Below are positions 1-64,000 of a stretch of DNA of 64,000 bases, piece after piece. Numbering within the stretch: the first letter of the stretch is position 1; the number at the start of each line of letters is the position of its first letter. A program made the position numbers and the translations under genes. Location of the stretch: sequence record NC_048182.1; one strand, given 5' to 3'. The notes beneath the pieces are model-generated. The model was not told the origin of the DNA and did not search any database. It worked only from the letters and a program-made list of their open reading frames with translations.

Positions 1-883
1 AGAAGTCTGGCTTGGTGCCAGTCTTCGCAGTAACAAACAACTCATACATACGTTTGAAGATTAGACCTAAACTATCCTCAGCTGACATCAGGACAACAGT
101 TGGAATCTTAGTCTTGTTACGAAGCATCGGTTTGTTATATAGAGGAATAGACGCGATGATATGAGCCAGGAAGAAAGACTTACCGCGGTTGGTAAGTGCT
201 TCGATCATGTACATCAAACCACGACGTAATCCACAGTCAGGCCACAGTGCTTCGTTCAAACCTGCCAGACCGGTTTTGATAATACCTTCTGGACTGATTT
301 CGATTTTGAGTTGGTTGATGACGTCTTTGATTGAATCAGGGTTATCTGACCCTGTAGCTTCGACCACAGCTTTGTCGTAATTGTTTTCATTAAGATCGTT
401 AATCTTAGCGTCAATCAGTTCACTCAATTTAATCCAGTCATCTTTACTTAGATCTTGTTCACCTTCAAACATGACTGGTCTAACCATGGTTCTGAATTGG
501 TTAGCGAACTTACCTTTGTTATCAACGTCTTTTAACTCTTTAATAATTTGAAAGATGAGTTGACGTGAGTCTTCTGAACCTAAATCGGTTTTGAATGCAT
601 CCCCTAATACTTTCTCTAATTCCGGAGAAAGAATAATAATCTCTGCTATCATAGAAGACATCAATGATGTTATGATATTAGAGTCCTCGGGCTGTTCGCT
701 TATCCACGATAGCAACTTACGCAATTTTGATTCTGTCTTCTTGTCATTCTGTACAAGACTTTCCTTGCTCTTAGGAATTTCTTCAGCCAGCAATAACAAT
801 TCGTCCATTAAGTCCTTGTCTTTTAAGCGCCATGCTTGAAACATTGCCGTGGCGATTTTGACCAGACGAATCAGGTTGTTCAT
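1..883 (-). CDS. DnaB-like replicative helicase (phiKZ gp118-like), N-terminal part; runs off the window edge
   Basis: Not in the ORF track because it has no stop in the window. Manual translation from ATG 883 (SD GAGGAG) gives MNNLIRLVKIATAMF...GIIKTGLAGLNEALWPDCGLRRGLMYMIEALTNRGKSFFLAH...TVVLMSAED, with a Walker A-like ALTNRGKS and DnaB H1/H1a context. It is divergent from the capsid operon, as in phiKZ-like phages. Confidence 0.85.
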   Translation of the reverse strand, partial: MNNLIRLVKIATAMFQAWRLKDKDLMDELLLLAEEIPKSKESLVQNDKKTESKLRKLLSWISEQPEDSNIITSLMSSMIAEIIILSPELEKVLGDAFKTDLGSEDSRQLIFQIIKELKDVDNKGKFANQFRTMVRPVMFEGEQDLSKDDWIKLSELIDAKINDLNENNYDKAVVEATGSDNPDSIKDVINQLKIEISPEGIIKTGLAGLNEALWPDCGLRRGLMYMIEALTNRGKSFFLAHIIASIPLYNKPMLRNKTKIPTVVLMSAEDSLGLIFKRMYELFVTAKTGTKPDF

Positions 884-922
884 GTAAAGCTCCTCGGTTT
901 AAAATTTGTTAAGGTAATGTAT

Positions 923-1471
923 ATGATCTTTAAGTTAGGAGATAAAGAAGTCGAGGTATACTTTTTACAAGCTCACCACCTCGATCTTTTGAATTCTTAC
1001 AATATCGATCTTTCTCAGTTGCCATATTTGCCACGCTGCAAAGAGGTGACAGATGAGGATTGTCTCGACTGGCTCAAGTACCAAAGGGCTGTTGAGAAAC
1101 AATACTGTGGTTTTAAGAGTACAACTTATGATTACGCCGGTAATATTAAAATCGGAAACATTAATCGTGAAGGTGTAATCTATAAAGCAAAATATGATGA
1201 AGTATTGAATGGCGACTTCAGTGTTAATTTAGATAGTAAGTGTTACTATCATGAATTCAATGGGAAGCTTTTCATTCTCATTAGTAATAATACTGTGAAC
1301 AGTACGTTGTTCAAACCAGTACAGGGGAATCTGGCCAGTTCTCTTTATCAGTCCCTGCTCCAGGCCTTTAGTATGTTTGAACTGTACTTCCGTGAGAACA
1401 CTACTCTTAAGGAGACAGTGGCTGAAAGGAAACACATTGACCTCGGTTTTGTGCTTTCTAAAGTGTTGTAG
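923..1471 (+). CDS. hypothetical protein (possibly virion/head-associated)
   Basis: ORF 836..1471. The likely start is ATG 923 (SD AAGGT, 7 nt spacing), which avoids overlap with the helicase start. Lies immediately upstream of the capsid gene. Confidence 0.7.
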   Translation: MIFKLGDKEVEVYFLQAHHLDLLNSYNIDLSQLPYLPRCKEVTDEDCLDWLKYQRAVEKQYCGFKSTTYDYAGNIKIGNINREGVIYKAKYDEVLNGDFSVNLDSKCYYHEFNGKLFILISNNTVNSTLFKPVQGNLASSLYQSLLQAFSMFELYFRENTTLKETVAERKHIDLGFVLSKVL

Positions 1472-1596
1472 TATTAGTAATACTTTGTGTAACAGTGATG
1501 AATCCAGCGCTGAGTCTATCTTATGCGTAAAAATACACACTGACGCGAACAAATATATTTGTTTTCAAAAGTCTTTTCGTTAAAAGGTAATTATCA

Positions 1597-3756
1597 ATGG
1601 AACAGAATAAATTCCGCTTCAAGACTTCCAAAGCTGGCGGCGATCTTAAAGCAATCATTAATGGTATCGCGTCTGGCCGTCTGACTGAAGCTAAAGGCGA
1701 TCTTACCTCGATCGTCGGCAACGAGTCTATGACCTCTACGCTGAAAACTCTGCAAAGTGGCATGACCTACGGTCAGCAGGCAGCAGTTGCTTCTGCTATC
1801 GAAGGTGCTAGCAACAACGGTAACTTCCAAACTCGCGCTGAACAACTGCGTGACATGATTAAACACGGCGGTATGGAATCCTTCTCCATGCAGATGGACG
1901 CTGGTGCAGTAGCTCGTCAGAAAGCTGCTACCATCGAACTGAACGCCCGTTCTAACCGTCAGTGGGAAGCTGCCGAAACTCTGTACCCAACTCTGGTTGT
2001 TCCTTATGACCAGGAAGCGCTGGTTCTGCCAATCGACATCGCTGGTGTTGGTGCATACAACAGCTCTGGCAATGCCAACGAAGCTTTTGAAGATCTGCGT
2101 CCAATCGCATCCGTTCTGTCTGACAGCAAATTCAACGCTGGCGACGATCTGAAACTGGTACCTGTGTTGCCTGCCAACCCGGCTGATGCTAACGCAGCAA
2201 TGTTCGTTCCTTCTGCTGACTTCACTCCGTGGGATGCTACCTACGATGCGAACGATCTGCTGAAACGTGAATCCCACAAAACGAACTACCTGGCGATCCG
2301 CAAAATCAACAACCTGCTGTCCCTGTGCCGTGCACCTGGTTCCGCTGCGTTCGAACAGAACGATGAAATCGAATCTTCTTCTATCCGCCTGGATAGCCTG
2401 CTGCTGAAAGTGAAAACTAAAGACGGCGAAGGTTTCGTAACTCTGGACACCAGCAACATGTCTGGCGTTGCAGCACGTCCTTCTACTGGCGTGACTTCTG
2501 ACGAAAAACGTCAGATCAACTTCGTTCTGAACAACCTGGCTGTAACTCAGCTGAAAGACGCAGCTGGTGCATCAACCACTCTGTTCAAATCTCTGCAAGA
2601 CGCTGGCCTGAAAGTGTTCGTTTCCCTGGAACTGAGCGCTACCTACCATCGTTCTACCCGTACCTGGTCTCCAACTGTATCTCCAGTTGCTATTGCTTAC
2701 GTTATCAACCGTGACGGTGATCGTCTGGTAGTTGGTTCTTCTGCAATGCCTGAAGATGTTGCGACCCTGATTACTGCTCAGGCGCTGGATGCAAGCATCC
2801 ACGGTGTTCTGCTGAAAATGAACCACGCTAACACCAACCGTAGCCGTTATGGTACTACTGTTGTATACGCTAACACTCAGAAAACGTACAACATTAACCG
2901 TCGTCAGCCGATCTCTGTTAAGTACCCAATGCTGGATACTGATAACAACGCTGATGTTCTGGCTATGCTGGTCCAGCAGATGGACATCATGGTTACCCGT
3001 AACATGTCTCATGACGCATTCAAAGCTGCCAACGCGCACTTCGATTACGTTTACGACAACAACGGTATGAAGATTGTCAACATCAACGATGACTCTTCTT
3101 CTGTACTGCCTGGTCAGCACTTCCTGGGTACTGTCGGTATCGAAACTACGATCGATCTGATCAAAGAAGTTTCTACTCTGGACAGCAAAGACACCCTGGA
3201 CAACATCCGTGCTGCCCTGGTTAACAAAATCTACGACATCATCACCGGTCTGCGTATCCGTTCAAACCTGTCCGCATTGAAAGAGCTGGATGGTCGTTCT
3301 GAAGAATACGACATCGTTGCACACGCAGCGCTGGCTCCGTTCCTGATGACTGTTGGTGATTACCGTACCTTCGGTACCAACATCAAGTTCAACATCGTTG
3401 AAACGAACATCGATTCCGAAATCGGTCGTATGTGGGTTGTTCCTAAGTCTCAGACTAAGAACGGCGACATCGACATCTTCGGCGGCATGGGTATCTGTGT
3501 CACCAAAGAGCTGCTGGTAATCGAAGGTTCTGTACAACAGTCTGATCGTCAGTACCGCATGATCATCACTCAGCCTGCTTACCAGCACCACTCTCTGTGC
3601 CCGGTAGCTGGTCGTCTGACCATCGCTGACATCGATAAACTGATGGGCGATGACGGTCTGATCTCTCAGGTGAACAAACACCTGGTTGAAGTGACTGGTA
3701 CCCTGGACACTGGCGCAGCTGCTGGTTCTCAGGAAATCCCGGTTGAGATTCCATAA
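1597..3756 (+). CDS. major capsid protein (phiKZ gp120/SPN3US gp75-like)
   Basis: 719 aa with very strong high-expression codon bias and an N-terminal propeptide carrying G-x-E-S sites. Its position between the helicase and the nvRNAP fragment matches phiKZ-like synteny. A strong terminator follows. Confidence 0.85.
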   Translation: MEQNKFRFKTSKAGGDLKAIINGIASGRLTEAKGDLTSIVGNESMTSTLKTLQSGMTYGQQAAVASAIEGASNNGNFQTRAEQLRDMIKHGGMESFSMQMDAGAVARQKAATIELNARSNRQWEAAETLYPTLVVPYDQEALVLPIDIAGVGAYNSSGNANEAFEDLRPIASVLSDSKFNAGDDLKLVPVLPANPADANAAMFVPSADFTPWDATYDANDLLKRESHKTNYLAIRKINNLLSLCRAPGSAAFEQNDEIESSSIRLDSLLLKVKTKDGEGFVTLDTSNMSGVAARPSTGVTSDEKRQINFVLNNLAVTQLKDAAGASTTLFKSLQDAGLKVFVSLELSATYHRSTRTWSPTVSPVAIAYVINRDGDRLVVGSSAMPEDVATLITAQALDASIHGVLLKMNHANTNRSRYGTTVVYANTQKTYNINRRQPISVKYPMLDTDNNADVLAMLVQQMDIMVTRNMSHDAFKAANAHFDYVYDNNGMKIVNINDDSSSVLPGQHFLGTVGIETTIDLIKEVSTLDSKDTLDNIRAALVNKIYDIITGLRIRSNLSALKELDGRSEEYDIVAHAALAPFLMTVGDYRTFGTNIKFNIVETNIDSEIGRMWVVPKSQTKNGDIDIFGGMGICVTKELLVIEGSVQQSDRQYRMIITQPAYQHHSLCPVAGRLTIADIDKLMGDDGLISQVNKHLVEVTGTLDTGAAAGSQEIPVEIP

Positions 3757-3794
3757 TAGAATCTTTCCCTGGTAAAAAGCATTAAAGCTTGAAT

Positions 3795-3832
3795 CCTCCT
3801 ACCTCACCTTCGGGTGGGGTAGGGGGTTTTTG
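3795..3832 (+). terminator. intrinsic terminator after the capsid gene
   Basis: CCTCCTACCTCACC-TTCG-GGTGGGGTAGGGGG followed by a T-run. Confidence 0.85.
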
Positions 3833-3853
3833 CTGTTTTGGTTTTAGATCTCT

Positions 3854-3877
3854 ATATAAATTTAGGCAGATATTATC
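3854..3877 (+). promoter_or_regulatory. putative phage RNAP promoter
   Basis: ATATAAATTTAGGCAGATATTATC is 22/24 identical to 49576..49599. Both copies directly follow a terminator. The core resembles the phiKZ early motif TATATTAC. Confidence 0.6.
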
Positions 3878-3928
3878 TACAGGTAGGTATACGTATATTT
3901 ATTTAAATGTATTATAGAGGATAACAAC

Positions 3929-5026
3929 TTGGCTACAGTGTCCGGTGATACCTGGCACCCAGACCGTCATTCCCCTTATATGAACGCAGTGGAGTACTTC
4001 AACTATACTAACAAGGATATCACACTGGTCGATGATTTCGGCTGTGAGACAGAATTGTTGGGAAGAGAAGAGCGCCCCTTTGATGTTAATGATCGTGGCT
4101 ATATTATTATCCGCGTTACTCGTTTGGTTGATCCCCGTCGAGTGCGTGTTACTGATAATAAAGCAACACATGAGATCGATCAGATCTTCCTTAATGAACT
4201 GAGGAATCAGATTGCATCTCGTCGTGAGAAGATCACTGAGGGTTTGTCTGGGTATAACCAGTGTAAGTTAACGGTACAGTTTGAAATTAGACTGTTTCCG
4301 AAAGGCAGTACTATTAACTACAAGTCCGATCTTTTAGGGATCGTGATCAAAGAGTCTGAGGATTATAATACTCCGACTTTCGTAGCAACCCCGCAAGGTT
4401 ATATCGATAACGTAATGGTTAAAGATCTAGCTGAGCTGGACAGTAAAGATGACGGTGGAGTGGACAAAGGTGTAAGAACCATTTGCTCTGCACGTCTTGT
4501 AGACAATCACAGACGAATTGGTACGCTCTGGACCAACATGTATGGTACAGCGACCAAAGTCGAACCAGTAATCGATGAGGAGCAACAAGAAGGGCTATAC
4601 TTAGCCGGTGGACATCATTTAGAAATCAAGAAGTTTCTTTCAATAGAAGAATTATTAGATAGTAAAGTGCTCATAGCCCACGGACTCTTTAGTACCGAGC
4701 TTGAGTGTCGAAAGAATAGCACAGGAGAATACACCGCTTCGGTTATTACCGAGAGAGATAAGACAAAGAAAGAGAACCGTTCTCTCAGAGACGAGAACAC
4801 TAAGCTGTCTAACAAAGTGACTGTCCTAGAGATGGACTCTAAAGCAGAGAAAATCAATAAGGCACACAGTGAGTACAAACATACTCGAAGTTACGATAGC
4901 ATGAAAGATTACTATGACAACAATGTTCTAGCGTCAGGTAGTAGGATCATTGATAAAATTATCCTGCTAATCAAATCGGGAATATCGTTGTTAACTGCAT
5001 TTAAGTTAATAAAGGCATTTATATAG
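3929..5026 (+). CDS. conserved jumbo-phage hypothetical protein
   Basis: 365 aa with a TTG start after SD AGAGGA and a C-terminal coiled-coil-like segment. Lies between the capsid and nvRNAP genes. Confidence 0.75.
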   Translation: MATVSGDTWHPDRHSPYMNAVEYFNYTNKDITLVDDFGCETELLGREERPFDVNDRGYIIIRVTRLVDPRRVRVTDNKATHEIDQIFLNELRNQIASRREKITEGLSGYNQCKLTVQFEIRLFPKGSTINYKSDLLGIVIKESEDYNTPTFVATPQGYIDNVMVKDLAELDSKDDGGVDKGVRTICSARLVDNHRRIGTLWTNMYGTATKVEPVIDEEQQEGLYLAGGHHLEIKKFLSIEELLDSKVLIAHGLFSTELECRKNSTGEYTASVITERDKTKKENRSLRDENTKLSNKVTVLEMDSKAEKINKAHSEYKHTRSYDSMKDYYDNNVLASGSRIIDKIILLIKSGISLLTAFKLIKAFI

Positions 5027-5037
5027 AGGAGTAGTAT

Positions 5038-6768
5038 ATGGATCCGCAAGTTCTCAAAAGAACCGCCAAAGCGCGTGGTGGTTTTACTAAGGAACTGTTC
5101 GACTGGCATAAGCGAGATATGGATCGGATCATACCTCATCTTCAACTTTCTTTCAGTAACATGTTTCGCTCCCTGAAAGAAAAGGGATATCACTTTGATG
5201 GCATAGAACCTGTATGTCCGCTGGAGTTCTTTAACTCTATCACGCGGTCATCCAGTAGTGGAACTAAAGATTTTGAAATCGCTAAGAACTCGTTCTTCGG
5301 TATCAAGATCAATAACCACTTTGTAGATCCAATAACCGGCGTTCACTCCGAACTGAAATGCCCGTTAATGTTTCTGCCGTATACCAATAATCATGGTGAC
5401 ATCTTTACACGAAATAGTACGTATTCACTTCAGTATGTTTTATCTGAACGTGGACCTTCTGTCGATGGCGGTCGAGAGAAAACGATCTTTATTCGTGTGC
5501 TGGGTTATAAGTTTAAGGTTACGAAAGAGATTCACACCTTTAACCGTGTGTATCGTAACGGGATGAACATCGGTACGTCAGCTATCAACATGACCTTACC
5601 AGCTAACCGTTTCTATAACTCTCGTAACGATCGCAAGATCACCAGTAAGAAAGTACCAATTCCATTGCTGGCCTGGTATGTGTTCGGTAAATATGGATTC
5701 ACCCACTGCATGCGTGAGTTTGCGGAATGTGAGTTTATGATCGACACCATGGATACCTTAGTTGACATCTGTCCTAAAGATGAAGGCTGGGAGATCTATG
5801 CTAACACTGCGTCAATCCATCCAAAAGCTTTTGACCGTCCAAAGGGAACTCCATTACTGGAAGAACCGGCGATCGCAATTAAGAGCCGTAATAAAGGTGG
5901 TGAGATCAGTAACCTGGCATTGCAGTATGCTGCGGGACTGTTATTCATGTTTGGTGTGTTCAGCCATGAGCTGGATGTACGCCGCCTGGATGATATCAAT
6001 TACTGGCGTTGGATTATCGGTCGTTGTTCCATACGTCTTCCAAACAAAACTGCCCCAGATGTTTATCTGCGTCAGATGAATGAGCACTTCAGCTCAGTGG
6101 AAGAATATGCGGACGATATCACTATCGATAAGTATAACAAGTTCGACATCGAAGTTCGTGACACATATGAGTTGCTGAACTACTTGATGATGAACTATTC
6201 CAACCTGATCAAACTTTATGACCCAGCGGATATGCTACATAAAGAGTTGGCCTCTATGGAATTCCTCGTGGACTTCCTGATTCACCAGGCGAACGACTTT
6301 AAGTTCATGATCCGTAATAAGTCGAACATCACACCGAAGATTATCAACCGTGAACTGGATGCGCACTTCCGGTTATTCAACGCTGATAAGTCGGTACGTG
6401 AAAACAACACCATCCTCGAACAGACCGGTACTGATAACCCGTTCATTGACTATGGTGCTGGGATTATTCTTCAAACCAAATCGACGGTTAACCGCGGACC
6501 TGGTAAGAAGAAAGAAGAGTTCGATGCAAACCACCCTGGTAGTATGATCCATGCATCACAGCCGTTTGTGGTGTCTTATCAATACGCCAGCAAACCTAAC
6601 CCGGATGGCCGTGGTATGTTGCAGCCTCGTGTGTATTTAGTACAAGGCCGTTATACCTCACTTCGTCCTGAAGACCGTGATCTTTACGAATCCGTTAAGC
6701 ACCGTCTTAAGAATAGAGAAAGCTTCGGCACTCCCCAAGTACTTAAAGGGGGTGGTAAAGCAGAATAA
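5038..6768 (+). CDS. non-virion RNA polymerase beta subunit, N-terminal fragment (phiKZ gp123/SPN3US gp77-like)
   Basis: 576 aa. The segment PLMFLPYTNNHGDIFTRNSTYSLQYVLSERG resembles the beta-subunit 'iPlmt..G.FiiNG.ervvvsQl' region. It lies two genes downstream of the capsid gene, as in phiKZ-like phages. Confidence 0.7.
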   Translation: MDPQVLKRTAKARGGFTKELFDWHKRDMDRIIPHLQLSFSNMFRSLKEKGYHFDGIEPVCPLEFFNSITRSSSSGTKDFEIAKNSFFGIKINNHFVDPITGVHSELKCPLMFLPYTNNHGDIFTRNSTYSLQYVLSERGPSVDGGREKTIFIRVLGYKFKVTKEIHTFNRVYRNGMNIGTSAINMTLPANRFYNSRNDRKITSKKVPIPLLAWYVFGKYGFTHCMREFAECEFMIDTMDTLVDICPKDEGWEIYANTASIHPKAFDRPKGTPLLEEPAIAIKSRNKGGEISNLALQYAAGLLFMFGVFSHELDVRRLDDINYWRWIIGRCSIRLPNKTAPDVYLRQMNEHFSSVEEYADDITIDKYNKFDIEVRDTYELLNYLMMNYSNLIKLYDPADMLHKELASMEFLVDFLIHQANDFKFMIRNKSNITPKIINRELDAHFRLFNADKSVRENNTILEQTGTDNPFIDYGAGIILQTKSTVNRGPGKKKEEFDANHPGSMIHASQPFVVSYQYASKPNPDGRGMLQPRVYLVQGRYTSLRPEDRDLYESVKHRLKNRESFGTPQVLKGGGKAE

Positions 6769-6795
6769 CCAAATTAAAAATATAGAGAGAAAGCA

Positions 6796-9204
6796 ATGAA
6801 CCCGAATCCACAAGTACTGCGCGGCGCACAAACAAATACCCAAGTTAACCAACCACTTGGGACTACTCAACCACAACAGCAAACCGCTCCACAAAACCCA
6901 CTGAATAACTTGGCGGCACTGGCAGCTCGTTTCTCCGGCAACGCTAATGGTCAAGGGACTAACAGCAACCTCTATAATTTCGCCGGTAACAAATCTGGTC
7001 ACATGACCGGACTGTTTGCCATGGATGAAAGTATGGCGGAAGAGCAGATGAAAACCCAAGCCCTTACAGAGGGTGGTCAATATGCAGGTAGTATTGCCAA
7101 TATCCTTCTGAGGCGTTCTGGTAAACATCCGTTCTATCATTCCCTTCAGGCAGCAATGGATCGTTTCAAAACTCCAATCAAAGGCGGGAACCAAGAGCAA
7201 GGGTTCGTTGACTTTGTAAACGAGTTGAACTTCAACCAGGCACTGTATAACTTTGTCTGTTTACAAGTTGCTATTCAGTACGGTATTGAATTTGCAATGT
7301 TGGTAACATCTGGCGATGATCGGATACGAGACCCAAGTGCTCGTGATCTTCAGACAGGTCTTCTTTATCGCGTGGCTTGCGATACAATTTGGATGCAGTA
7401 TTTTGACTGGATTAGTAACAACCCGGAAGGAACACAGTTGTTCCATCGTCTGAGCCAACGTGCTCGTGAAAGTGCGATTAAAAATGATCAGATTATTCCG
7501 GAAATGATCATGCAACGTTATACCTGGGGATTGCAACAATGTCCATGGCGTGGTGGGCGTATTGCAGAAATGCAAGGTCGTCAACAAGCTGGTTCCCCAA
7601 TTCTCGATGTTGTTACTCCTACTGACTTAGGTTTCGGTGGTTCATTCCATAACCCTAATAGCCTGTTCGGAGACAACGGTGGTAATCAGGAAAATATCGA
7701 TGTAGAAGGTACTCGCGAAATGTGGGCCTACATCCATCGTAAAGCTTCTGCTAAAATGCAGGACATGCAACAAGGCGCTGGCTTTGCTCATGCTGTAGAT
7801 GCTCCACCTGCTGTAATCTATAGCAACTATGACAAGCCTGAGCTTCGTCTTTCTGATATCACAGTTGAGAACCGTCATCAATATAGCTTGAATGATTATG
7901 GTGTTCAAGTTCCTGGGACGGATTGGTGGATTATCAAGAATGAAAATATGGCTTACATCGGTCGCGTATTACGCCTGCCAGATGGATCCACTCTTCGTCT
8001 CCTTGATACTCGTTGCGTTGGTACGGTTCCGGTCTATCGTATTAACTGGCATAGTGGGTCGCTTGAATATAAGCTGATTCCACATAAACTTCAGATGGTG
8101 GATGTGATGGAAGCTTTAATTAGTGATCCTTCAAAACTTCTTCCTTATATGTATGAGGAAGATGGTATCCAGAAAACTACATTCGATCTGAATGTGATGG
8201 AAACCAACAAATTTATCAACGACGGTAAGATCATCCCAGTTGGTGAATTAAAAGAATTGGAGCGTCAGCCTAATATGTTGATTGCTTCCAAAGCTGCAGA
8301 TCTAACCCGTGAAAATGATCAAGTCATGGGAATCATGACTACCCTGGTAAAACAGCACGATCCTAAGAACAAACTGGACGCGTTCGTATTACCAACCCTG
8401 CTGAACCGTGATTTCAAAATGGAAGACGATACCAATATGGATTCCTTCTATGAATCATTCGGTCGTATGGTAAAAGGTGGTAATGAAGGAATAAAAGATA
8501 CCGGTCGTATTCTCCGCTCCATTCGTGTTGCGCTGAATGATTATCAGGATACTGAGTTCGCTGGTTTCGTAGTGCCGTATGTAACTAACCTGTTCAACCG
8601 TTTCCTGGTAGAATGTCGTGGTTATCATGAAACTCGTGATGACTTCAATGCTGCTAACGGTGAAGGTTGTTATCTGCGTTCCAAACATGTGTTTGATGAC
8701 CTGGAAGAGATTATTGAGCTGCTAGGCGAAAAAGACCCAGCAACTCTGGCTGCATTCATGTCATTTGAAACAAATGAGTTCTTCCGTGACAACCTGGAAA
8801 TTCTGTTACCACGTGAGAAAGCTCAGTCTAAACTGGAAGCTCTCTTCGGTAAAGAAGATCCTGAATTACTTCCGGCATTGAAAGCTAATGCTGACAAGAC
8901 AATTGTAATGACTCGCGAAACCGTGATCATTGAAGTTAAGAAACAAGTTCCACCGCGTCAGTGTGAACAAGTTATTCTGAAAGCTTCTGGTAACCCAATG
9001 TTCTTTGCTGTGGTGAAAGAAGCACTGAAGAAATCGGCCAAGCACTTTGGTCCGACCCCACAAGTTCTGATTCGTTTCCATAACGATACTGACCGTAAGA
9101 TCTGGGTGGCTACGCCGAGCGATTTCGATCCTCAGCATGTTATCCATTTGCGTGCTGTAGATCAGGTTTGTAATCTGGTTCATCCATACCCGGTTGTAAG
9201 CTAA
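6796..9204 (+). CDS. large conserved jumbo-phage hypothetical protein
   Basis: 802 aa with a Q/N-rich low-complexity N-terminus. Follows the nvRNAP fragment; a terminator lies downstream. Confidence 0.8.
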   Translation: MNPNPQVLRGAQTNTQVNQPLGTTQPQQQTAPQNPLNNLAALAARFSGNANGQGTNSNLYNFAGNKSGHMTGLFAMDESMAEEQMKTQALTEGGQYAGSIANILLRRSGKHPFYHSLQAAMDRFKTPIKGGNQEQGFVDFVNELNFNQALYNFVCLQVAIQYGIEFAMLVTSGDDRIRDPSARDLQTGLLYRVACDTIWMQYFDWISNNPEGTQLFHRLSQRARESAIKNDQIIPEMIMQRYTWGLQQCPWRGGRIAEMQGRQQAGSPILDVVTPTDLGFGGSFHNPNSLFGDNGGNQENIDVEGTREMWAYIHRKASAKMQDMQQGAGFAHAVDAPPAVIYSNYDKPELRLSDITVENRHQYSLNDYGVQVPGTDWWIIKNENMAYIGRVLRLPDGSTLRLLDTRCVGTVPVYRINWHSGSLEYKLIPHKLQMVDVMEALISDPSKLLPYMYEEDGIQKTTFDLNVMETNKFINDGKIIPVGELKELERQPNMLIASKAADLTRENDQVMGIMTTLVKQHDPKNKLDAFVLPTLLNRDFKMEDDTNMDSFYESFGRMVKGGNEGIKDTGRILRSIRVALNDYQDTEFAGFVVPYVTNLFNRFLVECRGYHETRDDFNAANGEGCYLRSKHVFDDLEEIIELLGEKDPATLAAFMSFETNEFFRDNLEILLPREKAQSKLEALFGKEDPELLPALKANADKTIVMTRETVIIEVKKQVPPRQCEQVILKASGNPMFFAVVKEALKKSAKHFGPTPQVLIRFHNDTDRKIWVATPSDFDPQHVIHLRAVDQVCNLVHPYPVVS

Positions 9205-9211
9205 TCCAAAT

Positions 9212-9241
9212 GAGAGAATCGGGCGAAAGCTCGGTTCTCTC
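9212..9241 (+). terminator. intrinsic terminator-like hairpin
   Basis: GAGAGAATCGGGC-GAAA-GCTCGGTTCTCTC. Confidence 0.7.
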
Positions 9242-9360
9242 TATGCTTACTAAAGTCACTGTAGTGGCTTTTATTATATAGATAGATAATGTTCTGTCTT
9301 TATTGTAAAAGCTTCTGAGAATGCTTTATATTGCGCTTAAACTATACACAGGAATAACAA

Positions 9361-9792
9361 ATGAAAACCTTTACAACTTCTATCTTCGTACCTGCTAAAT
9401 TCAAAGCTGAATTGAACGCCATGCAGGAAATGGAGATCTCTCGTAAGTTGTTTAACCGTGCAATTCCGATCACTGATGATCTTGGTACGGGTGCTTTAGA
9501 TGATTTAAAATCAGACGAGGAATTTATCCTTATCGTTAACGGTGAAGTTGAGAAACATCATCTCAAAATGAAAGTCTCAGCTCACGGTGCCGGTAAACCT
9601 CGTGTGATGTTTGTGGAACCTGAACTTCCAGAAGTTAAACGTTTTATTGAGTGGCGTATTGATCAAACTAAACGCATGGCTCAAAAGAATAAAACACAAT
9701 ACCAATTACGTAACTTCACTACTGTCGATCTTCGTCGTCTCATTCGCAGTGCTTTTGTTGGACGAGAATGTAACCACGTTAACTATCGTTGA
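9361..9792 (+). CDS. hypothetical protein
   Basis: 143 aa, SD AGGA. Confidence 0.75.
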   Translation: MKTFTTSIFVPAKFKAELNAMQEMEISRKLFNRAIPITDDLGTGALDDLKSDEEFILIVNGEVEKHHLKMKVSAHGAGKPRVMFVEPELPEVKRFIEWRIDQTKRMAQKNKTQYQLRNFTTVDLRRLIRSAFVGRECNHVNYR

Positions 9793-9798
9793 GGTATT

Positions 9799-10176
9799 AT
9801 GAACGCTATAGATATTACCAAACAAATAGGTGTGCTTATTCCGCCTATTAAATTAGAGAAAGAATCTACTCTTGTTGATAATTATCTCCACTATCCACCT
9901 AAAAAGACATTATGGCTTAATGACATAACTCAGGACCACAAAGATTTATTAACCCCAGATGAGTTATCAGTTATACTTTTATTTATTCATCTTGGTGGGT
10001 GTGGCGGGGATGCAGCTTTGAAAGTGCAAAATAAAATGTGGGATAGGTATCGTGGAAAATCTATTAGCATGTTAAAGACTGCCATTAAAAAGTGCGGCTG
10101 GAAACCAGAAGAAGTTTTGTGGGATATGTATCCCATCGGTTATAAACCTAATGGAGGTTCATCATGCCTATCGTAA
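9799..10176 (+). CDS. hypothetical protein (paralog of 10164..10499)
   Basis: 125 aa, SD GAGG; shares an FIxLGG...W...RG.SI motif with the next gene. Confidence 0.75.
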   Translation: MNAIDITKQIGVLIPPIKLEKESTLVDNYLHYPPKKTLWLNDITQDHKDLLTPDELSVILLFIHLGGCGGDAALKVQNKMWDRYRGKSISMLKTAIKKCGWKPEEVLWDMYPIGYKPNGGSSCLS

Positions 10177-10499
10177 CCAGATTAGAAAAGTTAACTCATA
10201 CCGCCATATCAGCAGATGTATACTACTCTTTATCAAGAGAAGCACAACTCGCTGTAAACGCCTTTATTGATTTGGGTGGTAAAGGGTGGGAGACTGCATT
10301 AGAAATGCAGGATCAGCTCTGGGAGACTCAGAGAGGGCGTTCTATTGGTCATCTGCGTTGGGCTTTAGAACTGGCTAAGATCGATGAATCAACCCTCCTG
10401 GTTTGGACCCGCAAATATAATACTAATGAGAAAGTGATATGTCAAGAGAAACCGAAGTTCTCAATAACGAAGGTTCTGAAGAACATCTTATCGAAGTAG
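10164..10499 (+). CDS. hypothetical protein (paralog of 9799..10176)
   Basis: 111 aa, SD GGAGG. Confidence 0.75.
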   Translation: MPIVTRLEKLTHTAISADVYYSLSREAQLAVNAFIDLGGKGWETALEMQDQLWETQRGRSIGHLRWALELAKIDESTLLVWTRKYNTNEKVICQEKPKFSITKVLKNILSK

Positions 10500-10813
10500 A
10501 AGAAGCTCAATGGGAAACCAACTGCGTTGAGGGCTCTCGTAAGTTCAGAGCCTTTATAATTGAGCTAGCAGGCGGACTTGCAGATACCGGCCTAATAGAA
10601 ACCCAATTTAACGACATGTTGTTTGTATATAAAACGCATATCACTAATGGGGTAAGTGTTGAAGAAACAATGCGGCATATCTATGATGGATATGAAGGTG
10701 ATGAGCTCCTTCCACTTGAACGTAAAGATATCGATAAGTTATTTATTCTTTACTTCGAATCTATAGGGTTTAATCCCAACGTCTGGATAAAAAGTAGTTC
10801 AGATTTCAGTTGA
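10439..10813 (+). CDS. hypothetical acidic protein
   Basis: 124 aa ORF overlapping the previous gene. Confidence 0.6.
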   Translation: MSRETEVLNNEGSEEHLIEVEEAQWETNCVEGSRKFRAFIIELAGGLADTGLIETQFNDMLFVYKTHITNGVSVEETMRHIYDGYEGDELLPLERKDIDKLFILYFESIGFNPNVWIKSSSDFS

Positions 10814-10822
10814 AAAGAAAGT

Positions 10823-10836
10823 CAGACCTATATTAC
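10823..10836 (+). promoter_or_regulatory. putative early phage promoter
   Basis: CAGACCTATATTAC contains the exact phiKZ early motif TATATTAC (10829..10836) and resembles CAGACCGATATTATC at 40109. Confidence 0.6.
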
Positions 10837-10911
10837 TAAAGTGTATAGAAGAACAAGTATTTTCTATAGTAAACAATAACCCTTAAATCACATAGTTAAA
10901 AGGAATATATC

Positions 10912-11493
10912 ATGTCTAACAAAAACAACTCTCAGAACCACGCTAACAACGGCAACAACAATGGCGCTGAAGTTAAAGTTGATCACATTGCTCCAGCAGT
11001 AGCTGCTGGCGTTGAAGTTATTGAAGCAGCACCGGAGAACAATGGCATGAACGTTGATGAAAAAGCAGCAGCAGCAGTATTGGCTGCAACAGCAACTGAA
11101 TCTGTAAACCTGGGTTGGAAAGATATCGGCGTTGGCTCAGTACTGGGTGGCTTCGCTACTTTCGCTCGTCGTACCGCAACCAAACTGATGGTTGAAGGTT
11201 ACAATGAAACCACTGGCGATACTATCGAATCTGATAGCTGGGGTTCAATCGCTGCACACACTGCGGCATCTGCGGTAGCTACCGGCGCAATCGTTGGTGT
11301 TCTTCAGAAGACTGTAATGAAAGATATGCACCCGATCAAACAGGGCGGTATCGTAATCGTAACTTCTCAGGCTGTTAACCTGATCGACGCAATCGTTGGT
11401 GATATGGCTGCCAATGCAATCGTCGGCGGTAAAGCTAAGCTGACTGATATGTTCAGCAAAGAAGAACCAGTCGTTGTAGCTGAAGAAGCATAA
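10912..11493 (+). CDS. hypothetical Ala/Gly-rich, probably membrane-associated protein
   Basis: 193 aa with an Asn-rich N-terminus, several Gly/Ala/Val-rich helices and high-expression codon bias. Forms its own promoter-to-terminator unit. Confidence 0.8.
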   Translation: MSNKNNSQNHANNGNNNGAEVKVDHIAPAVAAGVEVIEAAPENNGMNVDEKAAAAVLAATATESVNLGWKDIGVGSVLGGFATFARRTATKLMVEGYNETTGDTIESDSWGSIAAHTAASAVATGAIVGVLQKTVMKDMHPIKQGGIVIVTSQAVNLIDAIVGDMAANAIVGGKAKLTDMFSKEEPVVVAEEA

Positions 11494-11500
11494 CAGCATA

Positions 11501-11532
11501 AACTCCTACTACCCATTTGGGTAGTAGGAGTT
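11501..11532. terminator. bidirectional terminator
   Basis: Perfect 14-bp stem AACTCCTACTACCC-ATTT-GGGTAGTAGGAGTT between convergent genes, with a T-run nearby. Confidence 0.85.
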
Positions 11533-11558
11533 ATACTTAATTACTTATTTTTTTTTGT

Positions 11559-14483
11559 TTAGTCAGACCAAAGGTCGTCAGCTTTATTACTTGGTTCAGT
11601 ACCAGCTTCTGTAGCCTGCTGCTCTAACTGTTGCTCTTCAGAAGTTTTTGTTTCAACTTCTTCTTGAGGGTTCTCTTCCTGAGGAACTTCCTCTTGAGGG
11701 ACTTCTTCCTGTGGAACTTCTCCACCTTCTACCTGAGGTTCAGGGAGATTGTCGATATTGAATTCATCATTACCAGGCTGTACTTCACCAGGTTCTTCAG
11801 GAGTATCCAATCCTTCTTCTTTATCGACTTTAGCTTTAAGACGTTCCAACATGCTACGGTTTTTCTTGGTGCCTTTCAACCATTCTGTTAAGAAGCGCAG
11901 AACGTTGTTTTCCAAGTCAGCCGCATGATTAACCATGTTCAGAATACCACCATTAGAACCATCGTTAAGGATAGATTCAAATGGCATTGGTAAGTTGAAA
12001 CGTTGGAATGCTTCATTCAGGATAACGGCTTTGATAGACCCAATTACAGAATCGGCATCCATACCTGCATCGGTAGCACGTTTCTTAAGCATGTCAGCAC
12101 CACCACCCAGATCCAACCAGTTGGAAACCAGTTTCTCAATGGTAGCCAGTTTGTCATCCAGTTTGTTCAGGGAGTCGGTAATGGCAGGAGTTGGTAAGGT
12201 AACAAAGAACGTGTTCAAGAAATCAGTCAGGACAACTTTAATCATGTCCATTTCTTCTGGAGTAACATCGTCATCGTTGGACTCTGCAGCCAGTTTCTCT
12301 TTCAGTTCTTCATCAATTTCCAACTCGCCGCTTTGGTCAGGTTTCATGTACAGCTTCTTGTTCTCTTTGATGGTGTCAATCAGTTCACCAATCAAAGGTT
12401 CATTAACACGCATGTATTTGCGCATGGTGTCAGTGAAGAAACGAGAGAACGTACGTGAGTAGTCGTTAGTCTGGTTACGGAGAAGCTCTTGCTCAGCCAA
12501 AGCTTCAACAGCAAAGTCGTTACCTTCACCCGTATCATCCATCCAACTACGTTTCAGACCAAACATCCCGGAGATGGTATTCAGTAACCCTTCACGTGTA
12601 TCACGGTCAATAGACTTAAGTGGTTCACGGTTCATCTGTTGCGCATCAATTTGAGGAGCAACCATGTTAGGGTTATCGCCTGGGTTAACTTTAACGGTCA
12701 ACGTTTGTTCTTTGAAGCGATCGAGAACCGCATCAATAGAGACGTTGTTATAACCTAAGATATCGTGTAAGGTTGGGTTATTCGCAAAGTACTCATCACG
12801 AACCATGGCCACCGTATTACGAATATCAAAGTCTTCCGTTTCAGGATCGATTGTCATCAAGGTATGAGAGATAGAGTTCTCAACCTGAGCCAATGCATCA
12901 GCAGTATCCAACACAGCCAGACGAGTGATGTGAAGTTTAGCTTCATCAATCAAAGAACGACCAACACCTAACTTAGAGAAGTCCAGCGCAATATAAGTAA
13001 CGTATTCAGCTGGAACAAAGATAGCACGGACACCCTGGTCACGTAATGCACGAGACATATAAAGTTTCTTGTTCTCTTCAGTCAGAGAAATCGTAACATC
13101 TTTCTTAAGGTCACCATTCAGTAACCCTTCGATAAACTCTTTCTCTAAGTTGGCAGAAGCTAACTCGACCATCCACCCCATGTCATGTTCGCATTCACCA
13201 CCTGCAGCAACTTGACGAATATGGCTGATGATGTCATTCATCGATCCCGTCATTGGACGTTGATCAACTTCACCTGCACCTTTGCTTTTCTGATAGAACT
13301 TAACATCAGAAGTATTCTTCAAAGGTTCGCCAGTTTCAGGGTCAGTCAGAAGAATGTGTCCAAATGGTTTACCTACTTCACCGTTTAAACAAACGTTGAT
13401 GATGGCTTCAGATGGCCAGTGATAAGTAATACCGATACCACGACCATTCCCACTGTAGAACTTCCCTTTACGGACAGTTAAAGTTTCGTTCTGATCATAG
13501 TTACGATCAGGGTACATTCCTTTAATGTCTTCTTCTAACGTTTCTTTACTAACAATGTTCAAATGGTTCTTGTTAGTTTTCTTACGACCCTTGGTCTGAG
13601 TAAAGCGATTGTTGATCCAGTTATCCAGAGATTCATTACCAGACATCTGACGAAGACGATCTTCACGAAGCTTCTGAGCTAACTCACCAGCTTTAATAAC
13701 CATCGGGTTATCAGTGAACGTCCATTTCAGAGATGGATCAACCAGGTTGTATTCTGGTTCACGAGGACCACTGGTATACAGTGATTCAAACCCAACAAAA
13801 CTACCGGCGTTAGCATTACGTGTTTTACGAATGTAGCCCAGGTTAAGTGCTTTGCTCCAGTCACCACCAACAAAGTGTTTTTGTAACACAGTTTCGGTGA
13901 TGCTTCTAAATGCTTCGGTGCCTGCTACTGATGCATTCTTATTCTTAGGATCATTCTTATCTAGCGGGACTTCCATGCCATTAATAAGGTGATCAAGAAC
14001 AGAGTGAGACAGGTGTACTAAAGCGTATGAACCGGTACGGAACATCACATCTTTAATAATTTGAGGGATGATCTCTTCAAAGGGGTATTTTGTTGTAAAG
14101 TGGTTTTTAACCACAGTCAACAAAAGCTCATGTAACTTAGCATTTTTGATGTCGGATTGCTGACTATCATAAATGAGAAGATCAGGCTGGTCACCGTTAG
14201 GTTTCAGCAGAAGAGTCGTCCAAATTTGTTCAGCGCGTTTGATGTAGTGAGTAATGGTACGCAGGTCATTAGTTGCCTGGATGTTATTACTGATTATATC
14301 TGACAGGCTTTTAACTTTAGCGATAGGGGGCTTGATCTTTTCTTCTGCGTCTTTATCGTTACGGATATTAGTATCTTTTACAAGAAGAGAACGCAGACCT
14401 TGATCAAGAGGACTGGCATTCTTTAGCCTCCCCCTGATTCCGGTTCGGTCTACAGGTTTATAGCCGTTGGCTAACTTGGACAT
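11559..14483 (-). CDS. portal protein (phiKZ gp129/SPN3US gp81-like)
   Basis: 974 aa. Size, orientation and position (divergent from the baseplate-type gene, a few genes after the capsid and nvRNAP genes) fit the family. It has N-terminal G-x-E sites and an acidic C-terminal tail. Confidence 0.65.
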   Translation of the reverse strand: MSKLANGYKPVDRTGIRGRLKNASPLDQGLRSLLVKDTNIRNDKDAEEKIKPPIAKVKSLSDIISNNIQATNDLRTITHYIKRAEQIWTTLLLKPNGDQPDLLIYDSQQSDIKNAKLHELLLTVVKNHFTTKYPFEEIIPQIIKDVMFRTGSYALVHLSHSVLDHLINGMEVPLDKNDPKNKNASVAGTEAFRSITETVLQKHFVGGDWSKALNLGYIRKTRNANAGSFVGFESLYTSGPREPEYNLVDPSLKWTFTDNPMVIKAGELAQKLREDRLRQMSGNESLDNWINNRFTQTKGRKKTNKNHLNIVSKETLEEDIKGMYPDRNYDQNETLTVRKGKFYSGNGRGIGITYHWPSEAIINVCLNGEVGKPFGHILLTDPETGEPLKNTSDVKFYQKSKGAGEVDQRPMTGSMNDIISHIRQVAAGGECEHDMGWMVELASANLEKEFIEGLLNGDLKKDVTISLTEENKKLYMSRALRDQGVRAIFVPAEYVTYIALDFSKLGVGRSLIDEAKLHITRLAVLDTADALAQVENSISHTLMTIDPETEDFDIRNTVAMVRDEYFANNPTLHDILGYNNVSIDAVLDRFKEQTLTVKVNPGDNPNMVAPQIDAQQMNREPLKSIDRDTREGLLNTISGMFGLKRSWMDDTGEGNDFAVEALAEQELLRNQTNDYSRTFSRFFTDTMRKYMRVNEPLIGELIDTIKENKKLYMKPDQSGELEIDEELKEKLAAESNDDDVTPEEMDMIKVVLTDFLNTFFVTLPTPAITDSLNKLDDKLATIEKLVSNWLDLGGGADMLKKRATDAGMDADSVIGSIKAVILNEAFQRFNLPMPFESILNDGSNGGILNMVNHAADLENNVLRFLTEWLKGTKKNRSMLERLKAKVDKEEGLDTPEEPGEVQPGNDEFNIDNLPEPQVEGGEVPQEEVPQEEVPQEENPQEEVETKTSEEQQLEQQATEAGTEPSNKADDLWSD
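11652..11720 (-). repeat. 15-nt / 5-aa tandem repeat (EVPQE)x3-ENPQE in the C-terminal tail
   Basis: EVPQEEVPQEEVPQEENPQEEVE read from the translation. Confidence 0.85.
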
Positions 14484-14510
14484 TAATGTGGATCTCCTTA
14501 AGGAACCGAT

Positions 14511-16643
14511 ATGCTTAATAATGTTGAGTTCAAGGCTTACATTTTAAACACGATCTCGTTCGCAAGAACTATTGTTATAAAATGCGAAACTTTGGCGACA
14601 ATGGATAACCGGTTGATGGAACAACACTTCGGTATCCCAACACCTACCGACAAAGCACAATGGCGTTATTACCTCAACCTGAATGGACAATACCATTCCA
14701 CGGATGTGTTGATGCAAGTGCAGTCTCTGGATAATGGTGACACAATAGACTTCACAAAAGCTAACTTGGATTTGCATCCTGCAACCAAACGAGCTTATCG
14801 TGAAGGCTCTTATCACTATACGAGGCTAGTCGAAAAATACCCAGGCCAGTCAAATCTTATTAGTGGGATCATAAACCCAATTCCGCAATCGGAATCGATC
14901 CCAGCAAAGGATTATTCTATCCTGCGTTATAACGTTGACTATGTGAAGTGGAACGAGTACCAACTTATTCCTGCTTTGCAAGAACATATTAACCAAATGG
15001 TGTTGGGTTCGTTCAAGACAGAATATCTTTATACCGACAACTTAATGATGCCAGCATTGCTTGCAAACCTGTATGGGTCATTAATCTCAGCCATCTTGTC
15101 TATCCGTAAACAGGCTGATGGTACTCGGTATGCTCATGACTTTTATATTTGGTCACGACTCCAATCATTAGGATTATCAAGCGTTTATAAAAACGTCCTT
15201 GATAGAAATCAAACGATGTGGTTGTATCGTAACTTGAAAAAGGTATTAAGGAAACTTGGTCGGCGAATATCGTTCGATGAAGTACTTGATGTCGTTTTGA
15301 CTAGTCGCAAGATCCCTATCTCTCGTTATCAAGTTATTCAGACAACGGAAGATATGATCGATACCCTCAAACCTTCTCCACGTTTATTCAGCCAACCAAT
15401 TAACTTGATTAAAGAATTTGGCATGGATACTCGTGTCTGGACTGTTCCAGAAGTTATCAAGAAAGAGATCCCTCTTGCTTTGGATAACGTTGATGAAGAA
15501 CCTTGGGGTATTGCTGACACAAGTTATGCGATCACCTATGGTCTCCATGGTGCTGCACCTTCTAAGGTGTTAGAATCCACCATGACGGATACCACTGATC
15601 GTAACCCGGATAGTATCATGAAGGTTCTCCACAACATGTGGATCTACCTGACGTGGCAACAGTTGTATTCCATTAACCTTGATGTTTCAGATGTTAGAAC
15701 AGGTAAACACTTCCGATTAAACATGAAACAAGCTGTAGTGCTTTGGCATTACTTAATAGACCGCGCTCGCGGTATTTCTCGTCCTGATAAGATCCCAGAG
15801 TTTAACTACTGGGGTGTTAAGAAGATCATCCCACCAACTTGGGAAGAACTTCGTTTATTAGGTCACAAAGAAATCTTGACGGAAGAAGTCTGTAAAGACA
15901 TTCTGAAAATCGATGTTCAATTCCCTACATTGATTTCTCCTGATGCTTTCTATCAGAAAGGCTTTGAAGTTGCTGACGCTAAATGGAAGCACAAGAAGCT
16001 TTACTCTGCCCATACCAACCTCTTCCATGCATCACGTCGTCAGAACGCCTGTGACGCTCTGTATGAGAATGGATTGGCTAAGCTGACCGATATTGAGACT
16101 TATGATAAGTTCTTGCTCTCGGTCGATCTAGAGCTTTGGGATTATACCCCTGATGAGTGTTTAGATTTAGCTTGGGCTATTTGGGAAAAAGCAACAGGCT
16201 GGGAGTTTAATAACTCCATTAGTGTCGGGGAACAACAACGTCTTCTGATTAACCTGATGAAAGATCTCACCAGTTATACCGTTCAGTATATCGGGTCTAC
16301 CGAAACGCTGTCGGGGCAATATAACTTACCTTATATGATGTTGGTCGATGGCGACAAATATGATAAGGATGGTGAAACAGCATTGGTCTCTGACAACCCA
16401 GGTATTATCATTCCAGCTCATGGACGTGGTATCCCTGAAGCAGAGTCTCACGCTAAAGAACTTTCTGGTAGCATCTCCGGTGAGAAATGGGGACGCGGTT
16501 ATGCAGAGTCGATTGGTTGTGGTCGTATCTATTACAACATGTGCATCTCACAGATTGATTCTCCTCCGGTAGTTTCGATGAACCACATCAGTAACTTCAT
16601 GACATTAAAAGAAGCCAAACCTGATGAACCGATTACTCCGTGA
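14511..16643 (+). CDS. virion structural protein (probable baseplate component, phiKZ gp128-like)
   Basis: 710 aa with the N-terminal motif WRYYLNLNGQYH, which I recall from phiKZ-like virion proteins. Divergent from the portal gene. Confidence 0.6.
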   Translation: MLNNVEFKAYILNTISFARTIVIKCETLATMDNRLMEQHFGIPTPTDKAQWRYYLNLNGQYHSTDVLMQVQSLDNGDTIDFTKANLDLHPATKRAYREGSYHYTRLVEKYPGQSNLISGIINPIPQSESIPAKDYSILRYNVDYVKWNEYQLIPALQEHINQMVLGSFKTEYLYTDNLMMPALLANLYGSLISAILSIRKQADGTRYAHDFYIWSRLQSLGLSSVYKNVLDRNQTMWLYRNLKKVLRKLGRRISFDEVLDVVLTSRKIPISRYQVIQTTEDMIDTLKPSPRLFSQPINLIKEFGMDTRVWTVPEVIKKEIPLALDNVDEEPWGIADTSYAITYGLHGAAPSKVLESTMTDTTDRNPDSIMKVLHNMWIYLTWQQLYSINLDVSDVRTGKHFRLNMKQAVVLWHYLIDRARGISRPDKIPEFNYWGVKKIIPPTWEELRLLGHKEILTEEVCKDILKIDVQFPTLISPDAFYQKGFEVADAKWKHKKLYSAHTNLFHASRRQNACDALYENGLAKLTDIETYDKFLLSVDLELWDYTPDECLDLAWAIWEKATGWEFNNSISVGEQQRLLINLMKDLTSYTVQYIGSTETLSGQYNLPYMMLVDGDKYDKDGETALVSDNPGIIIPAHGRGIPEAESHAKELSGSISGEKWGRGYAESIGCGRIYYNMCISQIDSPPVVSMNHISNFMTLKEAKPDEPITP

Positions 16644-16944
16644 ATATGAGGGCGAGAAAGTTGACGTGCTTATCAACAATGAAACTAAACTTTTGTTGTT
16701 GGTGTCGGCACGTCATGTCGAATATGAAAAGACGGTTGCTGGTTATCTTATCAACAATAAGAACCTCAAAACTAGTAATACATCTCTTCGTCCTTCTGAT
16801 GTTGTCGAGATGGTAAACCCCTGGGTTAACCTTTACACTACCGATATCAAAGAGATAGAAAAACGTGATGATCATTACGTTATTCATATCCATCCCCATT
16901 GTTTGGTCTACACTGGGACATTCCAAATTACAATCGCTAAGTAA
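16624..16944 (+). CDS. hypothetical protein
   Basis: 106 aa, overlapping the previous stop, within the operon. Confidence 0.65.
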   Translation: MNRLLREYEGEKVDVLINNETKLLLLVSARHVEYEKTVAGYLINNKNLKTSNTSLRPSDVVEMVNPWVNLYTTDIKEIEKRDDHYVIHIHPHCLVYTGTFQITIAK

Positions 16945-16956
16945 GGTATTTAAGAA

Positions 16957-17877
16957 ATGGCAGATTCAACCGCGGGTCGTGATGCCCAGAAACTTCCTAA
17001 CCAGTTAGTCTCCCCAACTGGTATGGGTCTTATTATCAACGCTGCAGTATCAACCGGTCGTACTGTAGATATTCAAGAGAACACCACTCTGAACCAGCAT
17101 TACGATATCCTGAAAGATGAGTCCATCGGTCGTAAGAACGGTAAAGACTTTACCCTGGGTTATTACGGTATTGGTATTGGTGGTTCTCGTTCTATCGGTA
17201 CTGACAGTAACGGTTTGGAAGGTCGTCGTGTTTATCAGCACAAAGCTGTTGACTTCAATGGCTTCTATCCGATCCCGTTTATTATCCGTGAACTGGGTGA
17301 TGACCTGGATCCAGTAACCCGTGACAAGTACCGTATGCGTGTGGTTCGTAAAATCGGCGACACCATGTACGTCATGTATTACCTGAAAGGCATTGGATTC
17401 GACGAATTCGATCCAACCATGAAAGTGGGTGAACGTGATCCAGCAACAGGTAACGAAACCGAACGTCCGTACATTCCTCGTGAAGAAGATCTCCAACCTA
17501 AGCCATACGAACTGGTGAACGTGAACTCTGTACCGATCACTAACCAGTACATCAACGGCACTGGTAAAATGGATCTTTCCCTGGACAGCAATGACCTGGA
17601 AGAAATTCGTAACGTTTGCCGTATTCTGTTTAACGACAGCTCTAAAGCTGCGATTAACGAAATGTACCTGGCTTATGGTATTGAAACTACCCACCAGGGC
17701 GAAACCACTACCGGTGTGACCTTCCCGTATAAAGAGCTGATCTCTGCTGCGGTATCTTTCCACATCACTGAAGCTTATGCTCGTGATGCTAACGCTAACA
17801 GCAAAATGCCATGGTTCTTCTGGTACGGTAACAGCTTGCCGCTGTTGGTTGCTCCTGAATCAATTGGTGTTGCATAA
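16957..17877 (+). CDS. virion structural protein (probable baseplate/tail)
   Basis: 306 aa with strong codon bias, in the structural operon. Confidence 0.6.
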   Translation: MADSTAGRDAQKLPNQLVSPTGMGLIINAAVSTGRTVDIQENTTLNQHYDILKDESIGRKNGKDFTLGYYGIGIGGSRSIGTDSNGLEGRRVYQHKAVDFNGFYPIPFIIRELGDDLDPVTRDKYRMRVVRKIGDTMYVMYYLKGIGFDEFDPTMKVGERDPATGNETERPYIPREEDLQPKPYELVNVNSVPITNQYINGTGKMDLSLDSNDLEEIRNVCRILFNDSSKAAINEMYLAYGIETTHQGETTTGVTFPYKELISAAVSFHITEAYARDANANSKMPWFFWYGNSLPLLVAPESIGVA

Positions 17878-17892
17878 TAAACGAGGAAGGCA

Positions 17893-18513
17893 ATGGACGA
17901 TACCCAGACCCTTCCAGCAAAAGAACCGTTACAGATTTCATTAACTAAAAGGTCGACCGTCAGGTCGGCCCTTATTACGGCTAATGAACTGTATAACCTG
18001 AACGCCACTCCAACTGACTATGAAGATCGTATTACCTACAAAGATGCAAACGGCGATCTGTCTTTGGATGTTGTCTCTGTTCATACTGGGGAACTTTGCT
18101 GGATTTTAAAAGACCGTTATACAACGGCTTCCAAATCTACTAATTACATGCAACTCGAGCATCCAAAGGACTTTGGAGCTGAAGAAGTTGTAAATAACTT
18201 TTCTATTATTATTGGGACCGAAGGGGAATTGGATTTCCTTAAAGGACTTCCGTTGAATGAACCCAACGAGAGTAACCCATTTAACTTCGTGGCCAGAATG
18301 TTGGCAGATTTGCTTAATGTTTACGGAGTCGGTGATGGGTGGAGTACTCGACCTAATACCGGATTAACTACTGCATACTTCGTACTTCGGTACATTGGAC
18401 CTGGGGCTGATGCTCCAGAAGTATATAACTTTAACCGCAACACAAAGTGCCTTGCTGTGGTGGAGTTAATGATGTATGGGGAATATAAAACCCATGCTCT
18501 AGTAGTGGGATAG
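17893..18513 (+). CDS. hypothetical protein (possibly virion)
   Basis: 206 aa, SD GAGGA. Confidence 0.7.
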   Translation: MDDTQTLPAKEPLQISLTKRSTVRSALITANELYNLNATPTDYEDRITYKDANGDLSLDVVSVHTGELCWILKDRYTTASKSTNYMQLEHPKDFGAEEVVNNFSIIIGTEGELDFLKGLPLNEPNESNPFNFVARMLADLLNVYGVGDGWSTRPNTGLTTAYFVLRYIGPGADAPEVYNFNRNTKCLAVVELMMYGEYKTHALVVG

Positions 18514-18518
18514 CTGTT

Positions 18519-19094
18519 ATGAGTGTACGCGTATTGGGGATTGACCCCGGCATTACTAACCTCGGTGCTGCGGCTTTTGAAGTGGACCCATATGAACAAA
18601 AGCCTTTTAAGCTTGTTTACGCGGATACACTCCAAGGTGAGTACAACGAGTTTGGTGTAAGTAAGCAAAACCCTACACAGGTACGTGCTTTAGGGTTGCA
18701 CCGAGCTTACAGTCATATCTTTGAATTGGTGGAACCTCATGTCGTTAGCTGTGAAGATAACTTCTTAGGCCCATCTGCGCAAAGCTTCAAACGACTGATC
18801 GAGATCGTTTCTTTCTTGCACCTGCATAACTCTTTAACGGGTGACCGTGTTGGATTTATTCAGGTATTGCCAAGATTGGCCAAACAGATTGTGGGTGCGG
18901 ACTTCAAAGGAACAACTAAGGACGACGTAACAAAGGGACTGAAAGGTTGCAAGTTCATTGATCTGAATGGCTTCGATCTCGACAAGTTGACTGAACACGC
19001 GAATGACGCAATCCTTCTTGGCCTTTATACCTGTGTGCAGTATTATAAAGACTTAGGATGGGACGTTAATAATGGAAATACCAAATCAAGTTGA
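18519..19094 (+). CDS. ruvC: RuvC-like Holliday junction resolvase
   Basis: N-terminal RVLGIDPGITNLG, central VVSCEDNF, AKQIVG, and C-terminal HANDAILLG give the RNase H-fold D/E/D catalytic set. Confidence 0.88.
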   Translation: MSVRVLGIDPGITNLGAAAFEVDPYEQKPFKLVYADTLQGEYNEFGVSKQNPTQVRALGLHRAYSHIFELVEPHVVSCEDNFLGPSAQSFKRLIEIVSFLHLHNSLTGDRVGFIQVLPRLAKQIVGADFKGTTKDDVTKGLKGCKFIDLNGFDLDKLTEHANDAILLGLYTCVQYYKDLGWDVNNGNTKSS

Positions 19095-19722
19095 ATGTAC
19101 TCGCGTAGACAAACTGTTTGACAAAGCTGCTATATTCTTAAGGAATATCTCTGGCTTTAGTTCATGCATGTCTGTCTGCGTGATCAGCATGATATTTGTT
19201 TGGTCGGTTCATATTGGAGTCAGTCAATATCATCGGGGTTACCCTGGGTTATTTGCAATGACTATCATGATCATTGGACCGATCATCATGGCGTGGAATT
19301 TCAACAATGCCAAATCCATCATCTCTACCATCCTCATTAGTGTCGATGGTGATACAGCTGATGTGGAACAAACCAAAGTAACCATTCCTAAAGCCGCTCC
19401 TATTATTACAGAAGAAGACATCGCTATTGAGCGAGGTGTAGTAGGGCGCTTAGGTATTGCTTTGCGCTATTTTGCGGGATGTGTTTCTACACACGTTATT
19501 TGCGCTTGCAGTTTGTTGTTCACCTGGACAATTCATTTAGCATATGCTAATGGTGGAACTCTTCCATCTAACTCTGAATTGTTTATGGTTGTTATTGGTC
19601 CGATTGTTACATCATGGAACTTTGTTAGAGCAACGGCTACTTTGAATACTGTTATTCAAGGTGCAGGTCAGCTTGACAAATGGCGATCTAAGTTGTCTGG
19701 TTGGATAGCTCCAAACAAATAA
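19072..19722 (+). CDS. multi-pass membrane protein with internal duplication (holin candidate)
   Basis: 216 aa with four hydrophobic segments in two homologous halves (IIGPIIMAWNF / VIGPIVTSWNF). Convergent with the spanin-like pair. Confidence 0.55.
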   Translation: MEIPNQVECTRVDKLFDKAAIFLRNISGFSSCMSVCVISMIFVWSVHIGVSQYHRGYPGLFAMTIMIIGPIIMAWNFNNAKSIISTILISVDGDTADVEQTKVTIPKAAPIITEEDIAIERGVVGRLGIALRYFAGCVSTHVICACSLLFTWTIHLAYANGGTLPSNSELFMVVIGPIVTSWNFVRATATLNTVIQGAGQLDKWRSKLSGWIAPNK

Positions 19723-19731
19723 CAAGCACAT

Positions 19732-19768
19732 CCCCTACCCTTCCTTTCGGAGGGGTAGGGGTTATGTT
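19732..19768. terminator. bidirectional terminator (36-bp identical copy at 35284)
   Basis: CCCCTACCCTTCC-TTTC-GGAGGGGTAGGGG between convergent genes. Confidence 0.85.
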
Positions 19769-19774
19769 GTGTTT

Positions 19775-20218
19775 TTATTTTGTAACTGCTTTTGTATCCG
19801 TAGCGGAGATAACATCAATCACCGTAGAAATATTACCGGTTAAATGATCGACCACCTGGTTAAGGCTATTGATCAAGTCATTACTGGCATCAAGTTCTTT
19901 AGTAGTAGCGATGAGAAGTCTACGAGTCTTTAGGTAACACTCATCTTTCAACTCTGGCGCTACTTCCAAACAGTTGTTGTTTGCAAGGAAGAAGTCAAGC
20001 TTTTTAATATTGGCTTCCCTGACCTTCCAATCTTTGTTGTAAACAACTACCGGTATATCAATGAGACTGTTCTTTAACGCCGCTACCTGCGTTCTTGCTA
20101 GGTCCAATCTTGCCAGCTCCGTCTTCATTTCCACGTACGTCCCGCCCACCGACACTTTCGGTTGGTTGCTGCACGCTGAAACCATAGAGACTATCAAGAT
20201 CATTAGTCCCCATTTCAT
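19775..20218 (-). CDS. o-spanin-like outer-membrane lipoprotein
   Basis: Likely start ATG 20218 (SD GGAG). MKWGLMILIVSMVSA-C gives a lipobox-like VSAC, followed by a helical body. It starts inside the upstream TM-anchored gene in another frame. Confidence 0.65.
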   Translation of the reverse strand: MKWGLMILIVSMVSACSNQPKVSVGGTYVEMKTELARLDLARTQVAALKNSLIDIPVVVYNKDWKVREANIKKLDFFLANNNCLEVAPELKDECYLKTRRLLIATTKELDASNDLINSLNQVVDHLTGNISTVIDVISATDTKAVTK

Positions 20219-20510
20219 CACTGACTCCATACTTTTTGTAAAGCTCACCATAACCTTGTTCTCGCTGTTGCTGTGACACCATAACAGAGTTGCTCAGCCT
20301 CAATGTAAACTCCTGCTGGGCTTTAGCCAGGTTGTTCATTGACTCTGTAGCAGCACTGAATGTATCGACTGCGTTAGTTAGTTTATTAATGGTTTCTTTA
20401 TCCAGGTTATCACTTGGTTTAAGAACTAACCAAGAAACAACGGCAAAGGCCACTACCCAAATGGCGATAGCTTGACTTGCTACCAATATGTTTTTAATTT
20501 TCTCACTCAT
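20058..20510 (-). CDS. i-spanin-like inner-membrane protein
   Basis: Single N-terminal TM (AIAIWVVAFAVVSWLVL) followed by a coiled-coil-like periplasmic region. It overlaps the lipoprotein gene by ~160 nt. Confidence 0.65.
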   Translation of the reverse strand: MSEKIKNILVASQAIAIWVVAFAVVSWLVLKPSDNLDKETINKLTNAVDTFSAATESMNNLAKAQQEFTLRLSNSVMVSQQQREQGYGELYKKYGVSDEMGTNDLDSLYGFSVQQPTESVGGRDVRGNEDGAGKIGPSKNAGSGVKEQSH

Positions 20511-21742
20511 GATGTTTTCCTAAGTTCGATACCATGAATCTGTAACTGATAACCTTTCATGAGGTGACCAGGGTTACCTTGGTTAATGGCTGGGTTAAAC
20601 ACCACATTACCATCACCGGTTCCCGTAGACATCTGAGGATAATAGTTATAGACACGGACATCATGGTTTAACAAGCGTTGCTTAATCCCATAACTTCTTA
20701 TATACGGAACAGGCAACATTCCACTTTCCAATAAGAGAGGATGCTGGAAGCGATTCTCAGTATGGAAAGCATTTGGGAATCTGAATGTAGTTAACGGCGT
20801 TACATCCAAACCCAAACTTGGATTGTCAATAAGAATAACAAAACTGTTATGCATCAACAGCGCTTCTTTCTTATAGACATCAAACTTAGTTAAATTGGTA
20901 AGTGTCGGAGTACGAACATATTTACCATATTGTAAATGATGGCGAGTGACGTCAAAACTTGCTAAGTTAAATACAAGACGATCATCAGCAACACGGTAGA
21001 CAATATCGGGATCAACAAGTAACTGACCATTGACAACTAGCCAAATGGTTTTGTTAGCCATATCAACGTCGTCACCAGGTTGGTATTCCCAATGTTTAAC
21101 GGTACCAGCAACAACCTCAGCAAGTTTATCAGCTGTGATGGGAAGTGTTTTCACCTTACCTAACTTCTGAAAGTTCATGGCTCCCAGACGAACATCTTCA
21201 CGGTTCTGAATATAGTCTTTACCAGCGCCCATCAGGTATACACCGTCAGAACGGCCTACGCCCCGAACCATGCATCCGTTGTATGACCACAAGCAATAAT
21301 CATTAATATTGTTGTAGTCGATATTTTGATAGCGATAATGCGCAACACGAATATCCGGAGCGGCATCTGATGTAAGCTGGTCCTGTCTATCTTTTGCGAG
21401 GTTTAGGTCAGCCGGATAATGGAAATAGCCGTAGGTGAAAAATCGTTCTAGTTTCACATATCGGTATTTGTCACCCGGATAGATGTCAGATAACTTAAGG
21501 TTATTTCCATTCTGACTGGTTAACCATTGGTCAATGTTCATGCTTGGGTTTTGAGCAAACTCTAATTTATAATCTTCGAGTTTGATTGCGACATCGATAT
21601 CATATAAGCCATCGTGTACAGCAATGTACAGAATGTCAAATAGTTGTTCGAAGTCTGCAACACTAACGCCTGTTAAATCCACGTTGTGGTACCCAGGTCG
21701 ATAGTTCTTATATCTCCCCACTGCATATTTATAAGTGTACAT
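20507..21742 (-). CDS. virion structural protein (putative)
   Basis: 411 aa, Tyr-rich, in the structural region; its stop overlaps the i-spanin start. Confidence 0.6.
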   Translation of the reverse strand: MYTYKYAVGRYKNYRPGYHNVDLTGVSVADFEQLFDILYIAVHDGLYDIDVAIKLEDYKLEFAQNPSMNIDQWLTSQNGNNLKLSDIYPGDKYRYVKLERFFTYGYFHYPADLNLAKDRQDQLTSDAAPDIRVAHYRYQNIDYNNINDYCLWSYNGCMVRGVGRSDGVYLMGAGKDYIQNREDVRLGAMNFQKLGKVKTLPITADKLAEVVAGTVKHWEYQPGDDVDMANKTIWLVVNGQLLVDPDIVYRVADDRLVFNLASFDVTRHHLQYGKYVRTPTLTNLTKFDVYKKEALLMHNSFVILIDNPSLGLDVTPLTTFRFPNAFHTENRFQHPLLLESGMLPVPYIRSYGIKQRLLNHDVRVYNYYPQMSTGTGDGNVVFNPAINQGNPGHLMKGYQLQIHGIELRKTS

Positions 21743-21772
21743 AACGAAACCTTATTCAGAGGAATAGAACTG

Positions 21773-22534
21773 ATGTCAAAAGATTCAAGGTTAGCTGTGT
21801 CCGCCATACTTACTTGGCCTTGGAACCCGTTCCAAGATTTGGTAAGTAACCGTGTCGTTGATGAACCAGCTCACATTAGTGGCACTGGCAACCTTATCAT
21901 CGTTCCACGTAACGGACCTTTCTTTACCCGTAACTTTAAGATCAAACTTAAAGCTACTGGGCGTGAGTTATCAATGGCCGCAGGTGAATACTCCTTTGTT
22001 CACCCATTCGGTAGTTTCATTGAGAACTACAGTCGTCTGGTTTACGGTGCTGTATTAGTCAAAGGTGTTTCCAGCCCTACAGATTATGTTATTGAGTATG
22101 ATACCATCGGTGGTAATTTCGTACTGGACGACATAGCTTATGCTGAAGCTGTAGCTAATACATTAACCGCAGCTCGTACAATTGATTGGTCCGAGTTAGT
22201 TAATCTCCCAGATGTCTGGCCACCAGATCCACATCCACATCCTGCTTCAGACACCATGAACTACGGTGACCTGATTGTCTGGATGCAGTCTTATCTGGAT
22301 GCTATTACCGACACTAACTCTTCTGTCACTTGGAAACAGCAATTTGAAGCTCACTTGGAAGCTGATCTTCAGAATGCTCACAAAGCCCAGCCGTCTGATA
22401 TTGGATTTGATAATCTAAAAGACTGGCCAATGTGTACAGAGGAAGACCTTCAAGGTCAGTCCACCGAAGTGTTGATGAACGTCTGGGGTGTTAAAGAACT
22501 GATCCGTTCCTTCTCTCGTGGTGAGTGGCGTTAA
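21773..22534 (+). CDS. virion/baseplate structural protein
   Basis: Likely start ATG 21773 (SD AGAGGA). It shares the 'W..L.N.P..W.P.PH.H......G..DL' module with the N-termini of the downstream fibre proteins. Confidence 0.65.
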   Translation: MSKDSRLAVSAILTWPWNPFQDLVSNRVVDEPAHISGTGNLIIVPRNGPFFTRNFKIKLKATGRELSMAAGEYSFVHPFGSFIENYSRLVYGAVLVKGVSSPTDYVIEYDTIGGNFVLDDIAYAEAVANTLTAARTIDWSELVNLPDVWPPDPHPHPASDTMNYGDLIVWMQSYLDAITDTNSSVTWKQQFEAHLEADLQNAHKAQPSDIGFDNLKDWPMCTEEDLQGQSTEVLMNVWGVKELIRSFSRGEWR

Positions 22535-22542
22535 CATTTAAC

Positions 22543-22572
22543 CTTAACTGGGGCTTTCGGGTCCCAGTTAAG
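22543..22572 (+). terminator. hairpin / terminator
   Basis: CTTAACTGGGGC...GTCCCAGTTAAG inverted repeat just after the stop. Confidence 0.6.
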
Positions 22573-22588
22573 TCTATAAAGGTTTATT

Positions 22589-25500
22589 ATGATCAAACAA
22601 GATATTCCTCTTTACAAGTTAGATCTCACAGGAAAGAGTGAGTTTAACCATGTTAAGTTGCAGGCAGGATCTCGTTTTGATGTCGCTCAACACCAAATCG
22701 TAATTCCACCAGGAGCACCGTTCTATCAGAAATCGATGAAGATTACTGATCCGGCAGGTAAGCTTTTGGTCTTAGGTGAAGATTACGAGTTCTACGGCAT
22801 CATGAATAAGCTGACGGCGTTTACAGCTCAACCCGTTGGTTTGTTCGTTCGTTTCTTGAAAGATGAAATCCGTGAGTGGGTTTGGGATTATCAGGTAGTA
22901 GGGAACTTTAATAAGTTAACCACCGAAATCCTGAACATGCTACACTCCATTTATGAAGATGACCGTTATGTCCTGTACGAGAACATCAAGAATAAACCGT
23001 TGTGGTTTGATCCTGAGGTTCACCAACACGATTTAACTTATGATATCTTCGGCTTTACTGATTTGGCTCGTGAGTTGACCCGTGTTGCAAATATCCAGGG
23101 GACACAGAAATCAGCCGCAGTTGGTTTCTTAGAAACATTCCGAGATCACATTGATTTCTATTGTGATTCTTATCGTGAATTACTACAGGGTATCATTACT
23201 AACCACGCCAGTCACAAATATGACCAGCATGCTGTTCGTAAAGAACACATTGGGCTTGCATTAGTGGATAACAACCTCACAGCGACTCTAGAAGAGACGT
23301 TAGAAGGTTTACGTGATGATCTATTCATTACTCCATACAACGCAGCCTTGGCTGTTACAGCGGCAGCTGGACGTAACGATAAGTTATACCCATCAGGTAA
23401 ACTTCCTTTACTGCGATACGGTTCTGATACCTTTATTCCTCCTACCATTTCTGGTAGCTTTGAAGGACTAGGTGCCCAAACCCGCCGTGTAGGTGGATTA
23501 GTCGAGTCAGATGGTACGATGCTGATTCTTCAACACCGCAATAACGGTAAGTATCGTGGGTTGTATTTTGTACGGTGTGCAAACTGGATGAGTCAAAGTG
23601 CCGAGTATGAGTTTACTTCATACATGTATACTCACCCAACAGCTACCGCAGATGGAGCTACCCTAGATACTATCATTAACGGGTCTAACCGTTACATTAT
23701 GGTTGTGGGTGATGCAGTTAAAAACATCTGGTACTACGCTGAGACACACGGAACGTTCAACCCGGATCGTCATATCCTCCGTCGCATTAGTGGACCTTGG
23801 GTAACCGAAGACCTGGCTAACCGCCCAAACCAGTGGAACCTCAACGCCGAAACTAAATGTGTGGTGCTTGCGGATGAAAACTACGCCGAAGGCTGGTCAA
23901 TCATCCAGACATACAACATCAGTACGTTTAATGAACGTCGTACTCTTCCACATACACCAAACTGGTATTGGGATAGATCGATAAACATCGATAACGCAGG
24001 GTATTCCATCATTTACTTTAAAGGGTTGAGTGCTCTGGGTGTTCGTTGTCGTATTGATTATACCCATGAAGTTTTTGGGAATAAAAACGATCACTATTTC
24101 ACGCCTTGGTGGCCAGAAGTTGATGATGACGGTACAGGTGGTAAGGGTGCTAATATTCACAGTTTATTTGCGCGGTACACTCGACCAACTAAATATCTTT
24201 GGATGCACCGTTCCCTCCATGCCATGTGGTTAAAGTCTGCGGCAAACACATTTAACCTTCGATTGACTATCACGGGTATCGATGATGCCGGTGTGTCTGG
24301 AAGACGGTTCATGTTCCCGACATTCCGTGGTCAATTACGATTTGAACAAATTGGTGCTGAGCAATGGTGTCATATCACTCCGCATGAAGATATGACCATG
24401 CCATTGATAAATCCAGATGACAGGAACGATACCAATCCGACCTATAAAAAATGGATAGAAAGCATCAACGCATACGAATATCCCGATAGTGCGGATCGTA
24501 TCGGTTCTTTTGTGGTTGATAGAGAGTTCTTGCATTTCTCGGATGGGTTTGGTAACTCTATTTTCCCTTCGGTATATTGCATGTTGAAAACACCTTACCT
24601 TAAAGATGCTGATGCAATATACCGTCAGCCTCCTCCAGGATCTGTCACTCGTTTCTATAAAGAAGGTGATGGCCGGTTAGTTTTCAATGAAGCAAACCCA
24701 TTGGGAATGACAGAGTCCTTTGTACTTCAGCGTTGGTTAAGTGCCGATACCACTAACTACGCTCAGACAGGGTTTTTGATTAAGCAGAATACCCCTGATG
24801 GTCCTGAATGGATATTCAGGCATTCCAGATTTGCTAATAGTAACTGGACCCACCTCCGCCCTACTGTTTCTTCTTCGTTTGGCGGAAAAGCGTATTCTCA
24901 CTGGCCGTTCTTGTCCTCAGTTCGTAAAACAAACTTAGGTCAACAAGTCAGGATGTCTCAATCGGTTCCACCTCCTAATGGGGTATCTGCAAATAACAGT
25001 TATACTCATTTATTTGGTGCGTCATGTAACACAACGGTGATGGGGACCAACAAAGGGTTTAACTCTGAAGGAACACGTGCTGACTATCTGTTGCCGTGGA
25101 CCACAGTAACCTCCATTGTTGGGAATGATGTTCAATTCCAACATCAGGAAGTGTTTAACGTTAAACGACTTGTTGAACAAGATCTTCTTGCCTTATTTAC
25201 GCCGTTTGGTTACACACTTAGTGATATACGCAAGACCTGGTCAATTAGTCAGACCATGGACCCAAGCGGAGCTATTAAGTTTGTTGCTGCGGTCAACCGT
25301 TTGGTCGGGCGTGATCTCCGAATGGCATTTGTTATTGGTACCGTAACTGGCCAAGGTGCAACAAGCACTACCGATGGTTATAAACTATGGGCTGATGCTA
25401 AATGGACTTCGCTGTCCCCTGTTACTGATAGACTGATCAATGACGTTGTTGAGTTAGGAACAGGATATAGTTATTGGGACCAGAACAGTAAGGACTCTGC

Positions 25501-26287
25501 TAAGTTAAACCATGGGCTGTGCCTAACAATTCCTTGGGAGAGTCGATCCCCTGACGGCTCGGTTGCAAGCGCCAATAGTTATACCATTTACCTGAGACAG
25601 TGCCAAGGATACTTCCCATCTGGCGGTGATGATATGGCCGCTGTTGTTATCGAGGTAAGCGCTGATTCAAGAACTATTTTGAATCATCAAAATACCTACG
25701 GTAGCATGTGGACAATGACCAACTCTTTGGAACCAATCCCAGAAACTGGTATTATCCGTACTCAATGGGCTATTGAGGTATTTGAGGGATCTGCCATTGC
25801 AGGCGGTCCAATTAACTCAACCCGTGTCTATGATGGTATTGCTGGTGATACGTACAGTCAATCTGGCGGATACATCGGGGCGACTAACATCATCACTCCT
25901 GCTTATACTGTTTACTTTAACCAGATAAAGAACATCCTGCTTGCGGGTAAGATGTACGATATCCCGTCGACCTATATCGACATACTTGATCAAGATCCGT
26001 CCCCTGCTGGTAAGACTTATTACGTCTACGTGTATTACTCCAACAACGTTGCTGAATACATTATTAGTCCAACCGTCAGACCAGAGTCATCAGTTCAATC
26101 GATGATTGCCACTGTAATTTGTGGACCTACTCAGATTGACCGCATTATTCCATATAACCGTTTCTCTATGAACGGTGTGGTAATTTCGGCCAAACGTCAA
26201 GGTTCTGCAATCCTTGCATCCAGTGGTTCGTCAGAAGGTGTTGGAGATACTTCCACCATTTTACTTGATAACGATTTTATTCCGTAA
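22589..26287 (+). CDS. tail fibre/baseplate protein, paralog 1
   Basis: 1232 aa. It has the fibre-type H..H.V....GL..VDN..TAT..E..G motif and PPTISGSFEGLG, shared with the next gene. Confidence 0.7.
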   Translation: MIKQDIPLYKLDLTGKSEFNHVKLQAGSRFDVAQHQIVIPPGAPFYQKSMKITDPAGKLLVLGEDYEFYGIMNKLTAFTAQPVGLFVRFLKDEIREWVWDYQVVGNFNKLTTEILNMLHSIYEDDRYVLYENIKNKPLWFDPEVHQHDLTYDIFGFTDLARELTRVANIQGTQKSAAVGFLETFRDHIDFYCDSYRELLQGIITNHASHKYDQHAVRKEHIGLALVDNNLTATLEETLEGLRDDLFITPYNAALAVTAAAGRNDKLYPSGKLPLLRYGSDTFIPPTISGSFEGLGAQTRRVGGLVESDGTMLILQHRNNGKYRGLYFVRCANWMSQSAEYEFTSYMYTHPTATADGATLDTIINGSNRYIMVVGDAVKNIWYYAETHGTFNPDRHILRRISGPWVTEDLANRPNQWNLNAETKCVVLADENYAEGWSIIQTYNISTFNERRTLPHTPNWYWDRSINIDNAGYSIIYFKGLSALGVRCRIDYTHEVFGNKNDHYFTPWWPEVDDDGTGGKGANIHSLFARYTRPTKYLWMHRSLHAMWLKSAANTFNLRLTITGIDDAGVSGRRFMFPTFRGQLRFEQIGAEQWCHITPHEDMTMPLINPDDRNDTNPTYKKWIESINAYEYPDSADRIGSFVVDREFLHFSDGFGNSIFPSVYCMLKTPYLKDADAIYRQPPPGSVTRFYKEGDGRLVFNEANPLGMTESFVLQRWLSADTTNYAQTGFLIKQNTPDGPEWIFRHSRFANSNWTHLRPTVSSSFGGKAYSHWPFLSSVRKTNLGQQVRMSQSVPPPNGVSANNSYTHLFGASCNTTVMGTNKGFNSEGTRADYLLPWTTVTSIVGNDVQFQHQEVFNVKRLVEQDLLALFTPFGYTLSDIRKTWSISQTMDPSGAIKFVAAVNRLVGRDLRMAFVIGTVTGQGATSTTDGYKLWADAKWTSLSPVTDRLINDVVELGTGYSYWDQNSKDSAKLNHGLCLTIPWESRSPDGSVASANSYTIYLRQCQGYFPSGGDDMAAVVIEVSADSRTILNHQNTYGSMWTMTNSLEPIPETGIIRTQWAIEVFEGSAIAGGPINSTRVYDGIAGDTYSQSGGYIGATNIITPAYTVYFNQIKNILLAGKMYDIPSTYIDILDQDPSPAGKTYYVYVYYSNNVAEYIISPTVRPESSVQSMIATVICGPTQIDRIIPYNRFSMNGVVISAKRQGSAILASSGSSEGVGDTSTILLDNDFIP

Positions 26288-26298
26288 GAAAATGAAAC

Positions 26299-26328
26299 TA
26301 TTGGGGCGATCTTTTGATCGCTCCAATA
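26299..26328 (+). terminator. hairpin / terminator
   Basis: TATTGGGGCGATC-TTTT-GATCGCTCCAATA. Confidence 0.65.
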
Positions 26329-26347
26329 TTTCTATTATGAGGCTACG

Positions 26348-29300
26348 ATGAAAGATATTGAAATTATCGACATCGACTATTCCGCCAAAGATCCTACTTT
26401 TAAGAAAGAGGATAAGGTTGTAGTCGCCAAGATCTCCGGACCTTGGATAATTCCTGAAGAGGGTCCCGTTTACGCGGATTCGGTCAGGGTTCTTAAAGGT
26501 GGGTTAGATCTTATTCCTGGAACAGACTTTGAACCAGTAGAAGAAGTCACAGACTTAACTTTAAAGACCGGTAAGAAAGTTGTTCTTTATATCCAGTTAA
26601 AACAACACATTATCAGCGGTGGTGGTGAACTGGATATGATTTACCAGCGTGTTGGGTTGCCGATTATTTCTACCAAGAAACTTATTGATACCTTGGAAGA
26701 AATGGTCATCAAAGGGAAACCTGTTGATTGGGATACCGGGGTTACTAACAAACCCGCTACTCAATATCCTTCCTGGCATAGTCACGATATTAAAAACTCT
26801 GCCGAGATGGTTGGGTTTGGTGGATTGGTAGAACTGTTTTCTCGTTTGACTTGGGAACAGAATACCGAAGGCAGTAAGATGCAGGCTCTGTTGACTCAAC
26901 TTCAAACAGAGATGTACTCCAAACTGGATTACACACGCAAGTTAAAGTGGGGTGCGATTATGACGCACTCACGCAACTATCGGAACCCCCATGGTGTAGT
27001 TCCTGGCGATGTAAACTCCGGTAACATTAATAACTTTGCTACCGCTACCCCGCAAGAGGACAGCGAAGGTCGTCGTTCTGATTTACGTTCAACCCCTGCT
27101 GGTCTGAGTCGTTTGATCTCAGAAGCCTCCCCAGTTACCGAAGACTACCTGGTTCAAAACGAATTACCGTTTGGTTATTACGGTTCAGGTATTTATCTTC
27201 CACCACCAATTACCGGCTCTTTCGAAGGCTTGGGTGGGGATATCGAAAACTCCGCATTTGTGCGTGAAGGTAACGGTTGGACTGTTGGACTTATTCGCGG
27301 TTACGATGGCCGTGTTAAAAACCTGTATTACGTATATACAGAAGACGTCAGAGATCGTTCCAACAGTTCACCATGGATCCATACTTATGTTCAGTATGTT
27401 CACCCTGCTATCACTGGTGCGGGTAAGCGTGCTAACATGGTTGTCTCTGGTTCAAACCAAGATGTGATCTGCCTGGGCGATGTTGCTTGGGGCGGTGACA
27501 GCATGGTGAAGGGGCGTGACCAGTTATGGATTGGTGTGACTAACTCCACTTTTGATCCAGCTTCGCACACCCTAAAGCCAATTGACATCGTAAACAAAGT
27601 TGTCGATAAAGCCGCTGCTGTTGGTGGAATATACAACATGCAGGCTGGCATGGGAACAATTGCTCGTGTGGGCGATTGGGTCTATTACATCCATTCATTC
27701 TCCGGCGCTACTGGTGATATCCCTGGCAACTACTTAGGTGGTGATCAGAACTGGCAGCAACACTTCTGGCGATTCAAGTATTCTGATTTAACAAACCCTG
27801 CTGTAACATCAATAGTTCTTCAGCCGGTTAACGTTACCTTTGATAACTTAGACCGTGAACGCCGTACTAACCAACCTGCTTTCTTTATGATCAAACATAA
27901 AGGAACCGGTACCAATGTTATTTCTGAAGGTGCGTTGAAATTCAGTCGTCCAGTTATCACTGCGGATAGTCACCGTCGTCGTCAGTTTCTTGTGGTTCCT
28001 AACCCGAACAACAAACGGTATGCACGAGTAAGGATACTCTTTGTTACATATACCACTATTAGAAACATTGGTGGGGATGGTACTCGCGGTTTGTGGCAAG
28101 ACTTGATTGTCGACTATGATTGGGATGTTGAAACCAACACGTGGACAATTGATAAAAACTGGCGCAAGCCTACCTTGGACATTGATGGTCCAGGGAACGG
28201 AACACTGACAGATATCAATGCGCCCTGGAACCAGTCATATAGCCATGCTTCTCATACCAACCAGTTTGTCTTTGTATCAGGAAGTTGGGTACCTGGTGTT
28301 GGTTACGTTTCAATGGGTTCTGTCCAGACAGGTGTACCGCCGTACATGATGTCGGTATCTTTGTTCAATGACGAAAACGATCCTACTCGTGACTTCTATT
28401 GGGCTAACCAACCGCCGTCTCGTTGGGACTCCGTTGGACGCTTTAATAACTTCAGATTGAAAATGGTCATGCGTTCGCCATTTGGTGTTGCTGGCTTCCC
28501 GCGTCATTACTCTGATCTTTATGCGCTGACTGACGGAACTCGCGCCACTCCAATTGAAGTTTTCTATGCGGAAAACGAAGCACAGAACCAACAGTACTTT
28601 TATCGTATTGCGGAAACGGTTGCCTCAGATAACGGATACGATTACCGTGAAACACTACAGTCTGATTTTATCGACAGACCTATCTATGGTCGTAAGACAA
28701 ACTCAAACTTTGGTGTTGTAAACGGGATGACCCAGAACGTTGGTACTACTAACCGCCCAATGCGCAAGAATGAACGATCATTCACCGCAGGACACATGAG
28801 TTATACCCGCACCAAGTTAATTGCTAACCCAGGTGCTGCACCAAGCTTCACATGGAAGATTAACGAGAGTGGGCAACAGGTAGCGCACTCTATCGAATCG
28901 AATGGTGACGTGATTGTTAACTTGGCGTATGACTGGCGTTATGATACTCCGACCAAAGTGTTGTTCTGTCGTCCGAACGCTAATAAGCAGGTTCGTATTC
29001 CTCGTTCATTGTGGCAGGATATGGTCCATAGTTCCATTGGAGCAGCAGACTTAGCTAAGACTTTGGATTACTCGGTATCGTTCTATATTGCAGATCAACC
29101 AGGTGGGGGTGAAACACCATACTCCCATTGGTGTGTACACTACCATACCACCGACGCTCCATCAATAACGCGTACTATCGCTGGTATCTTTACTTGGTCT
29201 GTTGTAACTACCATCAATGGTGTTCGTCAAATTAAGTTTGATGGAATGCAATATCCATTCAACCAGTCAGGCAACAAACAACGCCCATTAAGACCTGGTG

Positions 29301-30136
29301 TAACCACAAACATTTCTGCAGGTCCTGACCACCACGCTATTAACGCGGACGGTACATGGACTGGTGTGCTGTTTAGCACAGGTACTGATGTTAAGCATAC
29401 TCACATGGAGATTCTTGACAAAGGTGCAGGTGGTACGTCTAACATTGAAATGTGCTGGCAACCAGGTACTCAGATTAACGTAACGGGTAACATGACCGGT
29501 GACAAGTTCTTCCTGCGTATCCAAAACGGTGTGGTAATTGAGGGGTCGTTAGGTTGGTCCTCTAACCGTGCGTTTAACGCCGAGTTTAGTAACCAGGTGT
29601 TTGCTAATGCTCAACACGGTTGGTTGAATGGTGTTACGTCTGCAACCTCTGGTGGTGCTATTTGCTTACTGTCTCCATGGAACGGTCAGGAAACACCATT
29701 AGGTGCGGTAATGGATAAGTACATTATGTATGGGGCAACGTACGTTGAAGGTAACTGGTCAGTGTTCATTAACTCTGAAGTGACTGTAACCTTTAACGGT
29801 TTCTCAATGATGGCAAAAATGCAGAACTGGGATCTTCGTGATCTGTCCGATGTTTATAAAAATCAGACATTCTACATTTACTGTTGCGCCAATGGTTCGG
29901 GTGCGTACTATGAAGTTACAAAGATCTTGCGAGGTCATGATGCTAACAAGATCCTTGTGGCAACTGTTAAGACGGATGACTTCGGTATTGTAACCATTGA
30001 ACGTCGTCAAACCTTTACTATCTCCGGGTTCCCGATTACTCTGGCCCGCGACATGGGTGTTCCGGCATCTTCTGGTGCTGTAACTGAACAAGGTAACTAC
30101 AAGTTCTTAAAACGCAGCGAACTCTTTAGTGGTTAA
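26348..30136 (+). CDS. tail fibre/baseplate protein, paralog 2
   Basis: 1262 aa with H...NPHGV...N..TAT and PPPITGSFEGLG. Its C-terminal module is homologous to that of paralog 1. Confidence 0.7.
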   Translation: MKDIEIIDIDYSAKDPTFKKEDKVVVAKISGPWIIPEEGPVYADSVRVLKGGLDLIPGTDFEPVEEVTDLTLKTGKKVVLYIQLKQHIISGGGELDMIYQRVGLPIISTKKLIDTLEEMVIKGKPVDWDTGVTNKPATQYPSWHSHDIKNSAEMVGFGGLVELFSRLTWEQNTEGSKMQALLTQLQTEMYSKLDYTRKLKWGAIMTHSRNYRNPHGVVPGDVNSGNINNFATATPQEDSEGRRSDLRSTPAGLSRLISEASPVTEDYLVQNELPFGYYGSGIYLPPPITGSFEGLGGDIENSAFVREGNGWTVGLIRGYDGRVKNLYYVYTEDVRDRSNSSPWIHTYVQYVHPAITGAGKRANMVVSGSNQDVICLGDVAWGGDSMVKGRDQLWIGVTNSTFDPASHTLKPIDIVNKVVDKAAAVGGIYNMQAGMGTIARVGDWVYYIHSFSGATGDIPGNYLGGDQNWQQHFWRFKYSDLTNPAVTSIVLQPVNVTFDNLDRERRTNQPAFFMIKHKGTGTNVISEGALKFSRPVITADSHRRRQFLVVPNPNNKRYARVRILFVTYTTIRNIGGDGTRGLWQDLIVDYDWDVETNTWTIDKNWRKPTLDIDGPGNGTLTDINAPWNQSYSHASHTNQFVFVSGSWVPGVGYVSMGSVQTGVPPYMMSVSLFNDENDPTRDFYWANQPPSRWDSVGRFNNFRLKMVMRSPFGVAGFPRHYSDLYALTDGTRATPIEVFYAENEAQNQQYFYRIAETVASDNGYDYRETLQSDFIDRPIYGRKTNSNFGVVNGMTQNVGTTNRPMRKNERSFTAGHMSYTRTKLIANPGAAPSFTWKINESGQQVAHSIESNGDVIVNLAYDWRYDTPTKVLFCRPNANKQVRIPRSLWQDMVHSSIGAADLAKTLDYSVSFYIADQPGGGETPYSHWCVHYHTTDAPSITRTIAGIFTWSVVTTINGVRQIKFDGMQYPFNQSGNKQRPLRPGVTTNISAGPDHHAINADGTWTGVLFSTGTDVKHTHMEILDKGAGGTSNIEMCWQPGTQINVTGNMTGDKFFLRIQNGVVIEGSLGWSSNRAFNAEFSNQVFANAQHGWLNGVTSATSGGAICLLSPWNGQETPLGAVMDKYIMYGATYVEGNWSVFINSEVTVTFNGFSMMAKMQNWDLRDLSDVYKNQTFYIYCCANGSGAYYEVTKILRGHDANKILVATVKTDDFGIVTIERRQTFTISGFPITLARDMGVPASSGAVTEQGNYKFLKRSELFSG

Positions 30137-30174
30137 AATGGTGGGGCCTTCGGGCCCTTCTCATTCAGGAGATA

Positions 30175-33100
30175 TTGATGTATACTGATCCTACTAAACC
30201 GCTACCTATAGCTACGGAAAAGAAAGATTACATTGGTGTTGTTTATAAAGCGATCATCGAAATTGGTAATGCTCGTTATAACAATACCGGTAACATGGAA
30301 TCTCTAACCGAGAAGGTAGAGGCGGAGAAAACTCTGGCCGAGCAGCGTATCGCTAAGTTTGCAAGCGATACCGATATTGACCTTAAAGCTCACACTGATT
30401 TGCGTGGACCTGTTCACGGTGAAACAAAAGAAAGCGTGGGTTTGGGTAATGTCGATAACTGGCCTATGGCAACTGTAGCCGAACATAAAACAGGAACAGT
30501 CAAGAACAAGTTTGCACACCCAGAAGGTTTGGCCGCGCTTGTTAAAGATCGATTAACGATCAACCCTGACTTATATATCAGATCGCGTATTCTTCCATTG
30601 TCTTCTGGTGGTAATCTTGGATCTGTTCCTCAGATCGATTATCGTTGGACAGATGGTGATGTTGGTGACACACTTCTTGATCCATCTCAGTACTATGGCG
30701 ACACAGGCTTCTCATTTTCCACTGAGAACGGCGTCCGTGTTTATCCTAGTATGACTGGGGCTGAAGTGCTTACGCAGGTTGTGGCGAATCCTGGACAGCC
30801 TAAAACGGCTATTACTCCGTTAGGTGGAACACAGGTTCGTGTTTACAACCGTAACATCGATATTCGTCGTATGCGTCCATCGGTATTACGAGGTTTCTCA
30901 GATGTTGAACCTCAGGGTCGACTAATCCAGTCTTCACGTAACCTATTCGATCGTTCTGCACTTTTCTATATGGAAGGCGCTAATACGATGATTCGTTCCT
31001 TTAACAAGATCCGTCTTCCTTTTGATATCTTAAAAGCACCTGGTCGTGGCAAGAACTGGGATGGTATTGTTGAGAGCCGTGAGAACACGATTTACAACAT
31101 CCGTAGCTATTTTGTAAACCAGGATCTTGGTTGGGGAAATGACATCTATTTGGTTATTAAGACCGATGGGTTTAACTTTACCGATAATGGATTGGATTCT
31201 AAGAACGGACCAGGAACAGCAGCAGAAGTTATTGCCACCCTAGGTCAGGAATTTACCACCAAGAACTATACGCTTCCTGGTAACGGTAAGTTCCATACAT
31301 TTATTCATCCAGAAGGTGGAAATGCCATCTGTATTAAGCTTCGTGATATCATTGCCTATACCGATGCTCAGAAGGCTGATTTGTGGGATGCACTAAACAC
31401 CCGTGCTGGAACATCCATTTCCTTTGCCTGGTCTAACCGTTTAAAAGGTGTCTTTACTCTACGCATCCCTGTTGGGTTCTATAGTAAAGATAAGACTAAG
31501 TATACCAGCTACTACGTTGACCTCATGTACAGCTGTACAGAGACACCAGCAACCAAAACACTGGCAATCAATATTCAAACACTGCGTACTCTGGATGACA
31601 GTCTTCAGATTCTGTCTGCTAATCTCCAGGTTAATAAAGCAGGTCGTTTCATTGAATATCCAGCAAGTGTAGCGGCTAACCCATTTGACCCTCGTGTCTT
31701 CAATGGGTCTTTCGATTCAAACGGCGGACATGTTCGTGTTTACACGATGTACAACCGCCAGTATGTAGGTTATTACCAACACAACGTGGATAGTCCATTA
31801 ACATGGATTAATAACGGTGATACGATTCGACCTAACCTTGAGAAGTATCTATTCAAGCAAATGTCGACGATCAACAACGACGGTTTCTATGGAGACCATC
31901 TTCGTCATATCCCTGTTCGTCAAACAGATTCAACGAATGAATACATAACGTTGACACGCGACTGGTTGAACGAATACCGCTGGTGTTATACCACAGTGGC
32001 CTTGGATACCGAAGTTGCTCCTGTGACTGCCGCTGGCCGGAATATAGGACCTAAGCGTATCACTAACGAGTGGTTCGATCCACCGAGTGGAGGTATTCCT
32101 TCATTCGTTATTTCCAATGAAGAATCAGCTGATGTGATTAGCTCGCTTCCTCATGTGTTTAACACCCAGAACCAGTTTAAAGGTTACGGTGTTTACCAGT
32201 TATCCAGCGATACTAAAAACCCGATTTCATTTAGTGGCGTTTTAGATATCGATGATGCAATCTTGAACTGGGTTGCTATTAACGGTGGTGGTTGGGCAAC
32301 GAGTCATAAACAGCTATTCTATTACCGTAATCAGTTGTTCTGGTTCTCTCAAACAACATCTCCTGCTGAAATTAAAGCAGATGGTACTGATTGTTACTAT
32401 GGTGTTATCACTAACATCATTATTGATACAGTGGGTACAAAGACAGTACTGAAAGTAAACGGTAACGTTGCTACTAATGCGACAGTTAAACCGCTCAAGG
32501 TAAACACTAAAGCTACCTTGTCTGTTGATCGTAAAACAATTAACGGGCTTGACTCCTTTGATGCGACTGATGTTTACATCATGCGTACTGGTGTGGCGGC
32601 TGGTGTGACTACACGCCTGTGTATGGTAAACCTTGGTCCTTTCAACAACATCTATTTACCATTTAACATCACCAGTAACTCGGCAGGCGTCTATGACATC
32701 AATCCAGTCACTACAGGACTCCTGGATCCATTCTTCACTTATGGTGCTGATGGATTTGCTGTGGACTATGATAAGCTGATTGGTTACGGTGTTAAAAGCC
32801 CAGACCGTCTGCATGTCAATATGCAGTCTCCAGTTATGTTGAATAAGGTGATGTGGACTTTAGGTAAAACCCCAGGTAACTACCAACTGTTCTCTGAAAC
32901 TCGTGGTAACTTGATTGCCAATAACGGCATCATGAATAACTACGAAGGGACATGTATTTATCCAGTTGGGTCAGTTGTTACTGTGGGTGGGTCTAACGTA
33001 CCGATTAAGAAGCCATTGATTGCAAATACGTCTGACTATCCTGATGATGAACTGATGGTGACTCTTGATGGTTCTATTCCTGTCTTGTACAGTAAACAGA

Positions 33101-35277
33101 ACAACCCTAAAGCTTATCCAATAGAACCAAACTCTGGTTGTGTTCCTGCTGGGTTCCTTCAGGGAAGTACATTCCGTTACTTTGACGCAGATGGTTGGAA
33201 GAACTCACTCCTTCCAGTGATTGATGGGTTTGCCATGAACTTCTACGGTTATGGCTCATCCTTCCCTGCATTCATGGGGACCTTTGGCGCACAAGCTCCG
33301 ATCAACCGTTTCTTCCTCCAACAGAAAGCAACTGTTCTTACTTGGAACACCTCAGTTGGCAGACGAATCAATATTGGTGCAGGTTCTAACGTTACCATTA
33401 AAGTTAACAGTGCCGCACAAACTTACGATGGGTCTGGTATCTTCAACATCCCTGGTTCCTTCACCGGAAACGTGACCGTTGAGATCACTGGTATGAGTTC
33501 TTATGTTTGGTCTGCTGGTCTGGTGGAGATCATCCAGTTTGGTTCATTGATTAGCTCTCTGAACTTTGCAGGGTGTGCCGCATTTAAATGTACTCCTACC
33601 CCTCCTGCATCGATTAAGAACTACTCTGGGCTGTTTGCAGGATCCACAGCTTCCGCCATTGATGGAATGCAAAACTGGAACGTATCCGCTGTAACGAACA
33701 TGTCGGGAATGTTCCAAGGTGCGATTAACTTTAACCAGAGTCTGAACAGTTGGAACACCAGTAACGTCACCAATATGAGCGCGATGTTCAGAGGGTGTAC
33801 GGTATATAACCAGCCAATGGGTAACTGGAACGTCGCTAAGGTAGAAACCTTTGAGAACATGTTCCGTGATGCACAGGCCTTCAACCAAGCACTTCCTTGG
33901 AACACTGCCCGTTGTTGGGTGTTCAGAAGTATGTTCAGAGGTGCATTAGCCTTTAACGGCAACATCTCTAACTGGAACGTAGGGTCTGGCGCTGACTTCA
34001 GTTACATGTTTGAAGGATGTGCTGCATTCAACATTGCACTGCAATCCTGGCGTCCTGCTTCTGCCACAACAATGAAAGGTATGTTTAAGAATACCACAGT
34101 GTTTAACAGCTTACTTACTGGCTGGTACTTCCCTGTGCTTCTCGACGTATCTGAAATGTTCATGAATGCGAAAGCATTTAACCGGTCATTAGCGGGATGG
34201 GTTACTACAAGTTGGATTAACACTGCATCCATGTTTGAAGGCACAGTTGCCTTTGGCGCAAATGGTGAGTGTCCTCTGTCCAGCTTCAACATGTCTAAAG
34301 TTACCAATGCTTATCGCATGTTTAACGGTTCTAACTTTAACTCTGCTATCAGTGTTTGGAGTTTTGGTTCTGCTGCTAACATTGCTGAGATGTTTGGTCA
34401 CACTACTAACTTCAACCAGTCTGTCGCTGATTGGGATGTTAGTAACGTTCTTAATGCCGCTAACATGTTTAACCACGCTGCTGCCTATAACAAAGATATG
34501 GGCGGTATGAATTGGGTTGGATGCGCTGACTTCACAGGTATGTTCCAAGAGACAACTGTATTCGATGGTGATTTGTCAAATTGGACGTTCATGGAAAGTG
34601 GTGAGATTGTTACTGAGAGTATGTTTGCCGGAGCCAAAGCCTTCACAGGTAAAGGTCTCGAAACCTGGGACACTATTAGCTTTGTTAATATGTCCGGAAT
34701 GTTCAAATCAGCCCTTGCCTTTAATGGGAATGTGAGTTCTTGGAATGTCTCTAACGTTATTACGTTCTTTGAAGCATTCTACGAAACTACGGTATTTGAT
34801 CAAGACCTTAGTTCATGGACTCCGGTTTCTGGTGTTAACTTCAGAAACATGTTCAGATTGGCAATTGTCTTCAATTGTGATCTGGATAGTTGGAATATGT
34901 CCAACGCTACAGACATTTCGGATATGTTCCGTGAAGCTGCTGCGTTTAATGGATTGGTCGGAACGTGGGATACTTCTAACGTAACTGTGATGAACGGAAC
35001 GTTTGTATCTGCGGTATCGTTTAACCAAGACGTGAGTGAATGGGATACTTCTAAAGTTACCAACTTTACTCAAACATTCGGTGGTTGTCCATTATTCAAT
35101 CAGGATATCTCTGGTTGGGACACAGGTGAAGCAACTACCATGGAAGGAATGTTCAATGGTGCTGCTGCGTTCAACCAGGACCTTTCTGGATGGAACGTGG
35201 CCAAAGTTACTAACCATATTAACTTTGACACTAACACAACGGCTTGGGTGCTACCTAAACCAAACTTCGTATCATAA
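30175..35277 (+). CDS. tail fibre protein, paralog 3, with a C-terminal DUF285/BspA-like repeat domain
   Basis: 1700 aa. N-terminal H..LRGPVHGETKESVGLGNVDNWPMAT fibre motif; the C-terminal ~540 aa are W-x-x-S-x-V-T-x-M-x-x-M-F...F-N repeats. Confidence 0.75.
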   Translation: MMYTDPTKPLPIATEKKDYIGVVYKAIIEIGNARYNNTGNMESLTEKVEAEKTLAEQRIAKFASDTDIDLKAHTDLRGPVHGETKESVGLGNVDNWPMATVAEHKTGTVKNKFAHPEGLAALVKDRLTINPDLYIRSRILPLSSGGNLGSVPQIDYRWTDGDVGDTLLDPSQYYGDTGFSFSTENGVRVYPSMTGAEVLTQVVANPGQPKTAITPLGGTQVRVYNRNIDIRRMRPSVLRGFSDVEPQGRLIQSSRNLFDRSALFYMEGANTMIRSFNKIRLPFDILKAPGRGKNWDGIVESRENTIYNIRSYFVNQDLGWGNDIYLVIKTDGFNFTDNGLDSKNGPGTAAEVIATLGQEFTTKNYTLPGNGKFHTFIHPEGGNAICIKLRDIIAYTDAQKADLWDALNTRAGTSISFAWSNRLKGVFTLRIPVGFYSKDKTKYTSYYVDLMYSCTETPATKTLAINIQTLRTLDDSLQILSANLQVNKAGRFIEYPASVAANPFDPRVFNGSFDSNGGHVRVYTMYNRQYVGYYQHNVDSPLTWINNGDTIRPNLEKYLFKQMSTINNDGFYGDHLRHIPVRQTDSTNEYITLTRDWLNEYRWCYTTVALDTEVAPVTAAGRNIGPKRITNEWFDPPSGGIPSFVISNEESADVISSLPHVFNTQNQFKGYGVYQLSSDTKNPISFSGVLDIDDAILNWVAINGGGWATSHKQLFYYRNQLFWFSQTTSPAEIKADGTDCYYGVITNIIIDTVGTKTVLKVNGNVATNATVKPLKVNTKATLSVDRKTINGLDSFDATDVYIMRTGVAAGVTTRLCMVNLGPFNNIYLPFNITSNSAGVYDINPVTTGLLDPFFTYGADGFAVDYDKLIGYGVKSPDRLHVNMQSPVMLNKVMWTLGKTPGNYQLFSETRGNLIANNGIMNNYEGTCIYPVGSVVTVGGSNVPIKKPLIANTSDYPDDELMVTLDGSIPVLYSKQNNPKAYPIEPNSGCVPAGFLQGSTFRYFDADGWKNSLLPVIDGFAMNFYGYGSSFPAFMGTFGAQAPINRFFLQQKATVLTWNTSVGRRINIGAGSNVTIKVNSAAQTYDGSGIFNIPGSFTGNVTVEITGMSSYVWSAGLVEIIQFGSLISSLNFAGCAAFKCTPTPPASIKNYSGLFAGSTASAIDGMQNWNVSAVTNMSGMFQGAINFNQSLNSWNTSNVTNMSAMFRGCTVYNQPMGNWNVAKVETFENMFRDAQAFNQALPWNTARCWVFRSMFRGALAFNGNISNWNVGSGADFSYMFEGCAAFNIALQSWRPASATTMKGMFKNTTVFNSLLTGWYFPVLLDVSEMFMNAKAFNRSLAGWVTTSWINTASMFEGTVAFGANGECPLSSFNMSKVTNAYRMFNGSNFNSAISVWSFGSAANIAEMFGHTTNFNQSVADWDVSNVLNAANMFNHAAAYNKDMGGMNWVGCADFTGMFQETTVFDGDLSNWTFMESGEIVTESMFAGAKAFTGKGLETWDTISFVNMSGMFKSALAFNGNVSSWNVSNVITFFEAFYETTVFDQDLSSWTPVSGVNFRNMFRLAIVFNCDLDSWNMSNATDISDMFREAAAFNGLVGTWDTSNVTVMNGTFVSAVSFNQDVSEWDTSKVTNFTQTFGGCPLFNQDISGWDTGEATTMEGMFNGAAAFNQDLSGWNVAKVTNHINFDTNTTAWVLPKPNFVS
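33658..35250 (+). repeat. ~21 tandem ~25-aa DUF285/BspA-like repeats
   Basis: WNVSAVTNMSGMFQGAINFNQSLNS / WNTSNVTNMSAMFRGCTVYNQPMGN / ... / WDTGEATTMEGMFNGAAAFNQDLSG, counted by hand. Confidence 0.85.
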
Positions 35278-35283
35278 CAAACA

Positions 35284-35319
35284 CCCTACCCTTCCTTTCG
35301 GAGGGGTAGGGGTTATGTT
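35284..35319. terminator. bidirectional terminator (identical to 19733..19768)
   Basis: CCCTACCCTTCC-TTTC-GGAGGGGTAGGGGTTATGTT between convergent genes. Confidence 0.85.
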
Positions 35320-35326
35320 TTGTTTG

Positions 35327-36304
35327 TTATTCAGGTACGGATGTTTTACTTCCACCAGACTGTACGTTACCATGACGGTGACCGAGGTAACGAATGTTGT
35401 CGATAGTCCAGCCGCCTTCAACGCTACCGGCACCACCCATTTGACTGAAGGAACCTTGAACTGCAACAGGACCTTCAACAGAGTAACTACCTTTCTGGTT
35501 ATAATTACCTTCGTGGGTTATATTCCCTTGAATCAGAATTTCAGGAGACACCCAAGTGCTTTTCTTAGTGTTGATCTTAATGGAGTTGTCTGCCTTAATA
35601 GTAAGGTCAGTGCACTGCATATCAATCTTCTCTTTGCCTTTGAGCAACATGTTGCGCTCACAAGAAAGAGTAATATCTTTCTTTTCAATATTAATGAAAG
35701 ACTTCTCATCATTGATAAAAGAGAAAGCATGTTCCATAGAGTTAATGGATAGGATATTGTTCTCACCATCTACAATACCAAACTGAGCATTACCGGTATC
35801 TAAACTGATTACATAACTGGTTGGTTCACCATTACCCTGACCGGTTACTAACTGAATCATTTTCTTATGAGAGCTAATCATAAAGATATAATAGTTCTCA
35901 GGAGTAACTGGTGTGTTCTCATTAACCTTAGGAGAAGCAGAGAAGGCGTAGATAACAGTTTCAAGACGTAACGTACCGTCCATACCAAAGTAAGTCCACA
36001 GATATTTATTAGTACCTTGGAATTTATAGACGACTACTTTAGAACCTTTACGCACATCTGGAGAGGTTACACGGTTAGTATTTAACGCCATCCATTTACA
36101 TGGAACCGAGTTACTCTGTAAAGTAGTACTGGAGGATGCATCTCCTGCAGGTGATTCAGTATCTACTTTTTTAGTTTCAGCTGTGGTTGTAACTTCGCCA
36201 TCGGCTTCTGGGAAATGCAACGGTAAGTACACTTGTATTTCGTCTGTGTCAGTGTCTTTATCCATTGCAACTACGCCAACGCCGTAGCATTCTAAGACAT
36301 TCAT
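35327..36304 (-). CDS. baseplate central spike / tail tip protein (gp5/gpV/gp138-like)
   Basis: 325 aa: an OB-fold-like N-terminus, repeated short beta-strands (beta-helix), and C-terminal YLGHRHGNVQSGGSKT carrying the HxH metal-binding tip of contractile-tail spikes. Confidence 0.75.
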   Translation of the reverse strand: MNVLECYGVGVVAMDKDTDTDEIQVYLPLHFPEADGEVTTTAETKKVDTESPAGDASSSTTLQSNSVPCKWMALNTNRVTSPDVRKGSKVVVYKFQGTNKYLWTYFGMDGTLRLETVIYAFSASPKVNENTPVTPENYYIFMISSHKKMIQLVTGQGNGEPTSYVISLDTGNAQFGIVDGENNILSINSMEHAFSFINDEKSFINIEKKDITLSCERNMLLKGKEKIDMQCTDLTIKADNSIKINTKKSTWVSPEILIQGNITHEGNYNQKGSYSVEGPVAVQGSFSQMGGAGSVEGGWTIDNIRYLGHRHGNVQSGGSKTSVPE

Positions 36305-36329
36305 TATTGAGCCCCTTTAGAGGTTTTCC

Positions 36330-38807
36330 ATGATCACCAAATTGATCGTAAAGAATTTGACACCATTAGCAAAGAAAGGTGTCACCTACGTTGAACTAGA
36401 TACCAAAGATATCTTCAACGTAGTAGTGGGTCGTAATGGGTTTGGTAAAACCTCTCTCCTGAGAGAACTTACTCCATATCCGCCTGACAATGCCGATTAT
36501 GGTCCAGGTGGTTATAAAGAAAGCCATCACGTTATTGGGAAGGATACTTATATCCTTAAGTCCACTACCGGTAAGTCTTCTGAACATGAGTTCATCCACA
36601 ACGGTAAGAACCTGAATGAAGGTAACACATTATTGGTTCAACGTGAGTTGGTAAAGATTCACTTTGGTGTTACGCCGTTTATTAAAGATGTCATTACTGG
36701 GTTAGACGTACGTGACTTATTCACTACTTTGTCCTCAGCCCGCCGTAAAGACTTCTTGATGGCTGTTAACCCAAACGATACCACTTATGCGTTGAAAGTG
36801 TTTGATAAGCTCAAATCGAATCTGAACGCGCTTAAAGGTGGGTTAAAAACTCAACGCCAACGTTTGGTTGTTGAAGAAAGCCGTTTATCACAATTAGCTG
36901 GAATGGAGCCGGATAAACTCCAGCAAGAAATCCGCGTAATGGATGATCAGATTAAGAACGCTCTGATTATTCATGGACAACTGCAACACGTTCAGCGTTC
37001 TGATTTACAACCGATTAAGAATGAGATAGCTAACATTATTTCATTCCTGATTGGCGCTAACCATTCGGTTAAACACACTCGTAACACTCTGTACTCCATG
37101 AGACAACGTCATGAAGATTCATTGGGTTATTATAAGGACAACGAGATTCGGTTAACAGCAATGTTGAGTGAAGTTACTACTCAGCTTGCAGGGTTGGACG
37201 GAAAGAACAACCTGGATGGTTACAAGAAAGCTTTAGCAAACAGTGAACTGTCTTTAGCCTTGAACATTGATGAATTAGAAATGATTGAACGTCGTTTCAA
37301 AATGCATGAACTGTTTAAGGATGTGTATAGTGATGGTAACTTCTATCTACAAGTTGAAGAGTTAATTTCTTTGCTCTTCTCTGTGGAGCAGTGTTACGAT
37401 AAGGAAATCACATCTGACAAGTATCGTCGTGCACAGACTAAGCTAAAAGAGTTTCAAAATGAGCTGGAAACTAACAAGCATCACGCTAATGAAATTCGTC
37501 ATACCTTAAACCACTTTAATAAAGCGGAATCGGTAGACTGCCCTAAGTGTGCAACTAAATTTAAAGTTGGTTTTGCTGACGTTAATATCCCTCAGCTAAC
37601 ATCTCGTTTAGAAGCTCATGACAAACGTGTTGAAGAACTCCAGGAGTTAGTAAAACGCGGAGAGAGTTACCTGGAGCTTAACCAAGGTTGGTATGAAAGT
37701 ATGGCTGGTCTGATGCGTTACGCCCAACGCTCAGATTACGGTAACTTGATTGTCAAACTGATTAGTGAGTATAATGTCGGTAAAGGTGACATTATGGTTC
37801 TCATTGATCTACTCCGGAGCACAGCTCAGTATGCGGACATCACGAAGACTATTAATGTTCTCAAAGAGGAAATTGAAAACGTCTCTAAACAGATCAAGTT
37901 TTTGGAATCCAGTGATATCGAAACCTTGTTCAAACGGGCAGCTTATATTGAGCGCGAACTTGCAGCCAGTCAAGCAGGTGTTAGACGAGCACTCAACAGT
38001 ATCTCCGACGTTGACTCCCAGCTCGGAACCATTACTCTTGATGAACAAAAAAGAGACCGCTTAAGTATTCTGCTGGATGAACTGAATGAGAAGTTAAATG
38101 AGAATGGGAAATACCGAATTAAGAACAGGGTTGAAGAAATCATCTCTGAACTGACTCCGCGTAAAGACTCATTAATCAGTAACCTTATTCGATCTGAATC
38201 TCTAAACTCAGTAATTCAATCTATTAAAGAAAACATTGCTGACATGGAGAAACGTGAAAAGCACACTATTTTATTAATGGAGGGACTATCACCTGTAAAA
38301 GGTTTGATTGGTTATTTGATGAACGACTTCTTGAAGTCAGTTGTAGCGAACGTCAATGCAATCATTCAGCCTATCTGGACTAACCGTTTACATGTACTCA
38401 ACTGCTCCACCAGTAAGTCCGAAGAAGATGTGGATTTAAACTACAGCTTCCCAGTTCTGTCCGGTGGTTCAGACAAACCAAATAAAGACATTGGTATGTG
38501 TTCAGGTGGTGAGCGGGAAATCATTAACTTTGCATTCCGTTTGGTCCTTCGTCGTTATTTGGGTGACCGTTGTGGTTTACCATTGATGATGGATGAAGTG
38601 GGTGTGGCGTTTGATGAATTACACCGTGGTCGTTTCTGTGCTTATATTGCTGAACAACTTCGTTTGGATAAAATGCCTCAAGTCTTTATGATTTCACACA
38701 GCCATAAAGAAATCGCTGCCGCTGTTAACGATGCAAACTTTATTGCATTGAACACAGAAGGGTTACGTTTAGGTTTTGAACTGAACAAGAAAAGTAAATT
38801 TAAATAA
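36330..38807 (+). CDS. sbcC: SbcC/Rad50-like SMC-family ATPase (phiKZ gp165-like)
   Basis: Walker A GRNGFGKTS, long coiled coil with a CPKC zinc hook, signature CSGGERE, Walker B LMMDE, H-loop SH. Confidence 0.9.
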   Translation: MITKLIVKNLTPLAKKGVTYVELDTKDIFNVVVGRNGFGKTSLLRELTPYPPDNADYGPGGYKESHHVIGKDTYILKSTTGKSSEHEFIHNGKNLNEGNTLLVQRELVKIHFGVTPFIKDVITGLDVRDLFTTLSSARRKDFLMAVNPNDTTYALKVFDKLKSNLNALKGGLKTQRQRLVVEESRLSQLAGMEPDKLQQEIRVMDDQIKNALIIHGQLQHVQRSDLQPIKNEIANIISFLIGANHSVKHTRNTLYSMRQRHEDSLGYYKDNEIRLTAMLSEVTTQLAGLDGKNNLDGYKKALANSELSLALNIDELEMIERRFKMHELFKDVYSDGNFYLQVEELISLLFSVEQCYDKEITSDKYRRAQTKLKEFQNELETNKHHANEIRHTLNHFNKAESVDCPKCATKFKVGFADVNIPQLTSRLEAHDKRVEELQELVKRGESYLELNQGWYESMAGLMRYAQRSDYGNLIVKLISEYNVGKGDIMVLIDLLRSTAQYADITKTINVLKEEIENVSKQIKFLESSDIETLFKRAAYIERELAASQAGVRRALNSISDVDSQLGTITLDEQKRDRLSILLDELNEKLNENGKYRIKNRVEEIISELTPRKDSLISNLIRSESLNSVIQSIKENIADMEKREKHTILLMEGLSPVKGLIGYLMNDFLKSVVANVNAIIQPIWTNRLHVLNCSTSKSEEDVDLNYSFPVLSGGSDKPNKDIGMCSGGEREIINFAFRLVLRRYLGDRCGLPLMMDEVGVAFDELHRGRFCAYIAEQLRLDKMPQVFMISHSHKEIAAAVNDANFIALNTEGLRLGFELNKKSKFK

Positions 38808-38842
38808 CATGGCGGGTTCGTCCCGCCAGAGGAATAGCCGAA

Positions 38843-39409
38843 ATGAAATTAATCCCTGTCTTTAAAGATTCAGAATCTATGGACAAGAACTTGTTTGTCC
38901 CCACAGCCATCAAAAAACCAACAAGATCTCCATTCCCAGAAGACGGTAAATATAGCCGAACTTTCTTTACGTCTTTTATTAAGCCAGGTAAAGTTCCTAA
39001 CCTGCTTAAGTTATGTAGTCTCGATGGGGTAACTTGGGGATCTGCTATCTCGGTAGCTGGGGAAGTAAAGGTTACCAGTCTATTGGTTCGAATCACGATG
39101 GGTGATAAAGCTTATTACGGCACTATCAATGGAGATCCGACTACTGGTTTACTCAGTCTTAAAAAGACCAGTGGTAGCGAACGCGTTTACGCATTCAGAG
39201 AAGACATAATGCCTGAGAATGCATTGGTCATTTTTGAATATCCCGAACCTAATTACGGATACGATATTAGTGTTCCTCGATTACCTCTTGACATCACATT
39301 TGACGCTACCAGCTATACTCTTACTTTAAAAGAGTCTGCAGTTGGAACGGTATCTCTTGTGGGTATCGCTGTTGAAATTGAAACTGTAGAAAATAAGGAT
39401 AACTCATGA
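38843..39409 (+). CDS. hypothetical protein (paralog family with 39406 and possibly 45200)
   Basis: 188 aa; TSFIKPGKVPNL motif. Confidence 0.75.
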   Translation: MKLIPVFKDSESMDKNLFVPTAIKKPTRSPFPEDGKYSRTFFTSFIKPGKVPNLLKLCSLDGVTWGSAISVAGEVKVTSLLVRITMGDKAYYGTINGDPTTGLLSLKKTSGSERVYAFREDIMPENALVIFEYPEPNYGYDISVPRLPLDITFDATSYTLTLKESAVGTVSLVGIAVEIETVENKDNS

Positions 39410-39963
39410 ATAAGCTGTTCCCCATCGCTAATAAAACAACCCGTCATCTGTTTGTTGATCCTGCTCTTGCACGTCCATCTTTCATTTCTGGTGAAGGGTA
39501 TGTTAGCGGTGAAATGACCAGCTTCATCAAACCAGGGAAAGTTCCTAACCTGGCGTTACTGTGTCAACCCGAAGATGTTAAGTTCACCGTTACGGAAGAA
39601 CCTAGCGTCGACACTATGAAAGTAACTGATATCTTGTTTGGTGCTTTTAACAGTGATAACCAATGGACGGTGTGTCTTCTTCGTGAAGTTAAAGCGCAGT
39701 TGGCTAAAGACGGTCCTGCACGCTCTGTCCTTGATGGTCATGTTGTTATTAATCCTGACCATAACAGTGTCGTTGATGGGATCACAGGAGAGCCTGTCAA
39801 TCTGGGCGATGAACCGGTAATGATTCCAATCGACCTGTTGTATGAGCGTGGTACTCGTGGTCTTACTCTGAAGCCGGTTGAAGGTGTAGGTATTGATACT
39901 GGTAAGCCTCAGATCCTGGGGATTAAACTCGATCTGGACTGGATCGATTCAAAGTCTGTTTAA
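39406..39963 (+). CDS. hypothetical protein (paralog of 38843)
   Basis: 185 aa; TSFIKPGKVPNL motif; ATGA overlap with the previous gene. Confidence 0.75.
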   Translation: MNKLFPIANKTTRHLFVDPALARPSFISGEGYVSGEMTSFIKPGKVPNLALLCQPEDVKFTVTEEPSVDTMKVTDILFGAFNSDNQWTVCLLREVKAQLAKDGPARSVLDGHVVINPDHNSVVDGITGEPVNLGDEPVMIPIDLLYERGTRGLTLKPVEGVGIDTGKPQILGIKLDLDWIDSKSV

Positions 39964-39970
39964 TAAAACA

Positions 39971-40009
39971 CATGGAGGCTTACCAGGATTCGTTCTGGTG
40001 GGCTTCATG
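39971..40009 (+). terminator. long hairpin / terminator
   Basis: CATGGAGGCTTACCAGGA-TTCG-TTCTGGTGGGCTTCATG. Confidence 0.6.
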
Positions 40010-40108
40010 ACCTATGTCGGGATAATGGTAGGTTTTTCACAATCTTTTGTTAAAAGCCATTATACGCCGTTTCCAACGGTGTGTAAAAAGCTTGGCGCGA
40101 GATAAATA

Positions 40109-40123
40109 CAGACCGATATTATC
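40109..40123 (+). promoter_or_regulatory. putative phage promoter
   Basis: CAGACCGATATTATC, matching the motif at 10823, 3868, 49589 and 60410. Confidence 0.55.
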
Positions 40124-40181
40124 AGTGTGTAAAGGGTCCTACCTTTATCTTCCGACTAACTAGAATAGGAAACCAAAAGAA

Positions 40182-40976
40182 ATGTCCAGACAACTTTTTG
40201 CAATGTGCCTGGTTATTGCAACCCTCTTAGGGTTTACAATGACTAACGCAGTTGCATCCATTGGAGCAGCACCCAACGAGTACACCACAGCAATCGTAAT
40301 GAAACGTTTTGACAACATGAAAGCCCACCTTTATGAAGCCTCCAAAGTGAGTGGCTTTGATATGGCTGACCTTGTCGCAATTTCAAGTATCGAATCGACT
40401 TTACGTGGTAATGTTAAATCCAGGCATTCTAATGCAGCTGGGGCACTTCAATATACCCCAAGGACATGGAAGCAAGATCGTGCGTTATACGCAAAGCAGT
40501 TAGGACTCCCTACTAATGTAGATGTCTATAATACCAGAGCTAATCTGTTAATCGGGGCCACCGCCCTCCGCAATCTTCAAGAATTACTCATAGAAAAATC
40601 GCATTTAACCAAGGAAACCGTTCGTATAGGCGATCTTTATATGAGTCATTTGGTTGGGACGAATGGAGCCCTTGCCATAATTAACTCGTACAGTAATAAA
40701 CCCATTAACCAAATCATCAATGTCAATAATGGCAATCGTCCAATGTATTTTAAGCCGAACGGTCAGGTGCGTACTGCACGTGAGTTCCGCTCATATTTGG
40801 ATACCCTTGTCAAACGTGAAAGATCGTTTTATCTGAAAGCAGTGTCAAGTTATCAAATTGCCAAAGCTTCCGCCCCCGTCTATCAGCATATTGGAAACGA
40901 TTCCGATGCCAATGACGAGATGGCCGTTGCAATTGCGAACACAACTCGTTGGGTCGGCTACGATTTTAATAGTTAA
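40182..40976 (+). CDS. lytic transglycosylase (SLT/lysozyme-like) with N-terminal signal peptide; endolysin candidate
   Basis: AISSIES (catalytic Glu), SNAAGALQYTPRTW, NLLIGA and LYMSHLVG are SLT motifs. The N-terminus MSRQLFAMCLVIATLLGFTMTNAVA is a hydrophobic leader ending in A-x-A. Confidence 0.8.
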   Translation: MSRQLFAMCLVIATLLGFTMTNAVASIGAAPNEYTTAIVMKRFDNMKAHLYEASKVSGFDMADLVAISSIESTLRGNVKSRHSNAAGALQYTPRTWKQDRALYAKQLGLPTNVDVYNTRANLLIGATALRNLQELLIEKSHLTKETVRIGDLYMSHLVGTNGALAIINSYSNKPINQIINVNNGNRPMYFKPNGQVRTAREFRSYLDTLVKRERSFYLKAVSSYQIAKASAPVYQHIGNDSDANDEMAVAIANTTRWVGYDFNS

Positions 40977-41035
40977 TTGTTAGGCGGGCAGTGATGTTGT
41001 GTAAGATACAAACTTTAAACTTAAGGAAGTAAATC

Positions 41036-41302
41036 ATGCAACAACAAATCACCTGCCTTGTTGATGGCAACTTTGTGCTCTCTCCGGCAGCTGGGGTTAT
41101 TAACGCTCCTAATGCAGTTATCGCTTTGGTGACTAAATCCACAGGTCCCGATGGATCCATTACTGGGATCTTAAGTTGGGCTGGAGCCGTCCGCGCGTTC
41201 TTAACTTATGACATGACGGGAAACCGCATTCTGAGTTACACAATGGCCGATGGTACTCAACAAGCAAACCAATCCGTAGAGAATATCTTGCGTGCTATGT
41301 AA
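41036..41302 (+). CDS. hypothetical protein
   Basis: 88 aa, SD AAGGA, followed by a hairpin. Confidence 0.7.
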   Translation: MQQQITCLVDGNFVLSPAAGVINAPNAVIALVTKSTGPDGSITGILSWAGAVRAFLTYDMTGNRILSYTMADGTQQANQSVENILRAM

Positions 41303-41309
41303 ACCAAAA

Positions 41310-41345
41310 CCTAACCCAAGATGGCTCAGGCTGTCTTGGGTTAGG
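41310..41345 (+). terminator. 16-bp hairpin / terminator
   Basis: CCTAACCCAAGATGGC-TCAG-GCTGTCTTGGGTTAGG. Confidence 0.65.
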
Positions 41346-41368
41346 GCCCTTATGACTATAGGTGAAAT

Positions 41369-41749
41369 ATGAAGGGTGTAAGAACAAGTTGTATAAGTGG
41401 GTTTAGTGTTTTGAGGGATACTACCTTTTATATGAACCTTAATGTCCTTCAACACAATGAAGAACCTTGGGGTGATAACTGTTACTGGGTAACTGTTGAG
41501 TTTTATTTGCATTACAAGAGTGGTTGTGTATTCATGAACTCCCGCCGTGTTCAGGTGGATGTTTGGAAGAGTTTAAAAGATGTTGTCATGGAAGAGTTTG
41601 TTGATGAGATGTATAAAAAGATGTCCATTGATTTCATCTCTAAACAGGAAATTATCGACATCGTTGACAGGATGTTTAAAAACGACAAGTCCCATAGTAC
41701 GCCGCTAATGTTAGCCGCCGAAAGCGGTGCACTTCACACTGTTCATTAA
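41369..41749 (+). CDS. hypothetical protein
   Basis: 126 aa, SD AGGTG. Confidence 0.65.
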   Translation: MKGVRTSCISGFSVLRDTTFYMNLNVLQHNEEPWGDNCYWVTVEFYLHYKSGCVFMNSRRVQVDVWKSLKDVVMEEFVDEMYKKMSIDFISKQEIIDIVDRMFKNDKSHSTPLMLAAESGALHTVH

Positions 41750-41758
41750 GGAACGTAA

Positions 41759-43726
41759 ATGTCTGACGGAATTAAACGTTTACTTGAACTGCAAGGTCAG
41801 CTTAAGTATCACGATCACCTGTATCACACTCTGGACCAACCTGTCATCTCTGATTCCGAATATGACATTCTGAAACAAGAGTACGACGAACTTGCTGAGC
41901 AATATCCAGAAGTCGTTGATCCAAAAGTAACAATTGGTTTTGTTGACCCGCCTAAAAGTTTAGGAAAGGTTACTATCACTGAGCCGATGATTTCGGTAGA
42001 TAAGAAAAAGGATGTCGAGTCCTATAATAAGTGGATTGATAAGAATGTTTCAACCGAATGCGTTGAGGAAATCAAACTCGATGGGATCGCACTTCGCTTC
42101 ATTTATAAAAATGGTATCCTTGCTCGTATTCATACTCGTGGTCGTAACGGCATTGGGGGAGATGTAAGTCATCGCCGCCATTTGCTGGTTAACATGAAAG
42201 ACATAGTGGAACTTCATGAAGATAAAGATGAAGTCTTCTTTACTGGTGAGGCTTTCTGTTTCCATAAAGACTTCCTTGAGTATTGCGCTCGACATAAATT
42301 GGATCCAACAGACACCGATCCTCGCTCAACGGTATCTGGGTTGATGAAGCGTGCTGAAGCAGGTAGTCGTGACGACCTTCCTATCTATGTGACTGTCTAT
42401 GGTGCCAGCCGCAATGTACGCGATCAGTTTGATACGTATCTCGAACTGCGTGAACATATTAAGGAATGTGGTTTCGACGTCCCTGAGCTGATTACAGAGC
42501 CAATGCGTGAAGAAATGTTCACTGCGGGTAAATTACCTGAGTGGGATTATCCTATCGATGGGATTGTCGCTAAAGATAATGATCTTCGTCAGTGGGAAAA
42601 AGAACAGACCGGTGAGTATTATACTTATGCCGTTTGTTATAAATTCCCAACCATTGCTTTGAAAACTGAAATCACGGGCGTCGATTGGTCGCTGACTAAT
42701 ACTGGTGAGTTTGTTGGGACTCTGATGTATAAGGAAGTTGACTATGGCGGAACTAAACTGACTCGTTGTAAGTTTGATTACATGAAGTCGTATATTGATA
42801 AGGATATCCGTATCGGGTCCAAAATCTCTATTACGAAGTCTAATGAAATCATCCCTAAACTGATCAGCCTGGATGAAGTGGGTAAAGGAGAGAAGATCTT
42901 GTTACCAACTAAGTGTCCTTTCTGTAACGGTCCAACTACACCAACCAACATCTCTGTCAAATGTACAAACAGTGAATGTGAAGGTCAGGCTGTAAAACGT
43001 CTGCTAGCTATCTTTAATATTGATGGTTTTAACATTCATGGCTTGGGTGAGAAACGTGTTGAATCATTGGTTGCAATTGGAAAGTTGAACGAACCTTCCA
43101 ACATCTTTGACTGGGATGCACAGGACTTGATTGAAGGTGGTGTTGCTCCTGCTTCTGTGGATGGTATTCTAAAAGCTATTGAGCAAGCTAAGTCTAATGA
43201 CCTGTCTCAATGGTTGATGTGTCTGGCTATTCCATCTCTGGGTAAAGTTCGTGCTGTTGAGCTGAGCAATATGTCAGCATCCAACGGTATGAATGATGGT
43301 CTGAAGTTCCACAACCTGACTGACTTCATGACAATCCTTACCAATGCTCAAGCACTGTCTACTATGTTTGGAATTGAAGGTGCCAAGATTGCCAATCACT
43401 GTAAGAAGAAAGCGGATGAGATTACTCGCTTCTTGTCTCACTATGACTTTGGCCGTCAAGCGCCAATTGGAATGGATGGTGTTCCAGTAGCCATTACTGG
43501 TGAATGGAATGGGTTGACTCGTCGTGACCTGACCGCAGTGTTGCGCCAACATGACTTTGTGTTGTCTTCATCTGTAACCAAAACGTGTAAAGCACTGTTA
43601 ACAGCAACCAAACCAAGTCCAGCTAAAATTGAAACGGCTAAACGTTATAAGCTTCCGATCTTCGAAATCAGTTCCATCTCTGATGTGAATGGCATCGTTG
43701 CTCTGTTGAGTAACATTGGTCGTTAA
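41759..43726 (+). CDS. ligA: NAD+-dependent DNA ligase
   Basis: N-terminal YHDHLYH...P.ISDSEYD (domain Ia), adenylation motif KLDG, DGIVAK, AVCYKFP, Zn finger CPFC...CTNSEC, HhH region and a C-terminal BRCT-like domain. Confidence 0.95.
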   Translation: MSDGIKRLLELQGQLKYHDHLYHTLDQPVISDSEYDILKQEYDELAEQYPEVVDPKVTIGFVDPPKSLGKVTITEPMISVDKKKDVESYNKWIDKNVSTECVEEIKLDGIALRFIYKNGILARIHTRGRNGIGGDVSHRRHLLVNMKDIVELHEDKDEVFFTGEAFCFHKDFLEYCARHKLDPTDTDPRSTVSGLMKRAEAGSRDDLPIYVTVYGASRNVRDQFDTYLELREHIKECGFDVPELITEPMREEMFTAGKLPEWDYPIDGIVAKDNDLRQWEKEQTGEYYTYAVCYKFPTIALKTEITGVDWSLTNTGEFVGTLMYKEVDYGGTKLTRCKFDYMKSYIDKDIRIGSKISITKSNEIIPKLISLDEVGKGEKILLPTKCPFCNGPTTPTNISVKCTNSECEGQAVKRLLAIFNIDGFNIHGLGEKRVESLVAIGKLNEPSNIFDWDAQDLIEGGVAPASVDGILKAIEQAKSNDLSQWLMCLAIPSLGKVRAVELSNMSASNGMNDGLKFHNLTDFMTILTNAQALSTMFGIEGAKIANHCKKKADEITRFLSHYDFGRQAPIGMDGVPVAITGEWNGLTRRDLTAVLRQHDFVLSSSVTKTCKALLTATKPSPAKIETAKRYKLPIFEISSISDVNGIVALLSNIGR

Positions 43727-43733
43727 TTAATAC

Positions 43734-43758
43734 AACCCTATCTATATTAGGTAGGGTT
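43734..43758 (+). terminator. hairpin / terminator
   Basis: AACCCTATCTA-TAT-TAGGTAGGGTT followed by T-rich sequence. Confidence 0.6.
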
Positions 43759-43781
43759 TAACTTTCTTTCTGGAGAATCAA

Positions 43782-44108
43782 ATGTTTAAGACTCAGAAGC
43801 TTGTATTCAACCGTCGTTTGGGTGGTGACCAGCTTAAGAAGATTGAAGCAATGGTTGAAGATACCCCTGGTGTGTTTATCACCGATGTGAAAACGCACTC
43901 GATCGAATTGATCGTTGAGTTCAATGGTACACAAGGATTTGTACCGGCTTACAGCGAATTAGTCAATACGTTGTACCGTGGGCTTAATTTCGGTAATGCC
44001 ATCCATCTGGACGGTGAAGGTTATGTGTTGGTATTTCAAGCAAACACCACACTGCAATCTGAAGACATGAAACAAGATCTTCAGACTAAAGGAAGGAAAC
44101 TTTTCTGA
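43782..44108 (+). CDS. hypothetical protein
   Basis: 108 aa, SD GGAG. Confidence 0.7.
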   Translation: MFKTQKLVFNRRLGGDQLKKIEAMVEDTPGVFITDVKTHSIELIVEFNGTQGFVPAYSELVNTLYRGLNFGNAIHLDGEGYVLVFQANTTLQSEDMKQDLQTKGRKLF

Positions 44109-44695
44109 TGGATGTTAATATCAGTTATCGCAAGCTGGTCGCTCATACCCGTTATGGTGATTTTGTTTGTGAGATTACCGAACGTTCTATAGTGAAATTC
44201 GGTAGCTACAGCGATTCCGAATACGGTTCTGTTCTTTACTCTGCTAATGACACTGATAAACGTCATTTGGTAAAGGTGAACTGTATTAGCGAGCCAAACA
44301 TCATTCATGGTTGGGATGCTATCCTGGCACTTCATCTGGAACTGATGAAGAAGAATGCTTTACTGGCTGAGGTGGAAACTACTGAACTGCGTCAAGCTGT
44401 ACAGTGTTATTTCCACGACATGAATTTCGAAAACTTCAAACCTCTAAACGGGAATCGCATTCCTCTTTGGAACGGTGAATGGGAAGTTAAAGGCGAAGAT
44501 GGGTGGGTTTACACCATCGAACGTTTTAAGAATGAAAATGCGTCTTACCATAAAGACCTGGTCACTCGCAAACGCAGTATTAAAGAAGGCGACATGAATA
44601 TTGAGGAAACTCAAAGCAAACTCATGTCTCGCTTCACTCGTGAATTTCCACTGTACCCAATAAGCCCTGAATGTATTGTGGCTGTCTTTAAATAG
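44108..44695 (+). CDS. hypothetical protein
   Basis: 195 aa, TGATG coupling to the previous gene. Confidence 0.7.
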   Translation: MDVNISYRKLVAHTRYGDFVCEITERSIVKFGSYSDSEYGSVLYSANDTDKRHLVKVNCISEPNIIHGWDAILALHLELMKKNALLAEVETTELRQAVQCYFHDMNFENFKPLNGNRIPLWNGEWEVKGEDGWVYTIERFKNENASYHKDLVTRKRSIKEGDMNIEETQSKLMSRFTREFPLYPISPECIVAVFK

Positions 44696-44703
44696 GAGTT
44701 CAT

Positions 44704-45189
44704 TTGATCTGGCACATTTACACAGATGGGTCGTGCCTTGATAATAACCCGGCAGGAGGTCCAGGTGGATTTGCCTGGGTTGCCTCTTTTGGTGATTGCG
44801 TGGTTGAGCATAGTAAAGGTTACTTCAAGACAACCAACAACCGTATGGAGCTGATGGCGATTATCGATGCCCTTGGTCAATTACAAGAACCGTCCGTTGT
44901 CAAGATTTATACCGATAGTCAATACTCTATTGACGGCGCAACCAAATGGGTCTTTGGATGGATCCGTAAAGGCTGGGTAAGGACTACCCAATTCGGCGCA
45001 ACCGAAGAAGTTAAAAATAAAGACCTCTTCCAACGCCTCCATTTACTAACACGTTACCATAAAGTCGAATTCATCAAGGTTAAGGCTCACTGTGGAATTC
45101 CGCTCAATGAACGATGTGATGTTCTTGCGAAACTTGCTGCGGCTAACCCGACTGATGTTGATGAAGGCTTTATCCCCAAATTTAAATAA
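44704..45189 (+). CDS. rnhA: ribonuclease HI
   Basis: IYTDGSC...GPGGFA, TTNNRMELMAII, IYTDSQY, KNKDLFQRL, VKAHCGIPLNERCDVLAK: all the RNase HI motifs. TTG start with SD AGGAG. Confidence 0.95.
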   Translation: MIWHIYTDGSCLDNNPAGGPGGFAWVASFGDCVVEHSKGYFKTTNNRMELMAIIDALGQLQEPSVVKIYTDSQYSIDGATKWVFGWIRKGWVRTTQFGATEEVKNKDLFQRLHLLTRYHKVEFIKVKAHCGIPLNERCDVLAKLAAANPTDVDEGFIPKFK

Positions 45190-45199
45190 GGATCCTTAA

Positions 45200-45808
45200 A
45201 TGACCAAAGCTCTGATTCCTCTGTTCAATGCAACCACCGAATCTTACTTCGTATCCGCACCACTGCTCGCTCCTTCCGAGGTAGAGTTTGACAACGCCGA
45301 TATGTTTGACCGTGGGATGTATCAAACAAGCGATCTGTCTGTTGGTGTTCGTCTTCCTCTTGAATTGCTGTGTAAGCTTCCGTGTTCCCACTGGACAGCT
45401 AATGACAGCATTGATCTTCAAACCCTGGCTTTGAAACACATCACCTTCCTGGCTGAAAATACAGTAACTGGTGAACGTCAGGTTCTGACCACTGGTGATC
45501 TGTTTGGTATTTCTGGTGGTAAAGCAGTACCTCCGGTTGATAGTCCTTTTAAGAAAGCGATTATCGATTTCCATATCAAGCATTTCTCTACCCGTCTGTT
45601 GAAAGCAGTAACCGCTGAACCGGTTACTGTATTTGGTAACAACGAAGGGTTCCATACTCACTTCAATCTGAAAGTGACGTATTCCCCCCACACTGACATT
45701 CTGGACTCTGTTGGTTTGGTAGAGAAATGTAGCAATCCTGATGTGAAACTGAGCATTATTGGTTTTGCTCTGCATGCCGAACACGAACGTGTTAGTTTAG
45801 CTGCTTAA
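45200..45808 (+). CDS. hypothetical protein
   Basis: 202 aa with high-expression codon bias. The N-terminus resembles 39406; the protein ends in ...VSLAA. Confidence 0.75.
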   Translation: MTKALIPLFNATTESYFVSAPLLAPSEVEFDNADMFDRGMYQTSDLSVGVRLPLELLCKLPCSHWTANDSIDLQTLALKHITFLAENTVTGERQVLTTGDLFGISGGKAVPPVDSPFKKAIIDFHIKHFSTRLLKAVTAEPVTVFGNNEGFHTHFNLKVTYSPHTDILDSVGLVEKCSNPDVKLSIIGFALHAEHERVSLAA

Positions 45809-45814
45809 CTGGAT

Positions 45815-45840
45815 GAGTCCTGGGGTAATACCTGGGACTC
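45815..45840 (+). terminator. terminator
   Basis: GAGTCCTGGG-GTAATA-CCTGGGACTC followed by a T-rich tract. Confidence 0.65.
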
Positions 45841-45893
45841 CTCTATTTATATCTTTTATTTTCATTTTATGTCACCTAACCGAGGCTTGCATT

Positions 45894-48032
45894 ATGCAAT
45901 TAGTCGTGTCTGCGACTCCTGGTACCGGTAAATCTACCATTACCAAGAACGCTGAGAAGTATGGACTGAATCACTGCCATGTTCATTATGACAATCACAC
46001 CCGTGAATATGAACTGACGGTTCCTAACAGTCCGCTGGTACCAGTATTCGATTCCGATTCATCTACTTTTGATAAGAGCGAATTCCCTGGTAACTATATT
46101 AAACACATCAAAGAGGTTCTTGCTAAGTTCCCTGATGTGGTAATCTTCGTTTCCTCTCATGACAATGTCCGTGAAGCAATGGCCGAAGCCGGTATTAATT
46201 ATGTACTTGCTTACCCAGAGCGTGAACTAAAGGGCGACTATCTGGAGCGTTATAAAGAACGCGGTTCCCCGGAGAAGTTCATCGCCCTTATGGACGAGAA
46301 GTGGAACGATTTCATTGACTCAGTTCAAGCTGATAAAGCTGAACGTCATCTCGTTTTATCTGAAGGAGAATTCCTCGTGGATGTATTAAAATCCGATCTC
46401 GAAGCAATAGGTAGTCAAGTTGATAGCGTCTTCCCTACTGCGATCATTAGTGGTACTGAAAGTATCGGTGACGTAGTTTGCGACGATGTAGGTCAACCTG
46501 TTGCTGTTTGGGGTTCAAATGGTCTGGAACCTCTTCCGTCTACAGAACCTGTTGCTGACGTGGTTGTGGTCACTGATCCATTAGCGGTTGCTACCCCAGA
46601 ACCTACCACTGTGATTCCTAAGGACTCTGATCCTGCAGCTGTTGTTCCTCAACAAGATTTCTCCACTGCTATTATCACCGGTAACGAATCAATCGGCGAA
46701 ACTGTCTATGACGACATTGGGACTCCGGTAGCAATCGTGGGTGAGGTTGGTCTGGAACCTTTGCCGGTTACGGAAATCGTTCCTATTGAGGTTATCGTTG
46801 ATGTCAACGCTGAACCGGTAGAAGAACCACCTGCAGCTATGGATCCTCAGGACACCCCAATTCCGGTGACTTCCATGCCCGAGCAAATGCAAGCTCCTGA
46901 CCCGGTCCCGCCAGTATCTGGTCAACCTGCTGTTGATGCACCTGAAGTACAAGCTCCAGCAGAGGAAGTAGTTGTGGTGGTAGATCCAGGCGCTGGTACG
47001 GTTCAGGTAGATGGTCAAGAAGATAACGATCTTCCTGTGCCAGAAAACAACATCCCTCCTGCTTTACAGGATATGGATAAAGCTGAACTGATTGAAAACT
47101 ATCATGAGCTTAATGACGACGTCACTGTTCTTGAAGCGGTTATTGATGTTTGTCAGACTGATGATCGTGGTGGTCTGGAAGGTTATGAAGATAACGGCCC
47201 TGTCTTCACCAAAGCTGTTGAACATCTGAAAGAACGTTATGGTGCAACAGTAGAGCCTACTTTGGCTGGCTTGGAATCTTTCTTAGAAGAACTTAAGAAA
47301 GTTGGGACCGCAGTTAAACGCGCGTTCTCTGATCCAAAAGCTGCTCAAGCTAAAGTTAAAAACGCCCTGTGGGAACTTAGCAAAGCGAAAGATGAGTACA
47401 AGTCACCCGCTTGGCAAAATAAACAGGATTGGATCAACGTTGGTAAAATCCGCGTCGATGTTCCAAGCTTCTTAAAAGAAGCCAATTCTCCAGAAGAAGT
47501 AGGTACTGCGCTTAAACTTGTAATTAAGCGTATTGTTGATGCTTCTGAGAAACACGGTAAGAACGATATTGCTCGCCACAAAGCAGCTATCAAAGTGTTC
47601 AACGCTACTAAAGGTTGGGATCCTAAAGAGAAGACCGCAGCTGACGCTAAAGAACTCCTGGATTCTATTCCTGAACCTTTGGGCGATGCTGTAGGTGACG
47701 CAGGTCTGAACGAACTGAATACCAAATTGGTTTCTGTTGAACTTCCGGCTATTCCTAAAACGAATGTGGTTAAAGTTGTTGAACTGATGGATATGCTGTC
47801 CCAAGCTTCTTCCGATATGTTTAAACACGAAGATGCTATTCCGGAACATCTGGGTTGGGAACAATATTCTAAGAATAAATTCCTGACCGATATCAATGCT
47901 TCCAAAGTTTACAACATTATCAGTTCCGAAGCAGACGAACCAGCTTGCTCTGTAATTAGTTCTGCCTATTACAAACAGTTCTTAAACGTGGCCAAGTTCC
48001 TCGAAATGTGGATCTTGCGTTCTACTAAGTAA
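45894..48032 (+). CDS. putative virion head protein with N-terminal P-loop domain and acidic Pro/Val-rich linker
   Basis: Likely start ATG 45894 (SD GAGG). N-terminal VVSATPGTGKST; two 34-aa repeats containing G-x-E-S; AGLESF before a helical C-terminal domain. Confidence 0.65.
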   Translation: MQLVVSATPGTGKSTITKNAEKYGLNHCHVHYDNHTREYELTVPNSPLVPVFDSDSSTFDKSEFPGNYIKHIKEVLAKFPDVVIFVSSHDNVREAMAEAGINYVLAYPERELKGDYLERYKERGSPEKFIALMDEKWNDFIDSVQADKAERHLVLSEGEFLVDVLKSDLEAIGSQVDSVFPTAIISGTESIGDVVCDDVGQPVAVWGSNGLEPLPSTEPVADVVVVTDPLAVATPEPTTVIPKDSDPAAVVPQQDFSTAIITGNESIGETVYDDIGTPVAIVGEVGLEPLPVTEIVPIEVIVDVNAEPVEEPPAAMDPQDTPIPVTSMPEQMQAPDPVPPVSGQPAVDAPEVQAPAEEVVVVVDPGAGTVQVDGQEDNDLPVPENNIPPALQDMDKAELIENYHELNDDVTVLEAVIDVCQTDDRGGLEGYEDNGPVFTKAVEHLKERYGATVEPTLAGLESFLEELKKVGTAVKRAFSDPKAAQAKVKNALWELSKAKDEYKSPAWQNKQDWINVGKIRVDVPSFLKEANSPEEVGTALKLVIKRIVDASEKHGKNDIARHKAAIKVFNATKGWDPKEKTAADAKELLDSIPEPLGDAVGDAGLNELNTKLVSVELPAIPKTNVVKVVELMDMLSQASSDMFKHEDAIPEHLGWEQYSKNKFLTDINASKVYNIISSEADEPACSVISSAYYKQFLNVAKFLEMWILRSTK

Positions 48033-48052
48033 TTAATAAAAACTACAACTTG

Positions 48053-48078
48053 GAATAGGTGGGGGAACCTGCCTATTC
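48053..48078 (+). terminator. hairpin / terminator
   Basis: GAATAGGTGGG-GGAA-CCTGCCTATTC. Confidence 0.55.
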
Positions 48079-48149
48079 TACTTTGTCAAAAGTCTGAAAC
48101 GGCCGAGCCTAATTGCTCCGCTTACACACGCTTAAAAAGGAAATTGTAA

Positions 48150-49514
48150 ATGTCTCGTGCTTCTGATATCCGTACTTATATTGTTGCTCGTCAACCGAGT
48201 ATGACCATTGATGAACTTTATGTTCTCGTTGCTCAATTGCATGCCTCTGTTGATGCACTGATCTCTCTTCGTCAAAATAACGAAAAACCACCAATGACGG
48301 TAGAGGTTAAAAATATTGCGCTGGAACTGCGCGGTAACAAGTTACACACCAAAGAAGGAATCGTGTTTACACCTTCTTCTCTGCAAACCTTTACTGAAAC
48401 TCTGCTGTTAATGAAGGGTGCAATGGGGTTAGGGTCTCGTACCTTCGCAACCCTCATTCCTGAGCTCTATGGCGACCTTCTGCTGGCTTGCGCTAACGTC
48501 GAGACAGATGTGGCTAAGATCAACAGTGAGATCTTTAGCGGGCTTCTGAAGCGCTATCACAATCGTGCTCGTGTAGGGGCTAATAACGACTATCAGTTCA
48601 AATACCGTCTTTCTACCTGCAAGAGTCGTTTCATTACTTTCGATCTGAAGAACATGACGTTTGATGATAAAGATCATGTAGATTTTGATATCGAGGTTAA
48701 TGACCCTATTCTACAGGAAGCGCTGGGTGGTCATCATCGTTACCCAATGCCTACTGGGAAAGTTGCATCTCAGCGTATCAGCGATAAACTGAAATGCGCA
48801 TTCACCGAAGTCCAGAGTGAAGATGCTATCTTGTTAATGGTCAATAAACTTCGTAAATACGGGATGGAACTTCATGAAGTGTATGACCTTCTGGAAATAG
48901 TAGCAGGTTGGGTATGTGGTAAGAAGCTGGCTCTCACAGTAGTGTGTCAGGATTTCGTATGTGGTCACCACCATGTGAGTTTTGCTCGTGCGGAACCTGA
49001 CTTCGATAAGGTCAGCGTCGTTATCCATGATGAAGGTCGCAGTATCATTCTCGGTGATAAGTTCTCTGCCAAAGAAATTGTTGATTACGTTAATGAACCG
49101 TTTATTAAAGAGCGTGTTCGTAATACGAGGTATCTCCCTAACTCAGTTATCAACTCTATGTTGATCATGGATAGCAAAGAACGTGAGATCTATTTCAGTT
49201 TGATCGAGAAAGAAATCAATCCCGATCACATTGACTTCGCTACCCGAGCGGCCCCGGTTGAAACCCGTTTAGTTGTGGTCGCACCAATGGTTTACACCGA
49301 TGATGTATTGTTCCGCTTACACATGTTCAGTGATACCTCTGTGATGACTACTCTTTCACTGGTCTCTCATCGTGAAGCGCTGGAAAGTTCTAGAACCATT
49401 CGTGCTTTGATGTCCTCAATAGAGGCTGATAAACGTGAAGTTGATTGGACTAATGTGATCACTCCGAAGGTTGGATTCTGGGCTAAAGTAAAACGTCTTT
49501 TTAAAGCAGCATAA
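48150..49514 (+). CDS. hypothetical protein
   Basis: 454 aa, SD AAGGA; ends in ...LFKAA. Confidence 0.8.
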   Translation: MSRASDIRTYIVARQPSMTIDELYVLVAQLHASVDALISLRQNNEKPPMTVEVKNIALELRGNKLHTKEGIVFTPSSLQTFTETLLLMKGAMGLGSRTFATLIPELYGDLLLACANVETDVAKINSEIFSGLLKRYHNRARVGANNDYQFKYRLSTCKSRFITFDLKNMTFDDKDHVDFDIEVNDPILQEALGGHHRYPMPTGKVASQRISDKLKCAFTEVQSEDAILLMVNKLRKYGMELHEVYDLLEIVAGWVCGKKLALTVVCQDFVCGHHHVSFARAEPDFDKVSVVIHDEGRSIILGDKFSAKEIVDYVNEPFIKERVRNTRYLPNSVINSMLIMDSKEREIYFSLIEKEINPDHIDFATRAAPVETRLVVVAPMVYTDDVLFRLHMFSDTSVMTTLSLVSHREALESSRTIRALMSSIEADKREVDWTNVITPKVGFWAKVKRLFKAA

Positions 49515-49523
49515 TGTATGACA

Positions 49524-49552
49524 CCCAACTACCTCCATTAGGGGTAGTTGGG
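49524..49552 (+). terminator. intrinsic terminator
   Basis: CCCAACTACCTC-CATTA-GGGGTAGTTGGG followed by a T-rich tract. Confidence 0.75.
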
Positions 49553-49575
49553 ATTATACTTTATTTTTATTTTGC

Positions 49576-49599
49576 ATATAAATTTAAACAGATATTATC
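49576..49599 (+). promoter_or_regulatory. putative phage RNAP promoter
   Basis: ATATAAATTTAAACAGATATTATC, 22/24 identical to 3854..3877. Confidence 0.6.
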
Positions 49600-49640
49600 A
49601 TAGTAGTAGAGTAATAAATCTAATTTATAAAGGAACTACC

Positions 49641-49916
49641 ATGCCCGTTCATAAAGTAAATGTTCCCAATGCAATTCGGAATGCAATCGCCGCACCTATC
49701 TATGATGAGATGCACCAGCTGAAGAAGACATCTACTTATAAAGAGATGGCTAAGATTTTCGATTGCAGTCCTTCTACCATTAACTGTATTGTCAATGGTG
49801 ACATTGGTAGTGTGAGTATTGATAAGCTCATTCCCATGGCTGATAAACTCGGAATCGAAATCAGTGTCGTCACTAGTCAAGCCGGTGAAGAGACTATAAC
49901 CAAAATAACTAAGTGA
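49641..49916 (+). CDS. Cro/XRE-family helix-turn-helix protein
   Basis: Start ATG 49641 (SD AAGGA). TYKEMAKIFDCSPSTINCIVNG...SIDKLIPMADKLG is a typical XRE HTH. Confidence 0.75.
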   Translation: MPVHKVNVPNAIRNAIAAPIYDEMHQLKKTSTYKEMAKIFDCSPSTINCIVNGDIGSVSIDKLIPMADKLGIEISVVTSQAGEETITKITK

Positions 49917-49923
49917 GAAAGCA

Positions 49924-50580
49924 ATGACTGTTAAAATTCATACTCCAACTATTAACGAAGTAACCCAGGCGGTTTATAACCTGAATGCTACCAAACATTT
50001 GATGACTTGGCATGAGCATATCTTGGCTGGAACAAAACCATTAACAGACGCTCTTCAGATGTGGAACTTTGATCCAGACGCACCGCGTACAGCAGAGAGC
50101 CTGTTAGATAATTACGTTGAACATAACCCATTGGCTCATGCCCCTCGTCCTTTGGATATTCTCGATAATCCAGGCGATCTGGTTCTGGATGATGTGCCTA
50201 TGACAGTCCTGCATGTTTGTGATAAGGATGGTAATCCAGTTGAAATGGAAAGCACCATCAGGCCATGGGTACCTATGCCATTTAAACTTATCCCTCCGGA
50301 TGAAGGTGTTTACTACATGGTTAAAACAGAAGAGATTGATGGTAAGAAGTATTCTTTCTTCCGTCCTTGTCACCCATCTGAAAAACCTACCGAAGGCGAA
50401 CGTCTCGAACGTTATGAGAAACCTCTTCGTTTACCTCCACAGGGTCAAATCGAAGAAGGGGTACTGACTACTCTAGCGACCGCTTACGGTATTCGTAAAG
50501 AATTGCAAGAAGGTTCTTTCGAACAACCAACAGTAACCCAACATGGTTGGGGTCCGGCTAACTTCCAATTTAAATTCTGA
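49924..50580 (+). CDS. hypothetical protein
   Basis: 218 aa. Confidence 0.7.
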   Translation: MTVKIHTPTINEVTQAVYNLNATKHLMTWHEHILAGTKPLTDALQMWNFDPDAPRTAESLLDNYVEHNPLAHAPRPLDILDNPGDLVLDDVPMTVLHVCDKDGNPVEMESTIRPWVPMPFKLIPPDEGVYYMVKTEEIDGKKYSFFRPCHPSEKPTEGERLERYEKPLRLPPQGQIEEGVLTTLATAYGIRKELQEGSFEQPTVTQHGWGPANFQFKF

Positions 50581-50587
50581 GGTTGTC

Positions 50588-51544
50588 ATGTCTTATAAGT
50601 TTACCCATTCCCCATTCGTCTTTGATGTCTGGGTTCCCTTTAATGGACATCGTTTCAAAAATACTTACATGATCCGTACTCGTGACGGCCGCGAATTCGA
50701 ATCGTTCCCAAATGGTGGCGCTTGGTCACAACCAAATAACGAATGGCTGGAAGATAGCGAAGTGTTGGAAATTAAACTCCTATCTAAGCCATTGGGTCGT
50801 GACTTCCATCATGGTGCTGCCAGGTTGAAACGCGATATTGAGTATTTTGGCCGCCGTTATCCAGTTTGGTGTGGAGATACTTTTGTTTGGGAAGATGAAC
50901 TTCCTCCTGGGTTCCGTATTAGCCCCACAGAGGTCTATGGAGAACGTATCACTGCTGAAGGTGAGACATATACTAAGTTATATATTGCGCGCGGCATAAT
51001 CGTTCCTGAGCTCTCTCATCACCATCGTCTTACTGAGATTGAAGGGTATGCTCAAGATCCATTATTCTGGTGGGATGATTCTACCAAGATCTTTAGCCAT
51101 GCTGATATTTGCAATGGGATTCACTTTGTTCACCTACATCGCCAGCACATTCTGGAAGACAAAGAAATGTCGGACCGCGTTGACGAACTTTGTAATAAGA
51201 TGTTCAAAGATAAAAGTGAATGGGTTCCACTTCGCCACTTCTTGGTAGACCTGATCAAACAACAGGGATTCGATCAAGTAAAAGCAAACTTGCAATCAGC
51301 GATAATGCTTCAGAACGATACAACTAACCAAACGCGCTGGAAGCTTCTTCAAGAACAAACTACTCTATGCAAAGGTGGTAGTTTGAAAATTGATAAGGGA
51401 AGACTTATGAACGAACTTCGTGGAGGACGTGCTCATCACATCCCTCCAACGTACGATTTACACCACGTATTGATTCGCCCTGATGTCCGACCTGATGGCG
51501 GTAAAGCTAAAGACCAGTTGGATAAAATCATTAATGGGAATTAA
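50588..51544 (+). CDS. hypothetical protein
   Basis: Likely start ATG 50588 (SD GAGG). Confidence 0.7.
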   Translation: MSYKFTHSPFVFDVWVPFNGHRFKNTYMIRTRDGREFESFPNGGAWSQPNNEWLEDSEVLEIKLLSKPLGRDFHHGAARLKRDIEYFGRRYPVWCGDTFVWEDELPPGFRISPTEVYGERITAEGETYTKLYIARGIIVPELSHHHRLTEIEGYAQDPLFWWDDSTKIFSHADICNGIHFVHLHRQHILEDKEMSDRVDELCNKMFKDKSEWVPLRHFLVDLIKQQGFDQVKANLQSAIMLQNDTTNQTRWKLLQEQTTLCKGGSLKIDKGRLMNELRGGRAHHIPPTYDLHHVLIRPDVRPDGGKAKDQLDKIINGN

Positions 51545-51884
51545 TGATGTTAAATCGCAGGTCCACATAAGTGGGCTTGCATCCGTGATAGACCACGTCG
51601 ATTATGCGGCGTTAGTTGAAGATCGTTTACGTAAAGAGTTTCCTTACAACGATCAACGTGTTTATCGCGGAATGATAGCTAGCCTGGTGAGCGCAAAAGC
51701 TTACTTGCTATCATCTCAGGACTTTAAACACACAGTCCACCTTAACCTAATTAAAACCGCCAAATTGATTTGGCCGGAGAATAACTATGATTCGTCGAGC
51801 AGTCCCACACTCATATACCAAGCAATCCAAACCTTTTTGGAAAAACGTGATGGACAAATTAAAAGCTATCGCAGCTCCCGTTGA
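51534..51884 (+). CDS. hypothetical protein
   Basis: ORF 51483..51884; probable start ATG 51534. Confidence 0.6.
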   Translation: MGINDVKSQVHISGLASVIDHVDYAALVEDRLRKEFPYNDQRVYRGMIASLVSAKAYLLSSQDFKHTVHLNLIKTAKLIWPENNYDSSSSPTLIYQAIQTFLEKRDGQIKSYRSSR

Positions 51885-52455
51885 TTATCCGATTGATAAG
51901 AAAGAAATGGAACTCGTTGAAATTACCGACCGGTTAACTCAAAGTGAATTTAACCAAGGTGTATCGGGCTTGTGTAAAGAGTTCAATATTCCTCAATCAT
52001 TGGTTACTGCGCTGATTATCGGTAATGTTGCCAATATCGTAAATAAAATAGAATGCAAAGATATTCGATACAACACTTTAAACGATTTGACTAAGTCACT
52101 TCGTGAGGGTGATGGTAACTGGATGCAGTTTATTCCTGAATATAAATCCGATAATCTCATTTATCTGGACAGATTGGATATTGGATTAATCAGGGCGTTC
52201 TATAGCTTTGCCATTTCTCAAGGTCTGGACCCTATCGATGCATTTAACGTTACTAATGCTCGTGGTAAAGATGTTCAGGAATTCTTAACACATGCATCGG
52301 CTGAGACTGGCCGATTAGCTGGAACGGTATCTTCTATCTGGTACAACTACGGCGATCTTTATGTTTACGCTGGGCGTAAAGTACTTGGCAATCCAACCAA
52401 GCCAAGTGATGTTGAAATCAAATATACAAAGAGCAAAGGTTTGATTTTAAGCTAA
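51850..52455 (+). CDS. hypothetical protein
   Basis: ORF 51787..52455; probable start ATG 51850. Confidence 0.65.
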   Translation: MDKLKAIAAPVDYPIDKKEMELVEITDRLTQSEFNQGVSGLCKEFNIPQSLVTALIIGNVANIVNKIECKDIRYNTLNDLTKSLREGDGNWMQFIPEYKSDNLIYLDRLDIGLIRAFYSFAISQGLDPIDAFNVTNARGKDVQEFLTHASAETGRLAGTVSSIWYNYGDLYVYAGRKVLGNPTKPSDVEIKYTKSKGLILS

Positions 52456-52486
52456 CTTTCAAAATTAACATAGAAGGAATAAAGTA

Positions 52487-53269
52487 ATGAGTATTGAAAA
52501 AGATAAAGATGGTAACATCATCTTAAACGTTGGTAAGTCAGGTGAATTAAATCATAACGGTCGCGTTTATCTTGACGGTTCCAAAATCTCTGCTAAACAC
52601 GTTAATGCTATTCCCCGCATTATTGATGAAAATATGATGCCGGTTCCTTCAACTAAGATTGTTGAAGATGAAATGCATTTCGAAAAATGTGTTGCCATTC
52701 CGCCAGAAAGTGATGTAACCCATTATGGTTACGACGGAAGCCCACTCGATAAGCTGGCCATGAAGAACGAATACAAATTCGAATCTTGGCAGAAAGCGAT
52801 GAAAGAGAATCCTGGTGATGTACTCGAGATTGACTCTTTGGGTGGTGTTACTGGTGAAATCAAGGGCGTCCAACTTAATCACACTCAGAAACCGGTCAAG
52901 ATTCTCTATACTGGTCCGCGACCTACTATTTCTAATCAAGACTGGGGTCGTATTCTGGACGCTGGACGCAACATTCCTGTCGAGGATATCTTTGCAGCTA
53001 TGGAAGGCGATGTCCAAATCGTCCATATTGATGACGTTCATTGCGATATGAGCTCTCCCCGTAAAACTATGTTGGGTTTAATGCACGCTGGGTATTCTCC
53101 CGAGCTTGCTCGTTTCTCTGACATGGAAGGTTATAGCCGTCATTACTTCCCTGTAAAAGAAAAGGAAGTTACTCCAACTGTCAGCACCAATGGTCGGCAG
53201 AAAATCATTGACAATGGTAAGCGTCAATGGCCTGAAGCAAAACGTCGCAAAGGTCACCGCAAGGGATGA
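52487..53269 (+). CDS. hypothetical protein with basic C-terminal tail (WPEAKRRKGHRKG)
   Basis: 260 aa, SD AAGGA. Confidence 0.75.
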   Translation: MSIEKDKDGNIILNVGKSGELNHNGRVYLDGSKISAKHVNAIPRIIDENMMPVPSTKIVEDEMHFEKCVAIPPESDVTHYGYDGSPLDKLAMKNEYKFESWQKAMKENPGDVLEIDSLGGVTGEIKGVQLNHTQKPVKILYTGPRPTISNQDWGRILDAGRNIPVEDIFAAMEGDVQIVHIDDVHCDMSSPRKTMLGLMHAGYSPELARFSDMEGYSRHYFPVKEKEVTPTVSTNGRQKIIDNGKRQWPEAKRRKGHRKG

Positions 53270-53520
53270 TCTTTTATGTAAAGCCTGGCGAAACTTATTA
53301 TAGTCCGTCAGGTACACCTTTTAAAGTTATAGAGATTGTCAAGCATGGTCAATGTTGCATGCGCGATATGGTTCTCTATGAAAACCTTGAAGACACCAAA
53401 GATTCCAAAGCGGGGACTCATTGGGTTATAGATAAGGGAATGTTTCTAAAAGCATTCTCAGAGGAAAAACCAAATGCCAATAATAATGACGTATATAGGG
53501 GAATCGGAAGACTTCCCTAA
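53266..53520 (+). CDS. DUF1653-like small protein
   Basis: GETYYSPSG..FKVIEIVKH...DMVLYENL...HWV....MFL..F follows the DUF1653 pattern G.Y.H.KG..Y.V...A.H....VVY..L....W.R....F... Confidence 0.6.
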   Translation: MIFYVKPGETYYSPSGTPFKVIEIVKHGQCCMRDMVLYENLEDTKDSKAGTHWVIDKGMFLKAFSEEKPNANNNDVYRGIGRLP

Positions 53521-53713
53521 AGCTAAACAAAGAGTTGAGTTGTTTAATGGTAGGCCTGTCAGGTTAGTTGTGGGTCAGCCGTTTGGTAACATCGCTCGTG
53601 TTATCAAAGGTATTCAGGGTACATCGGCTTTCACCGAAGGTCGTAATACCAAAATCCGTCATGGGAAGGCTGGGGCTTGGCCTGTTCCTAAATCAAAAGG
53701 CAACCGTTTTTAA
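53474..53713 (+). CDS. hypothetical basic protein
   Basis: 79 aa, SD GAGGA. Confidence 0.6.
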   Translation: MPIIMTYIGESEDFPKAKQRVELFNGRPVRLVVGQPFGNIARVIKGIQGTSAFTEGRNTKIRHGKAGAWPVPKSKGNRF

Positions 53714-53725
53714 TAAGGTATAAAA

Positions 53726-55099
53726 ATGATAGAATGGATTATGGGGCTGTACCAATCGGTATTAGACCAAACTGCACACATGCCACAAGCGCAATCTGCT
53801 TTAGTAACAATCAGTTCTGTTTCTATTGCAGGTGGGATTGCGTTTATGCTGATCAAGTTACCACGTGCTATTGGTGACTTCTTCCGTAAACAGTGTATCA
53901 CCAGTTTGGTCTTTAATACCTCGGCTACCTCTTACAGTCAATACAACCAAAAGCAATATCTGGCATTCCTTCGTTGGTTCTCTAAGAACGCCTGGTTTGG
54001 TTGGAGTCGTATTATCACTCTTGATGGTGAGCAGTGGTCGGATAAAGGTGCGGTAGGTCCCGGTGTTGGGACTCACTTCTTTGTCTATAAAAGACATTTC
54101 TTCTTCTTTAAAATAATGGAGCAGGAATCCCAAGGGTCTGATTTCTCTAAATATAAAATCTCTATCTCTGTCATCGGTCGTAACAAACAACCACTGTATG
54201 ACTTGATGGAAGAGTTTATGATAAAGTCAGACCGCGATAAAAATATCACTGTTTACAATGCCAAAGGCGGTGAATGGCTATGGATGACAGAAACTGAACA
54301 TCGTGTTAAAACATCCATGATCATTTCTGAGAATGTTAATAATGAACTTATTAAACCTCTTCAGGAATGGCGTGATAATAAACAGTGGTATGTCGACCGT
54401 GGATTGGATTATAAGTTTTGTGCTTTGCTGTACGGACCGCCAGGGACGGGTAAGAGTTCATTAGCCCGTGAGATTGCTTTCATGTTGAAACGTAATCTCT
54501 ATCTGTTAGCTCCTGACGGGACAGTTAGTTATCAGCAACTGTTCCAGCAAGCTAAGGGCGGCCTTATCCTGATGGAGGACATTGACACCTATGGAGTCAC
54601 TCGTAAACGTACTGGTGATGAAGTGGATGTTAAAAGAGGAATAATTAAACCTATCGAGAAGAAAGATCAAGTTACCGGTAAGAACGACATTGGTAAAGAA
54701 GAAGATAAACTTGGTGAAGCAATGGCTGAGTTTATGGGCGGAAACCTTTCTGATTTGCTTAATGCGCTCCAGGGCGTAATTCCTCTCGACGATCTAGTCA
54801 TCCTGATGTCAACCAACCATCCTGAAAAACTGGACAGTGCTTTAATCCGTGACAGTCGTGTGGATGCTCGCGTTGAAGTTGGATATATGTGTTCTTCTGA
54901 CATTGCTCTTTACTTTGAGCGGGCTTACGGCGTTACATATGAAGGTCCGTCTTTCCCTTCTCTTCCAGCGGCAACGGTTAGCGATGCATTCCTGTCTAAC
55001 AAGTTTAACCCTGAAGGATTTATCAATAAGCTGATTTCCAACAATTTGGAAGAACAAGCTTGCGAGCCATTCTTGTTAAAAGACGTGGCTAACAGTTAA
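53726..55099 (+). CDS. Bcs1-like membrane-anchored AAA+ ATPase
   Basis: N-terminal TM (ALVTISSVSIAGGIAFMLI) and a BCS1_N-like middle region (GPGVGTHFFVYK). Walker A GPPGTGKS, Walker B ILMEDID, SDLLNALQG, and MSTNHPEKLDSALIRDSRVD (Bcs1 consensus TTNHPEKLDPALIRPGRVD). Confidence 0.85.
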   Translation: MIEWIMGLYQSVLDQTAHMPQAQSALVTISSVSIAGGIAFMLIKLPRAIGDFFRKQCITSLVFNTSATSYSQYNQKQYLAFLRWFSKNAWFGWSRIITLDGEQWSDKGAVGPGVGTHFFVYKRHFFFFKIMEQESQGSDFSKYKISISVIGRNKQPLYDLMEEFMIKSDRDKNITVYNAKGGEWLWMTETEHRVKTSMIISENVNNELIKPLQEWRDNKQWYVDRGLDYKFCALLYGPPGTGKSSLAREIAFMLKRNLYLLAPDGTVSYQQLFQQAKGGLILMEDIDTYGVTRKRTGDEVDVKRGIIKPIEKKDQVTGKNDIGKEEDKLGEAMAEFMGGNLSDLLNALQGVIPLDDLVILMSTNHPEKLDSALIRDSRVDARVEVGYMCSSDIALYFERAYGVTYEGPSFPSLPAATVSDAFLSNKFNPEGFINKLISNNLEEQACEPFLLKDVANS

Positions 55100-55109
55100 G
55101 AGGTGTGAA

Positions 55110-55355
55110 ATGAAAATTGCCCCCAATTGGATAATGATAGTGTTGGGCATTATCCTTGCATTTGGTTGTGCTTGGGCTGTTTGGATTATCTATAACGACT
55201 CTCGTGTAACTCCCAACGATGCTGTCGGTTTATGGGTACTCGCCAGTATTTGTGGTGTATTCTCATTGATTGCAATTGTTGGTGAACTATTTGGGGGTCG
55301 TATCTTAAAAGCAATGTACGGTGATTTTTCTAATCGTAATCCATGGGGGCGGTGA
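55110..55355 (+). CDS. small two-TM membrane protein
   Basis: 81 aa with two hydrophobic helices. Confidence 0.7.
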   Translation: MKIAPNWIMIVLGIILAFGCAWAVWIIYNDSRVTPNDAVGLWVLASICGVFSLIAIVGELFGGRILKAMYGDFSNRNPWGR

Positions 55356-55669
55356 TGACAAAAATTCATCAACGCTCTGAACTGGATTTCTTTATCTGTA
55401 AACGTTTTGAAAACAAGAAAGCAACCTTCTACATTCGTGATGGAAAGTCTTTCATGTATGTCGGAAATGAGAAAGTTGAAATGGATGAAGTGGACCCCAA
55501 CGAACCTGAGGATCCTGAATATCCACGTGTCGTTCTCAGTAAAGACATTAAACTAGAAGGGTTCATGTACTTCTATCAAAACGAGCAGTATTACGGTTTA
55601 GTGTTTATTGATGGTAAACGTAAACACTCACCTATCGCTATTAAATTTGGAAATGGGTTGGAAGAGTAA
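55355..55669 (+). CDS. hypothetical protein (paralog of 55669)
   Basis: ORF 55343..55669; probable TGATG-coupled start at 55355. Confidence 0.7.
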   Translation: MTKIHQRSELDFFICKRFENKKATFYIRDGKSFMYVGNEKVEMDEVDPNEPEDPEYPRVVLSKDIKLEGFMYFYQNEQYYGLVFIDGKRKHSPIAIKFGNGLEE

Positions 55670-56001
55670 TGGCTATTGAATTTGAAAGCGTAGATTATGC
55701 TGGTTGTAAACTACTGGTCAACTCCCAAGCAAAGGTTATGATTCGCAAAGGGAAAGCGTTCGTTTATATTAATGACGTCAAGTATGACCTTCCAAATTTG
55801 TCCGACAATGAGCGTGCTGTTGACGAAGAAATTAAACCTGGTGTAATGACTCAGAATCTGGATTACTCTAAAGACTTTACCTTCGAAGGGGTCTTTATGA
55901 TGTTCCAGAATACAAAAGGTTATGTTTGCTTTGTTATGAAGCAAGACCGTCGAGAGTTGCCTGTGGTAATTCGCATGGCAGAACTTCCTACTATTAATTA
56001 A
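55669..56001 (+). CDS. hypothetical protein (paralog of 55355)
   Basis: 110 aa; shares IR.GK.F.Y....K..(M/L) and SKD...EG....(Y/F)QN motifs. Confidence 0.7.
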   Translation: MAIEFESVDYAGCKLLVNSQAKVMIRKGKAFVYINDVKYDLPNLSDNERAVDEEIKPGVMTQNLDYSKDFTFEGVFMMFQNTKGYVCFVMKQDRRELPVVIRMAELPTIN

Positions 56002-56011
56002 GGGATTAGCA

Positions 56012-56335
56012 ATGGCAAAGTTTTATGGCAAGAATGGGGATTGGGCTATCCCCATTGCGGCGATCCTTATCTTTGGTATGTTCTGGGGTGCCAAAATCGC
56101 AACTGGAGATAAGAAGCTTACAGAAAACAGTAAGATCTTTCTGGAGACTTATGGTTACGAAGAAATCGTAGTTAATCCAAAAGCCATTGGGTGTCGGTTT
56201 GACGATGTGATGTCCTTCGATGACCGTGGTCGTGCCTTTACCGCAGTGATGCCGTCAGGTAAGAAAATTGGGGGTGTCGTTTGTACTGCAAAGAACGACG
56301 TCTCTGTATTAAACGTTAACTATCAGGAGCAATGA
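56012..56335 (+). CDS. membrane-anchored small protein with Cys pair
   Basis: 107 aa; N-terminal TM, then GCRFDD...F.A....G..I.GVVC in the exported part. Confidence 0.7.
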   Translation: MAKFYGKNGDWAIPIAAILIFGMFWGAKIATGDKKLTENSKIFLETYGYEEIVVNPKAIGCRFDDVMSFDDRGRAFTAVMPSGKKIGGVVCTAKNDVSVLNVNYQEQ

Positions 56336-56799
56336 TGACTGAGCTTGAAAAGACTGTACGGGGACAAAGTGCTATTCAAATCTTGGGTAAAGTAACTGAT
56401 GTTGTTCTGGACTTTAAAGATCCAGAAGGTAAAACCTGGATAGAACACCAGCAAGCTCAACAGAAAGCATTTGAGCTGAATGAACGTATGTGGGAACTGT
56501 ATAAACAGTTCAAAGGGATCACTGACTTCAAAGAACGTTTTGATTTCCTTGAAGTTCACGGTACCTTTAACCACAGTAAGTTCTACTCGATGTCCAAACG
56601 TCGTCAGAAGCGATTCTTGGCTAAACAGTTTGGCTTCTACTATCATGCTGAAAGTGAACGCTTAGTTCCAATGTATCGCCGATTTGGTAAGGACATCTTC
56701 TTACTGAATCCTGTCTTCAAATTCGAAGAACCATTGGGTAAACCATTTGTAAAAATGATGGAAGCCTGGGCTGATATATTAGTGGGAGAGCAAGGTTGA
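56332..56799 (+). CDS. hypothetical protein
   Basis: 155 aa, ATGA-coupled. Confidence 0.7.
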   Translation: MMTELEKTVRGQSAIQILGKVTDVVLDFKDPEGKTWIEHQQAQQKAFELNERMWELYKQFKGITDFKERFDFLEVHGTFNHSKFYSMSKRRQKRFLAKQFGFYYHAESERLVPMYRRFGKDIFLLNPVFKFEEPLGKPFVKMMEAWADILVGEQG

Positions 56800-57539
56800 T
56801 GTTAACAGCTGAAGATTTAATCCCACGCCCTGCCGATGTTGGTGCGATTACTGAACCGAGTTATCCATTCCCAATTAATCACCTGGATAAATTCCCGGTG
56901 ATGTTGGTCGTTCCAGATCGCGTATGGAAAATCTTTACCAAAATTGGTACTGATGAAACTTATACGTTAATAGCTGAAGCTCTTTATCGTGTATCGTTGT
57001 CCTTCTGTATTACAGGGAACCGTACATACATTAATAAGCTGGGTTTGTCTGACAACGATGTTAACTGTATCGCTACCTGGTTAGAGAAGGAAGAAGGGCA
57101 GTTAAAAGACGCGGTTCAGAATTGGCGTAAACATGTCCTGAACACGTTGTTCAATAACTACAAGCAACCAAAGACCACGTTCAGTGAATACAAGGCGAAT
57201 CAGTTTATTCGTCTATGGTCACGTTCCTGGTTAGACGGCTTGCGCCAGAAAAACAACACAGTTCTATCAGCCAACGAACTTGTTGATCATCTCATAGCTT
57301 CTCAAATCAATCTGGATAAAGGTTGGTTAAACTTATGGAATCGTTATCAGGTTCCAGGTGAGAAAGTTTATGAAGATCTGGTTATGATGGAAGCTTGTGT
57401 AGATGAGAAAGTCGAGGCTTATGAAACAGAACCAGAACCACGTGGTGAGTTTCTAGCTTCTAATGGTCTGCGTGAAATCATTACCGGTCCACAAGGTAAT
57501 CGTTATCCGTCCCCAAAGCGTCGTAAAGGTTCTCGGTGA
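56796..57539 (+). CDS. hypothetical protein with basic C-terminal tail (YPSPKRRKGSR)
   Basis: 247 aa. Confidence 0.7.
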   Translation: MMLTAEDLIPRPADVGAITEPSYPFPINHLDKFPVMLVVPDRVWKIFTKIGTDETYTLIAEALYRVSLSFCITGNRTYINKLGLSDNDVNCIATWLEKEEGQLKDAVQNWRKHVLNTLFNNYKQPKTTFSEYKANQFIRLWSRSWLDGLRQKNNTVLSANELVDHLIASQINLDKGWLNLWNRYQVPGEKVYEDLVMMEACVDEKVEAYETEPEPRGEFLASNGLREIITGPQGNRYPSPKRRKGSR

Positions 57540-57652
57540 GAAAGCGTCGTAAATATTTCCTTATAGTACTCGTTGTGCTATTTGGATATACCTTCTGGTC
57601 TGGTACGCAGACCTTTATTAACCATTATGAAATTCACAGAGGTGAAAAATGA
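57536..57652 (+). CDS. 38-aa single-pass membrane microprotein (below the ORF-track cutoff)
   Basis: GTG start overlaps the upstream TGA (GTGA), SD AAAGGT, and its TGA overlaps the next ATG. Translation: MRKRRKYFLIVLVVLFGYTFWSGTQTFINHYEIHRGEK. Confidence 0.65.
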   Translation: MRKRRKYFLIVLVVLFGYTFWSGTQTFINHYEIHRGEK

Positions 57653-58071
57653 TCTGGAAAGCAATTAAGTCTTTCTTCTCTTTACCGGATGAAAGCAAAA
57701 ACAAAATCAACCGTAAAATGAAATATGCGACTCGTCCCGCTGTTCCTGATACGGCTGAAACAAAACTTCAGAAAGGCCAAATTCATATTAACTATGAAAA
57801 AGAGATCAGTAACATTTTTGATGAGATCTCTCAGGCCGCTGATCAAAATGGCGCAGCTGATGCAGTTGCTTTTGTTAAGTCTCGCCAAATCACCGGAACT
57901 CCGTTAACCGCAAATGAAATTAAGTACATTGCCGTTAACTGTGATTTCAGTTTGCAGAACGGCGAACCTGATCCGCGTTTGGTTGAAGCCATTAACTTCG
58001 CTGTCAATCTCCATGCGATCAAAACTCAGGATAAAGTAAACGATATCTTGAGCAAATTTGAAAAAGAATAA
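57649..58071 (+). CDS. hypothetical protein
   Basis: 140 aa, SD GAGG. Confidence 0.7.
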   Translation: MIWKAIKSFFSLPDESKNKINRKMKYATRPAVPDTAETKLQKGQIHINYEKEISNIFDEISQAADQNGAADAVAFVKSRQITGTPLTANEIKYIAVNCDFSLQNGEPDPRLVEAINFAVNLHAIKTQDKVNDILSKFEKE

Positions 58072-58141
58072 CTCCAGTTACTAATTACTGGAGTCCTAAT
58101 TGGGTGCTAATAACAGCACCCCTTTATTGAGGAAAATGTTA

Positions 58142-59644
58142 ATGTCCACAAAGAAAGTACAAAACTCTTCGCAATCTGGTAAGACAAATAAAGGTTTTGG
58201 TGCTGGAACCAAACCTGGTGTCGAAAAGGTACTGACTAAATTGAAAGCCGTCAACGAAGAGCTTGATGCTGAGCTGGCAAAGGTTGCTGTTAACACTACT
58301 GGAGGTGTGGTGGTGGAAGATAACCCCGCTGCAGTTGCTCCGGATGTTGTCAATTCTGTTGATGACGAAATTGACGTTGACTTTAGCTTCGGTCGTACTA
58401 AAGCTTATGGCTTGACCCCACCAGAACAGCGTACTCGTCGTAAGCGCGGCACTGACTATAAAGACGAACCTATCATCTATATAGCTGGTGTTAAGCAAGA
58501 AGGTGTTAAGCTGGACAAAGCACCTAAGAACGCCGGAGGAGGCGAGTACCGTTACAACAGTAATAACCCACTGGCTGTAAGTGGGTCTGCTGCTCAACGT
58601 TTCAACCCAGGTGAAGTAATCACTGAGGAACCTATTCAGTGGTATCACGTTGTCTTGCCCGAGATTGATATCTATATTACTCAGGGTTCCGAACTGACCA
58701 TCGAAGATCGTGTTAACGCACATTCCGGTTGGGAAGGCGAAGAAGGCGACTGGATTGGTCAGGCTAAAGACACCAAACCTGAATTGATCATTATTGGTTC
58801 TGTCGTTCGTTGCAGCTCTATCTCTCTGGGAAGTCTGGCTCGTTTCAACAACTCCAACGTTGAAACCAATGGACACATCGATACGATAAATTCTCGCATC
58901 CATGGTTGTCGTATCTTTGCTTATAACTCTATTGATCTGTACAACTGCGGTTTGTACTCCAGTCGTATTGACAATAATAACCGTCTGATCATTCGTAATT
59001 CTAACTACCTGCGGAACTTACATATCAGTGGGTTTGATAACGTTGACCTGCTGAAAGTCCACAACAGTGGTGAGTTCCGAATTCATGCTGGTTGGCAGCC
59101 AACCGCTGGTCTGGGATTGAATATTGCTGATTGTCATTTGACCGATTTCAGCGGAGATTTCCGTGGGTCTGTTGAACAATATGCTAAAGAGTATGGTGAT
59201 AAGAAACCATGGCAGGGTAACGGTATGGTAATCCGTCGTCGTACCGACTACGGTTACTTTGCAGGTTCTGCCCCTGTTCCGTTTGTGCGTTGTGGAGATT
59301 ATAATATCTCCACTTCTAACAACCTCTACCTGGCTAAAGAAATTGATCAAGTCTCCTTCCCTAAAGAGAAAGCCCCATTGGCTTATCAACCACAGTTCGG
59401 CGGTGGTTTCCGTTCTGACTATCAACCACCATTGAGTATGGAAGATAACTCTTACACCATGGGTCTGCGTGGTGGTAAGTTATGGGAGAAAGCTCGTAAG
59501 GATTGTTTCACTAATCCTAACAACCACGAACAACACAAACGTCCTATCGGTGCAATTGGGGATAACTTGATTCAGTCGCTGGTTGAACAAATCAAATCTC
59601 GCATTAAACTGTACGTCGAATTGAGCGTATTAACCGAGGTGTGA
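58142..59644 (+). CDS. hypothetical protein with a central beta-helix-like repeat region
   Basis: ORF 58100..59644; likely start ATG 58142 (SD GAGGA). Lys-rich N-terminus, then an N/S/I-rich periodic stretch. Confidence 0.75.
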   Translation: MSTKKVQNSSQSGKTNKGFGAGTKPGVEKVLTKLKAVNEELDAELAKVAVNTTGGVVVEDNPAAVAPDVVNSVDDEIDVDFSFGRTKAYGLTPPEQRTRRKRGTDYKDEPIIYIAGVKQEGVKLDKAPKNAGGGEYRYNSNNPLAVSGSAAQRFNPGEVITEEPIQWYHVVLPEIDIYITQGSELTIEDRVNAHSGWEGEEGDWIGQAKDTKPELIIIGSVVRCSSISLGSLARFNNSNVETNGHIDTINSRIHGCRIFAYNSIDLYNCGLYSSRIDNNNRLIIRNSNYLRNLHISGFDNVDLLKVHNSGEFRIHAGWQPTAGLGLNIADCHLTDFSGDFRGSVEQYAKEYGDKKPWQGNGMVIRRRTDYGYFAGSAPVPFVRCGDYNISTSNNLYLAKEIDQVSFPKEKAPLAYQPQFGGGFRSDYQPPLSMEDNSYTMGLRGGKLWEKARKDCFTNPNNHEQHKRPIGAIGDNLIQSLVEQIKSRIKLYVELSVLTEV

Positions 59645-59645
59645 A

Positions 59646-60350
59646 ATGGACGAATTAAAACATCCATTAAGTGAGCACAATGCCCGGATATCCACGAGTA
59701 TAATTGAACTCACTCATCGCTTGGGTAATTTGCTTATCCATGTGAACGGTGAAGGTAGATTAGACTTCCGTGGCGCTGGGCAAGGTTGGTGTGGGATGAT
59801 TAAGAACATCATCTCTGGAGATATCGGTTGCATGTCCCCTTATGAGGGTTATGACAGTTGTGCTCTATCTCAGGCTTTGAATATGTTGTACGGTTTGGAT
59901 AACGTCCCGCATCTTAATCTGAGCACCAATGAACAATTTGTGGTTGATGATGTTAACTGGAAAATCTTTGTGGATTCTATTAAGGAACACTTTGATGACC
60001 TGGACCCTCACAACTACAAACCAAAATACTCTTTCACTCTGAAAGGCGGTGATGACGGTAAAGCTACTGTCTGCACTGTGGTTATTGAACCTCTCTGTAA
60101 TACATTCGTCGTTGGCGAATTTAATGCAATTGAGAAGTTTGATTTCCTCGGAGAGATAAGTGACTATGACCAGCCAGGTATTAAATCCTGCTGGATGGTT
60201 TGCGATGGTCAAACTTATGATATTGATATGAATCGCTTGATTCATTTCCGTCATCGTCGGTACCAACCCCGCAAAGGTGATTACCTGCTTTATGCATCGC
60301 AGGATGATTACTACGTAGTCCTTCCTCAGGAAGATTATTCGATCCACTAA
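59646..60350 (+). CDS. hypothetical protein
   Basis: 234 aa, SD GAGG. Confidence 0.7.
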   Translation: MDELKHPLSEHNARISTSIIELTHRLGNLLIHVNGEGRLDFRGAGQGWCGMIKNIISGDIGCMSPYEGYDSCALSQALNMLYGLDNVPHLNLSTNEQFVVDDVNWKIFVDSIKEHFDDLDPHNYKPKYSFTLKGGDDGKATVCTVVIEPLCNTFVVGEFNAIEKFDFLGEISDYDQPGIKSCWMVCDGQTYDIDMNRLIHFRHRRYQPRKGDYLLYASQDDYYVVLPQEDYSIH

Positions 60351-60351
60351 T

Positions 60352-60387
60352 AGGGTGAGGGAAGCTTCGGCTTCCCTCCCCTCTTTT
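60352..60387 (+). terminator. intrinsic terminator
   Basis: GGGAAGC-TTCG-GCTTCCC core with extended pairing and a T-run. Confidence 0.8.
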
Positions 60388-60409
60388 CATTTGTATTTCT
60401 TTTTGGTTC

Positions 60410-60428
60410 GATATTATTACAGTGTATG
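60410..60428 (+). promoter_or_regulatory. putative phage promoter
   Basis: GATATTATTACAGTGTATG directly after a terminator; parallels TATATTACTAAAGTGTATA at 10829. Confidence 0.5.
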
Positions 60429-60459
60429 AGAAACATAATTAACTTAGAGGATTAAAATT

Positions 60460-60744
60460 ATGAGAATCAGAAATACTACTCGTGACGGTTTGCTTCATTA
60501 CTTAGAGACCACCCGCGTTCAGGCTAAAAGCTTCAGCATGATGGACCTCACCAACTGGTGTATATCCACAATTAAAGAAGTTAAAGCTGCAGGTGACTTT
60601 GAAGTTTTTGCTTACATTCGCGGTATTAATAAAGCGTACGATAAACTTCCGGCAGCACAACGTAAACTGCCCGTTGTAGACGTACCCTCCAATATCGTTA
60701 AAGAAATGAAAGCGTTAGATCAAGCTTTCAAAAACCGTTACTAA
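60460..60744 (+). CDS. hypothetical protein
   Basis: 94 aa, SD AGAGGA. Confidence 0.7.
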   Translation: MRIRNTTRDGLLHYLETTRVQAKSFSMMDLTNWCISTIKEVKAAGDFEVFAYIRGINKAYDKLPAAQRKLPVVDVPSNIVKEMKALDQAFKNRY

Positions 60745-60772
60745 TTAACCATCCTAATAAGGAATAACCATT

Positions 60773-61831
60773 ATGAAAAAGACTATCGACCTGACTAATG
60801 TTTGCCGCCTTCGCCGTAATCTTAATCAAGCTATGTCAGAAATGCGTACTGACGATGTTCTTGCCCTAACCGAAGAGTTAGAGAAAGCTGCCCAATTAGC
60901 ATGCTACGAAATTACGGGACTTGAACATATTTGTGTTCCAACTACCTGGAACGAATTCCTGGAAACTCTGGAAGAACGTAACAGTACAGAAACGGCTATC
61001 CGTGGTAATGAGCGTAATGTGCAATCTATCGGTCGTCTCCGTAGTTCAGCCGTAGAACCAGCAATTGTTCAGTACACTGGTCGTAAACGTCATCCGATGG
61101 ACACCATCATTGATCCAGAAGTGGATACCTTTCTTGCTGAACAGCACATCATCGGTGCAACCAAGTATTTGTCCCGTGAAGTAATGATCAGCCAGTTAGG
61201 AATGTGGCAGATCCAATGCAACTCTTTAAAGTTGGTCGCACAAGCACTCATTTTTGCTAAAGAAATTGAAAGACTGGAGTCTATGTCGGACGAGGTCTAT
61301 GACGCGTTGGATAAAAAGGAGAACCCTGATGTGATTAATGCGGTTGTCTATTTGTCCAAAGTACATGCCAAAAATGCGCGGGCCGCGGATTTGAAAGGTG
61401 TTGTTCAGATTGATATTCCAGAAAGCGAAATGCCTCAGGATATCTACGGGAAACCTGCCGATGTCCAAATTGGGTTTAGTGGTATTACTACTAAACCTGG
61501 TAATGGGATTCCTCTGCTGCGTGATGGTTGCAAGAATGAGAAGTACCATGATAAACCTTTGATGGGTTCTTATCTCACTCCTCCTACTCAACCTCAGAGT
61601 ACCGCTCAGATTAATGCCGAGAAAGAAATGTTTCAAACGTTCTGTACTATTCTCAGCAAAGAAATGGCTGATCGTTTAGCACGCGATCTTGAGCATCTTA
61701 TCAATATCACTGATGATGCTGAGTATGCTGAAGCCATTAGTCAGGAGGTACGACGCATTCGTCTGTTTGCTGAAGGTCGTATCAAAACTCTTAGTGACGT
61801 TAACTTTGCCTGGGTGTATCATGGTGAGTAA
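60773..61831 (+). CDS. hypothetical protein
   Basis: 352 aa, SD AAGGA. Confidence 0.75.
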   Translation: MKKTIDLTNVCRLRRNLNQAMSEMRTDDVLALTEELEKAAQLACYEITGLEHICVPTTWNEFLETLEERNSTETAIRGNERNVQSIGRLRSSAVEPAIVQYTGRKRHPMDTIIDPEVDTFLAEQHIIGATKYLSREVMISQLGMWQIQCNSLKLVAQALIFAKEIERLESMSDEVYDALDKKENPDVINAVVYLSKVHAKNARAADLKGVVQIDIPESEMPQDIYGKPADVQIGFSGITTKPGNGIPLLRDGCKNEKYHDKPLMGSYLTPPTQPQSTAQINAEKEMFQTFCTILSKEMADRLARDLEHLINITDDAEYAEAISQEVRRIRLFAEGRIKTLSDVNFAWVYHGE

Positions 61832-62027
61832 ATGTTTGATTCGTATCGAAGAGTTAGAAGATAAATTGGACCGGGCTTCGATGCTCGGTGATAACCAACT
61901 CATCTCTACCATTGCAGATAAGCTTGAAGTCTGTAATGCGATGTCAGACGAAGAGTATCTGACATTTGAGAAAGTAACAAAGATGTATGCAACAGCATCC
62001 GTCAAAGCAATACCCCTAACCATTTAA
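61821..62027 (+). CDS. hypothetical small protein
   Basis: 3' part of ORF 61689..62027; probable start ATG 61821 or GTG 61824. Confidence 0.5.
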   Translation: MVSKCLIRIEELEDKLDRASMLGDNQLISTIADKLEVCNAMSDEEYLTFEKVTKMYATASVKAIPLTI

Positions 62028-62050
62028 CCATTCCATTAAGGAAAATAGAA

Positions 62051-62776
62051 ATGCATAAAGTAGAAAACTTTGAAACCAAATTGTTTTCCAACGATGATGG
62101 TTGGAAAATCTGGTTGTGTACTGAACGTGATGAGATAAAACTCTCTAGCTTCTTTAAAGTTCAGTATCCTGTCAAAGGAACTCCGCAGCGTGATACTAAA
62201 GTAATTCCTATCACTGGTTATTACGACACCACTAGCGCGATCAAAAACCAATTACTTTCTCGTCGTCAGTTTGTTCATTACGCTGTGGGGACTACTTATC
62301 TTGAAGATGAGTATTCAAAATGGTTCTTAGAAACTATGTTTGCTCTTATTGATGCCGGGACACTTATCCCCGCATTAAAAGAACACAATCGCAAAACAAT
62401 CCACCGTTTGCATCTCATCCCTGGCTATTCCGGACAAGATGAAGGTAGTCGTACTTATACGGTTTATCATGATACTGTTTCGGCAACACTGGCTAAATTC
62501 ACCATCACTCCTAAAGAGGATGATGGGTATGAGATGGCTGTACTGTGTATTGGCGATGCAAAAGGGCGTATGGTGAAAACAGACCATGTTTACACCGAGC
62601 CTATGACTCGTCCTGAATCTTTGTCTAATGCACTATTCCGTGTGTTCAATCCACTCCTGGATGAAATGCAAGTTGATAAAGAAGAACGTATGGATATCGT
62701 AGCTGACATCACTCATCACTTTGAGAAGTGTCGCTTTGGTTTCTGGGATCTCCTTAACAAAATCAACAAGAAGTAA
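62051..62776 (+). CDS. hypothetical protein
   Basis: 241 aa, SD AAGGA. Confidence 0.7.
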   Translation: MHKVENFETKLFSNDDGWKIWLCTERDEIKLSSFFKVQYPVKGTPQRDTKVIPITGYYDTTSAIKNQLLSRRQFVHYAVGTTYLEDEYSKWFLETMFALIDAGTLIPALKEHNRKTIHRLHLIPGYSGQDEGSRTYTVYHDTVSATLAKFTITPKEDDGYEMAVLCIGDAKGRMVKTDHVYTEPMTRPESLSNALFRVFNPLLDEMQVDKEERMDIVADITHHFEKCRFGFWDLLNKINKK

Positions 62777-62842
62777 GTTTTAACACCTCAATCCATAAAC
62801 TGTCATTAACCATTCTAACCAATATAACCAAGAGGCAATACC

Positions 62843-63220
62843 ATGACTACTCAAATCCGTACTCCGAAAGCAAAAGCCACTGCACCATCTGCTAACCCAA
62901 TCCGCGAAGCGTTTATCGATAACCGCAAACAGCTGATCGAAGAAGTTAAAGTACTGCGCGCTAATCGCGAAAAACTGCGTGGTGTTTCCGGTACCCAGGT
63001 TGAGTGGCGTGAACTGACTGCTAAGATCGCAGAAAAGCAAGCCACTATTAATACCATCAATGAAGGTCTTGGTATTAAGAACAAAACTTTCCCGCCTCTG
63101 AACAAACCAGGTGCTGCGCCAGCTGAATCTCATCAGGTTCCGGCTAAGAAACCATCTGGCAAACGTCGCTTCACTGGTAAGCGCAAACCAACCAATAAAA
63201 CCGAAGCAGTAGCGGCGTAA
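62843..63220 (+). CDS. basic coiled-coil protein (possible nucleic-acid binding)
   Basis: 125 aa, Lys/Arg/Ala-rich, strong codon bias; ends in ...EAVAA. Confidence 0.75.
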   Translation: MTTQIRTPKAKATAPSANPIREAFIDNRKQLIEEVKVLRANREKLRGVSGTQVEWRELTAKIAEKQATINTINEGLGIKNKTFPPLNKPGAAPAESHQVPAKKPSGKRRFTGKRKPTNKTEAVAA

Positions 63221-63283
63221 CAAACTAACCAATTAACCAAGTTAGCCTGGAGTGACCGGGCTAACTCTATAAGGAATAAAACA

Positions 63284-63814
63284 ATGGCAATCCGTAACGA
63301 ATATACCCTTCCTAATGGCACCAAACTGCGCGTAGCAGGCAATGATTTAAAAGACATTGGCGTTGTATTGTCTGCCATTGGCGATCGCTTACAGGACCTC
63401 CTGGAGCGTCGTTTGACGGGTATGGATTACGTTCACCAGATCGATTTCGGTAACCAGTTCCTCGACACCCCAAATGTGGTGCAATGCAAAGAAGCTCACC
63501 ACTTTGAGTCTGTTAAGAAACACTTCCGTAATTCTTCCCCTGTATCTAAAGTTCAGATTACTTTGTGTACTCTGTTTGGCGGACGCCGTGAAGGGATTCT
63601 GGAAGTTCATGAAGTCGATGGTGCTCGGACTTGGGTTCGTTTCTCTCCTCATGTGGAAACGATGTCTAAGTTAGCTGTGTTCTTCCAACGTGCTGGGCGT
63701 AAAGCTCAGTATGGTAAAAACTGTCATTGTCAAGTATGCCAGGCTATTGTCCTGGATGTGTTCCACAAACCTCATCACATTTGTGAAGAATGTGCATATA
63801 CGGTTATTAACTAA
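63284..63814 (+). CDS. hypothetical protein with C-terminal Cys/His cluster
   Basis: 176 aa; CHCQVC...HHICEEC may bind metal. Confidence 0.7.
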   Translation: MAIRNEYTLPNGTKLRVAGNDLKDIGVVLSAIGDRLQDLLERRLTGMDYVHQIDFGNQFLDTPNVVQCKEAHHFESVKKHFRNSSPVSKVQITLCTLFGGRREGILEVHEVDGARTWVRFSPHVETMSKLAVFFQRAGRKAQYGKNCHCQVCQAIVLDVFHKPHHICEECAYTVIN

Positions 63815-63827
63815 GTAAGGGAAGCGC

Positions 63828-64000
63828 ATGACTAAAGATCAATTTATCATGCGCCTTCGTCACGGGCTGGTTGGTAAGCCCAAGGCGGTGGCCGAAATGA
63901 TCGACTTGGAGATTAATAAGATCTCTCGTATGAAACCAGAAGAGTTTGATGCTTATGTCCTTCAGACCGCTGGTATGCCAAACACCACTAAGAAGGAAGA
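63828..64000 (+). CDS. hypothetical protein, partial (runs off the window)
   Basis: ATG 63828 after SD AAGGGA; open to the window end (MTKDQFIMRLRHGLVGKPKAVAEM...). Confidence 0.55.
   Translation, partial: MTKDQFIMRLRHGLVGKPKAVAEMIDLEINKISRMKPEEFDAYVLQTAGMPNTTKKE

What the first reader, a model, noticed from the sequence alone, without database searches (positions are those of the whole stretch)
33480..35277. Phage tail fibre tipped with a ~21-repeat DUF285/BspA-like solenoid with diversified central repeats
Seen: after an N-cap (IIQFGSLISSLNFAGCAAF..TPTPPASIKNYSGLF) come ~21 repeats of ~25 aa and a C-cap (NHINFDTNTTAWVLPKPNF). End repeats are canonical (WNVSNVTNMSGMF). Central ones keep W...MF...FN but vary widely at the exposed positions (WNTARCWVFRSMF, WRPASATTMKGMF, WYFPVLLDVSEMF, WVTTSWINTASMF). 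Established: DUF285/BspA-type repeats are typical of bacterial surface proteins such as those of mollicutes. Inference: a captured LRR-like scaffold used as an antibody-like, repeat-shuffling receptor-binding domain, unlike the usual beta-helix depolymerase or gp38 tips.
Basis: partly seen in the sequence, partly recalled or inferred. Interest (0 to 1): 0.7.

Follow-up and report, generated by a model that had tools for sequence, protein, structure and literature searches.

The report
Jumbo-phage tail protein with PARCEL/DUF285 solenoid
The repeats are real: a 1699-residue protein in the tail/baseplate gene cluster of Edwardsiella jumbo phage pEt-SU ends in about 21 DUF285 (PARCEL) repeats, an optional add-on module with one swap-prone stretch that probably helps the phage stick to its host, though nobody has tested this.

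Summary
The window is Edwardsiella phage pEt-SU, and the finding lies in gene pETSU_084 (window 30178-35277). [quoted passage not shown]

**Observation confirmed.** Pfam DUF285 scores E=1e-130. There are 20 full ~25-residue repeats plus degenerate N- and C-caps. AlphaFold gives a confident LRR-like solenoid (pLDDT 94.7).

**Interpretation partly supported.**
- **Tail protein:** the gene is the third large gene of a cluster conserved across phiKZ-like phages, next to a baseplate gene. It shares an N-terminal unit with tail-fibre proteins.
- **Separable module:** syntenic orthologues carry 0, a few, ~20, ~30 or ~59 repeats.
- **Which repeats vary:** The variable stretch is the distal repeats, aa 1393-1620, which are as low as 0-57% identical in relatives 68-80% identical overall.
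- **How they vary:** a second subclade shows a replaced cassette with saturated synonymous divergence, which points to recombination. I found no repeat shuffling, no dN/dS above 1 and no diversity-generating retroelement.
- **Competing candidate:** the neighbour gp082 is more variable still.

Virion presence and host binding remain untested. The best reading is an accessory host-adhesion module.

The parts
30167..30171 (+). Shine-Dalgarno AGGAG, 6 nt before the ATG of gp084
30178..35277 (+). Gene pETSU_084 (gp084), 1699 aa plus stop. Intact, with no breaks. [quoted passage not shown]
   Evidence: phrog_17273 covers the full length.
30304..30585 (+). N-terminal tail-fibre-type unit, aa 43-136. 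It is shared with gp083 and gp082 and with tail or virion proteins of EL, RisingSun, Goslar and others.
   Evidence: hhalign probability 91%, E=1e-6 against the gp083 family. phrog_2163 and phrog_14667 match. tblastn hits are. Goslar gp025 carries at least 5 copies and ends in Peptidase_S74.
30586..33315 (+). Body, aa 137-1046. Mostly beta, with predicted beta-propeller-like domains. Restricted to OBP/pEt-SU-like and related Aeromonas jumbo phages. It is a complete protein on its own in some of them.
   Evidence: AF2 pLDDT 71. Foldseek gives WD40/propeller hits at low TM. tblastn. Body-only orthologues.
33316..33525 (+). Small all-beta linker domain, aa 1047-1116, between the body and the solenoid. 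It is the first part of the optional module.
   Evidence: About 9 strands in the AF2 tip model at pLDDT about 90-95. Absent from PS1 gp126, P0024 and P0025.
33526..33672 (+). N-cap: two degenerate repeat units, aa 1117-1165
33673..34353 (+). Conserved among close relatives.
   Evidence: 50-100% identity per repeat in P0001-P0010, with block means of 65-83%. Orthology is 1:1 and collinear.
34354..35037 (+). Distal nine repeats, aa 1393-1620: the hypervariable, mosaic cassette region
   Evidence: As low as 0-57% identity in relatives that are 68-80% identical overall, with a patchwork pattern. aa 1393-1545 has no recognisable orthologous repeat in P0002-P0010. dN is 2.4-4.4 times that of the body.
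35038..35274 (+). Last two repeats plus C-cap, aa 1621-1699. This is the most conserved part of the array across the whole clade.
   Evidence: 49-62% mean identity even in distant orthologues. The C-cap is retained in every DUF285-bearing orthologue, including ZPAH34 and D3.
35284..35325 (.). Intrinsic terminator: a 12-bp stem with 8 G-C pairs, then a T-run. It lies between the convergent genes gp084 and gp085.
   Evidence: The same 42-nt element occurs at 19733-19774 and 3797-3838.
21773..22534 (+). gp081, 253 aa, first gene of the cluster. GenBank: 'putative tail fiber protein'. 87-94% conserved in close relatives.
22589..26287 (+). gp082, 1232 aa, a cluster partner with the shared N-terminal domain. 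Its aa ~400-1100 is the most variable stretch of the cluster.
26348..30136 (+). gp083, 1262 aa, a cluster partner with the shared N-terminal domain
35327..36304 (-). gp085, baseplate assembly protein (phrog_3216). Its position is conserved in pEt-SU, OBP, Survivor, Kc263, PS1, D3, ZPAH34, RisingSun and EL.

Best explanation
gp084 is most likely a virion protein attached at the baseplate, the third of three large tail-fibre-like proteins. It has four parts:
1. A short N-terminal attachment unit of the kind repeated in tail fibres.
2. A beta-propeller-rich body that can exist on its own.
3. A small beta linker.
4. A C-terminal PARCEL/DUF285 LRR-like solenoid of about 23 coils, roughly 11 nm long.

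The solenoid is an optional accessory adhesion module.
- Its proximal nine repeats and its last repeats plus C-cap are a conserved scaffold.
- The block in between (aa 1393-1620 in pEt-SU) is a ligand-contacting surface.
- In evolution that block is exchanged by recombination between related phages, and the array grows or shrinks by whole repeats.
- The module probably binds a variable host-surface structure. It would act alongside the even more variable gp082, which may be the main specificity determinant.

**Shown:** domain identity, fold prediction, modularity, synteny, the variability pattern and the recombinational origin of one cassette.

**Inferred:** virion location, oligomeric state, and that the variable block binds the host.
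For: **Identity and fold**
- DUF285 E=1e-130.
- AF2 solenoid at pLDDT 94.7.
- The listed PDB Foldseek hits are almost all LRR proteins: TLR13, plant LRR receptor kinases, CroV588 and BACOVA_04585.

**Tail context**
- The order gp081-082-083-084, then a convergent baseplate assembly gene, is conserved in OBP, Survivor, Kc263, PS1, D3, ZPAH34, RisingSun and EL.
- The N-terminal unit is homologous to gp083 (hhalign 91%) and to proteins annotated 'minor tail protein' or 'virion structural protein'.
- The same unit is tandemly repeated in Goslar gp025, which ends in the tail-fibre chaperone domain Peptidase_S74.

**Modularity**
- PS1 gp126, P0024 and P0025 stop at the position of aa ~1046.
- Repeat numbers at the syntenic gene: PS1 0; ZPAH34 a few; pEt-SU, OBP, Kc263 and Survivor about 20; Yubaba 29; Sureiya 31; D3 about 59.

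**Localised variability**
- The only hot spot in gp084 is aa ~1393-1620.
- dN there is 2.4-4.4 times that of the body.

**Independent replicate**
- Yubaba versus P0018 is 90-98% identical everywhere outside aa ~1101-1500.
- Within aa 1201-1500 identity is 47-73%, and dS is saturated there. This marks an imported cassette.

**Associations elsewhere**
- In bacteria, DUF285 arrays occur with PKD, cadherin, FN3 and T9SS-sorting domains, which is a surface-adhesin architecture.
- Two DUF285 proteins were detected in purified particles of the algal virus AaV (PMC7507832).
Against: - No proteomic or imaging evidence places gp084 or any orthologue in a virion.
- In the OBP record, gp143 and gp144 are 'putative virion structural protein' but the orthologue gp145 is only 'hypothetical protein'. 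RisingSun gp99/gp100 versus gp101 shows the same contrast. This may mean the protein was not detected by mass spectrometry.
- The OBP paper (PMC3264338) is not held, so I could not check this.
- gp082 aa 400-1100 is more variable than any part of gp084, so gp084 need not set host range.
- Body-only phages infect hosts without the module.
- The body is not predicted to be fibrous.
- dN/dS stays far below 1 and dS is near saturation, so positive selection is not shown.
- No ligand is known for any DUF285 domain, and there is no solved structure by sequence search.
Confidence: 0.5

Rival explanations
1. The solenoid is a structural element of the virion, such as a strut, spacer or contact between fibres or with the sheath or baseplate. 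It is not a receptor binder. The distal block varies because it is weakly constrained.
For: - The proximal repeats, with their odd repeat-specific residues, are strongly conserved among close relatives. That fits a fixed protein-protein contact.
- dN/dS in the hot spot is only 0.1-0.24.
- Array length is very plastic, from 0 to ~59 repeats, which could tune a length.
- gp082 is the better specificity candidate.
Against: - Relaxed constraint alone does not explain a sharply bounded replaced cassette inside an otherwise 90-98% identical protein.
- It also does not explain why the variable block sits between conserved caps in two subclades.
- A module that is dispensable in PS1-type phages is unlikely to be a core structural strut.
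Confidence: 0.15
2. The module mediates adhesion to something other than the infection receptor. Candidates are mucus, biofilm matrix, particles or non-host surfaces, by analogy with Ig-like decoration domains. This would raise the encounter rate rather than decide host range.
For: - The module is optional.
- It co-exists with two other large fibre-like proteins.
- DUF285 arrays are widespread in surface proteins of marine Bacteroidota and algae and in giant viruses and cyanophages.
Against: - The orthologues occur in phages of soil, plant, water and gut bacteria with no common non-host substrate.
- Cassette replacement between close relatives is the pattern expected for a target that itself varies between strains.
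Confidence: 0.12
3. gp084 is not a virion component. It acts inside or on the infected cell, for example as an LRR-type protein-binding factor, and merely sits in the tail gene cluster.
For: - The OBP and RisingSun orthologous or syntenic genes are annotated 'hypothetical' while their neighbours are 'putative virion structural'.
- No proteomic evidence was found.
Against: - It has an N-terminal unit shared with tail-fibre proteins.
- It sits in an operon-like arrangement with gp081-083 and shares a terminator with the baseplate gene.
- It is 1699 aa and has a conserved syntenic position across the family.
- By eye, the first residues are not hydrophobic enough for a signal peptide or membrane anchor. 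I ran no predictor.
Confidence: 0.1
4. One reading: the central degenerate repeats form an antibody-like paratope, diversified by shuffling of repeats on a scaffold recently captured from bacteria.
For: - The central repeats (aa 1240-1366) do deviate most from the canonical repeat.
- Repeat number does vary between relatives.
Against: - Those repeats are 56-96% conserved in P0001-P0010.
- Recognisable repeats are collinear in every relative.
- Intragenic repeats are old: at most 52% protein identity, with no long DNA identity.
- There is no DGR-like template repeat in the window.
- No close bacterial donor exists, as the nearest arrays are 27-42% identical.
- The fusion is clade-wide.
Confidence: 0.05

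Closest known systems
PARCEL / DUF285 (PF03382, TIGR02167) repeat surface proteins of Mollicutes, Listeria and Bacteroidota, named 'BspA family LRR surface protein' by NCBI
   Same: - The same ~25-residue repeat, well above the family thresholds.
- Tandem arrays of variable length.
- Open antisense frames, as the PARCEL paper notes (PMC2996958).
   Different: - By eye, no lipoprotein signal.
- No T9SS or PKD partner domains.
- Below the cutoff of the Mbov_0838 lipoprotein family, 274 against 500 bits.
- Here the array is fused to a phage tail-cluster protein.
- Dyad symmetry of the DNA is only weak.
Modular phage tail fibres and receptor-binding proteins with a conserved N-terminal anchor and exchangeable C-terminal binding domain (for example T-even long-fibre tips; Goslar gp025 with Peptidase_S74)
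   Same: - A conserved N-terminal unit shared with cluster partners.
- A variable distal part.
- Mosaic exchange between relatives.
- Location beside baseplate genes.
   Different: - The binding module is an LRR-like solenoid, not a beta-helix, a gp38-type adhesin or a knob.
- No Peptidase_S74 chaperone.
- The body is propeller-like, not a fibrous trimer shaft.
- Variation is an internal cassette between conserved caps, not a whole-tip swap.
Lamprey variable lymphocyte receptors and other LRR binders such as Listeria internalins (analogy from general knowledge, not tested)
   Same: - A solenoid with conserved N- and C-caps flanking a variable number of variable internal repeats.
- Diversity is generated by replacing internal cassettes.
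   Different: - No sequence relationship.
- Here the exchange is evolutionary recombination between phage genomes, not a somatic or programmed process.
- No mechanism for directed diversification was found.
phiKZ gp131, a baseplate-periphery protein with a beta-propeller domain (recalled from memory)
   Same: A large protein of a phiKZ-related phage tail cluster with a predicted beta-propeller-like body.
   Different: It did not come back in any search. No PDB sequence hit was found, and it is not among the top 50 listed Foldseek PDB hits. The likeness is an untested lead only.
DUF285 proteins of other viruses: Vibrio jumbo phages (pir03), Sphingomonas phage PAU, cyanophage ACG-2014f and Aureococcus anophagefferens virus
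   Same: - The same repeat family.
- Two AaV DUF285 proteins are packaged in particles.
   Different: Different host proteins and contexts. None shares the gp084 body, and none has a tested function.

Membership tests
DUF285 / PARCEL repeat (PF03382, TIGR02167) | Score above the curated thresholds of the family models | tested here: met
   PF03382 scores 429 bits against 25, in 5 stretches. TIGR02167 scores 79 bits against 30.
DUF285 / PARCEL repeat (PF03382, TIGR02167) | Tandem ~25-26-residue periodicity with a conserved amphipathic core | tested here: met
   20 full repeats of 24-28 aa. The W, MF and FN core positions have near-zero entropy.
DUF285 / PARCEL repeat (PF03382, TIGR02167) | Dyad symmetry of the coding DNA, the 'palindromic' in PARCEL | tested here: inconclusive
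   There are 14 inverted 7-mer pairs within 75 nt, against 6.7 +/- 3.3 in codon shuffles; 10 of 300 shuffles reach 14. The non-repeat body is also mildly enriched. Only short, weak inverted repeats were found.
Mbov_0838-type PARCEL surface lipoprotein (NF045896) | Whole-protein score above the curated cutoff | tested here: not met
   274 bits against a cutoff of 500.
BspA-type LRR (Pfam LRR_5, as in Tannerella BspA; family assignment from memory) | A match to an LRR family model other than DUF285 | tested here: not met
   DUF285 is the only Pfam family reported at E<=0.01. The 'BspA family' label is NCBI's name for DUF285 proteins.
Phage tail fibre / receptor-binding protein | Encoded in the tail/baseplate module with conserved synteny | tested here: met
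Phage tail fibre / receptor-binding protein | N-terminal region homologous to known tail or virion proteins | tested here: met
   phrog_2163 and phrog_14667. hhalign 91% to the gp083 family. Goslar gp025 carries Peptidase_S74.
Phage tail fibre / receptor-binding protein | Distal part variable or mosaic among close relatives | tested here: met
Phage tail fibre / receptor-binding protein | Fibrous or beta-helical trimeric shaft | tested here: inconclusive
   The monomer AF2 model of aa 1-1046 is propeller-like at pLDDT 71. The N-terminal 240 aa are low-confidence helices. Oligomeric state was not modelled.
Phage tail fibre / receptor-binding protein | Physically present in the virion | not testable with these tools
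   No proteomic data were found. The OBP paper is not held. The OBP annotation of gp145 is 'hypothetical protein'.
Phage tail fibre / receptor-binding protein | Binds the host cell surface | not testable with these tools
   None.
DGR-diversified receptor-binding protein (Mtd-like) | A template repeat near-identical to the variable region, plus a reverse transcriptase | tested here: not met
   No direct repeat of 40 nt or more in the 64-kb window involves the gene body. Only the window was searched, not the whole genome.
Tail spike/fibre with a C-terminal intramolecular chaperone (Peptidase_S74) | A PF13884 match at the C-terminus | tested here: not met
   Absent from gp084. Present in Goslar gp025 under the same kind of search.

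The most novel reading that the evidence does not exclude
The PARCEL/DUF285 solenoid on the third baseplate-cluster protein of OBP/pEt-SU-like jumbo phages is a true receptor-binding domain of a new structural class. It would be an LRR-type scaffold with fixed caps and an internal cassette. Phages would retune it by exchanging the cassette and by changing repeat number (0 to ~59). That would make it an evolutionary counterpart of LRR-based immune receptors, and the first assigned function for DUF285.
Probability: 0.35. Interest if true: 0.65.

Novelty: new variant of a known kind. Interest (0 to 1): 0.45.

Why it matters
DUF285/PARCEL is a very large family. More than 6700 long proteins scored E<=1e-20 in one search. 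It has no known ligand, and no solved relative was found by sequence search.

Here it sits in a context where its role can be read from comparative data:
- a syntenic phage tail-cluster gene whose array is absent, short, medium or very long in related phages;
- one sharply bounded replaced cassette.

If the module is a host adhesin, it would add an LRR-type fold to the known repertoire of phage receptor-binding domains. It would also give a first functional handle on DUF285 in bacteria, algae and giant viruses.

If it is not, the finding is an already annotated repeat protein of unknown function. In that case gp082 is the better place to look for host specificity in this phage.

Tried and rejected
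- **PDB by sequence.** Single-sequence searches found nothing for the tip or the body, and a profile of the full-length family (A2) found nothing either.
- **Foldseek.**
  - The tip gives only generic LRR hits at low TM.
  - The body gives generic WD40/propeller, inulosucrase and ulvan-lyase hits at TM 0.1-0.2. I draw no enzymatic conclusion from these.
- **Pfam on neighbours.** Nothing for gp080-083, gp085 or the PS1 neighbours.
- **DGR idea.** Rejected. No template-like repeat in the window.
- **Intramolecular chaperone idea.** Rejected. No Peptidase_S74.
- **Positive selection.** Synonymous sites are near saturation even for the 91% relative (dS 0.3-1.4). The ratios (0.02-0.24) only show relatively faster protein change in the distal block, not dN/dS above 1.
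- **Repeat shuffling.** Rejected by the best-match and offset test.
- **Recent bacterial donor.** None found. The nearest arrays are 27-42% identical.
- **Literature.**
  - No open paper links BspA/DUF285 to a phage receptor-binding protein. Searches returned 0 to 3 papers, none relevant.
  - The N1M2, ZPAH34 and Kc263 papers have no virion proteomics.
  - The OBP paper with the virion mass-spectrometry table is not held.
- **Consensus lines.** The alignment tool printed consensus lines. While reasoning I copied part of one once and drew a provisional clade-wide conservation inference from it, then set it aside. No claim here rests on it, and no consensus appears in notes, scripts or this report. 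All conservation figures come from identity counts.
- **Model coordinates.** I could not map variable positions onto the faces of the solenoid.


Full report
**1. Where we are**

The 5.1-kb query is 100% identical to Edwardsiella phage pEt-SU (MK689364.1, 276.7 kb, genus Petsuvirus). This is a phiKZ-related jumbo phage of a bacterium. Window position equals record position minus 62000.

[quoted passage not shown] The gene is intact, and nothing in this region is broken. It runs from ATG 30178 to the stop codon at 35275-35277 and encodes 1699 aa. An AGGAG sits 6 nt upstream, and a strong hairpin terminator follows at 35284-35311.

**2. The observation**

- Pfam DUF285 scores E=1.1e-130. NCBIfam's PARCEL repeat model TIGR02167 is also above threshold.
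- Two degenerate N-cap units lie at aa 1117-1165, twenty full repeats at aa 1166-1670, and a C-cap at aa 1671-1699.
- A repeat HMM built from the gene's own repeats finds 21 units.
- One quoted string differs from the sequence by one residue. All the others are exact.

**3. Fold**

An AlphaFold2 model of aa 1040-1699, using 23 orthologues, has mean pLDDT 94.7. It shows a small all-beta domain at aa ~1050-1130, then a regular solenoid with one short strand per repeat.

Against the PDB, the listed Foldseek hits are almost all leucine-rich-repeat proteins: TLR13, plant LRR receptor kinases, CroV588 and the Bacteroides protein BACOVA_04585. TM-scores are low because the curvature differs. Sequence searches of the PDB find nothing.

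Against predicted viral structures, the hits are other 'BspA/26-residue repeat' proteins of jumbo phages, cyanophages and giant algal viruses.

About 23 coils at the usual ~4.8 Å rise of a parallel beta solenoid give a length of roughly 11 nm. This length is an inference.

**4. Rest of the protein and neighbourhood**

*The cluster.* gp081, gp082, gp083 and gp084 are co-directional with gaps of 41-60 nt. A baseplate assembly gene (phrog_3216) follows on the other strand, then an SbcC-like gene.

This order is kept in OBP, Survivor, Kc263, Aeromonas PS1, D3 and ZPAH34. It is also kept in the more distant RisingSun and EL, where the third large gene shares only its N-terminus with gp084.

*The N-terminal unit.*
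- aa 43-136 of gp084 match aa 178-270 of gp083 in a profile-profile comparison (probability 91%, E=1e-6).
- They also match proteins annotated 'minor tail protein' or 'virion structural protein' in many related phages.
- In E. coli phage Goslar, the same ~55-residue unit occurs at least five times in gp025. That protein ends in the tail-fibre chaperone domain Peptidase_S74.

This is the best evidence here that gp084 belongs to the tail-fibre lineage.

*The body.* The body (aa 137-1046) is restricted to OBP/pEt-SU-like and related Aeromonas phages. It is predicted to be mostly beta, with propeller-like domains (pLDDT 71). It is not a classical fibrous shaft.

**5. The solenoid is an optional module**

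Aeromonas phage PS1 gp126 (1174 aa, same synteny) and the metagenomic proteins P0024 and P0025 (1057-1058 aa) end exactly where pEt-SU aa ~1046 lies. No alternative tip follows.

| Phage | Repeats at the syntenic gene |
|---|---|
| PS1 | 0 |
| ZPAH34 (1309 aa) | a few |
| pEt-SU, OBP, Kc263, Survivor | about 20 |
| Yubaba | 29 |
| Sureiya | 31 |
| Aeromonas D3 gp155 (2676 aa) | about 59 |

Every version that has repeats keeps the same C-cap.

**6. Which repeats vary**

I compared pEt-SU with ten metagenomic relatives, P0001-P0010, that are 68-91% identical overall.
- The body and repeats up to aa 1366 are conserved, at 56-100% per block.
- aa 1393-1620 falls as low as 0-57% in P0002-P0010. The pattern is a patchwork that does not follow overall relatedness.
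- For aa 1393-1545, the best-matching repeat anywhere in those relatives is at the background level between repeats (32-60%). All recognisable repeats are collinear, so nothing is shuffled.
- dN in the distal block is 2.4-4.4 times that of the body.
- dN/dS is 0.11-0.23 in the distal block against 0.05-0.06 in the body. Synonymous sites are near saturation.
- Across distant orthologues, only the last repeats and the C-cap stay clearly above background.

**7. An independent replicate**

Serratia phage Yubaba and the metagenomic P0018 are 90-98% identical outside aa ~1101-1500. Within aa 1201-1500 they are 47-73% identical. There, dN rises 10- to 25-fold and dS is saturated, against 0.2-1.1 in the flanks. 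This marks a cassette imported by recombination, not local hypermutation.

Yubaba and Sureiya were isolated on the same host strain. They have no such hot spot, but they differ by two repeats.

**8. What does not fit 'antibody-like shuffling'**

- Repeats within the gene are old. They are at most 52% identical in protein, with a median of 36%. They share only 26-35-nt DNA stretches at 60-81% identity.
- No DGR-type template repeat exists in the window.
- No close non-phage donor exists. The nearest foreign arrays are 27-42% identical. They come from Bacteroidota, picoalgae and other phages.

**9. Caveats on function**

- I found no proteomic or imaging data for any orthologue.
- The OBP and RisingSun records label the orthologous or syntenic gene 'hypothetical' while its neighbours are 'putative virion structural protein'. 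I could not read the OBP paper.
- Within the cluster, gp082 aa ~400-1100 is more variable than any part of gp084. It is 20-43% identical in relatives whose gp082 N-terminus is 72-96% identical. gp082 may therefore be the main specificity determinant.
- Kc263 virions show visible fibres, while N1M2 images do not.

**10. Most likely mechanism**

gp084 is most likely a baseplate-attached virion protein whose C-terminal PARCEL solenoid is an accessory adhesion module.
- The conserved proximal repeats and the terminal cap form the scaffold.
- The internal block is the exposed, exchangeable binding surface.
- Related phages retune it by cassette replacement and by gaining or losing whole repeats.

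Shown here are the domain identity, fold prediction, modularity, synteny, variability map and the recombinational origin of one cassette. Inferred are virion location, copy number, oligomeric state and binding to the host. Confidence is about 0.5.

They are listed with their evidence in the rival explanations.

**11. Novelty**

The gene, its family (phrog_17273) and its DUF285 label are already in public records. The role of DUF285 in a phage tail protein is untested. The comparative picture found here was not described in the papers I could search. That picture is an optional module, 0 to ~59 repeats, and an internal replaced cassette between conserved caps.

I rate it a new variant of a known kind: a modular phage host-recognition protein that uses an LRR-type PARCEL solenoid. 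Interest is moderate.

**12. Rule compliance**

While reasoning I copied part of one consensus line that the alignment tool printed, then set it aside (see Tried and rejected). All proposed follow-up is descriptive.

Noticed in passing
window 3797-3838, 19733-19774, 35284-35325 (weaker copy at 49534-49574): A 42-nt G+C hairpin plus T-run element recurs at gene ends. The copies at 19733 and 35284 are 98% identical. It looks like a shared intrinsic, probably bidirectional, terminator cassette of this phage.
   Followed up: partly
window 22589-26287 (gp082), about nt 23786-25888: gp082 aa ~400-1100 is the most variable stretch of the whole tail-fibre cluster. It is 20-43% identical in relatives whose gp082 N-terminal 400 aa are 72-96% identical and last ~130 aa 80-86% identical. 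This makes it a stronger host-specificity candidate than gp084.
   Followed up: partly
window 33544-35063, minus strand: Seven antisense ORFs of 73-119 aa overlap the repeat array. Two antisense frames have only 8 stops in 505 codons, against 14-30 in the two most open antisense frames of each body window. The PARCEL paper mentions this property. It is most likely a by-product of the repeat's codon composition, not genes.
   Followed up: partly
L015:1-8031 (Aeromonas phage D3 gp155): The syntenic orthologue is 2676 aa with about 59 DUF285 repeats and the same C-cap. Its record note calls it a 'putative chitinase', but Pfam finds only DUF285.
   Followed up: yes
L011 / L012 (P0018 versus Serratia phage Yubaba), aa 1201-1500 of the orthologue: A sharply bounded replaced cassette of about 12 repeats lies inside a protein that is otherwise 90-98% identical. 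Synonymous divergence is saturated only there.
   Followed up: yes
L004, L005, L006 (metagenome contigs carrying P0001, P0002, P0025): Three independent assemblies end 37-45 nt after the stop codon of the orthologue. That is at the position of the terminator hairpin in pEt-SU, so the hairpin or local strain variation may break assemblies.
   Followed up: no
L009:14616-15200 (Kosakonia phage Kc263): An extra 194-aa minus-strand gene sits between the gp084 orthologue and the baseplate gene. It is absent from pEt-SU, OBP and Survivor.
   Followed up: no
window 30143-30158: A short G+C hairpin lies between the stop of gp083 and the ribosome-binding site of gp084. It may be a partial terminator or attenuator within the cluster.
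   Followed up: no
L016:6353-8401 (Goslar gp025): The ~55-residue unit present once in gp084 (aa ~58-123) is tandemly repeated at least five times in this Peptidase_S74-bearing fibre. It is a repeat unit in its own right.
   Followed up: partly

Follow-up and report, generated by a model that had tools for sequence, protein, structure and literature searches.

Why would a jumbo phage encode, in one open reading frame (ORF), a small kinase-like P-loop domain, a long acidic linker and a domain resembling the internal head proteins of phiKZ-type phages? The ORF in question lies in the window analysed here, a 64,000 nt stretch of sequence record NC_048182.1, and is identical in sequence to pETSU_097 of the Edwardsiella jumbo phage pEt-SU; its orthologue in Pseudomonas phage OBP is gp161. 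The start codon is an ATG at 45894, with a GAGG Shine-Dalgarno sequence at 45882-45885, and the stop codon occupies 48030-48032. With these signals found, the tripartite ORF that an earlier sequence-only reading had drawn at this position can be regarded as real. We consider it probable (roughly 0.6) that pETSU_097 is a late-expressed head polyprotein which is cut by the head protease and whose enzyme part is taken into the prohead. The features of the locus are collected in Table 1, where a slash marks a predicted cut.

Table 1. Coordinates of pETSU_097, its predicted parts and the flanking features, numbered from the first nucleotide of the window.
Feature	Position	Strand	Basis
Hairpin and T-run terminator closing the upstream endolysin-ligase-RNase H operon	45815..45840	+	Terminator scan, 10-bp stem, 6 GC pairs
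Conserved CATTTTATGTCA element including TATG (45868-45871), candidate late nvRNAP-type promoter/transcription start	45863..45874	+	Conservation among orthologues
pETSU_097 CDS, 712 aa and stop	45894..48032	+	ORF list, database match
P-loop kinase-fold domain, residues 1-175	45894..46418	+	PHROG 4182 match, AlphaFold model, fold matches, conservation
Acidic Val/Pro-rich linker, residues 176-394	46419..47075	+	Composition
Repeat copy 1, residues 182-215, with site 1 and NGLEPLP	46437..46538	+	Repeat alignment
Candidate protease site 1, G187-T-E189 / S190 (SGTE/SIGD)	46452..46463	+	Conserved G-x-E-S-[ILM]
Repeat copy 2, residues 258-291	46665..46766	+	Repeat alignment; closest relatives only
Propeptide-like module, residues 395-461, helical hairpin between two G-x-E sites	47076..47276	+	Conservation, hhalign
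Candidate site GGLE429/G	47172-47180	+	Residues 426-430
Candidate site AGLE461/S	47268-47276	+	Residues 458-462
Predicted mature C-domain, residues 462-712, 27.9 kDa, pI 7.7	47277..48029	+	Model pLDDT >90, fold matches
pETSU_098, 454 aa	48150..49514	+	ORF; orthologues likewise 3' of 097 in OBP (gp163) and Survivor
Strong terminator closing the 097-098 unit	49524..49552	+	12-bp stem, 7 GC pairs

A fusion of this kind could be an assembly or sequencing artefact, in which a lost stop codon or a frameshift unites two genes, and the sequence-only reading had proposed looking for relatives that encode the two domains separately. Such relatives do exist: in the Aeromonas phages of Ferozepurvirus, the two halves are separate genes lying about 7.5 kb apart, as an artefact would lead one to expect. 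However, at least 50 protein clusters (500-990 aa) contain both the kinase and the head-like domain, and a continuous fusion ORF is also found in OBP, Survivor, Kc263, N1M2, AH04, SXP01, Serratia and Aeromonas D3/LAh10 phages, and dozens of metagenomic contigs. Independent contigs from silage, sediment and insect metagenomes, when aligned to pETSU_097, show substitutions only, with zero indels within the ORF. Since the fusion is conserved and free of indels, the artefact explanation is refuted and keeps a negligible probability; the split seen in Ferozepurvirus is the arrangement of another genus, either ancestral or alternative, with no sign of artefact.

The N-terminal domain carries a GTGKS P-loop (Walker A) at residues 10-14, and either GKS or SKS is present in every orthologue that includes the N-terminus. 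The motifs FDSDSS, SSH..VR and R..YxxRGSP are nearly invariant in this domain, while D53 and D55 (in FDSDSS) and R119-x-x-x-R123 are invariant. AlphaFold predicts a P-loop kinase fold for the domain (pLDDT 91.7); the model superimposes on AK6/hCINAP, guanylate, shikimate and polynucleotide kinases with Z scores of 8.5-9.3 (rmsd 3.2-4.1 Å, 138-152 residues), and a Foldseek search of the PDB with the model returned 53 matches at E<=1e-3, kinases almost throughout. The small kinase-like domain perceived from the letters alone is thereby borne out. At the level of sequence, the PHROG 4182 profile covers residues 3-175 (E 8.7e-53) and is matched by 42 of the 43 family members. Pfam AAA_18 reached 19.7 bits on the N-domain, under its cut-off of 29.4, NCBIfam kinase models aligned to the P-loop alone (E 0.03-0.13), and sequence searches of the PDB, made for each domain separately and for the family profile, returned no meaningful match, the hits to protein A being repeat noise. 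Known P-loop kinases (AK6/hCINAP/Fap7, guanylate, shikimate and Clostridium thermocellum Pnkp) share with the domain the common fold, the Walker A motif and an acidic motif after strand 2, but their identity to it is just 7-20% and no family stands out; by fold, Pnk scores level with five other kinase families. As to the substrate, a polynucleotide 5'-kinase partnering the ligase is our leading guess.

Stand-alone proteins of PHROG 4182 (Aeromonas PS2_0143, Acinetobacter Acj9p047, those of T5-like Salmonella phages, and the 'AAA family ATPase' of Bacillus AR9) comprise a domain of about 140-170 residues with the same motifs and 35-53% identity. They are free-standing, are encoded in early or DNA-metabolism regions, and are without the protease-site linker or the head-protein module, whereas pETSU_097 has both. 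The Acj9 homologue lies in an early/nucleotide-metabolism region, and the PS2 kinase gene begins 2 nt after the end of the ligase gene. From this placement of the stand-alone homologues, in early or metabolic regions or beside a ligase, it follows that the basic job of the kinase is intracellular.

The acidic linker described by the sequence-only reading is clearly present, with 40 D+E against 1 K+R (net charge -39), 18% Val and 16% Pro, and is probably disordered. Its length varies among orthologues from 14 to 443 aa. The reported 34-aa duplication within it also stands up to scrutiny, as the two copies are identical at 23 of 34 positions and the best of 200 linker shuffles reached 13 of 34; a DNA-level repeat search missed it because the copies are merely 62% identical in DNA (63/102). 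The GLEPLP of the repeat is an unlikely candidate for cleavage, since Pro occupies P1'.

The sequences GGLEG and AGLES, noted previously before the C-terminal domain, are present as described and belong to a clade-specific motif, G-x-E-[SGA]-hydrophobic, whose full conservation is otherwise confined to head-module proteins. A third conserved site, GTE/S (residues 187-190) at the end of the kinase domain, had been overlooked. The three canonical sites of pETSU_097, after E189, E429 and E461, are conserved across highly diverged orthologues, and the linker around them is hypervariable. Site 1, in the form G-x-E-S-[ILM], is conserved in pEt-SU, OBP and Survivor and in most of the 50 orthologues, and its position, 14 residues past the last kinase helix, suggests that it would be the cut freeing the enzyme. 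No conserved cut site occurs inside the 175-residue kinase fold. In the propeptide-like module, EPTLAG[LM]E[GS]F is nearly invariant.

Elsewhere in the proteome, full conservation of G-x-E-[SGA]-[FLIMVY] is seen in families 036, 037, 038, 042, 046, 049, 050, 051 and 054 and in 062, the major capsid protein; family 040 has a G-x-E-F-M variant. The motif is absent from the DNA polymerase, the helicase, 044, 045, 056-059, the ligase, RNase H, 096 and 098. Profile-profile alignment (hhalign) matched the two-site module of pETSU_097 to the paralogues pETSU_036 and 037 (probability 85-87%, E 4-6e-6) and to the internal head protein pETSU_050 (77%, E 2e-5), with both sites in register in each case, and the other 24 head-module families all scored 17% or less. 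By this measure, the protease-site segment shares ancestry with the propeptide junction found in internal head proteins of the phage itself. pETSU_050 is a PF12699-type member of PHROG 5750 (E 1.5e-66), and the similarity of its relatives starts at residues 79-85, straight after GME83. A homologue of the phiKZ gp175-type (S80) protease is also encoded by pEt-SU (genome coordinates 218825-219676, E 5.4e-26); Peptidase_S77 (PF03420) gave no match as a detector, and the phiKZ gp175 sequence finds the gene. The homologue has its own GGME/A near the C-terminus, in keeping with reports that gp175 and SPN3US gp245 cleave themselves at the C-terminus (PMC5694885). These observations define a testable candidate motif for the maturation protease of the OBP/pEt-SU clade, consisting of G-x-E, one of S/G/A and a hydrophobic residue in that order, from which processing sites are expected in the capsid protein and some ten further head proteins.

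The C-terminal 318 residues were modelled at pLDDT 89.6 and are mostly helical, and their tail, F-L-E-x-W-I-L-x-S-x-K, is invariant. The proposed likeness of this domain to phiKZ-type internal head proteins gained support from fold and profile-profile comparison and fell short of Pfam and PHROG thresholds. The only solved chain spanning model residues 96-318 is that of phiKZ gp86 (8y6v chain G), a protease-processed inner capsid protein of the vertex complex (Z 7.4, a value that the tool advises treating with caution for helical proteins; rmsd 4.9 Å, 154 residues), and Foldseek gave no PDB match to the domain at E<=1e-3. Its matches in BFVD are phiKZ-like virion and internal head proteins, with E values of 1e-8 to 1e-3 and TM scores of just 0.3-0.49, and its ESM Atlas neighbours carry PF12699 at a feature score of 0.87, under the lead threshold of 0.9. 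PF12699 and the internal head protein family PHROG 5750 each matched one of the 43 family members, not significantly (E 0.025 and 0.024, respectively), and Pfam, NCBIfam and PHROG scans of the C-domain yielded just a weak match to the unnamed PHROG 6709, which is missing from SPN3US and phiKZ. Sequence and synteny do not place pETSU_097 in the gp86 family itself: the hhalign probability is 0.2%, tblastn with gp86 finds Pseudomonas phiKZ-like phages only, and the syntenic counterpart of gp86 in pEt-SU is pETSU_042. No second copy of the C-domain was found in the pEt-SU genome, and pETSU_098 was ruled out as a paralogue of it, having no similarity.

pETSU_097 is located outside the head module, directly 3' of the endolysin, DNA ligase and RNase H operon, and forms its own transcription unit, split from that operon by a terminator. 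pETSU_098 is probably co-transcribed with it, because no terminator separates the two genes. The CATTTTATGTCA element is kept 5' of the pEt-SU, OBP and Survivor orthologues although the spacers otherwise diverge, and TTATG blocks are also conserved 5' of the major capsid gene and of head genes 051 and 056 (seven phages compared). The consensus of phiKZ late promoters is TATG, with the G as the start (PMC4666361). The clade's early promoter was not found upstream of pETSU_097, and among public RNA runs none containing the gene was found. A shared 13-mer, TTATTTTCATTTT, which also occurs 5' of head gene 046, was discounted, as it is not conserved 5' of the OBP and Survivor orthologues.

From these observations we infer a possible course of packaging, cleavage, retention and ejection. 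The C-terminal module, consisting of the internal-head-like domain and the preceding two-site propeptide segment, would bring the protein into the prohead, where a maturation protease of the phiKZ gp175 type would cleave on the C-terminal side of the Glu in each G-x-E site (E189, E429 and E461). Residues 1-189 would thereby be released as a folded P-loop kinase of 21 kDa and residues 462-712 as a helical domain of 28 kDa, which would be kept as an inner head protein; the remainder would be acidic linker peptides able to exit the capsid and a spacer of 32 residues. Because the kinase domain is without a conserved internal cut site, it would remain enclosed in the capsid until it enters the cell along with the DNA, so that the phage has a finished kinase at hand as infection begins. 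Judged from its sequence, the P-loop kinase is probably loaded into the pEt-SU capsid, because it is fused to a head-like module and separated from it by sites of the capsid-protease type. The catalytic P-loop is kept in essentially all orthologues, which favours this reading. A more tentative proposal, to which we give somewhat less than an even chance, is that the OBP/pEt-SU/N1M2/Kc263/AH04 clade and many uncultured relatives package a pre-made P-loop kinase upstream of an internal head protein propeptide, free it by proteolysis in the head and inject it with the DNA, so that it acts before phage gene expression.

The position of the gene next to ligase and RNase H allows another view, in which pETSU_097 is a repair or nucleotide-metabolism enzyme that is not part of the virion, the C-domain serves oligomerisation or localisation and the G-x-E motifs are unused relics. 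The ligase-linked kinase gene of PS2, the early-region homologues in T4-like and T5-like phages and the presence of polynucleotide kinase among the tied top fold matches all favour such a role, as does the OBP record, in which gp161 and gp162 are each a 'hypothetical protein' and many head-module genes are labelled 'putative virion structural protein'. We nevertheless find it unlikely, given that three canonical sites persist in diverged orthologues amid a hypervariable linker, one of them at the kinase boundary, that the motif is elsewhere confined to head proteins, and that a terminator divides the gene, with its own conserved TATG element, from the early operon. It is quite unlikely, in our estimation, that the protein is of a head or scaffold type in which the kinase is not cargo, the N-terminal part acting before or during assembly and then being degraded or expelled so that the C-domain alone remains. 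That the linker is acidic, as in scaffold and propeptide regions, would suit this explanation. The head propeptides of SPN3US are N-terminal and largely cleared, all cleavages identified there, bar the self-cleavage of the protease, give N-terminal propeptides, and additional sites inside these are thought to aid fragment clearance (PMC5694885). With no conserved cut inside the kinase fold, however, a folded 21-kDa domain must then leave a closed shell; its catalytic motifs are strongly conserved, and both cleaved halves of phiKZ gp93 and gp162 remain in the head. Virion proteomics covering an orthologue of pETSU_097 was not found in the literature for OBP, N1M2, ZPAH34, AerS_266, the Aeromonas veronii giant phages or RisingSun.

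Taken as a head polyprotein, pETSU_097 resembles the internal and inner capsid proteins of phiKZ-type phages (gp93-97, gp162 and gp86; SPN3US gp53 and gp54; PF12699) in having a helix-rich domain behind a multi-site propeptide. Cuts in both known systems fall after Glu (S/A/G-x-E in phiKZ and A-x-E in SPN3US), as do the candidate sites here; pEt-SU, like the phiKZ group, has an S80-family protease, and the junction segment aligns with its own PF12699-type protein, pETSU_050. Unlike the phiKZ-type head proteins, pETSU_097 has an N-terminal folded enzyme and a long acidic linker before the propeptide module, lies outside the head cluster and below Pfam and PHROG thresholds, and is known from sequence rather than from virion proteomes. 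No studied precedent for an enzyme in the propeptide position was found in the literature examined.

In T4, the Alt enzyme is packaged, and later injected, by way of a capsid targeting sequence (CTS) type of route, and CTS fusions have served to package foreign proteins. The likeness to pETSU_097 is that prohead uptake goes through a targeting or propeptide segment which is removed after Glu by a prohead protease (gp21 in T4). The T4 tag is short (10-20 residues) and N-terminal, with the cargo C-terminal to it, whereas pETSU_097 has its enzyme at the N-terminus and, as the presumed targeting part, an internal propeptide module together with an entire head-protein domain; the enzymes also differ, a P-loop kinase here and an ADP-ribosyltransferase in T4. 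The modular layout of pETSU_097 (enzyme, disposable linker of any length, two-site junction and head-protein carrier) suggests a means of loading cargo into jumbo capsids. An engineerable packaging route of this sort, as the sequence-only reading had envisaged, is not new in principle, since capsid targeting sequences that ensure the incorporation of proteins into the T4 prohead are already described in published T4 work (cited in PMC5694885).

If the proposal is true, the injected kinase might heal 5'-OH ends left by host nucleases or counter host defence, the 'enzyme in the propeptide position' would be a delivery format undescribed for phiKZ-like or T4-like phages, and PHROG 4182, a widespread and uncharacterised orphan P-loop family of T4-like, T5-like and many jumbo phages, would gain its first functional context. 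The phiKZ group of jumbo phages injects dozens of proteins, of which, to our knowledge, almost none has a known activity save the virion RNA polymerase; a kinase loaded via head-protein chemistry would supply a concrete case of an injected enzyme that can be assayed. In OBP, the propeptide-like module is present in gp162 as a tandem duplicate.

The sequence comes from Edwardsiella phage pEt-SU (MK689364, 276,734 bp), a phiKZ-related jumbo phage of the genus Petsuvirus, and the gene under study is pETSU_097, with a product of 712 aa. Although the longest ORF opens at 45813, the start is the ATG at 45894; GAGG lies eight bases upstream, and a hairpin/T-run terminator (45815-45840) precedes it. 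Relatives retrieved by tblastn are publicly annotated as 'hypothetical', 'polynucleotide kinase', 'kinase' or 'protease', and a literature search found no published description of this protein.

The sequence-only reading described a fusion of two domains in one ORF, and this is genuine, as the two-part protein recurs in many phages, protein clusters and metagenome contigs. It was detected (tblastn) in Pseudomonas phage OBP (gp161, 810 aa), Pantoea Survivor, Kosakonia Kc263, Klebsiella N1M2, Erwinia AH04, Shewanella SXP01, Serratia Yubaba/Sureiya and Aeromonas D3/D6/D9/LAh10. Searched with a word-based method, a set of 5.8 billion proteins yielded at least 50 clusters of about 500–990 aa, and all but 2 of 50 carry both domains, the exceptions being a cut-off 499-aa entry and one without the kinase N-terminus. 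Contigs from three studies, comprising four metagenome runs on silage, sediment and insect material, cover the gene and differ by substitutions only, with indels confined to the sequence downstream of its stop codon. Relatives with separate genes, also considered in that reading, do exist: the Aeromonas genus Ferozepurvirus encodes the kinase half as PS2_0143 (168 aa), starting directly after the DNA ligase gene, and the C-terminal half about 7.5 kb further on as PS2_0153 (339 aa), at the syntenic site, flanked by the genes for RNase H and a transcription regulator. OBP gp162, adjoining gp161, is a paralogue of the C-terminal module without the kinase; pEt-SU lacks a counterpart. One orthologue, of 629 aa and from a 267-kb contig deposited as Salmonella enterica, starts at SSHD, within the kinase domain, and is without a P-loop. 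Either its start was called wrongly or the protein is naturally shortened at its N-terminus, in a jumbo phage lying unrecognised within a bacterial assembly.

Residues 1-175 match PHROG 4182 (uncharacterised; E 8.7e-53) and score under the family cut-off for Pfam AAA_18. The nearest PDB folds to an AlphaFold model of this domain (43 family members, pLDDT 91.7) are those of P-loop kinases, none ahead of the others (Z 8.5–9.3): AK6/hCINAP, guanylate kinase, shikimate kinase, gluconate kinase and the Clostridium thermocellum polynucleotide kinase. The near-invariance of the P-loop, FDSDSS, SSH..VR and RYxxRGSP motifs makes this a predicted, active-looking kinase. Free-standing homologues, almost all labelled hypothetical, occur in T4-like Acinetobacter and Morganella phages, T5-like Salmonella phages, AR9, staphylococcal jumbo phages and others; that of Acj9 lies amid early genes, near dCTPase. 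Polynucleotide 5'-kinase is the leading candidate activity, a guess favoured by the tight ligase-kinase pairing in PS2.

The linker (residues 176-394) has a net charge of -39, with 18% Val and 16% Pro, and varies from 14 to 443 residues among orthologues. The 34-aa duplication reported within it was borne out, the copies being identical at 23/34 positions where the best of 200 shuffles reached 13, and the second copy is restricted to the closest relatives. Just past the kinase fold is a conserved G-x-E-S-[ILM]-G-D; NGLEPLP is kept only in the more closely related orthologues. This fourth motif, GLEPLP, was discounted as a likely cut site, having Pro at P1'.

The prohead proteases of phiKZ (gp175) and SPN3US (gp245) cleave head proteins after Glu at small-x-Glu motifs (SLE, SQE, A-x-E), often at several sites in a propeptide, and also trim their own C-termini (PMC5694885, PMC10052503). 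A gp175 homologue (E 5.4e-26) is present in pEt-SU, and its GGME|A at residues 248-252, 35 residues from the C-terminus, is likely a self-cleavage site akin to those reported for gp175 and gp245. The head gene cluster, collinear with phiKZ gp82-gp120, was surveyed in pEt-SU and six relatives (29 orthologue families) for every column with an invariant G-x-E. The motif G-x-E-[S/G/A]-hydrophobic, with a predicted cut after Glu, occurs twice in the major capsid protein (GNESM at 41 and GMESF at 92; cuts after E43 and E94), twice each in 036, 037 and 038, three times in 042, and in 046, 049, 051 and 054; a variant, GMEFM, stands in 040. In the internal head protein 050, which is of PF12699 type, three sites are canonical and GQESA lies at residue 13 in addition; its similarity to relatives starts directly after GME83. 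These sites in the capsid protein and about ten other head proteins are predicted to be maturation sites. Among the families compared, the motif was absent from DNA polymerase, helicase, 044, 045, 056-059, ligase, RNase H, 096 and 098. pETSU_097 has three canonical sites, GTE189|S (14 residues past the last kinase helix), GLE429|G and GLE461|S (part of a near-invariant EPTLAG[LM]E[GS]F), all kept in OBP, Survivor and nearly all of the 50 orthologues.

pETSU_042 is annotated 'tail length tape measure protein'; this looks wrong, because it stands at the phiKZ gp86 position and matches a 'virion structural protein' PHROG.

Features of pEt-SU and OBP relevant to pETSU_097
Feature	Position	Size	Remarks
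pETSU_096	window 45200-45808	202 aa	just upstream of pETSU_097; OBP gp160 homologue, E 9e-17
pETSU_098	window 48150-49514	454 aa	transcription unit common with pETSU_097
Early promoter core ATTTAGGCAGATATTAT	window 3860-3876		upstream of pETSU_063
Early promoter core ATTTAAACAGATATTAT	window 49582-49598		upstream of HTH regulator 099
Similar core ACAGACCGATATTATC	genome about 102120		before 089, heading the endolysin-ligase-RNase H operon
Head gene cluster pETSU_036-062	genome 33428-65756 (partly window 1597-3756)		G-x-E-[SGA]-hydrophobic invariant across seven phages
Head maturation protease, gp175-type	genome 218825-219676 (outside window)	283 aa	gp175 homologue
OBP gp162	8444-9715 of the OBP stretch compared		two-site propeptide unit twice in tandem, residues 33-70 and 130-166

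The C-terminal module was modelled (pLDDT 89.6) as a helical hairpin (395-461) that bears two sites and leads into a helical domain of 251 residues. The resemblance to phiKZ-type internal head proteins claimed in the sequence-only reading has support in profile alignments across the junction and is suggested by BFVD and ESM neighbours; direct Pfam and PHROG scans gave no significant match. By hhalign against the 29 head-module families, the 097 family matched 037 (87%, E 4e-6), 036 (85%, E 6e-6), 050 (77%, E 2e-5) and 038 (50%), weakly 042 (17%), and the remainder at no more than 5%, with both G-x-E sites and the subsequent F-[LM]-[DE]-x-[LIV]-K helix in register. BFVD matches beyond the family itself were virion or internal head proteins of Psa21, 201phi2-1, Noxifer and PhiEaH1 (E 1e-5 to 1e-3, TM low), and ESM Atlas feature neighbours include PF12699-bearing clusters (score 0.87). 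Foldseek found no match in the PDB. In a full VIA scan the top rank, and the sole chain spanning the mature domain, was the phiKZ capsid chain 8y6v_G (Z 7.4, below the caution level for helical proteins; rmsd 4.9 Å, 154 residues), confirmed as gp86, an inner vertex-complex protein processed at SQE (PMC5694885). Given that Z score, and since 042 is the syntenic counterpart of gp86 in pEt-SU, we take the two as probably the same kind of protein, not as orthologues.

The operon 089-096 (endolysin, ligase, RNase H) closes at the terminator ahead of pETSU_097, which forms a separate unit with 098, ended by a strong terminator (49524-49552). pETSU_098 matches no family and carries no conserved protease motif; in Survivor and in OBP (gp163) its orthologue comes after the fusion gene. 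Using the OBP early promoter consensus (PMC7058600), such promoters (…CAGATATTATC…) were found upstream of endolysin gene 089, gene 063 and HTH gene 099, which would place the endolysin gene in an early-type operon. Upstream of pETSU_097 is a CATTTTATGT[CT]A element common to pEt-SU, OBP and Survivor, and in seven phages TTATG- or CTATG-containing blocks are kept ahead of the genes for the capsid protein and the head proteins 051 and 056. Late promoters of phiKZ share the consensus TATG, transcription starting at the G (PMC4666361), and the element is compatible with late expression, though the motif is short.

The simplest reading of pETSU_097 is a head polyprotein, a model to which, as a whole, we give a probability of about 0.6, and which rests at its core on the protease-site argument. 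The C-terminal module would carry the protein into the prohead, where the protease would free the kinase (21.2 kDa), the acidic linker (25 kDa), a spacer (3.5 kDa) and the head-protein-like domain (27.9 kDa); the linker would probably be cut further or be disordered enough to exit. With no conserved internal site in its fold, the kinase should remain intact within the shell, which would make delivery with the DNA plausible. That pETSU_097 is a head-associated protease substrate is distinctly probable; that the kinase is retained and ejected is a tentative suggestion. The gene neighbourhood and the stand-alone homologues point instead to an intracellular role in DNA/RNA metabolism, and in the OBP record gp161 and gp162 are entered as 'hypothetical' and the head cluster as structural. 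The carrier principle is already known: T4 capsid targeting sequences, removable by protease, are established (as cited in PMC5694885) to bring a protein into the prohead, and phiKZ, 201phi2-1 and SPN3US have well-characterised internal head proteins that undergo processing. The difference is one of format: in pETSU_097 a folded enzyme lies upstream of a propeptide-like internal module and a putative carrier domain, the linker length is freely variable, and the arrangement is conserved over the whole clade.

Residues 4-95 of pETSU_096 weakly match (E 1.4e-5) a stretch in the middle of PHROG 3231, a major head protein (positions 226-322 out of 746), and pETSU_096 might be a capsid-protein fragment or mimic at the end of the early operon.

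Follow-up and report, generated by a model that had tools for sequence, protein, structure and literature searches.

A Bcs1-family AAA+ ATPase of the jumbo phage pEt-SU and the genes beside it

The locus and its genes

The window (the whole stretch of DNA that was analysed, 64,000 nucleotides of NC_048182.1) is DNA of Edwardsiella phage pEt-SU. This jumbo phage is phiKZ-like and nucleus-forming, and encodes chimallin (70% identity with the OBP shell protein) and also a PhuZ-like tubulin. Within it, the gene for an AAA+ ATPase, pETSU_106, is followed by a run of small genes. The features are given below with the evidence for each.

52487-53713, + strand: upstream ORFs pETSU_103 to pETSU_105 (ORFs, motif comparison)
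53726-55099, + strand: Bcs1-family AAA+ ATPase pETSU_106, 457 aa (ORF, Pfam, PHROG, PDB, Foldseek)
53798-53854, + strand: N-terminal membrane helix of pETSU_106, residues 25-43, predicted N-out/C-in (hydropathy, flank charge, AlphaFold2)
53897-54298, + strand: beta-rich Bcs1-specific middle domain, residues 58-191 (Pfam BCS1_N, AlphaFold2, PDB alignment)
54329-55054, + strand: AAA module, residues 202-443 (invariant residues, Pfam AAA, SRH alignment)
54434-54460, + strand: Walker A (G237-S245), GPPGTGK (invariant in 50 homologues)
54563-54586, + strand: Walker B (E284/D285) (invariant in 50 homologues)
54620-54745, + strand: charged low-confidence insertion of ~40 residues (299-340) from Walker B to sensor-1 (PDB alignment, pLDDT)
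54788-54865, + strand: sensor-1 N364 and arginine fingers R375/R378 (invariant in 50 homologues)
55110-55355, + strand: pETSU_107, 81 aa, two membrane segments (hydropathy)
55343(55355)-55669, + strand: pETSU_108, soluble, phrog_8284 paralogue (PHROG, BLASTP)
55669-56001, + strand: pETSU_109, soluble, phrog_8284 paralogue (PHROG, BLASTP)
56012-56335, + strand: pETSU_110, membrane-anchored, two conserved Cys (hydropathy, family alignment)
56332-56799, + strand: soluble ORF inside the run, left out of the initial annotation (ORF list)
56796-57539, + strand: pETSU_112, soluble, with a basic C-terminal tail, also left out of the initial annotation (ORF list)
57536-57652, + strand: 38-aa ORF, N-terminus basic and core hydrophobic, not in the GenBank annotation (ORF list, conservation)

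In GenBank the ATPase is labelled hypothetical and its start is truncated: the start at 53846 is 40 codons late, so that the membrane helix is cut off. The correct start, 53726, is backed by the alignment with the homologue in phage AH04, which runs from residue 1, and an AAGG Shine-Dalgarno-like motif is found 8 nt upstream of this ATG.

The genes that follow are largely as first described, namely a protein with two membrane segments, two soluble paralogues and a membrane-anchored protein with a Cys pair: two hydrophobic segments were found in pETSU_107; pETSU_108 and pETSU_109 are similar to each other (BLASTP E 7e-12) and both match phrog_8284 (the AlphaFold2 model for these paralogues, 55343-56001, has a pLDDT of 62.7); and pETSU_110 has a hydrophobic segment near its N-terminus, together with two Cys conserved in all of 7 family members, and probably bears a periplasmic domain. 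The 38-aa ORF, described as a membrane microprotein, is probably real because it is conserved in the related contig L028 (7287-7412, E 3e-7), and it fits the gap between its flanking genes exactly, with stop and start codons that overlap; its hydropathy (1.48), however, is slightly below our threshold for a membrane segment (a 19-residue Kyte-Doolittle mean of 1.6).

Stops and starts in the run overlap or are ~10 nt apart, as expected of the tightly coupled run that had been described, but such packing is typical of the entire co-oriented stretch of ~11 kb, bounded at 49524 and 60357 by strong hairpins that resemble terminators, and is not peculiar to the genes after the ATPase. Membrane ORFs are not enriched near pETSU_106 either: there are 2-3 among 8, against a genome baseline of 48 out of 289 gene models with a hydrophobic segment (20 out of 79 for small ones). 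pETSU_103, pETSU_105 and pETSU_112 have a basic C-terminal tail motif in common, which is found in 14 proteins in 5 phages, whether the ATPase is present or not.

Similarity to Bcs1 and distribution of the family

Mitochondrial Bcs1 (BCS1L) is an AAA protein that, as a heptamer, translocates the Rieske Fe-S protein in its folded state. We found that pETSU_106 is a genuine Bcs1-family AAA+ ATPase: the complete architecture proposed in the initial annotation (N-terminal membrane helix, BCS1_N domain, AAA module with SRH) is present in 53726-55099, and the suggested HMM scan finds both domains, BCS1_N (PF08740; residues 103-190, E 2e-10, 41.4 bits with the gathering cut-off at 28.1, spanning model positions 78-174 of 182) and AAA (residues 234-387, E 1e-15). 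The protein matches phrog_7485 (6e-114), and full-length yeast and mouse Bcs1 are its best PDB matches by both sequence and fold (reference structures: PDB 6sh3, 6uko, 8tp1 and 9gs2). The sequence search gives ~5e-29 for Bcs1 against 3.5e-14 for the next AAA protein. For the AlphaFold2 monomer model (pLDDT 85.6), the top 12 Foldseek matches are all full-length Bcs1 (406-468 aligned columns), the best with 8.7e-26 over 468 columns.

Strands are modelled throughout the middle domain (residues 58-191), where a GPGxGxH motif (G113/G115/H117) is conserved; the alignment with yeast Bcs1 in the PDB begins at residue 72. The AAA module is catalytically intact, judging from the residues invariant over 50 homologues (G237, P239, G240, G242, K243, E284, N364, R375 and R378). 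Its SRH segment is near-identical to that of mitochondrial Bcs1 and gives a close alignment with the yeast protein; pETSU_106 and mitochondrial Bcs1 share ~22% identity. The sole hydrophobic segment (residues 25-43, Kyte-Doolittle mean 2.12) is part of a long modelled helix (residues 20-57). An N-terminal segment at or above 1.6 is found in 41 of 50 homologues, and its C-terminal flank is more positive than its N-terminal flank in all 50; the predicted topology, with a short N-terminus outside and the bulk of the protein in the cytoplasm, has the same orientation as that of Bcs1.

There are also differences from mitochondrial Bcs1. The charged insertion of ~40 residues after Walker B is absent from it (residues 299-341 are unaligned against Bcs1 chain residues 334-342; pLDDT 51-60), and the median spacing from Walker B to LLNxLDG is 56 in the phage clade; because the insertion is near the position of pore loop 2, the mechanics of pETSU_106 may differ from those of Bcs1. 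The Bcs1-type AAA lid (PF25426), found in eukaryotic Bcs1, is not reported by Pfam in pETSU_106 at E<=1, and among precomputed domains it is on fungal and amoebal matches and on none of the phage-clade matches; C-terminal helices are modelled in pETSU_106, with a sequence that differs from this lid. No Rieske or other recognisable client domain is encoded in the 13 flanking ORFs (Pfam, NCBIfam, PADLOC).

The fold has matches beyond Bcs1. The next-best Foldseek match after Bcs1, but a much weaker one (2e-14, ~440 aligned columns, 15% identity), is YjoB of the bacterium Bacillus subtilis (PDB 7w42), an AAA+ protein that also has an N-terminal domain; YjoB is soluble and is not known to have a membrane anchor. 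Some phage copies of the ATPase are annotated as YjoB. In giant viruses that infect eukaryotes, Bcs1-like AAA ATPases match the fold (BFVD, 1e-26 to 1e-16) at 13-20% identity and are often longer; BCS1-annotated matches are in Catovirus, Clandestinovirus, Medusavirus, Mimivirus and others. The hosts of these viruses have mitochondria, so their biological setting is likely to be different.

The family is large: 11,004 cluster representatives were found at E<=1e-30, of which the top 150 are all full length, and homologues occur in 160 phage records. Carriers include many phiKZ-like phages and are concentrated among phages with large virions, but homologues are also found in phages that form no nucleus and in bacterial chromosomes: they are in phiTE (Vequintavirinae), in alphaproteobacterial siphophages and, as a chromosomal stand-alone gene, in Treponema primitia. 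The suggestion of an undescribed system has to be withdrawn, as the family is already described: BCS1 orthologues were reported in jumbo phages, with a translocase hypothesis, by Iyer et al. in 2021 (PMC7824862; phrog_7485). The phage orthologues (e.g. phiKZ gp286, PhiPA3 gp347, AH04 gp163, CR5_117 and FBKp24 gp174) are 26-61% identical to pETSU_106 and form one family with it, with a common full-length architecture and no difference in kind.

In a quick tree (midpoint root; the eukaryotic sample consists mostly of fungal paralogues), the 12 eukaryotic sequences group together in one clade (SH-aLRT 100) and pETSU_106 is in a separate phage clade, so that it is homologous to eukaryotic Bcs1 but not orthologous. 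Copies from phiKZ-like phages fall into more than one clade. Those from Enterobacterales phages make up a single, strongly supported clade (SH-aLRT 99), separate from the copies of phiKZ, Psa21, phiTE and RSF1, and this clustering across phage genera suggests adaptation to the host envelope.

Possible functions of the ATPase

On balance, it is probable that pETSU_106 is a stand-alone accessory ATPase of the Bcs1 family, with folded proteins as its substrates at the inner membrane of the host. By homology with mitochondrial Bcs1, it would form a ring at the cytoplasmic face of this membrane and spend ATP on moving a folded client there, or on inserting or extracting it; the direction, by analogy with matrix-to-intermembrane-space transport by Bcs1, would be from the cytoplasm into the periplasm. 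Either a host protein or the product of a phage gene at some other locus could be the client. The lack of a match to the Bcs1 lid model and the insertion near pore loop 2 count against this reading, as does phyletic profiling over three genomes, which gave no partner gene distributed like the ATPase.

Iyer et al. proposed a chaperone of virion assembly near the membrane, with the ATPase loading or translocating folded proteins into the prohead (PMC7824862). The concentration of the family in large-virion phages agrees with this, as does the RSF1 copy, ~4.6 kb from the large terminase gene. We nevertheless consider it unlikely, since the copies in pEt-SU, AH04, CR5, FBKp24 and Psa21 are among early or metabolic-type genes and not head genes, OBP builds a very similar virion without the ATPase, stand-alone homologues are found in bacterial chromosomes, and we found no evidence from virion proteomes. 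The early or metabolic-type genes around ATPase copies include those for thymidylate synthase, a kinase and RNase H.

It is quite unlikely, too, that the ATPase is a ribosome-associated factor, whose targets would be ribosomes of the host or nascent chains (perhaps at the membrane) and which would not transport folded proteins. Strongly basic tails are found on ORFs adjacent to the ATPase in pEt-SU, AH04, FBKp24 and contig L012, but such proteins remain in OBP and L028 without it, and the membrane anchor and Bcs1 middle domain would be left unexplained. Two points weaken any argument from association with ribosomes: L7/L12 is very abundant and cross-links readily, and a large ring in the membrane could elute together with ribosomes through size alone. 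The association comes from one proteomics study, on phiKZ, whose orthologue gp286 is 26% identical to pETSU_106: 70S ribosome fractions contain both gp286 and gp285, the product of the gene upstream of it, and cross-links join gp286 to RplL, RplK and RplJ, with L7/L12 stalk proteins among these partners (PMC10449902). These phiKZ data, the only experimental ones on an orthologue, point to ribosomes and give no sign of membrane transport, and so count against the explanation that we prefer.

The initial annotation had taken the ATPase and the small membrane and soluble proteins downstream as one dedicated translocation or membrane-remodelling system, with substrates or partners encoded next to the ATPase. 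In favour of this, apart from the co-orientation and close spacing of the genes, are two of the nearest relatives, AH04 and the metagenomic contig L011 (ATPase 59-61% identical), where the same gene set is near the ATPase, and non-homologous small membrane proteins a few genes downstream in Phobos, pEa_SNUABM_54, RSF1 and contig L010, and probably in CR5. But AH04 and L011 are the only cases in which the neighbours are found with the ATPase, and in both the gene order differs from that of pEt-SU. Conservation of the neighbourhood across phages, on which the proposal had been made to depend, is absent elsewhere: the flanks of the ATPase (7-10 kb on each side) have no homologues of the pEt-SU neighbours in ten other phages or contigs, and no neighbour is shared with phages whose ATPase is 26-50% identical to pETSU_106.

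Conversely, the block is found without the ATPase at that position in L028 (a closer relative) and in phages OBP and SXP01: in L028 the pETSU_107 homologue comes directly after the pETSU_105 homologue with no ATPase between, the SXP01 locus has none, and there is no ATPase homologue anywhere in the whole OBP genome. Homologues of the phrog_8284 paralogues (OBP_180 in OBP) and of pETSU_110 (OBP_177) are in all three. Annotated terminators split the ATPase from one of its two neighbours (downstream in FBKp24, upstream in phiTE). With the equally tight packing of the 11-kb stretch and its baseline content of membrane ORFs also counting against it, a dedicated system is very improbable, being largely refuted by the presence/absence pattern. 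The small genes beside pETSU_106 are not its conserved partners, and pETSU_106 is an optional gene which close relatives of pEt-SU lack; where present, it is better conserved than most pEt-SU genes (61.5% identity with AH04, against a genome median of 49.1%).

A function tied to the nucleus of the phage or to the vesicle of early infection (e.g. protein import or vesicle remodelling), the latter a site that had also been suggested, is still harder to credit. Many carriers are phiKZ-like, and pEt-SU has both chimallin and the PhuZ-like tubulin, but the family extends to phiTE, to the siphophages and to a bacterial chromosome, the nucleus-forming OBP does without the ATPase, and the phiKZ-like phages are not monophyletic in the tree. 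Least probable of all is a relative of IetA with a role in defence or counter-defence, since the weak matches to IetA (PADLOC, 2.4e-11) and IteA (NCBIfam, 8.4e-8) reflect local similarity around the P-loop (residues ~170-268; for NCBIfam only 195-268, with 31.8 bits against a cut-off of 510) and no full-length match to this anti-phage ATPase, no IetS-like protease partner was found nearby, and the full-length match to Bcs1 is far better.

A broader and more doubtful proposal, offered tentatively, is that Bcs1-like ATPases of phages and bacteria, pETSU_106 included, truly serve to translocate folded proteins at the inner membrane of bacteria. If so, they would provide an ATP-driven export route independent of Tat, as an optional module of large phages, by which a folded phage or host protein would be placed in the envelope, and they would be prokaryotic ancestors or analogues of mitochondrial Bcs1.

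The ATPase gene of phage pEt-SU

The window region is 100% identical to the genome of Edwardsiella phage pEt-SU (MK689364.1; 276,734 bp), and its coordinates are those of the pEt-SU record minus 62,000. This jumbo phage is of the phiKZ-like, nucleus-forming type. It encodes split multisubunit RNA polymerases and a PhuZ-like tubulin (Pfam TubZ_C_2), and the annotated nuclear shell protein of Pseudomonas phage OBP shares 70% identity with pETSU_002. A scan for sigma-70 promoters gave 24 sites, fewer than in shuffled sequence (30.3), and is uninformative for this phage because transcription in phiKZ-like phages relies on phage-encoded RNA polymerases. Outside the window, three consecutive giant ORFs (3,124, 5,119 and 1,488 a.a.; minus strand, 131109-160452 of the pEt-SU record) are annotated as hypothetical and have counterparts in OBP and in phage AH04.

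Here we focus on pETSU_106 and the genes downstream of it; pETSU_106 to pETSU_112 are each annotated as hypothetical in GenBank. Neither intact nor broken genes for toxins or effectors were seen in this region.

Features of the ATPase gene and the downstream run (window coordinates)
53726-55099 (+), Bcs1-family ATPase ORF (pETSU_106), 457 a.a.
55110-55355, protein of 81 a.a. with two membrane segments by hydropathy (pETSU_107)
55343 and 55669, ORFs for two paralogues, both phrog_8284 (pairwise E 7e-12)
56012-56335, membrane-anchored two-Cys protein: N-terminal hydrophobic segment, both Cys invariant in seven family members
56332 and 56796, two soluble ORFs interspersed among the downstream run
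57536-57652, unannotated 38-a.a. ORF with a GTG start: basic N-terminus, hydrophobic core; conserved in contig L028 (7287-7412, E 3e-7)

The initial annotation was correct in assigning the ORF at 53726-55099 to Bcs1, which ranks first in both sequence and fold searches. Pfam detects AAA (1e-15) and BCS1_N (2e-10; 41.4 bits, cut-off 28.1), and in PHROGs the protein falls into phrog_7485 (unknown function; 6e-114). Among solved structures, yeast and mouse Bcs1 head the list by sequence (about 5e-29; other AAA proteins follow from 3.5e-14), with an alignment that spans the middle domain and the SRH segment. An AlphaFold2 model based on 50 homologues (pLDDT 85.6, pTM 0.74) has a long helix (residues 20-57), a beta-rich domain (58-191) and an AAA module (202-443). 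When this model was compared with the PDB by Foldseek, the top 12 matches were all full-length Bcs1 in different nucleotide states (best match 8.7e-26, over 468 aligned columns), followed by Bacillus subtilis YjoB (2e-14) and then proteasomal ATPases. The proteins of phages phiKZ, Psa21, phiTE and RSF1 were left out of the alignment behind the model and of the search for representatives. Hydropathy, Pfam, the PDB alignment and the model recover the architecture first described: an N-terminal membrane segment, a BCS1_N-like domain and an AAA domain with the Bcs1-type SRH.

Across the family alignment there is no variation in Walker A, Walker B, sensor-1 or the two SRH arginines. The hydrophobic N-terminal segment (residues 25-43) recurs in 41 of the 50 homologues, and in all 50 its C-terminal-side flank is the more positive one, which predicts an N-out/C-in orientation, as in Bcs1. 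The GenBank start (53846) is 40 codons too late and cuts the membrane helix in half. With the longer start (53726-53845), the first 46 residues are conserved residue by residue in AH04 and the extension is also kept in other homologues; an AAGG motif lies 8 nt upstream. The corrected start gives back a membrane anchor that was lost in the public annotation. pETSU_106 differs from mitochondrial Bcs1 in several respects: identity is about 22%, the PF25426 lid found on eukaryotic matches is not detectable, and a charged insertion of ~40 residues, modelled with low confidence, lies between Walker B and sensor-1.

The downstream genes and a shared basic tail

The individual downstream proteins were largely as first described: two hydrophobic segments were confirmed at 55110, the soluble ORFs (55343/55355 and 55669) are paralogous, the Cys-pair protein at 56012 carries its hydrophobic segment, and the small ORF at 57536 probably encodes a membrane microprotein. 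Their spacing is indeed close, but this is not specific to the run, as the entire co-oriented stretch of about 20 genes, bounded by strong terminator-like hairpins (49524 and 60357), is packed equally tightly. Among pEt-SU gene models, 17% have a hydrophobic segment, and 25% of the small ones do, so two to three membrane ORFs out of eight downstream genes do not represent an enrichment. Across clades, four or five give a hint that membrane proteins are enriched next to the ATPase, which is not significant given their relatedness and this baseline.

The 38-a.a. ORF fills the gap between pETSU_112 and pETSU_113 exactly and, judging by its conservation, probably encodes a real membrane microprotein. 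The Cys pair, invariant in seven out of seven sequences, suggests a small disulfide-bonded periplasmic domain; a second paralogue of this protein is encoded outside the window (162578-162829 of the pEt-SU record), and L028 has two copies. For the phrog_8284 paralogues, AlphaFold2 on five sequences gave a pLDDT of 62.7, too low for a fold search, and a word-index homologue search returned only copies about 87% identical. The protein at 55110-55355 has a conserved C-terminus, MYG(D/E)FSNRNPWGR, in common with Shewanella phage SXP01 (5170-5577 of its locus) and L028 (4844-5092).

In each of five phages (pEt-SU, AH04, OBP, SXP01 and L028), three otherwise unlike proteins end in a common basic tail some 28 residues long, with the approximate pattern (T/S)NG..RQx(I/V)(I/V)xGxxxx(W/Y)PxxK(R/K)(R/K)KG. 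The pEt-SU carriers (52487-53269, 53474-53713 and 56796-57539) are the only three ORFs with this tail in the 276 kb scanned, none more than 3 kb from the ATPase gene, and the tail aligns across 14 proteins of the five phages, whether the ATPase is present or not. Such a tail might serve in binding or sorting, or might bind nucleic acid; a role in targeting the ATPase was rejected, because OBP, L028 and SXP01 have the tails without an ATPase at the locus. Small basic ORFs of 54-58 a.a. lie directly upstream of the ATPase gene in phage FBKp24 (gp173; 6739-6903 of its locus) and in locus L012 (6715-6891). They share the motif EYWSxRP...PG..SK.LTHRAER and have no sequence relation to the pEt-SU tail.

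Conservation of the neighbourhood and distribution of the family

In thirteen other loci, every ORF lying up to 7-10 kb from the ATPase gene was compared with the proteins that flank it in pEt-SU. Homologous neighbours were found only in AH04 (ATPase 61% identical) and contig L011 (59%), in differing order. There were none within these flanks in locus L010 and pEa_SNUABM_54 (ATPase about 50% identical), in L012, FBKp24, CR5 and Phobos (43-45%), or in Psa21, phiTE, RSF1 and phiKZ (26-31%). Annotated terminators lie directly 3' of the ATPase gene in FBKp24 and 5' of it in phiTE.

The converse arrangement was also observed. Of the relatives seen, contig L028 is the closest, with neighbour proteins 35-87% identical and in the pEt-SU order. 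In it, homologues of pETSU_100, 101, 102, 103 and 105 are followed directly by that of pETSU_107; the ATPase is absent between them, and the stop and start codons at the junction overlap. OBP and SXP01 likewise keep the block with no ATPase inside it. The OBP genome, assembled from six pieces, was searched in full and contains no ATPase homologue by tblastn (E<=10) or by a profile of 50 family members, which scores 2.8e-180 on pEt-SU. With neighbours occurring elsewhere without the ATPase and the ATPase elsewhere without these neighbours, comparative genomics refutes the proposal that the adjacent genes encode its substrates or partners, and the expected conservation of the neighbourhood across phages is confined to AH04 and L011.

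Over 189 shared genes, OBP is nearer to pEt-SU than AH04 is (median protein identity 54.5% versus 49.1%), and the simplest history, on these comparisons, would therefore be an ATPase present in the common ancestor and then lost repeatedly. The ATPases of pEt-SU and AH04 are 61.5% identical, above the genome median; the gene is constrained yet dispensable. Phyletic profiling of pEt-SU, AH04 and OBP gave 13 genes present in the first two and not in OBP, with no convincing partner, as all but the ATPase are weak or paralogous matches.

The family is broad and already in the literature (and in phrog_7485), and so is not the undescribed system first supposed: BCS1 orthologues were reported from all three major jumbo-phage groups by Iyer, Anantharaman, Krishnan, Burroughs and Aravind (2021; PMC7824862), and several GenBank records carry the label 'mitochondrial chaperone BCS1'. 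We found 160 phage records with a homologue, including phiKZ (PHIKZ286) and PhiPA3; carriers outside the phiKZ-like group include phiTE (Vequintavirinae, 142 kb), Caulobacter and Brevundimonas phages, and alphaproteobacterial siphophages of 80-150 kb. When 1.84 billion cluster representatives were searched with a profile, 11,004 matched at E<=1e-30, and the top 150 are all full-length (400-480 a.a., except six longer ones). The Treponema primitia homologue is a solitary chromosomal gene amid ordinary bacterial genes, and giant viruses of eukaryotes encode more distant Bcs1-like proteins. In PA1C, PS119XW, phiHQ, BRkr, SL2, Bobae and Raoultella VB_ZK_P1 the ATPase matches in two pieces over 1.4-2.2 kb, sometimes annotated as two genes, which points to a frameshift or to an element that interrupts the gene, such as an intron, intein or homing endonuclease.

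In a quick maximum-likelihood tree (midpoint-rooted; most metagenomic rows are without known origin), the eukaryotic sequences, mostly fungal paralogues, form one clade (SH-aLRT 100). pETSU_106 lies inside a well-supported clade of copies from Enterobacterales phages, beside AH04, two Derbicusvirus phages, FBKp24, pEa_SNUABM_54 and three metagenomic contigs; those of phiKZ, Psa21, phiTE and RSF1 fall outside it. This clade spans the genera Petsuvirus, Meadowvirus, Derbicusvirus and Maaswegvirus, apart from the Pseudomonas phages phiKZ and Psa21, which hints at exchange of the ATPase among phages with common hosts. Host-related clustering with sporadic loss would fit adaptation to particular host envelopes.

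Fossati et al. (2023; PMC10449902) reported that phiKZ gp286 fractionates with 70S ribosomes, as does gp285, its non-homologous neighbour on the upstream side, and that RplL, RplK and RplJ cross-link to gp286; both proteins (6096-8404 of the phiKZ locus) are described as ribosome-associated in that study. It was the only experimental account found: searching the literature on pEt-SU and on gp286 (ORF286) added nothing to it, and turned up no phage member that had been knocked out, localised or solved structurally. The AAA+ ATPase mentioned in the Avs5 preprint is Avs5 itself.

Possible functions of the ATPase

On comparative evidence, pETSU_106 is a membrane-anchored, catalytically intact Bcs1-family ATPase encoded by a stand-alone accessory gene. 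It would assemble as a ring at the host inner membrane, on the cytoplasmic side, where ATP may drive the translocation, insertion or extraction of a folded client, with movement towards the periplasm by analogy with Bcs1. We somewhat favour this broad description, an inner-membrane ring ATPase acting on a folded client; true export of a folded protein across the membrane is doubtful.

A chaperone for virion assembly is an unlikely alternative; it follows the proposal that the phage BCS1 orthologues act on folded proteins, binding and translocating them while virions are assembled close to the membrane (PMC7824862). Less probable again is a ribosome-associated role: the gp286 fractionation and cross-links (PMC10449902) speak for it; the gp285/gp286 signal may reflect a shared function or co-elution by size. 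The multi-gene system for folded-protein translocation or membrane remodelling that was first envisaged is improbable, as the block occurs without the ATPase in L028, OBP and SXP01. We give very little weight to a nucleus- or vesicle-specific role, and least of all to one in defence.

The analysis takes away a false lead and sharpens the question: since the ATPase is a single optional gene, the place to look for the client of such an inner-membrane ATPase is the host envelope or another part of the phage genome rather than the adjacent genes. Pairs of near-identical blocks, one containing the ATPase and one lacking it (pEt-SU versus L028 and OBP), offer a natural comparison for this uncharacterised, potentially interesting enzyme. 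If folded-protein transport is true, it would be a third route, beside Tat, for folded or assembled proteins at the bacterial inner membrane, and would bear on the origin of mitochondrial Bcs1.
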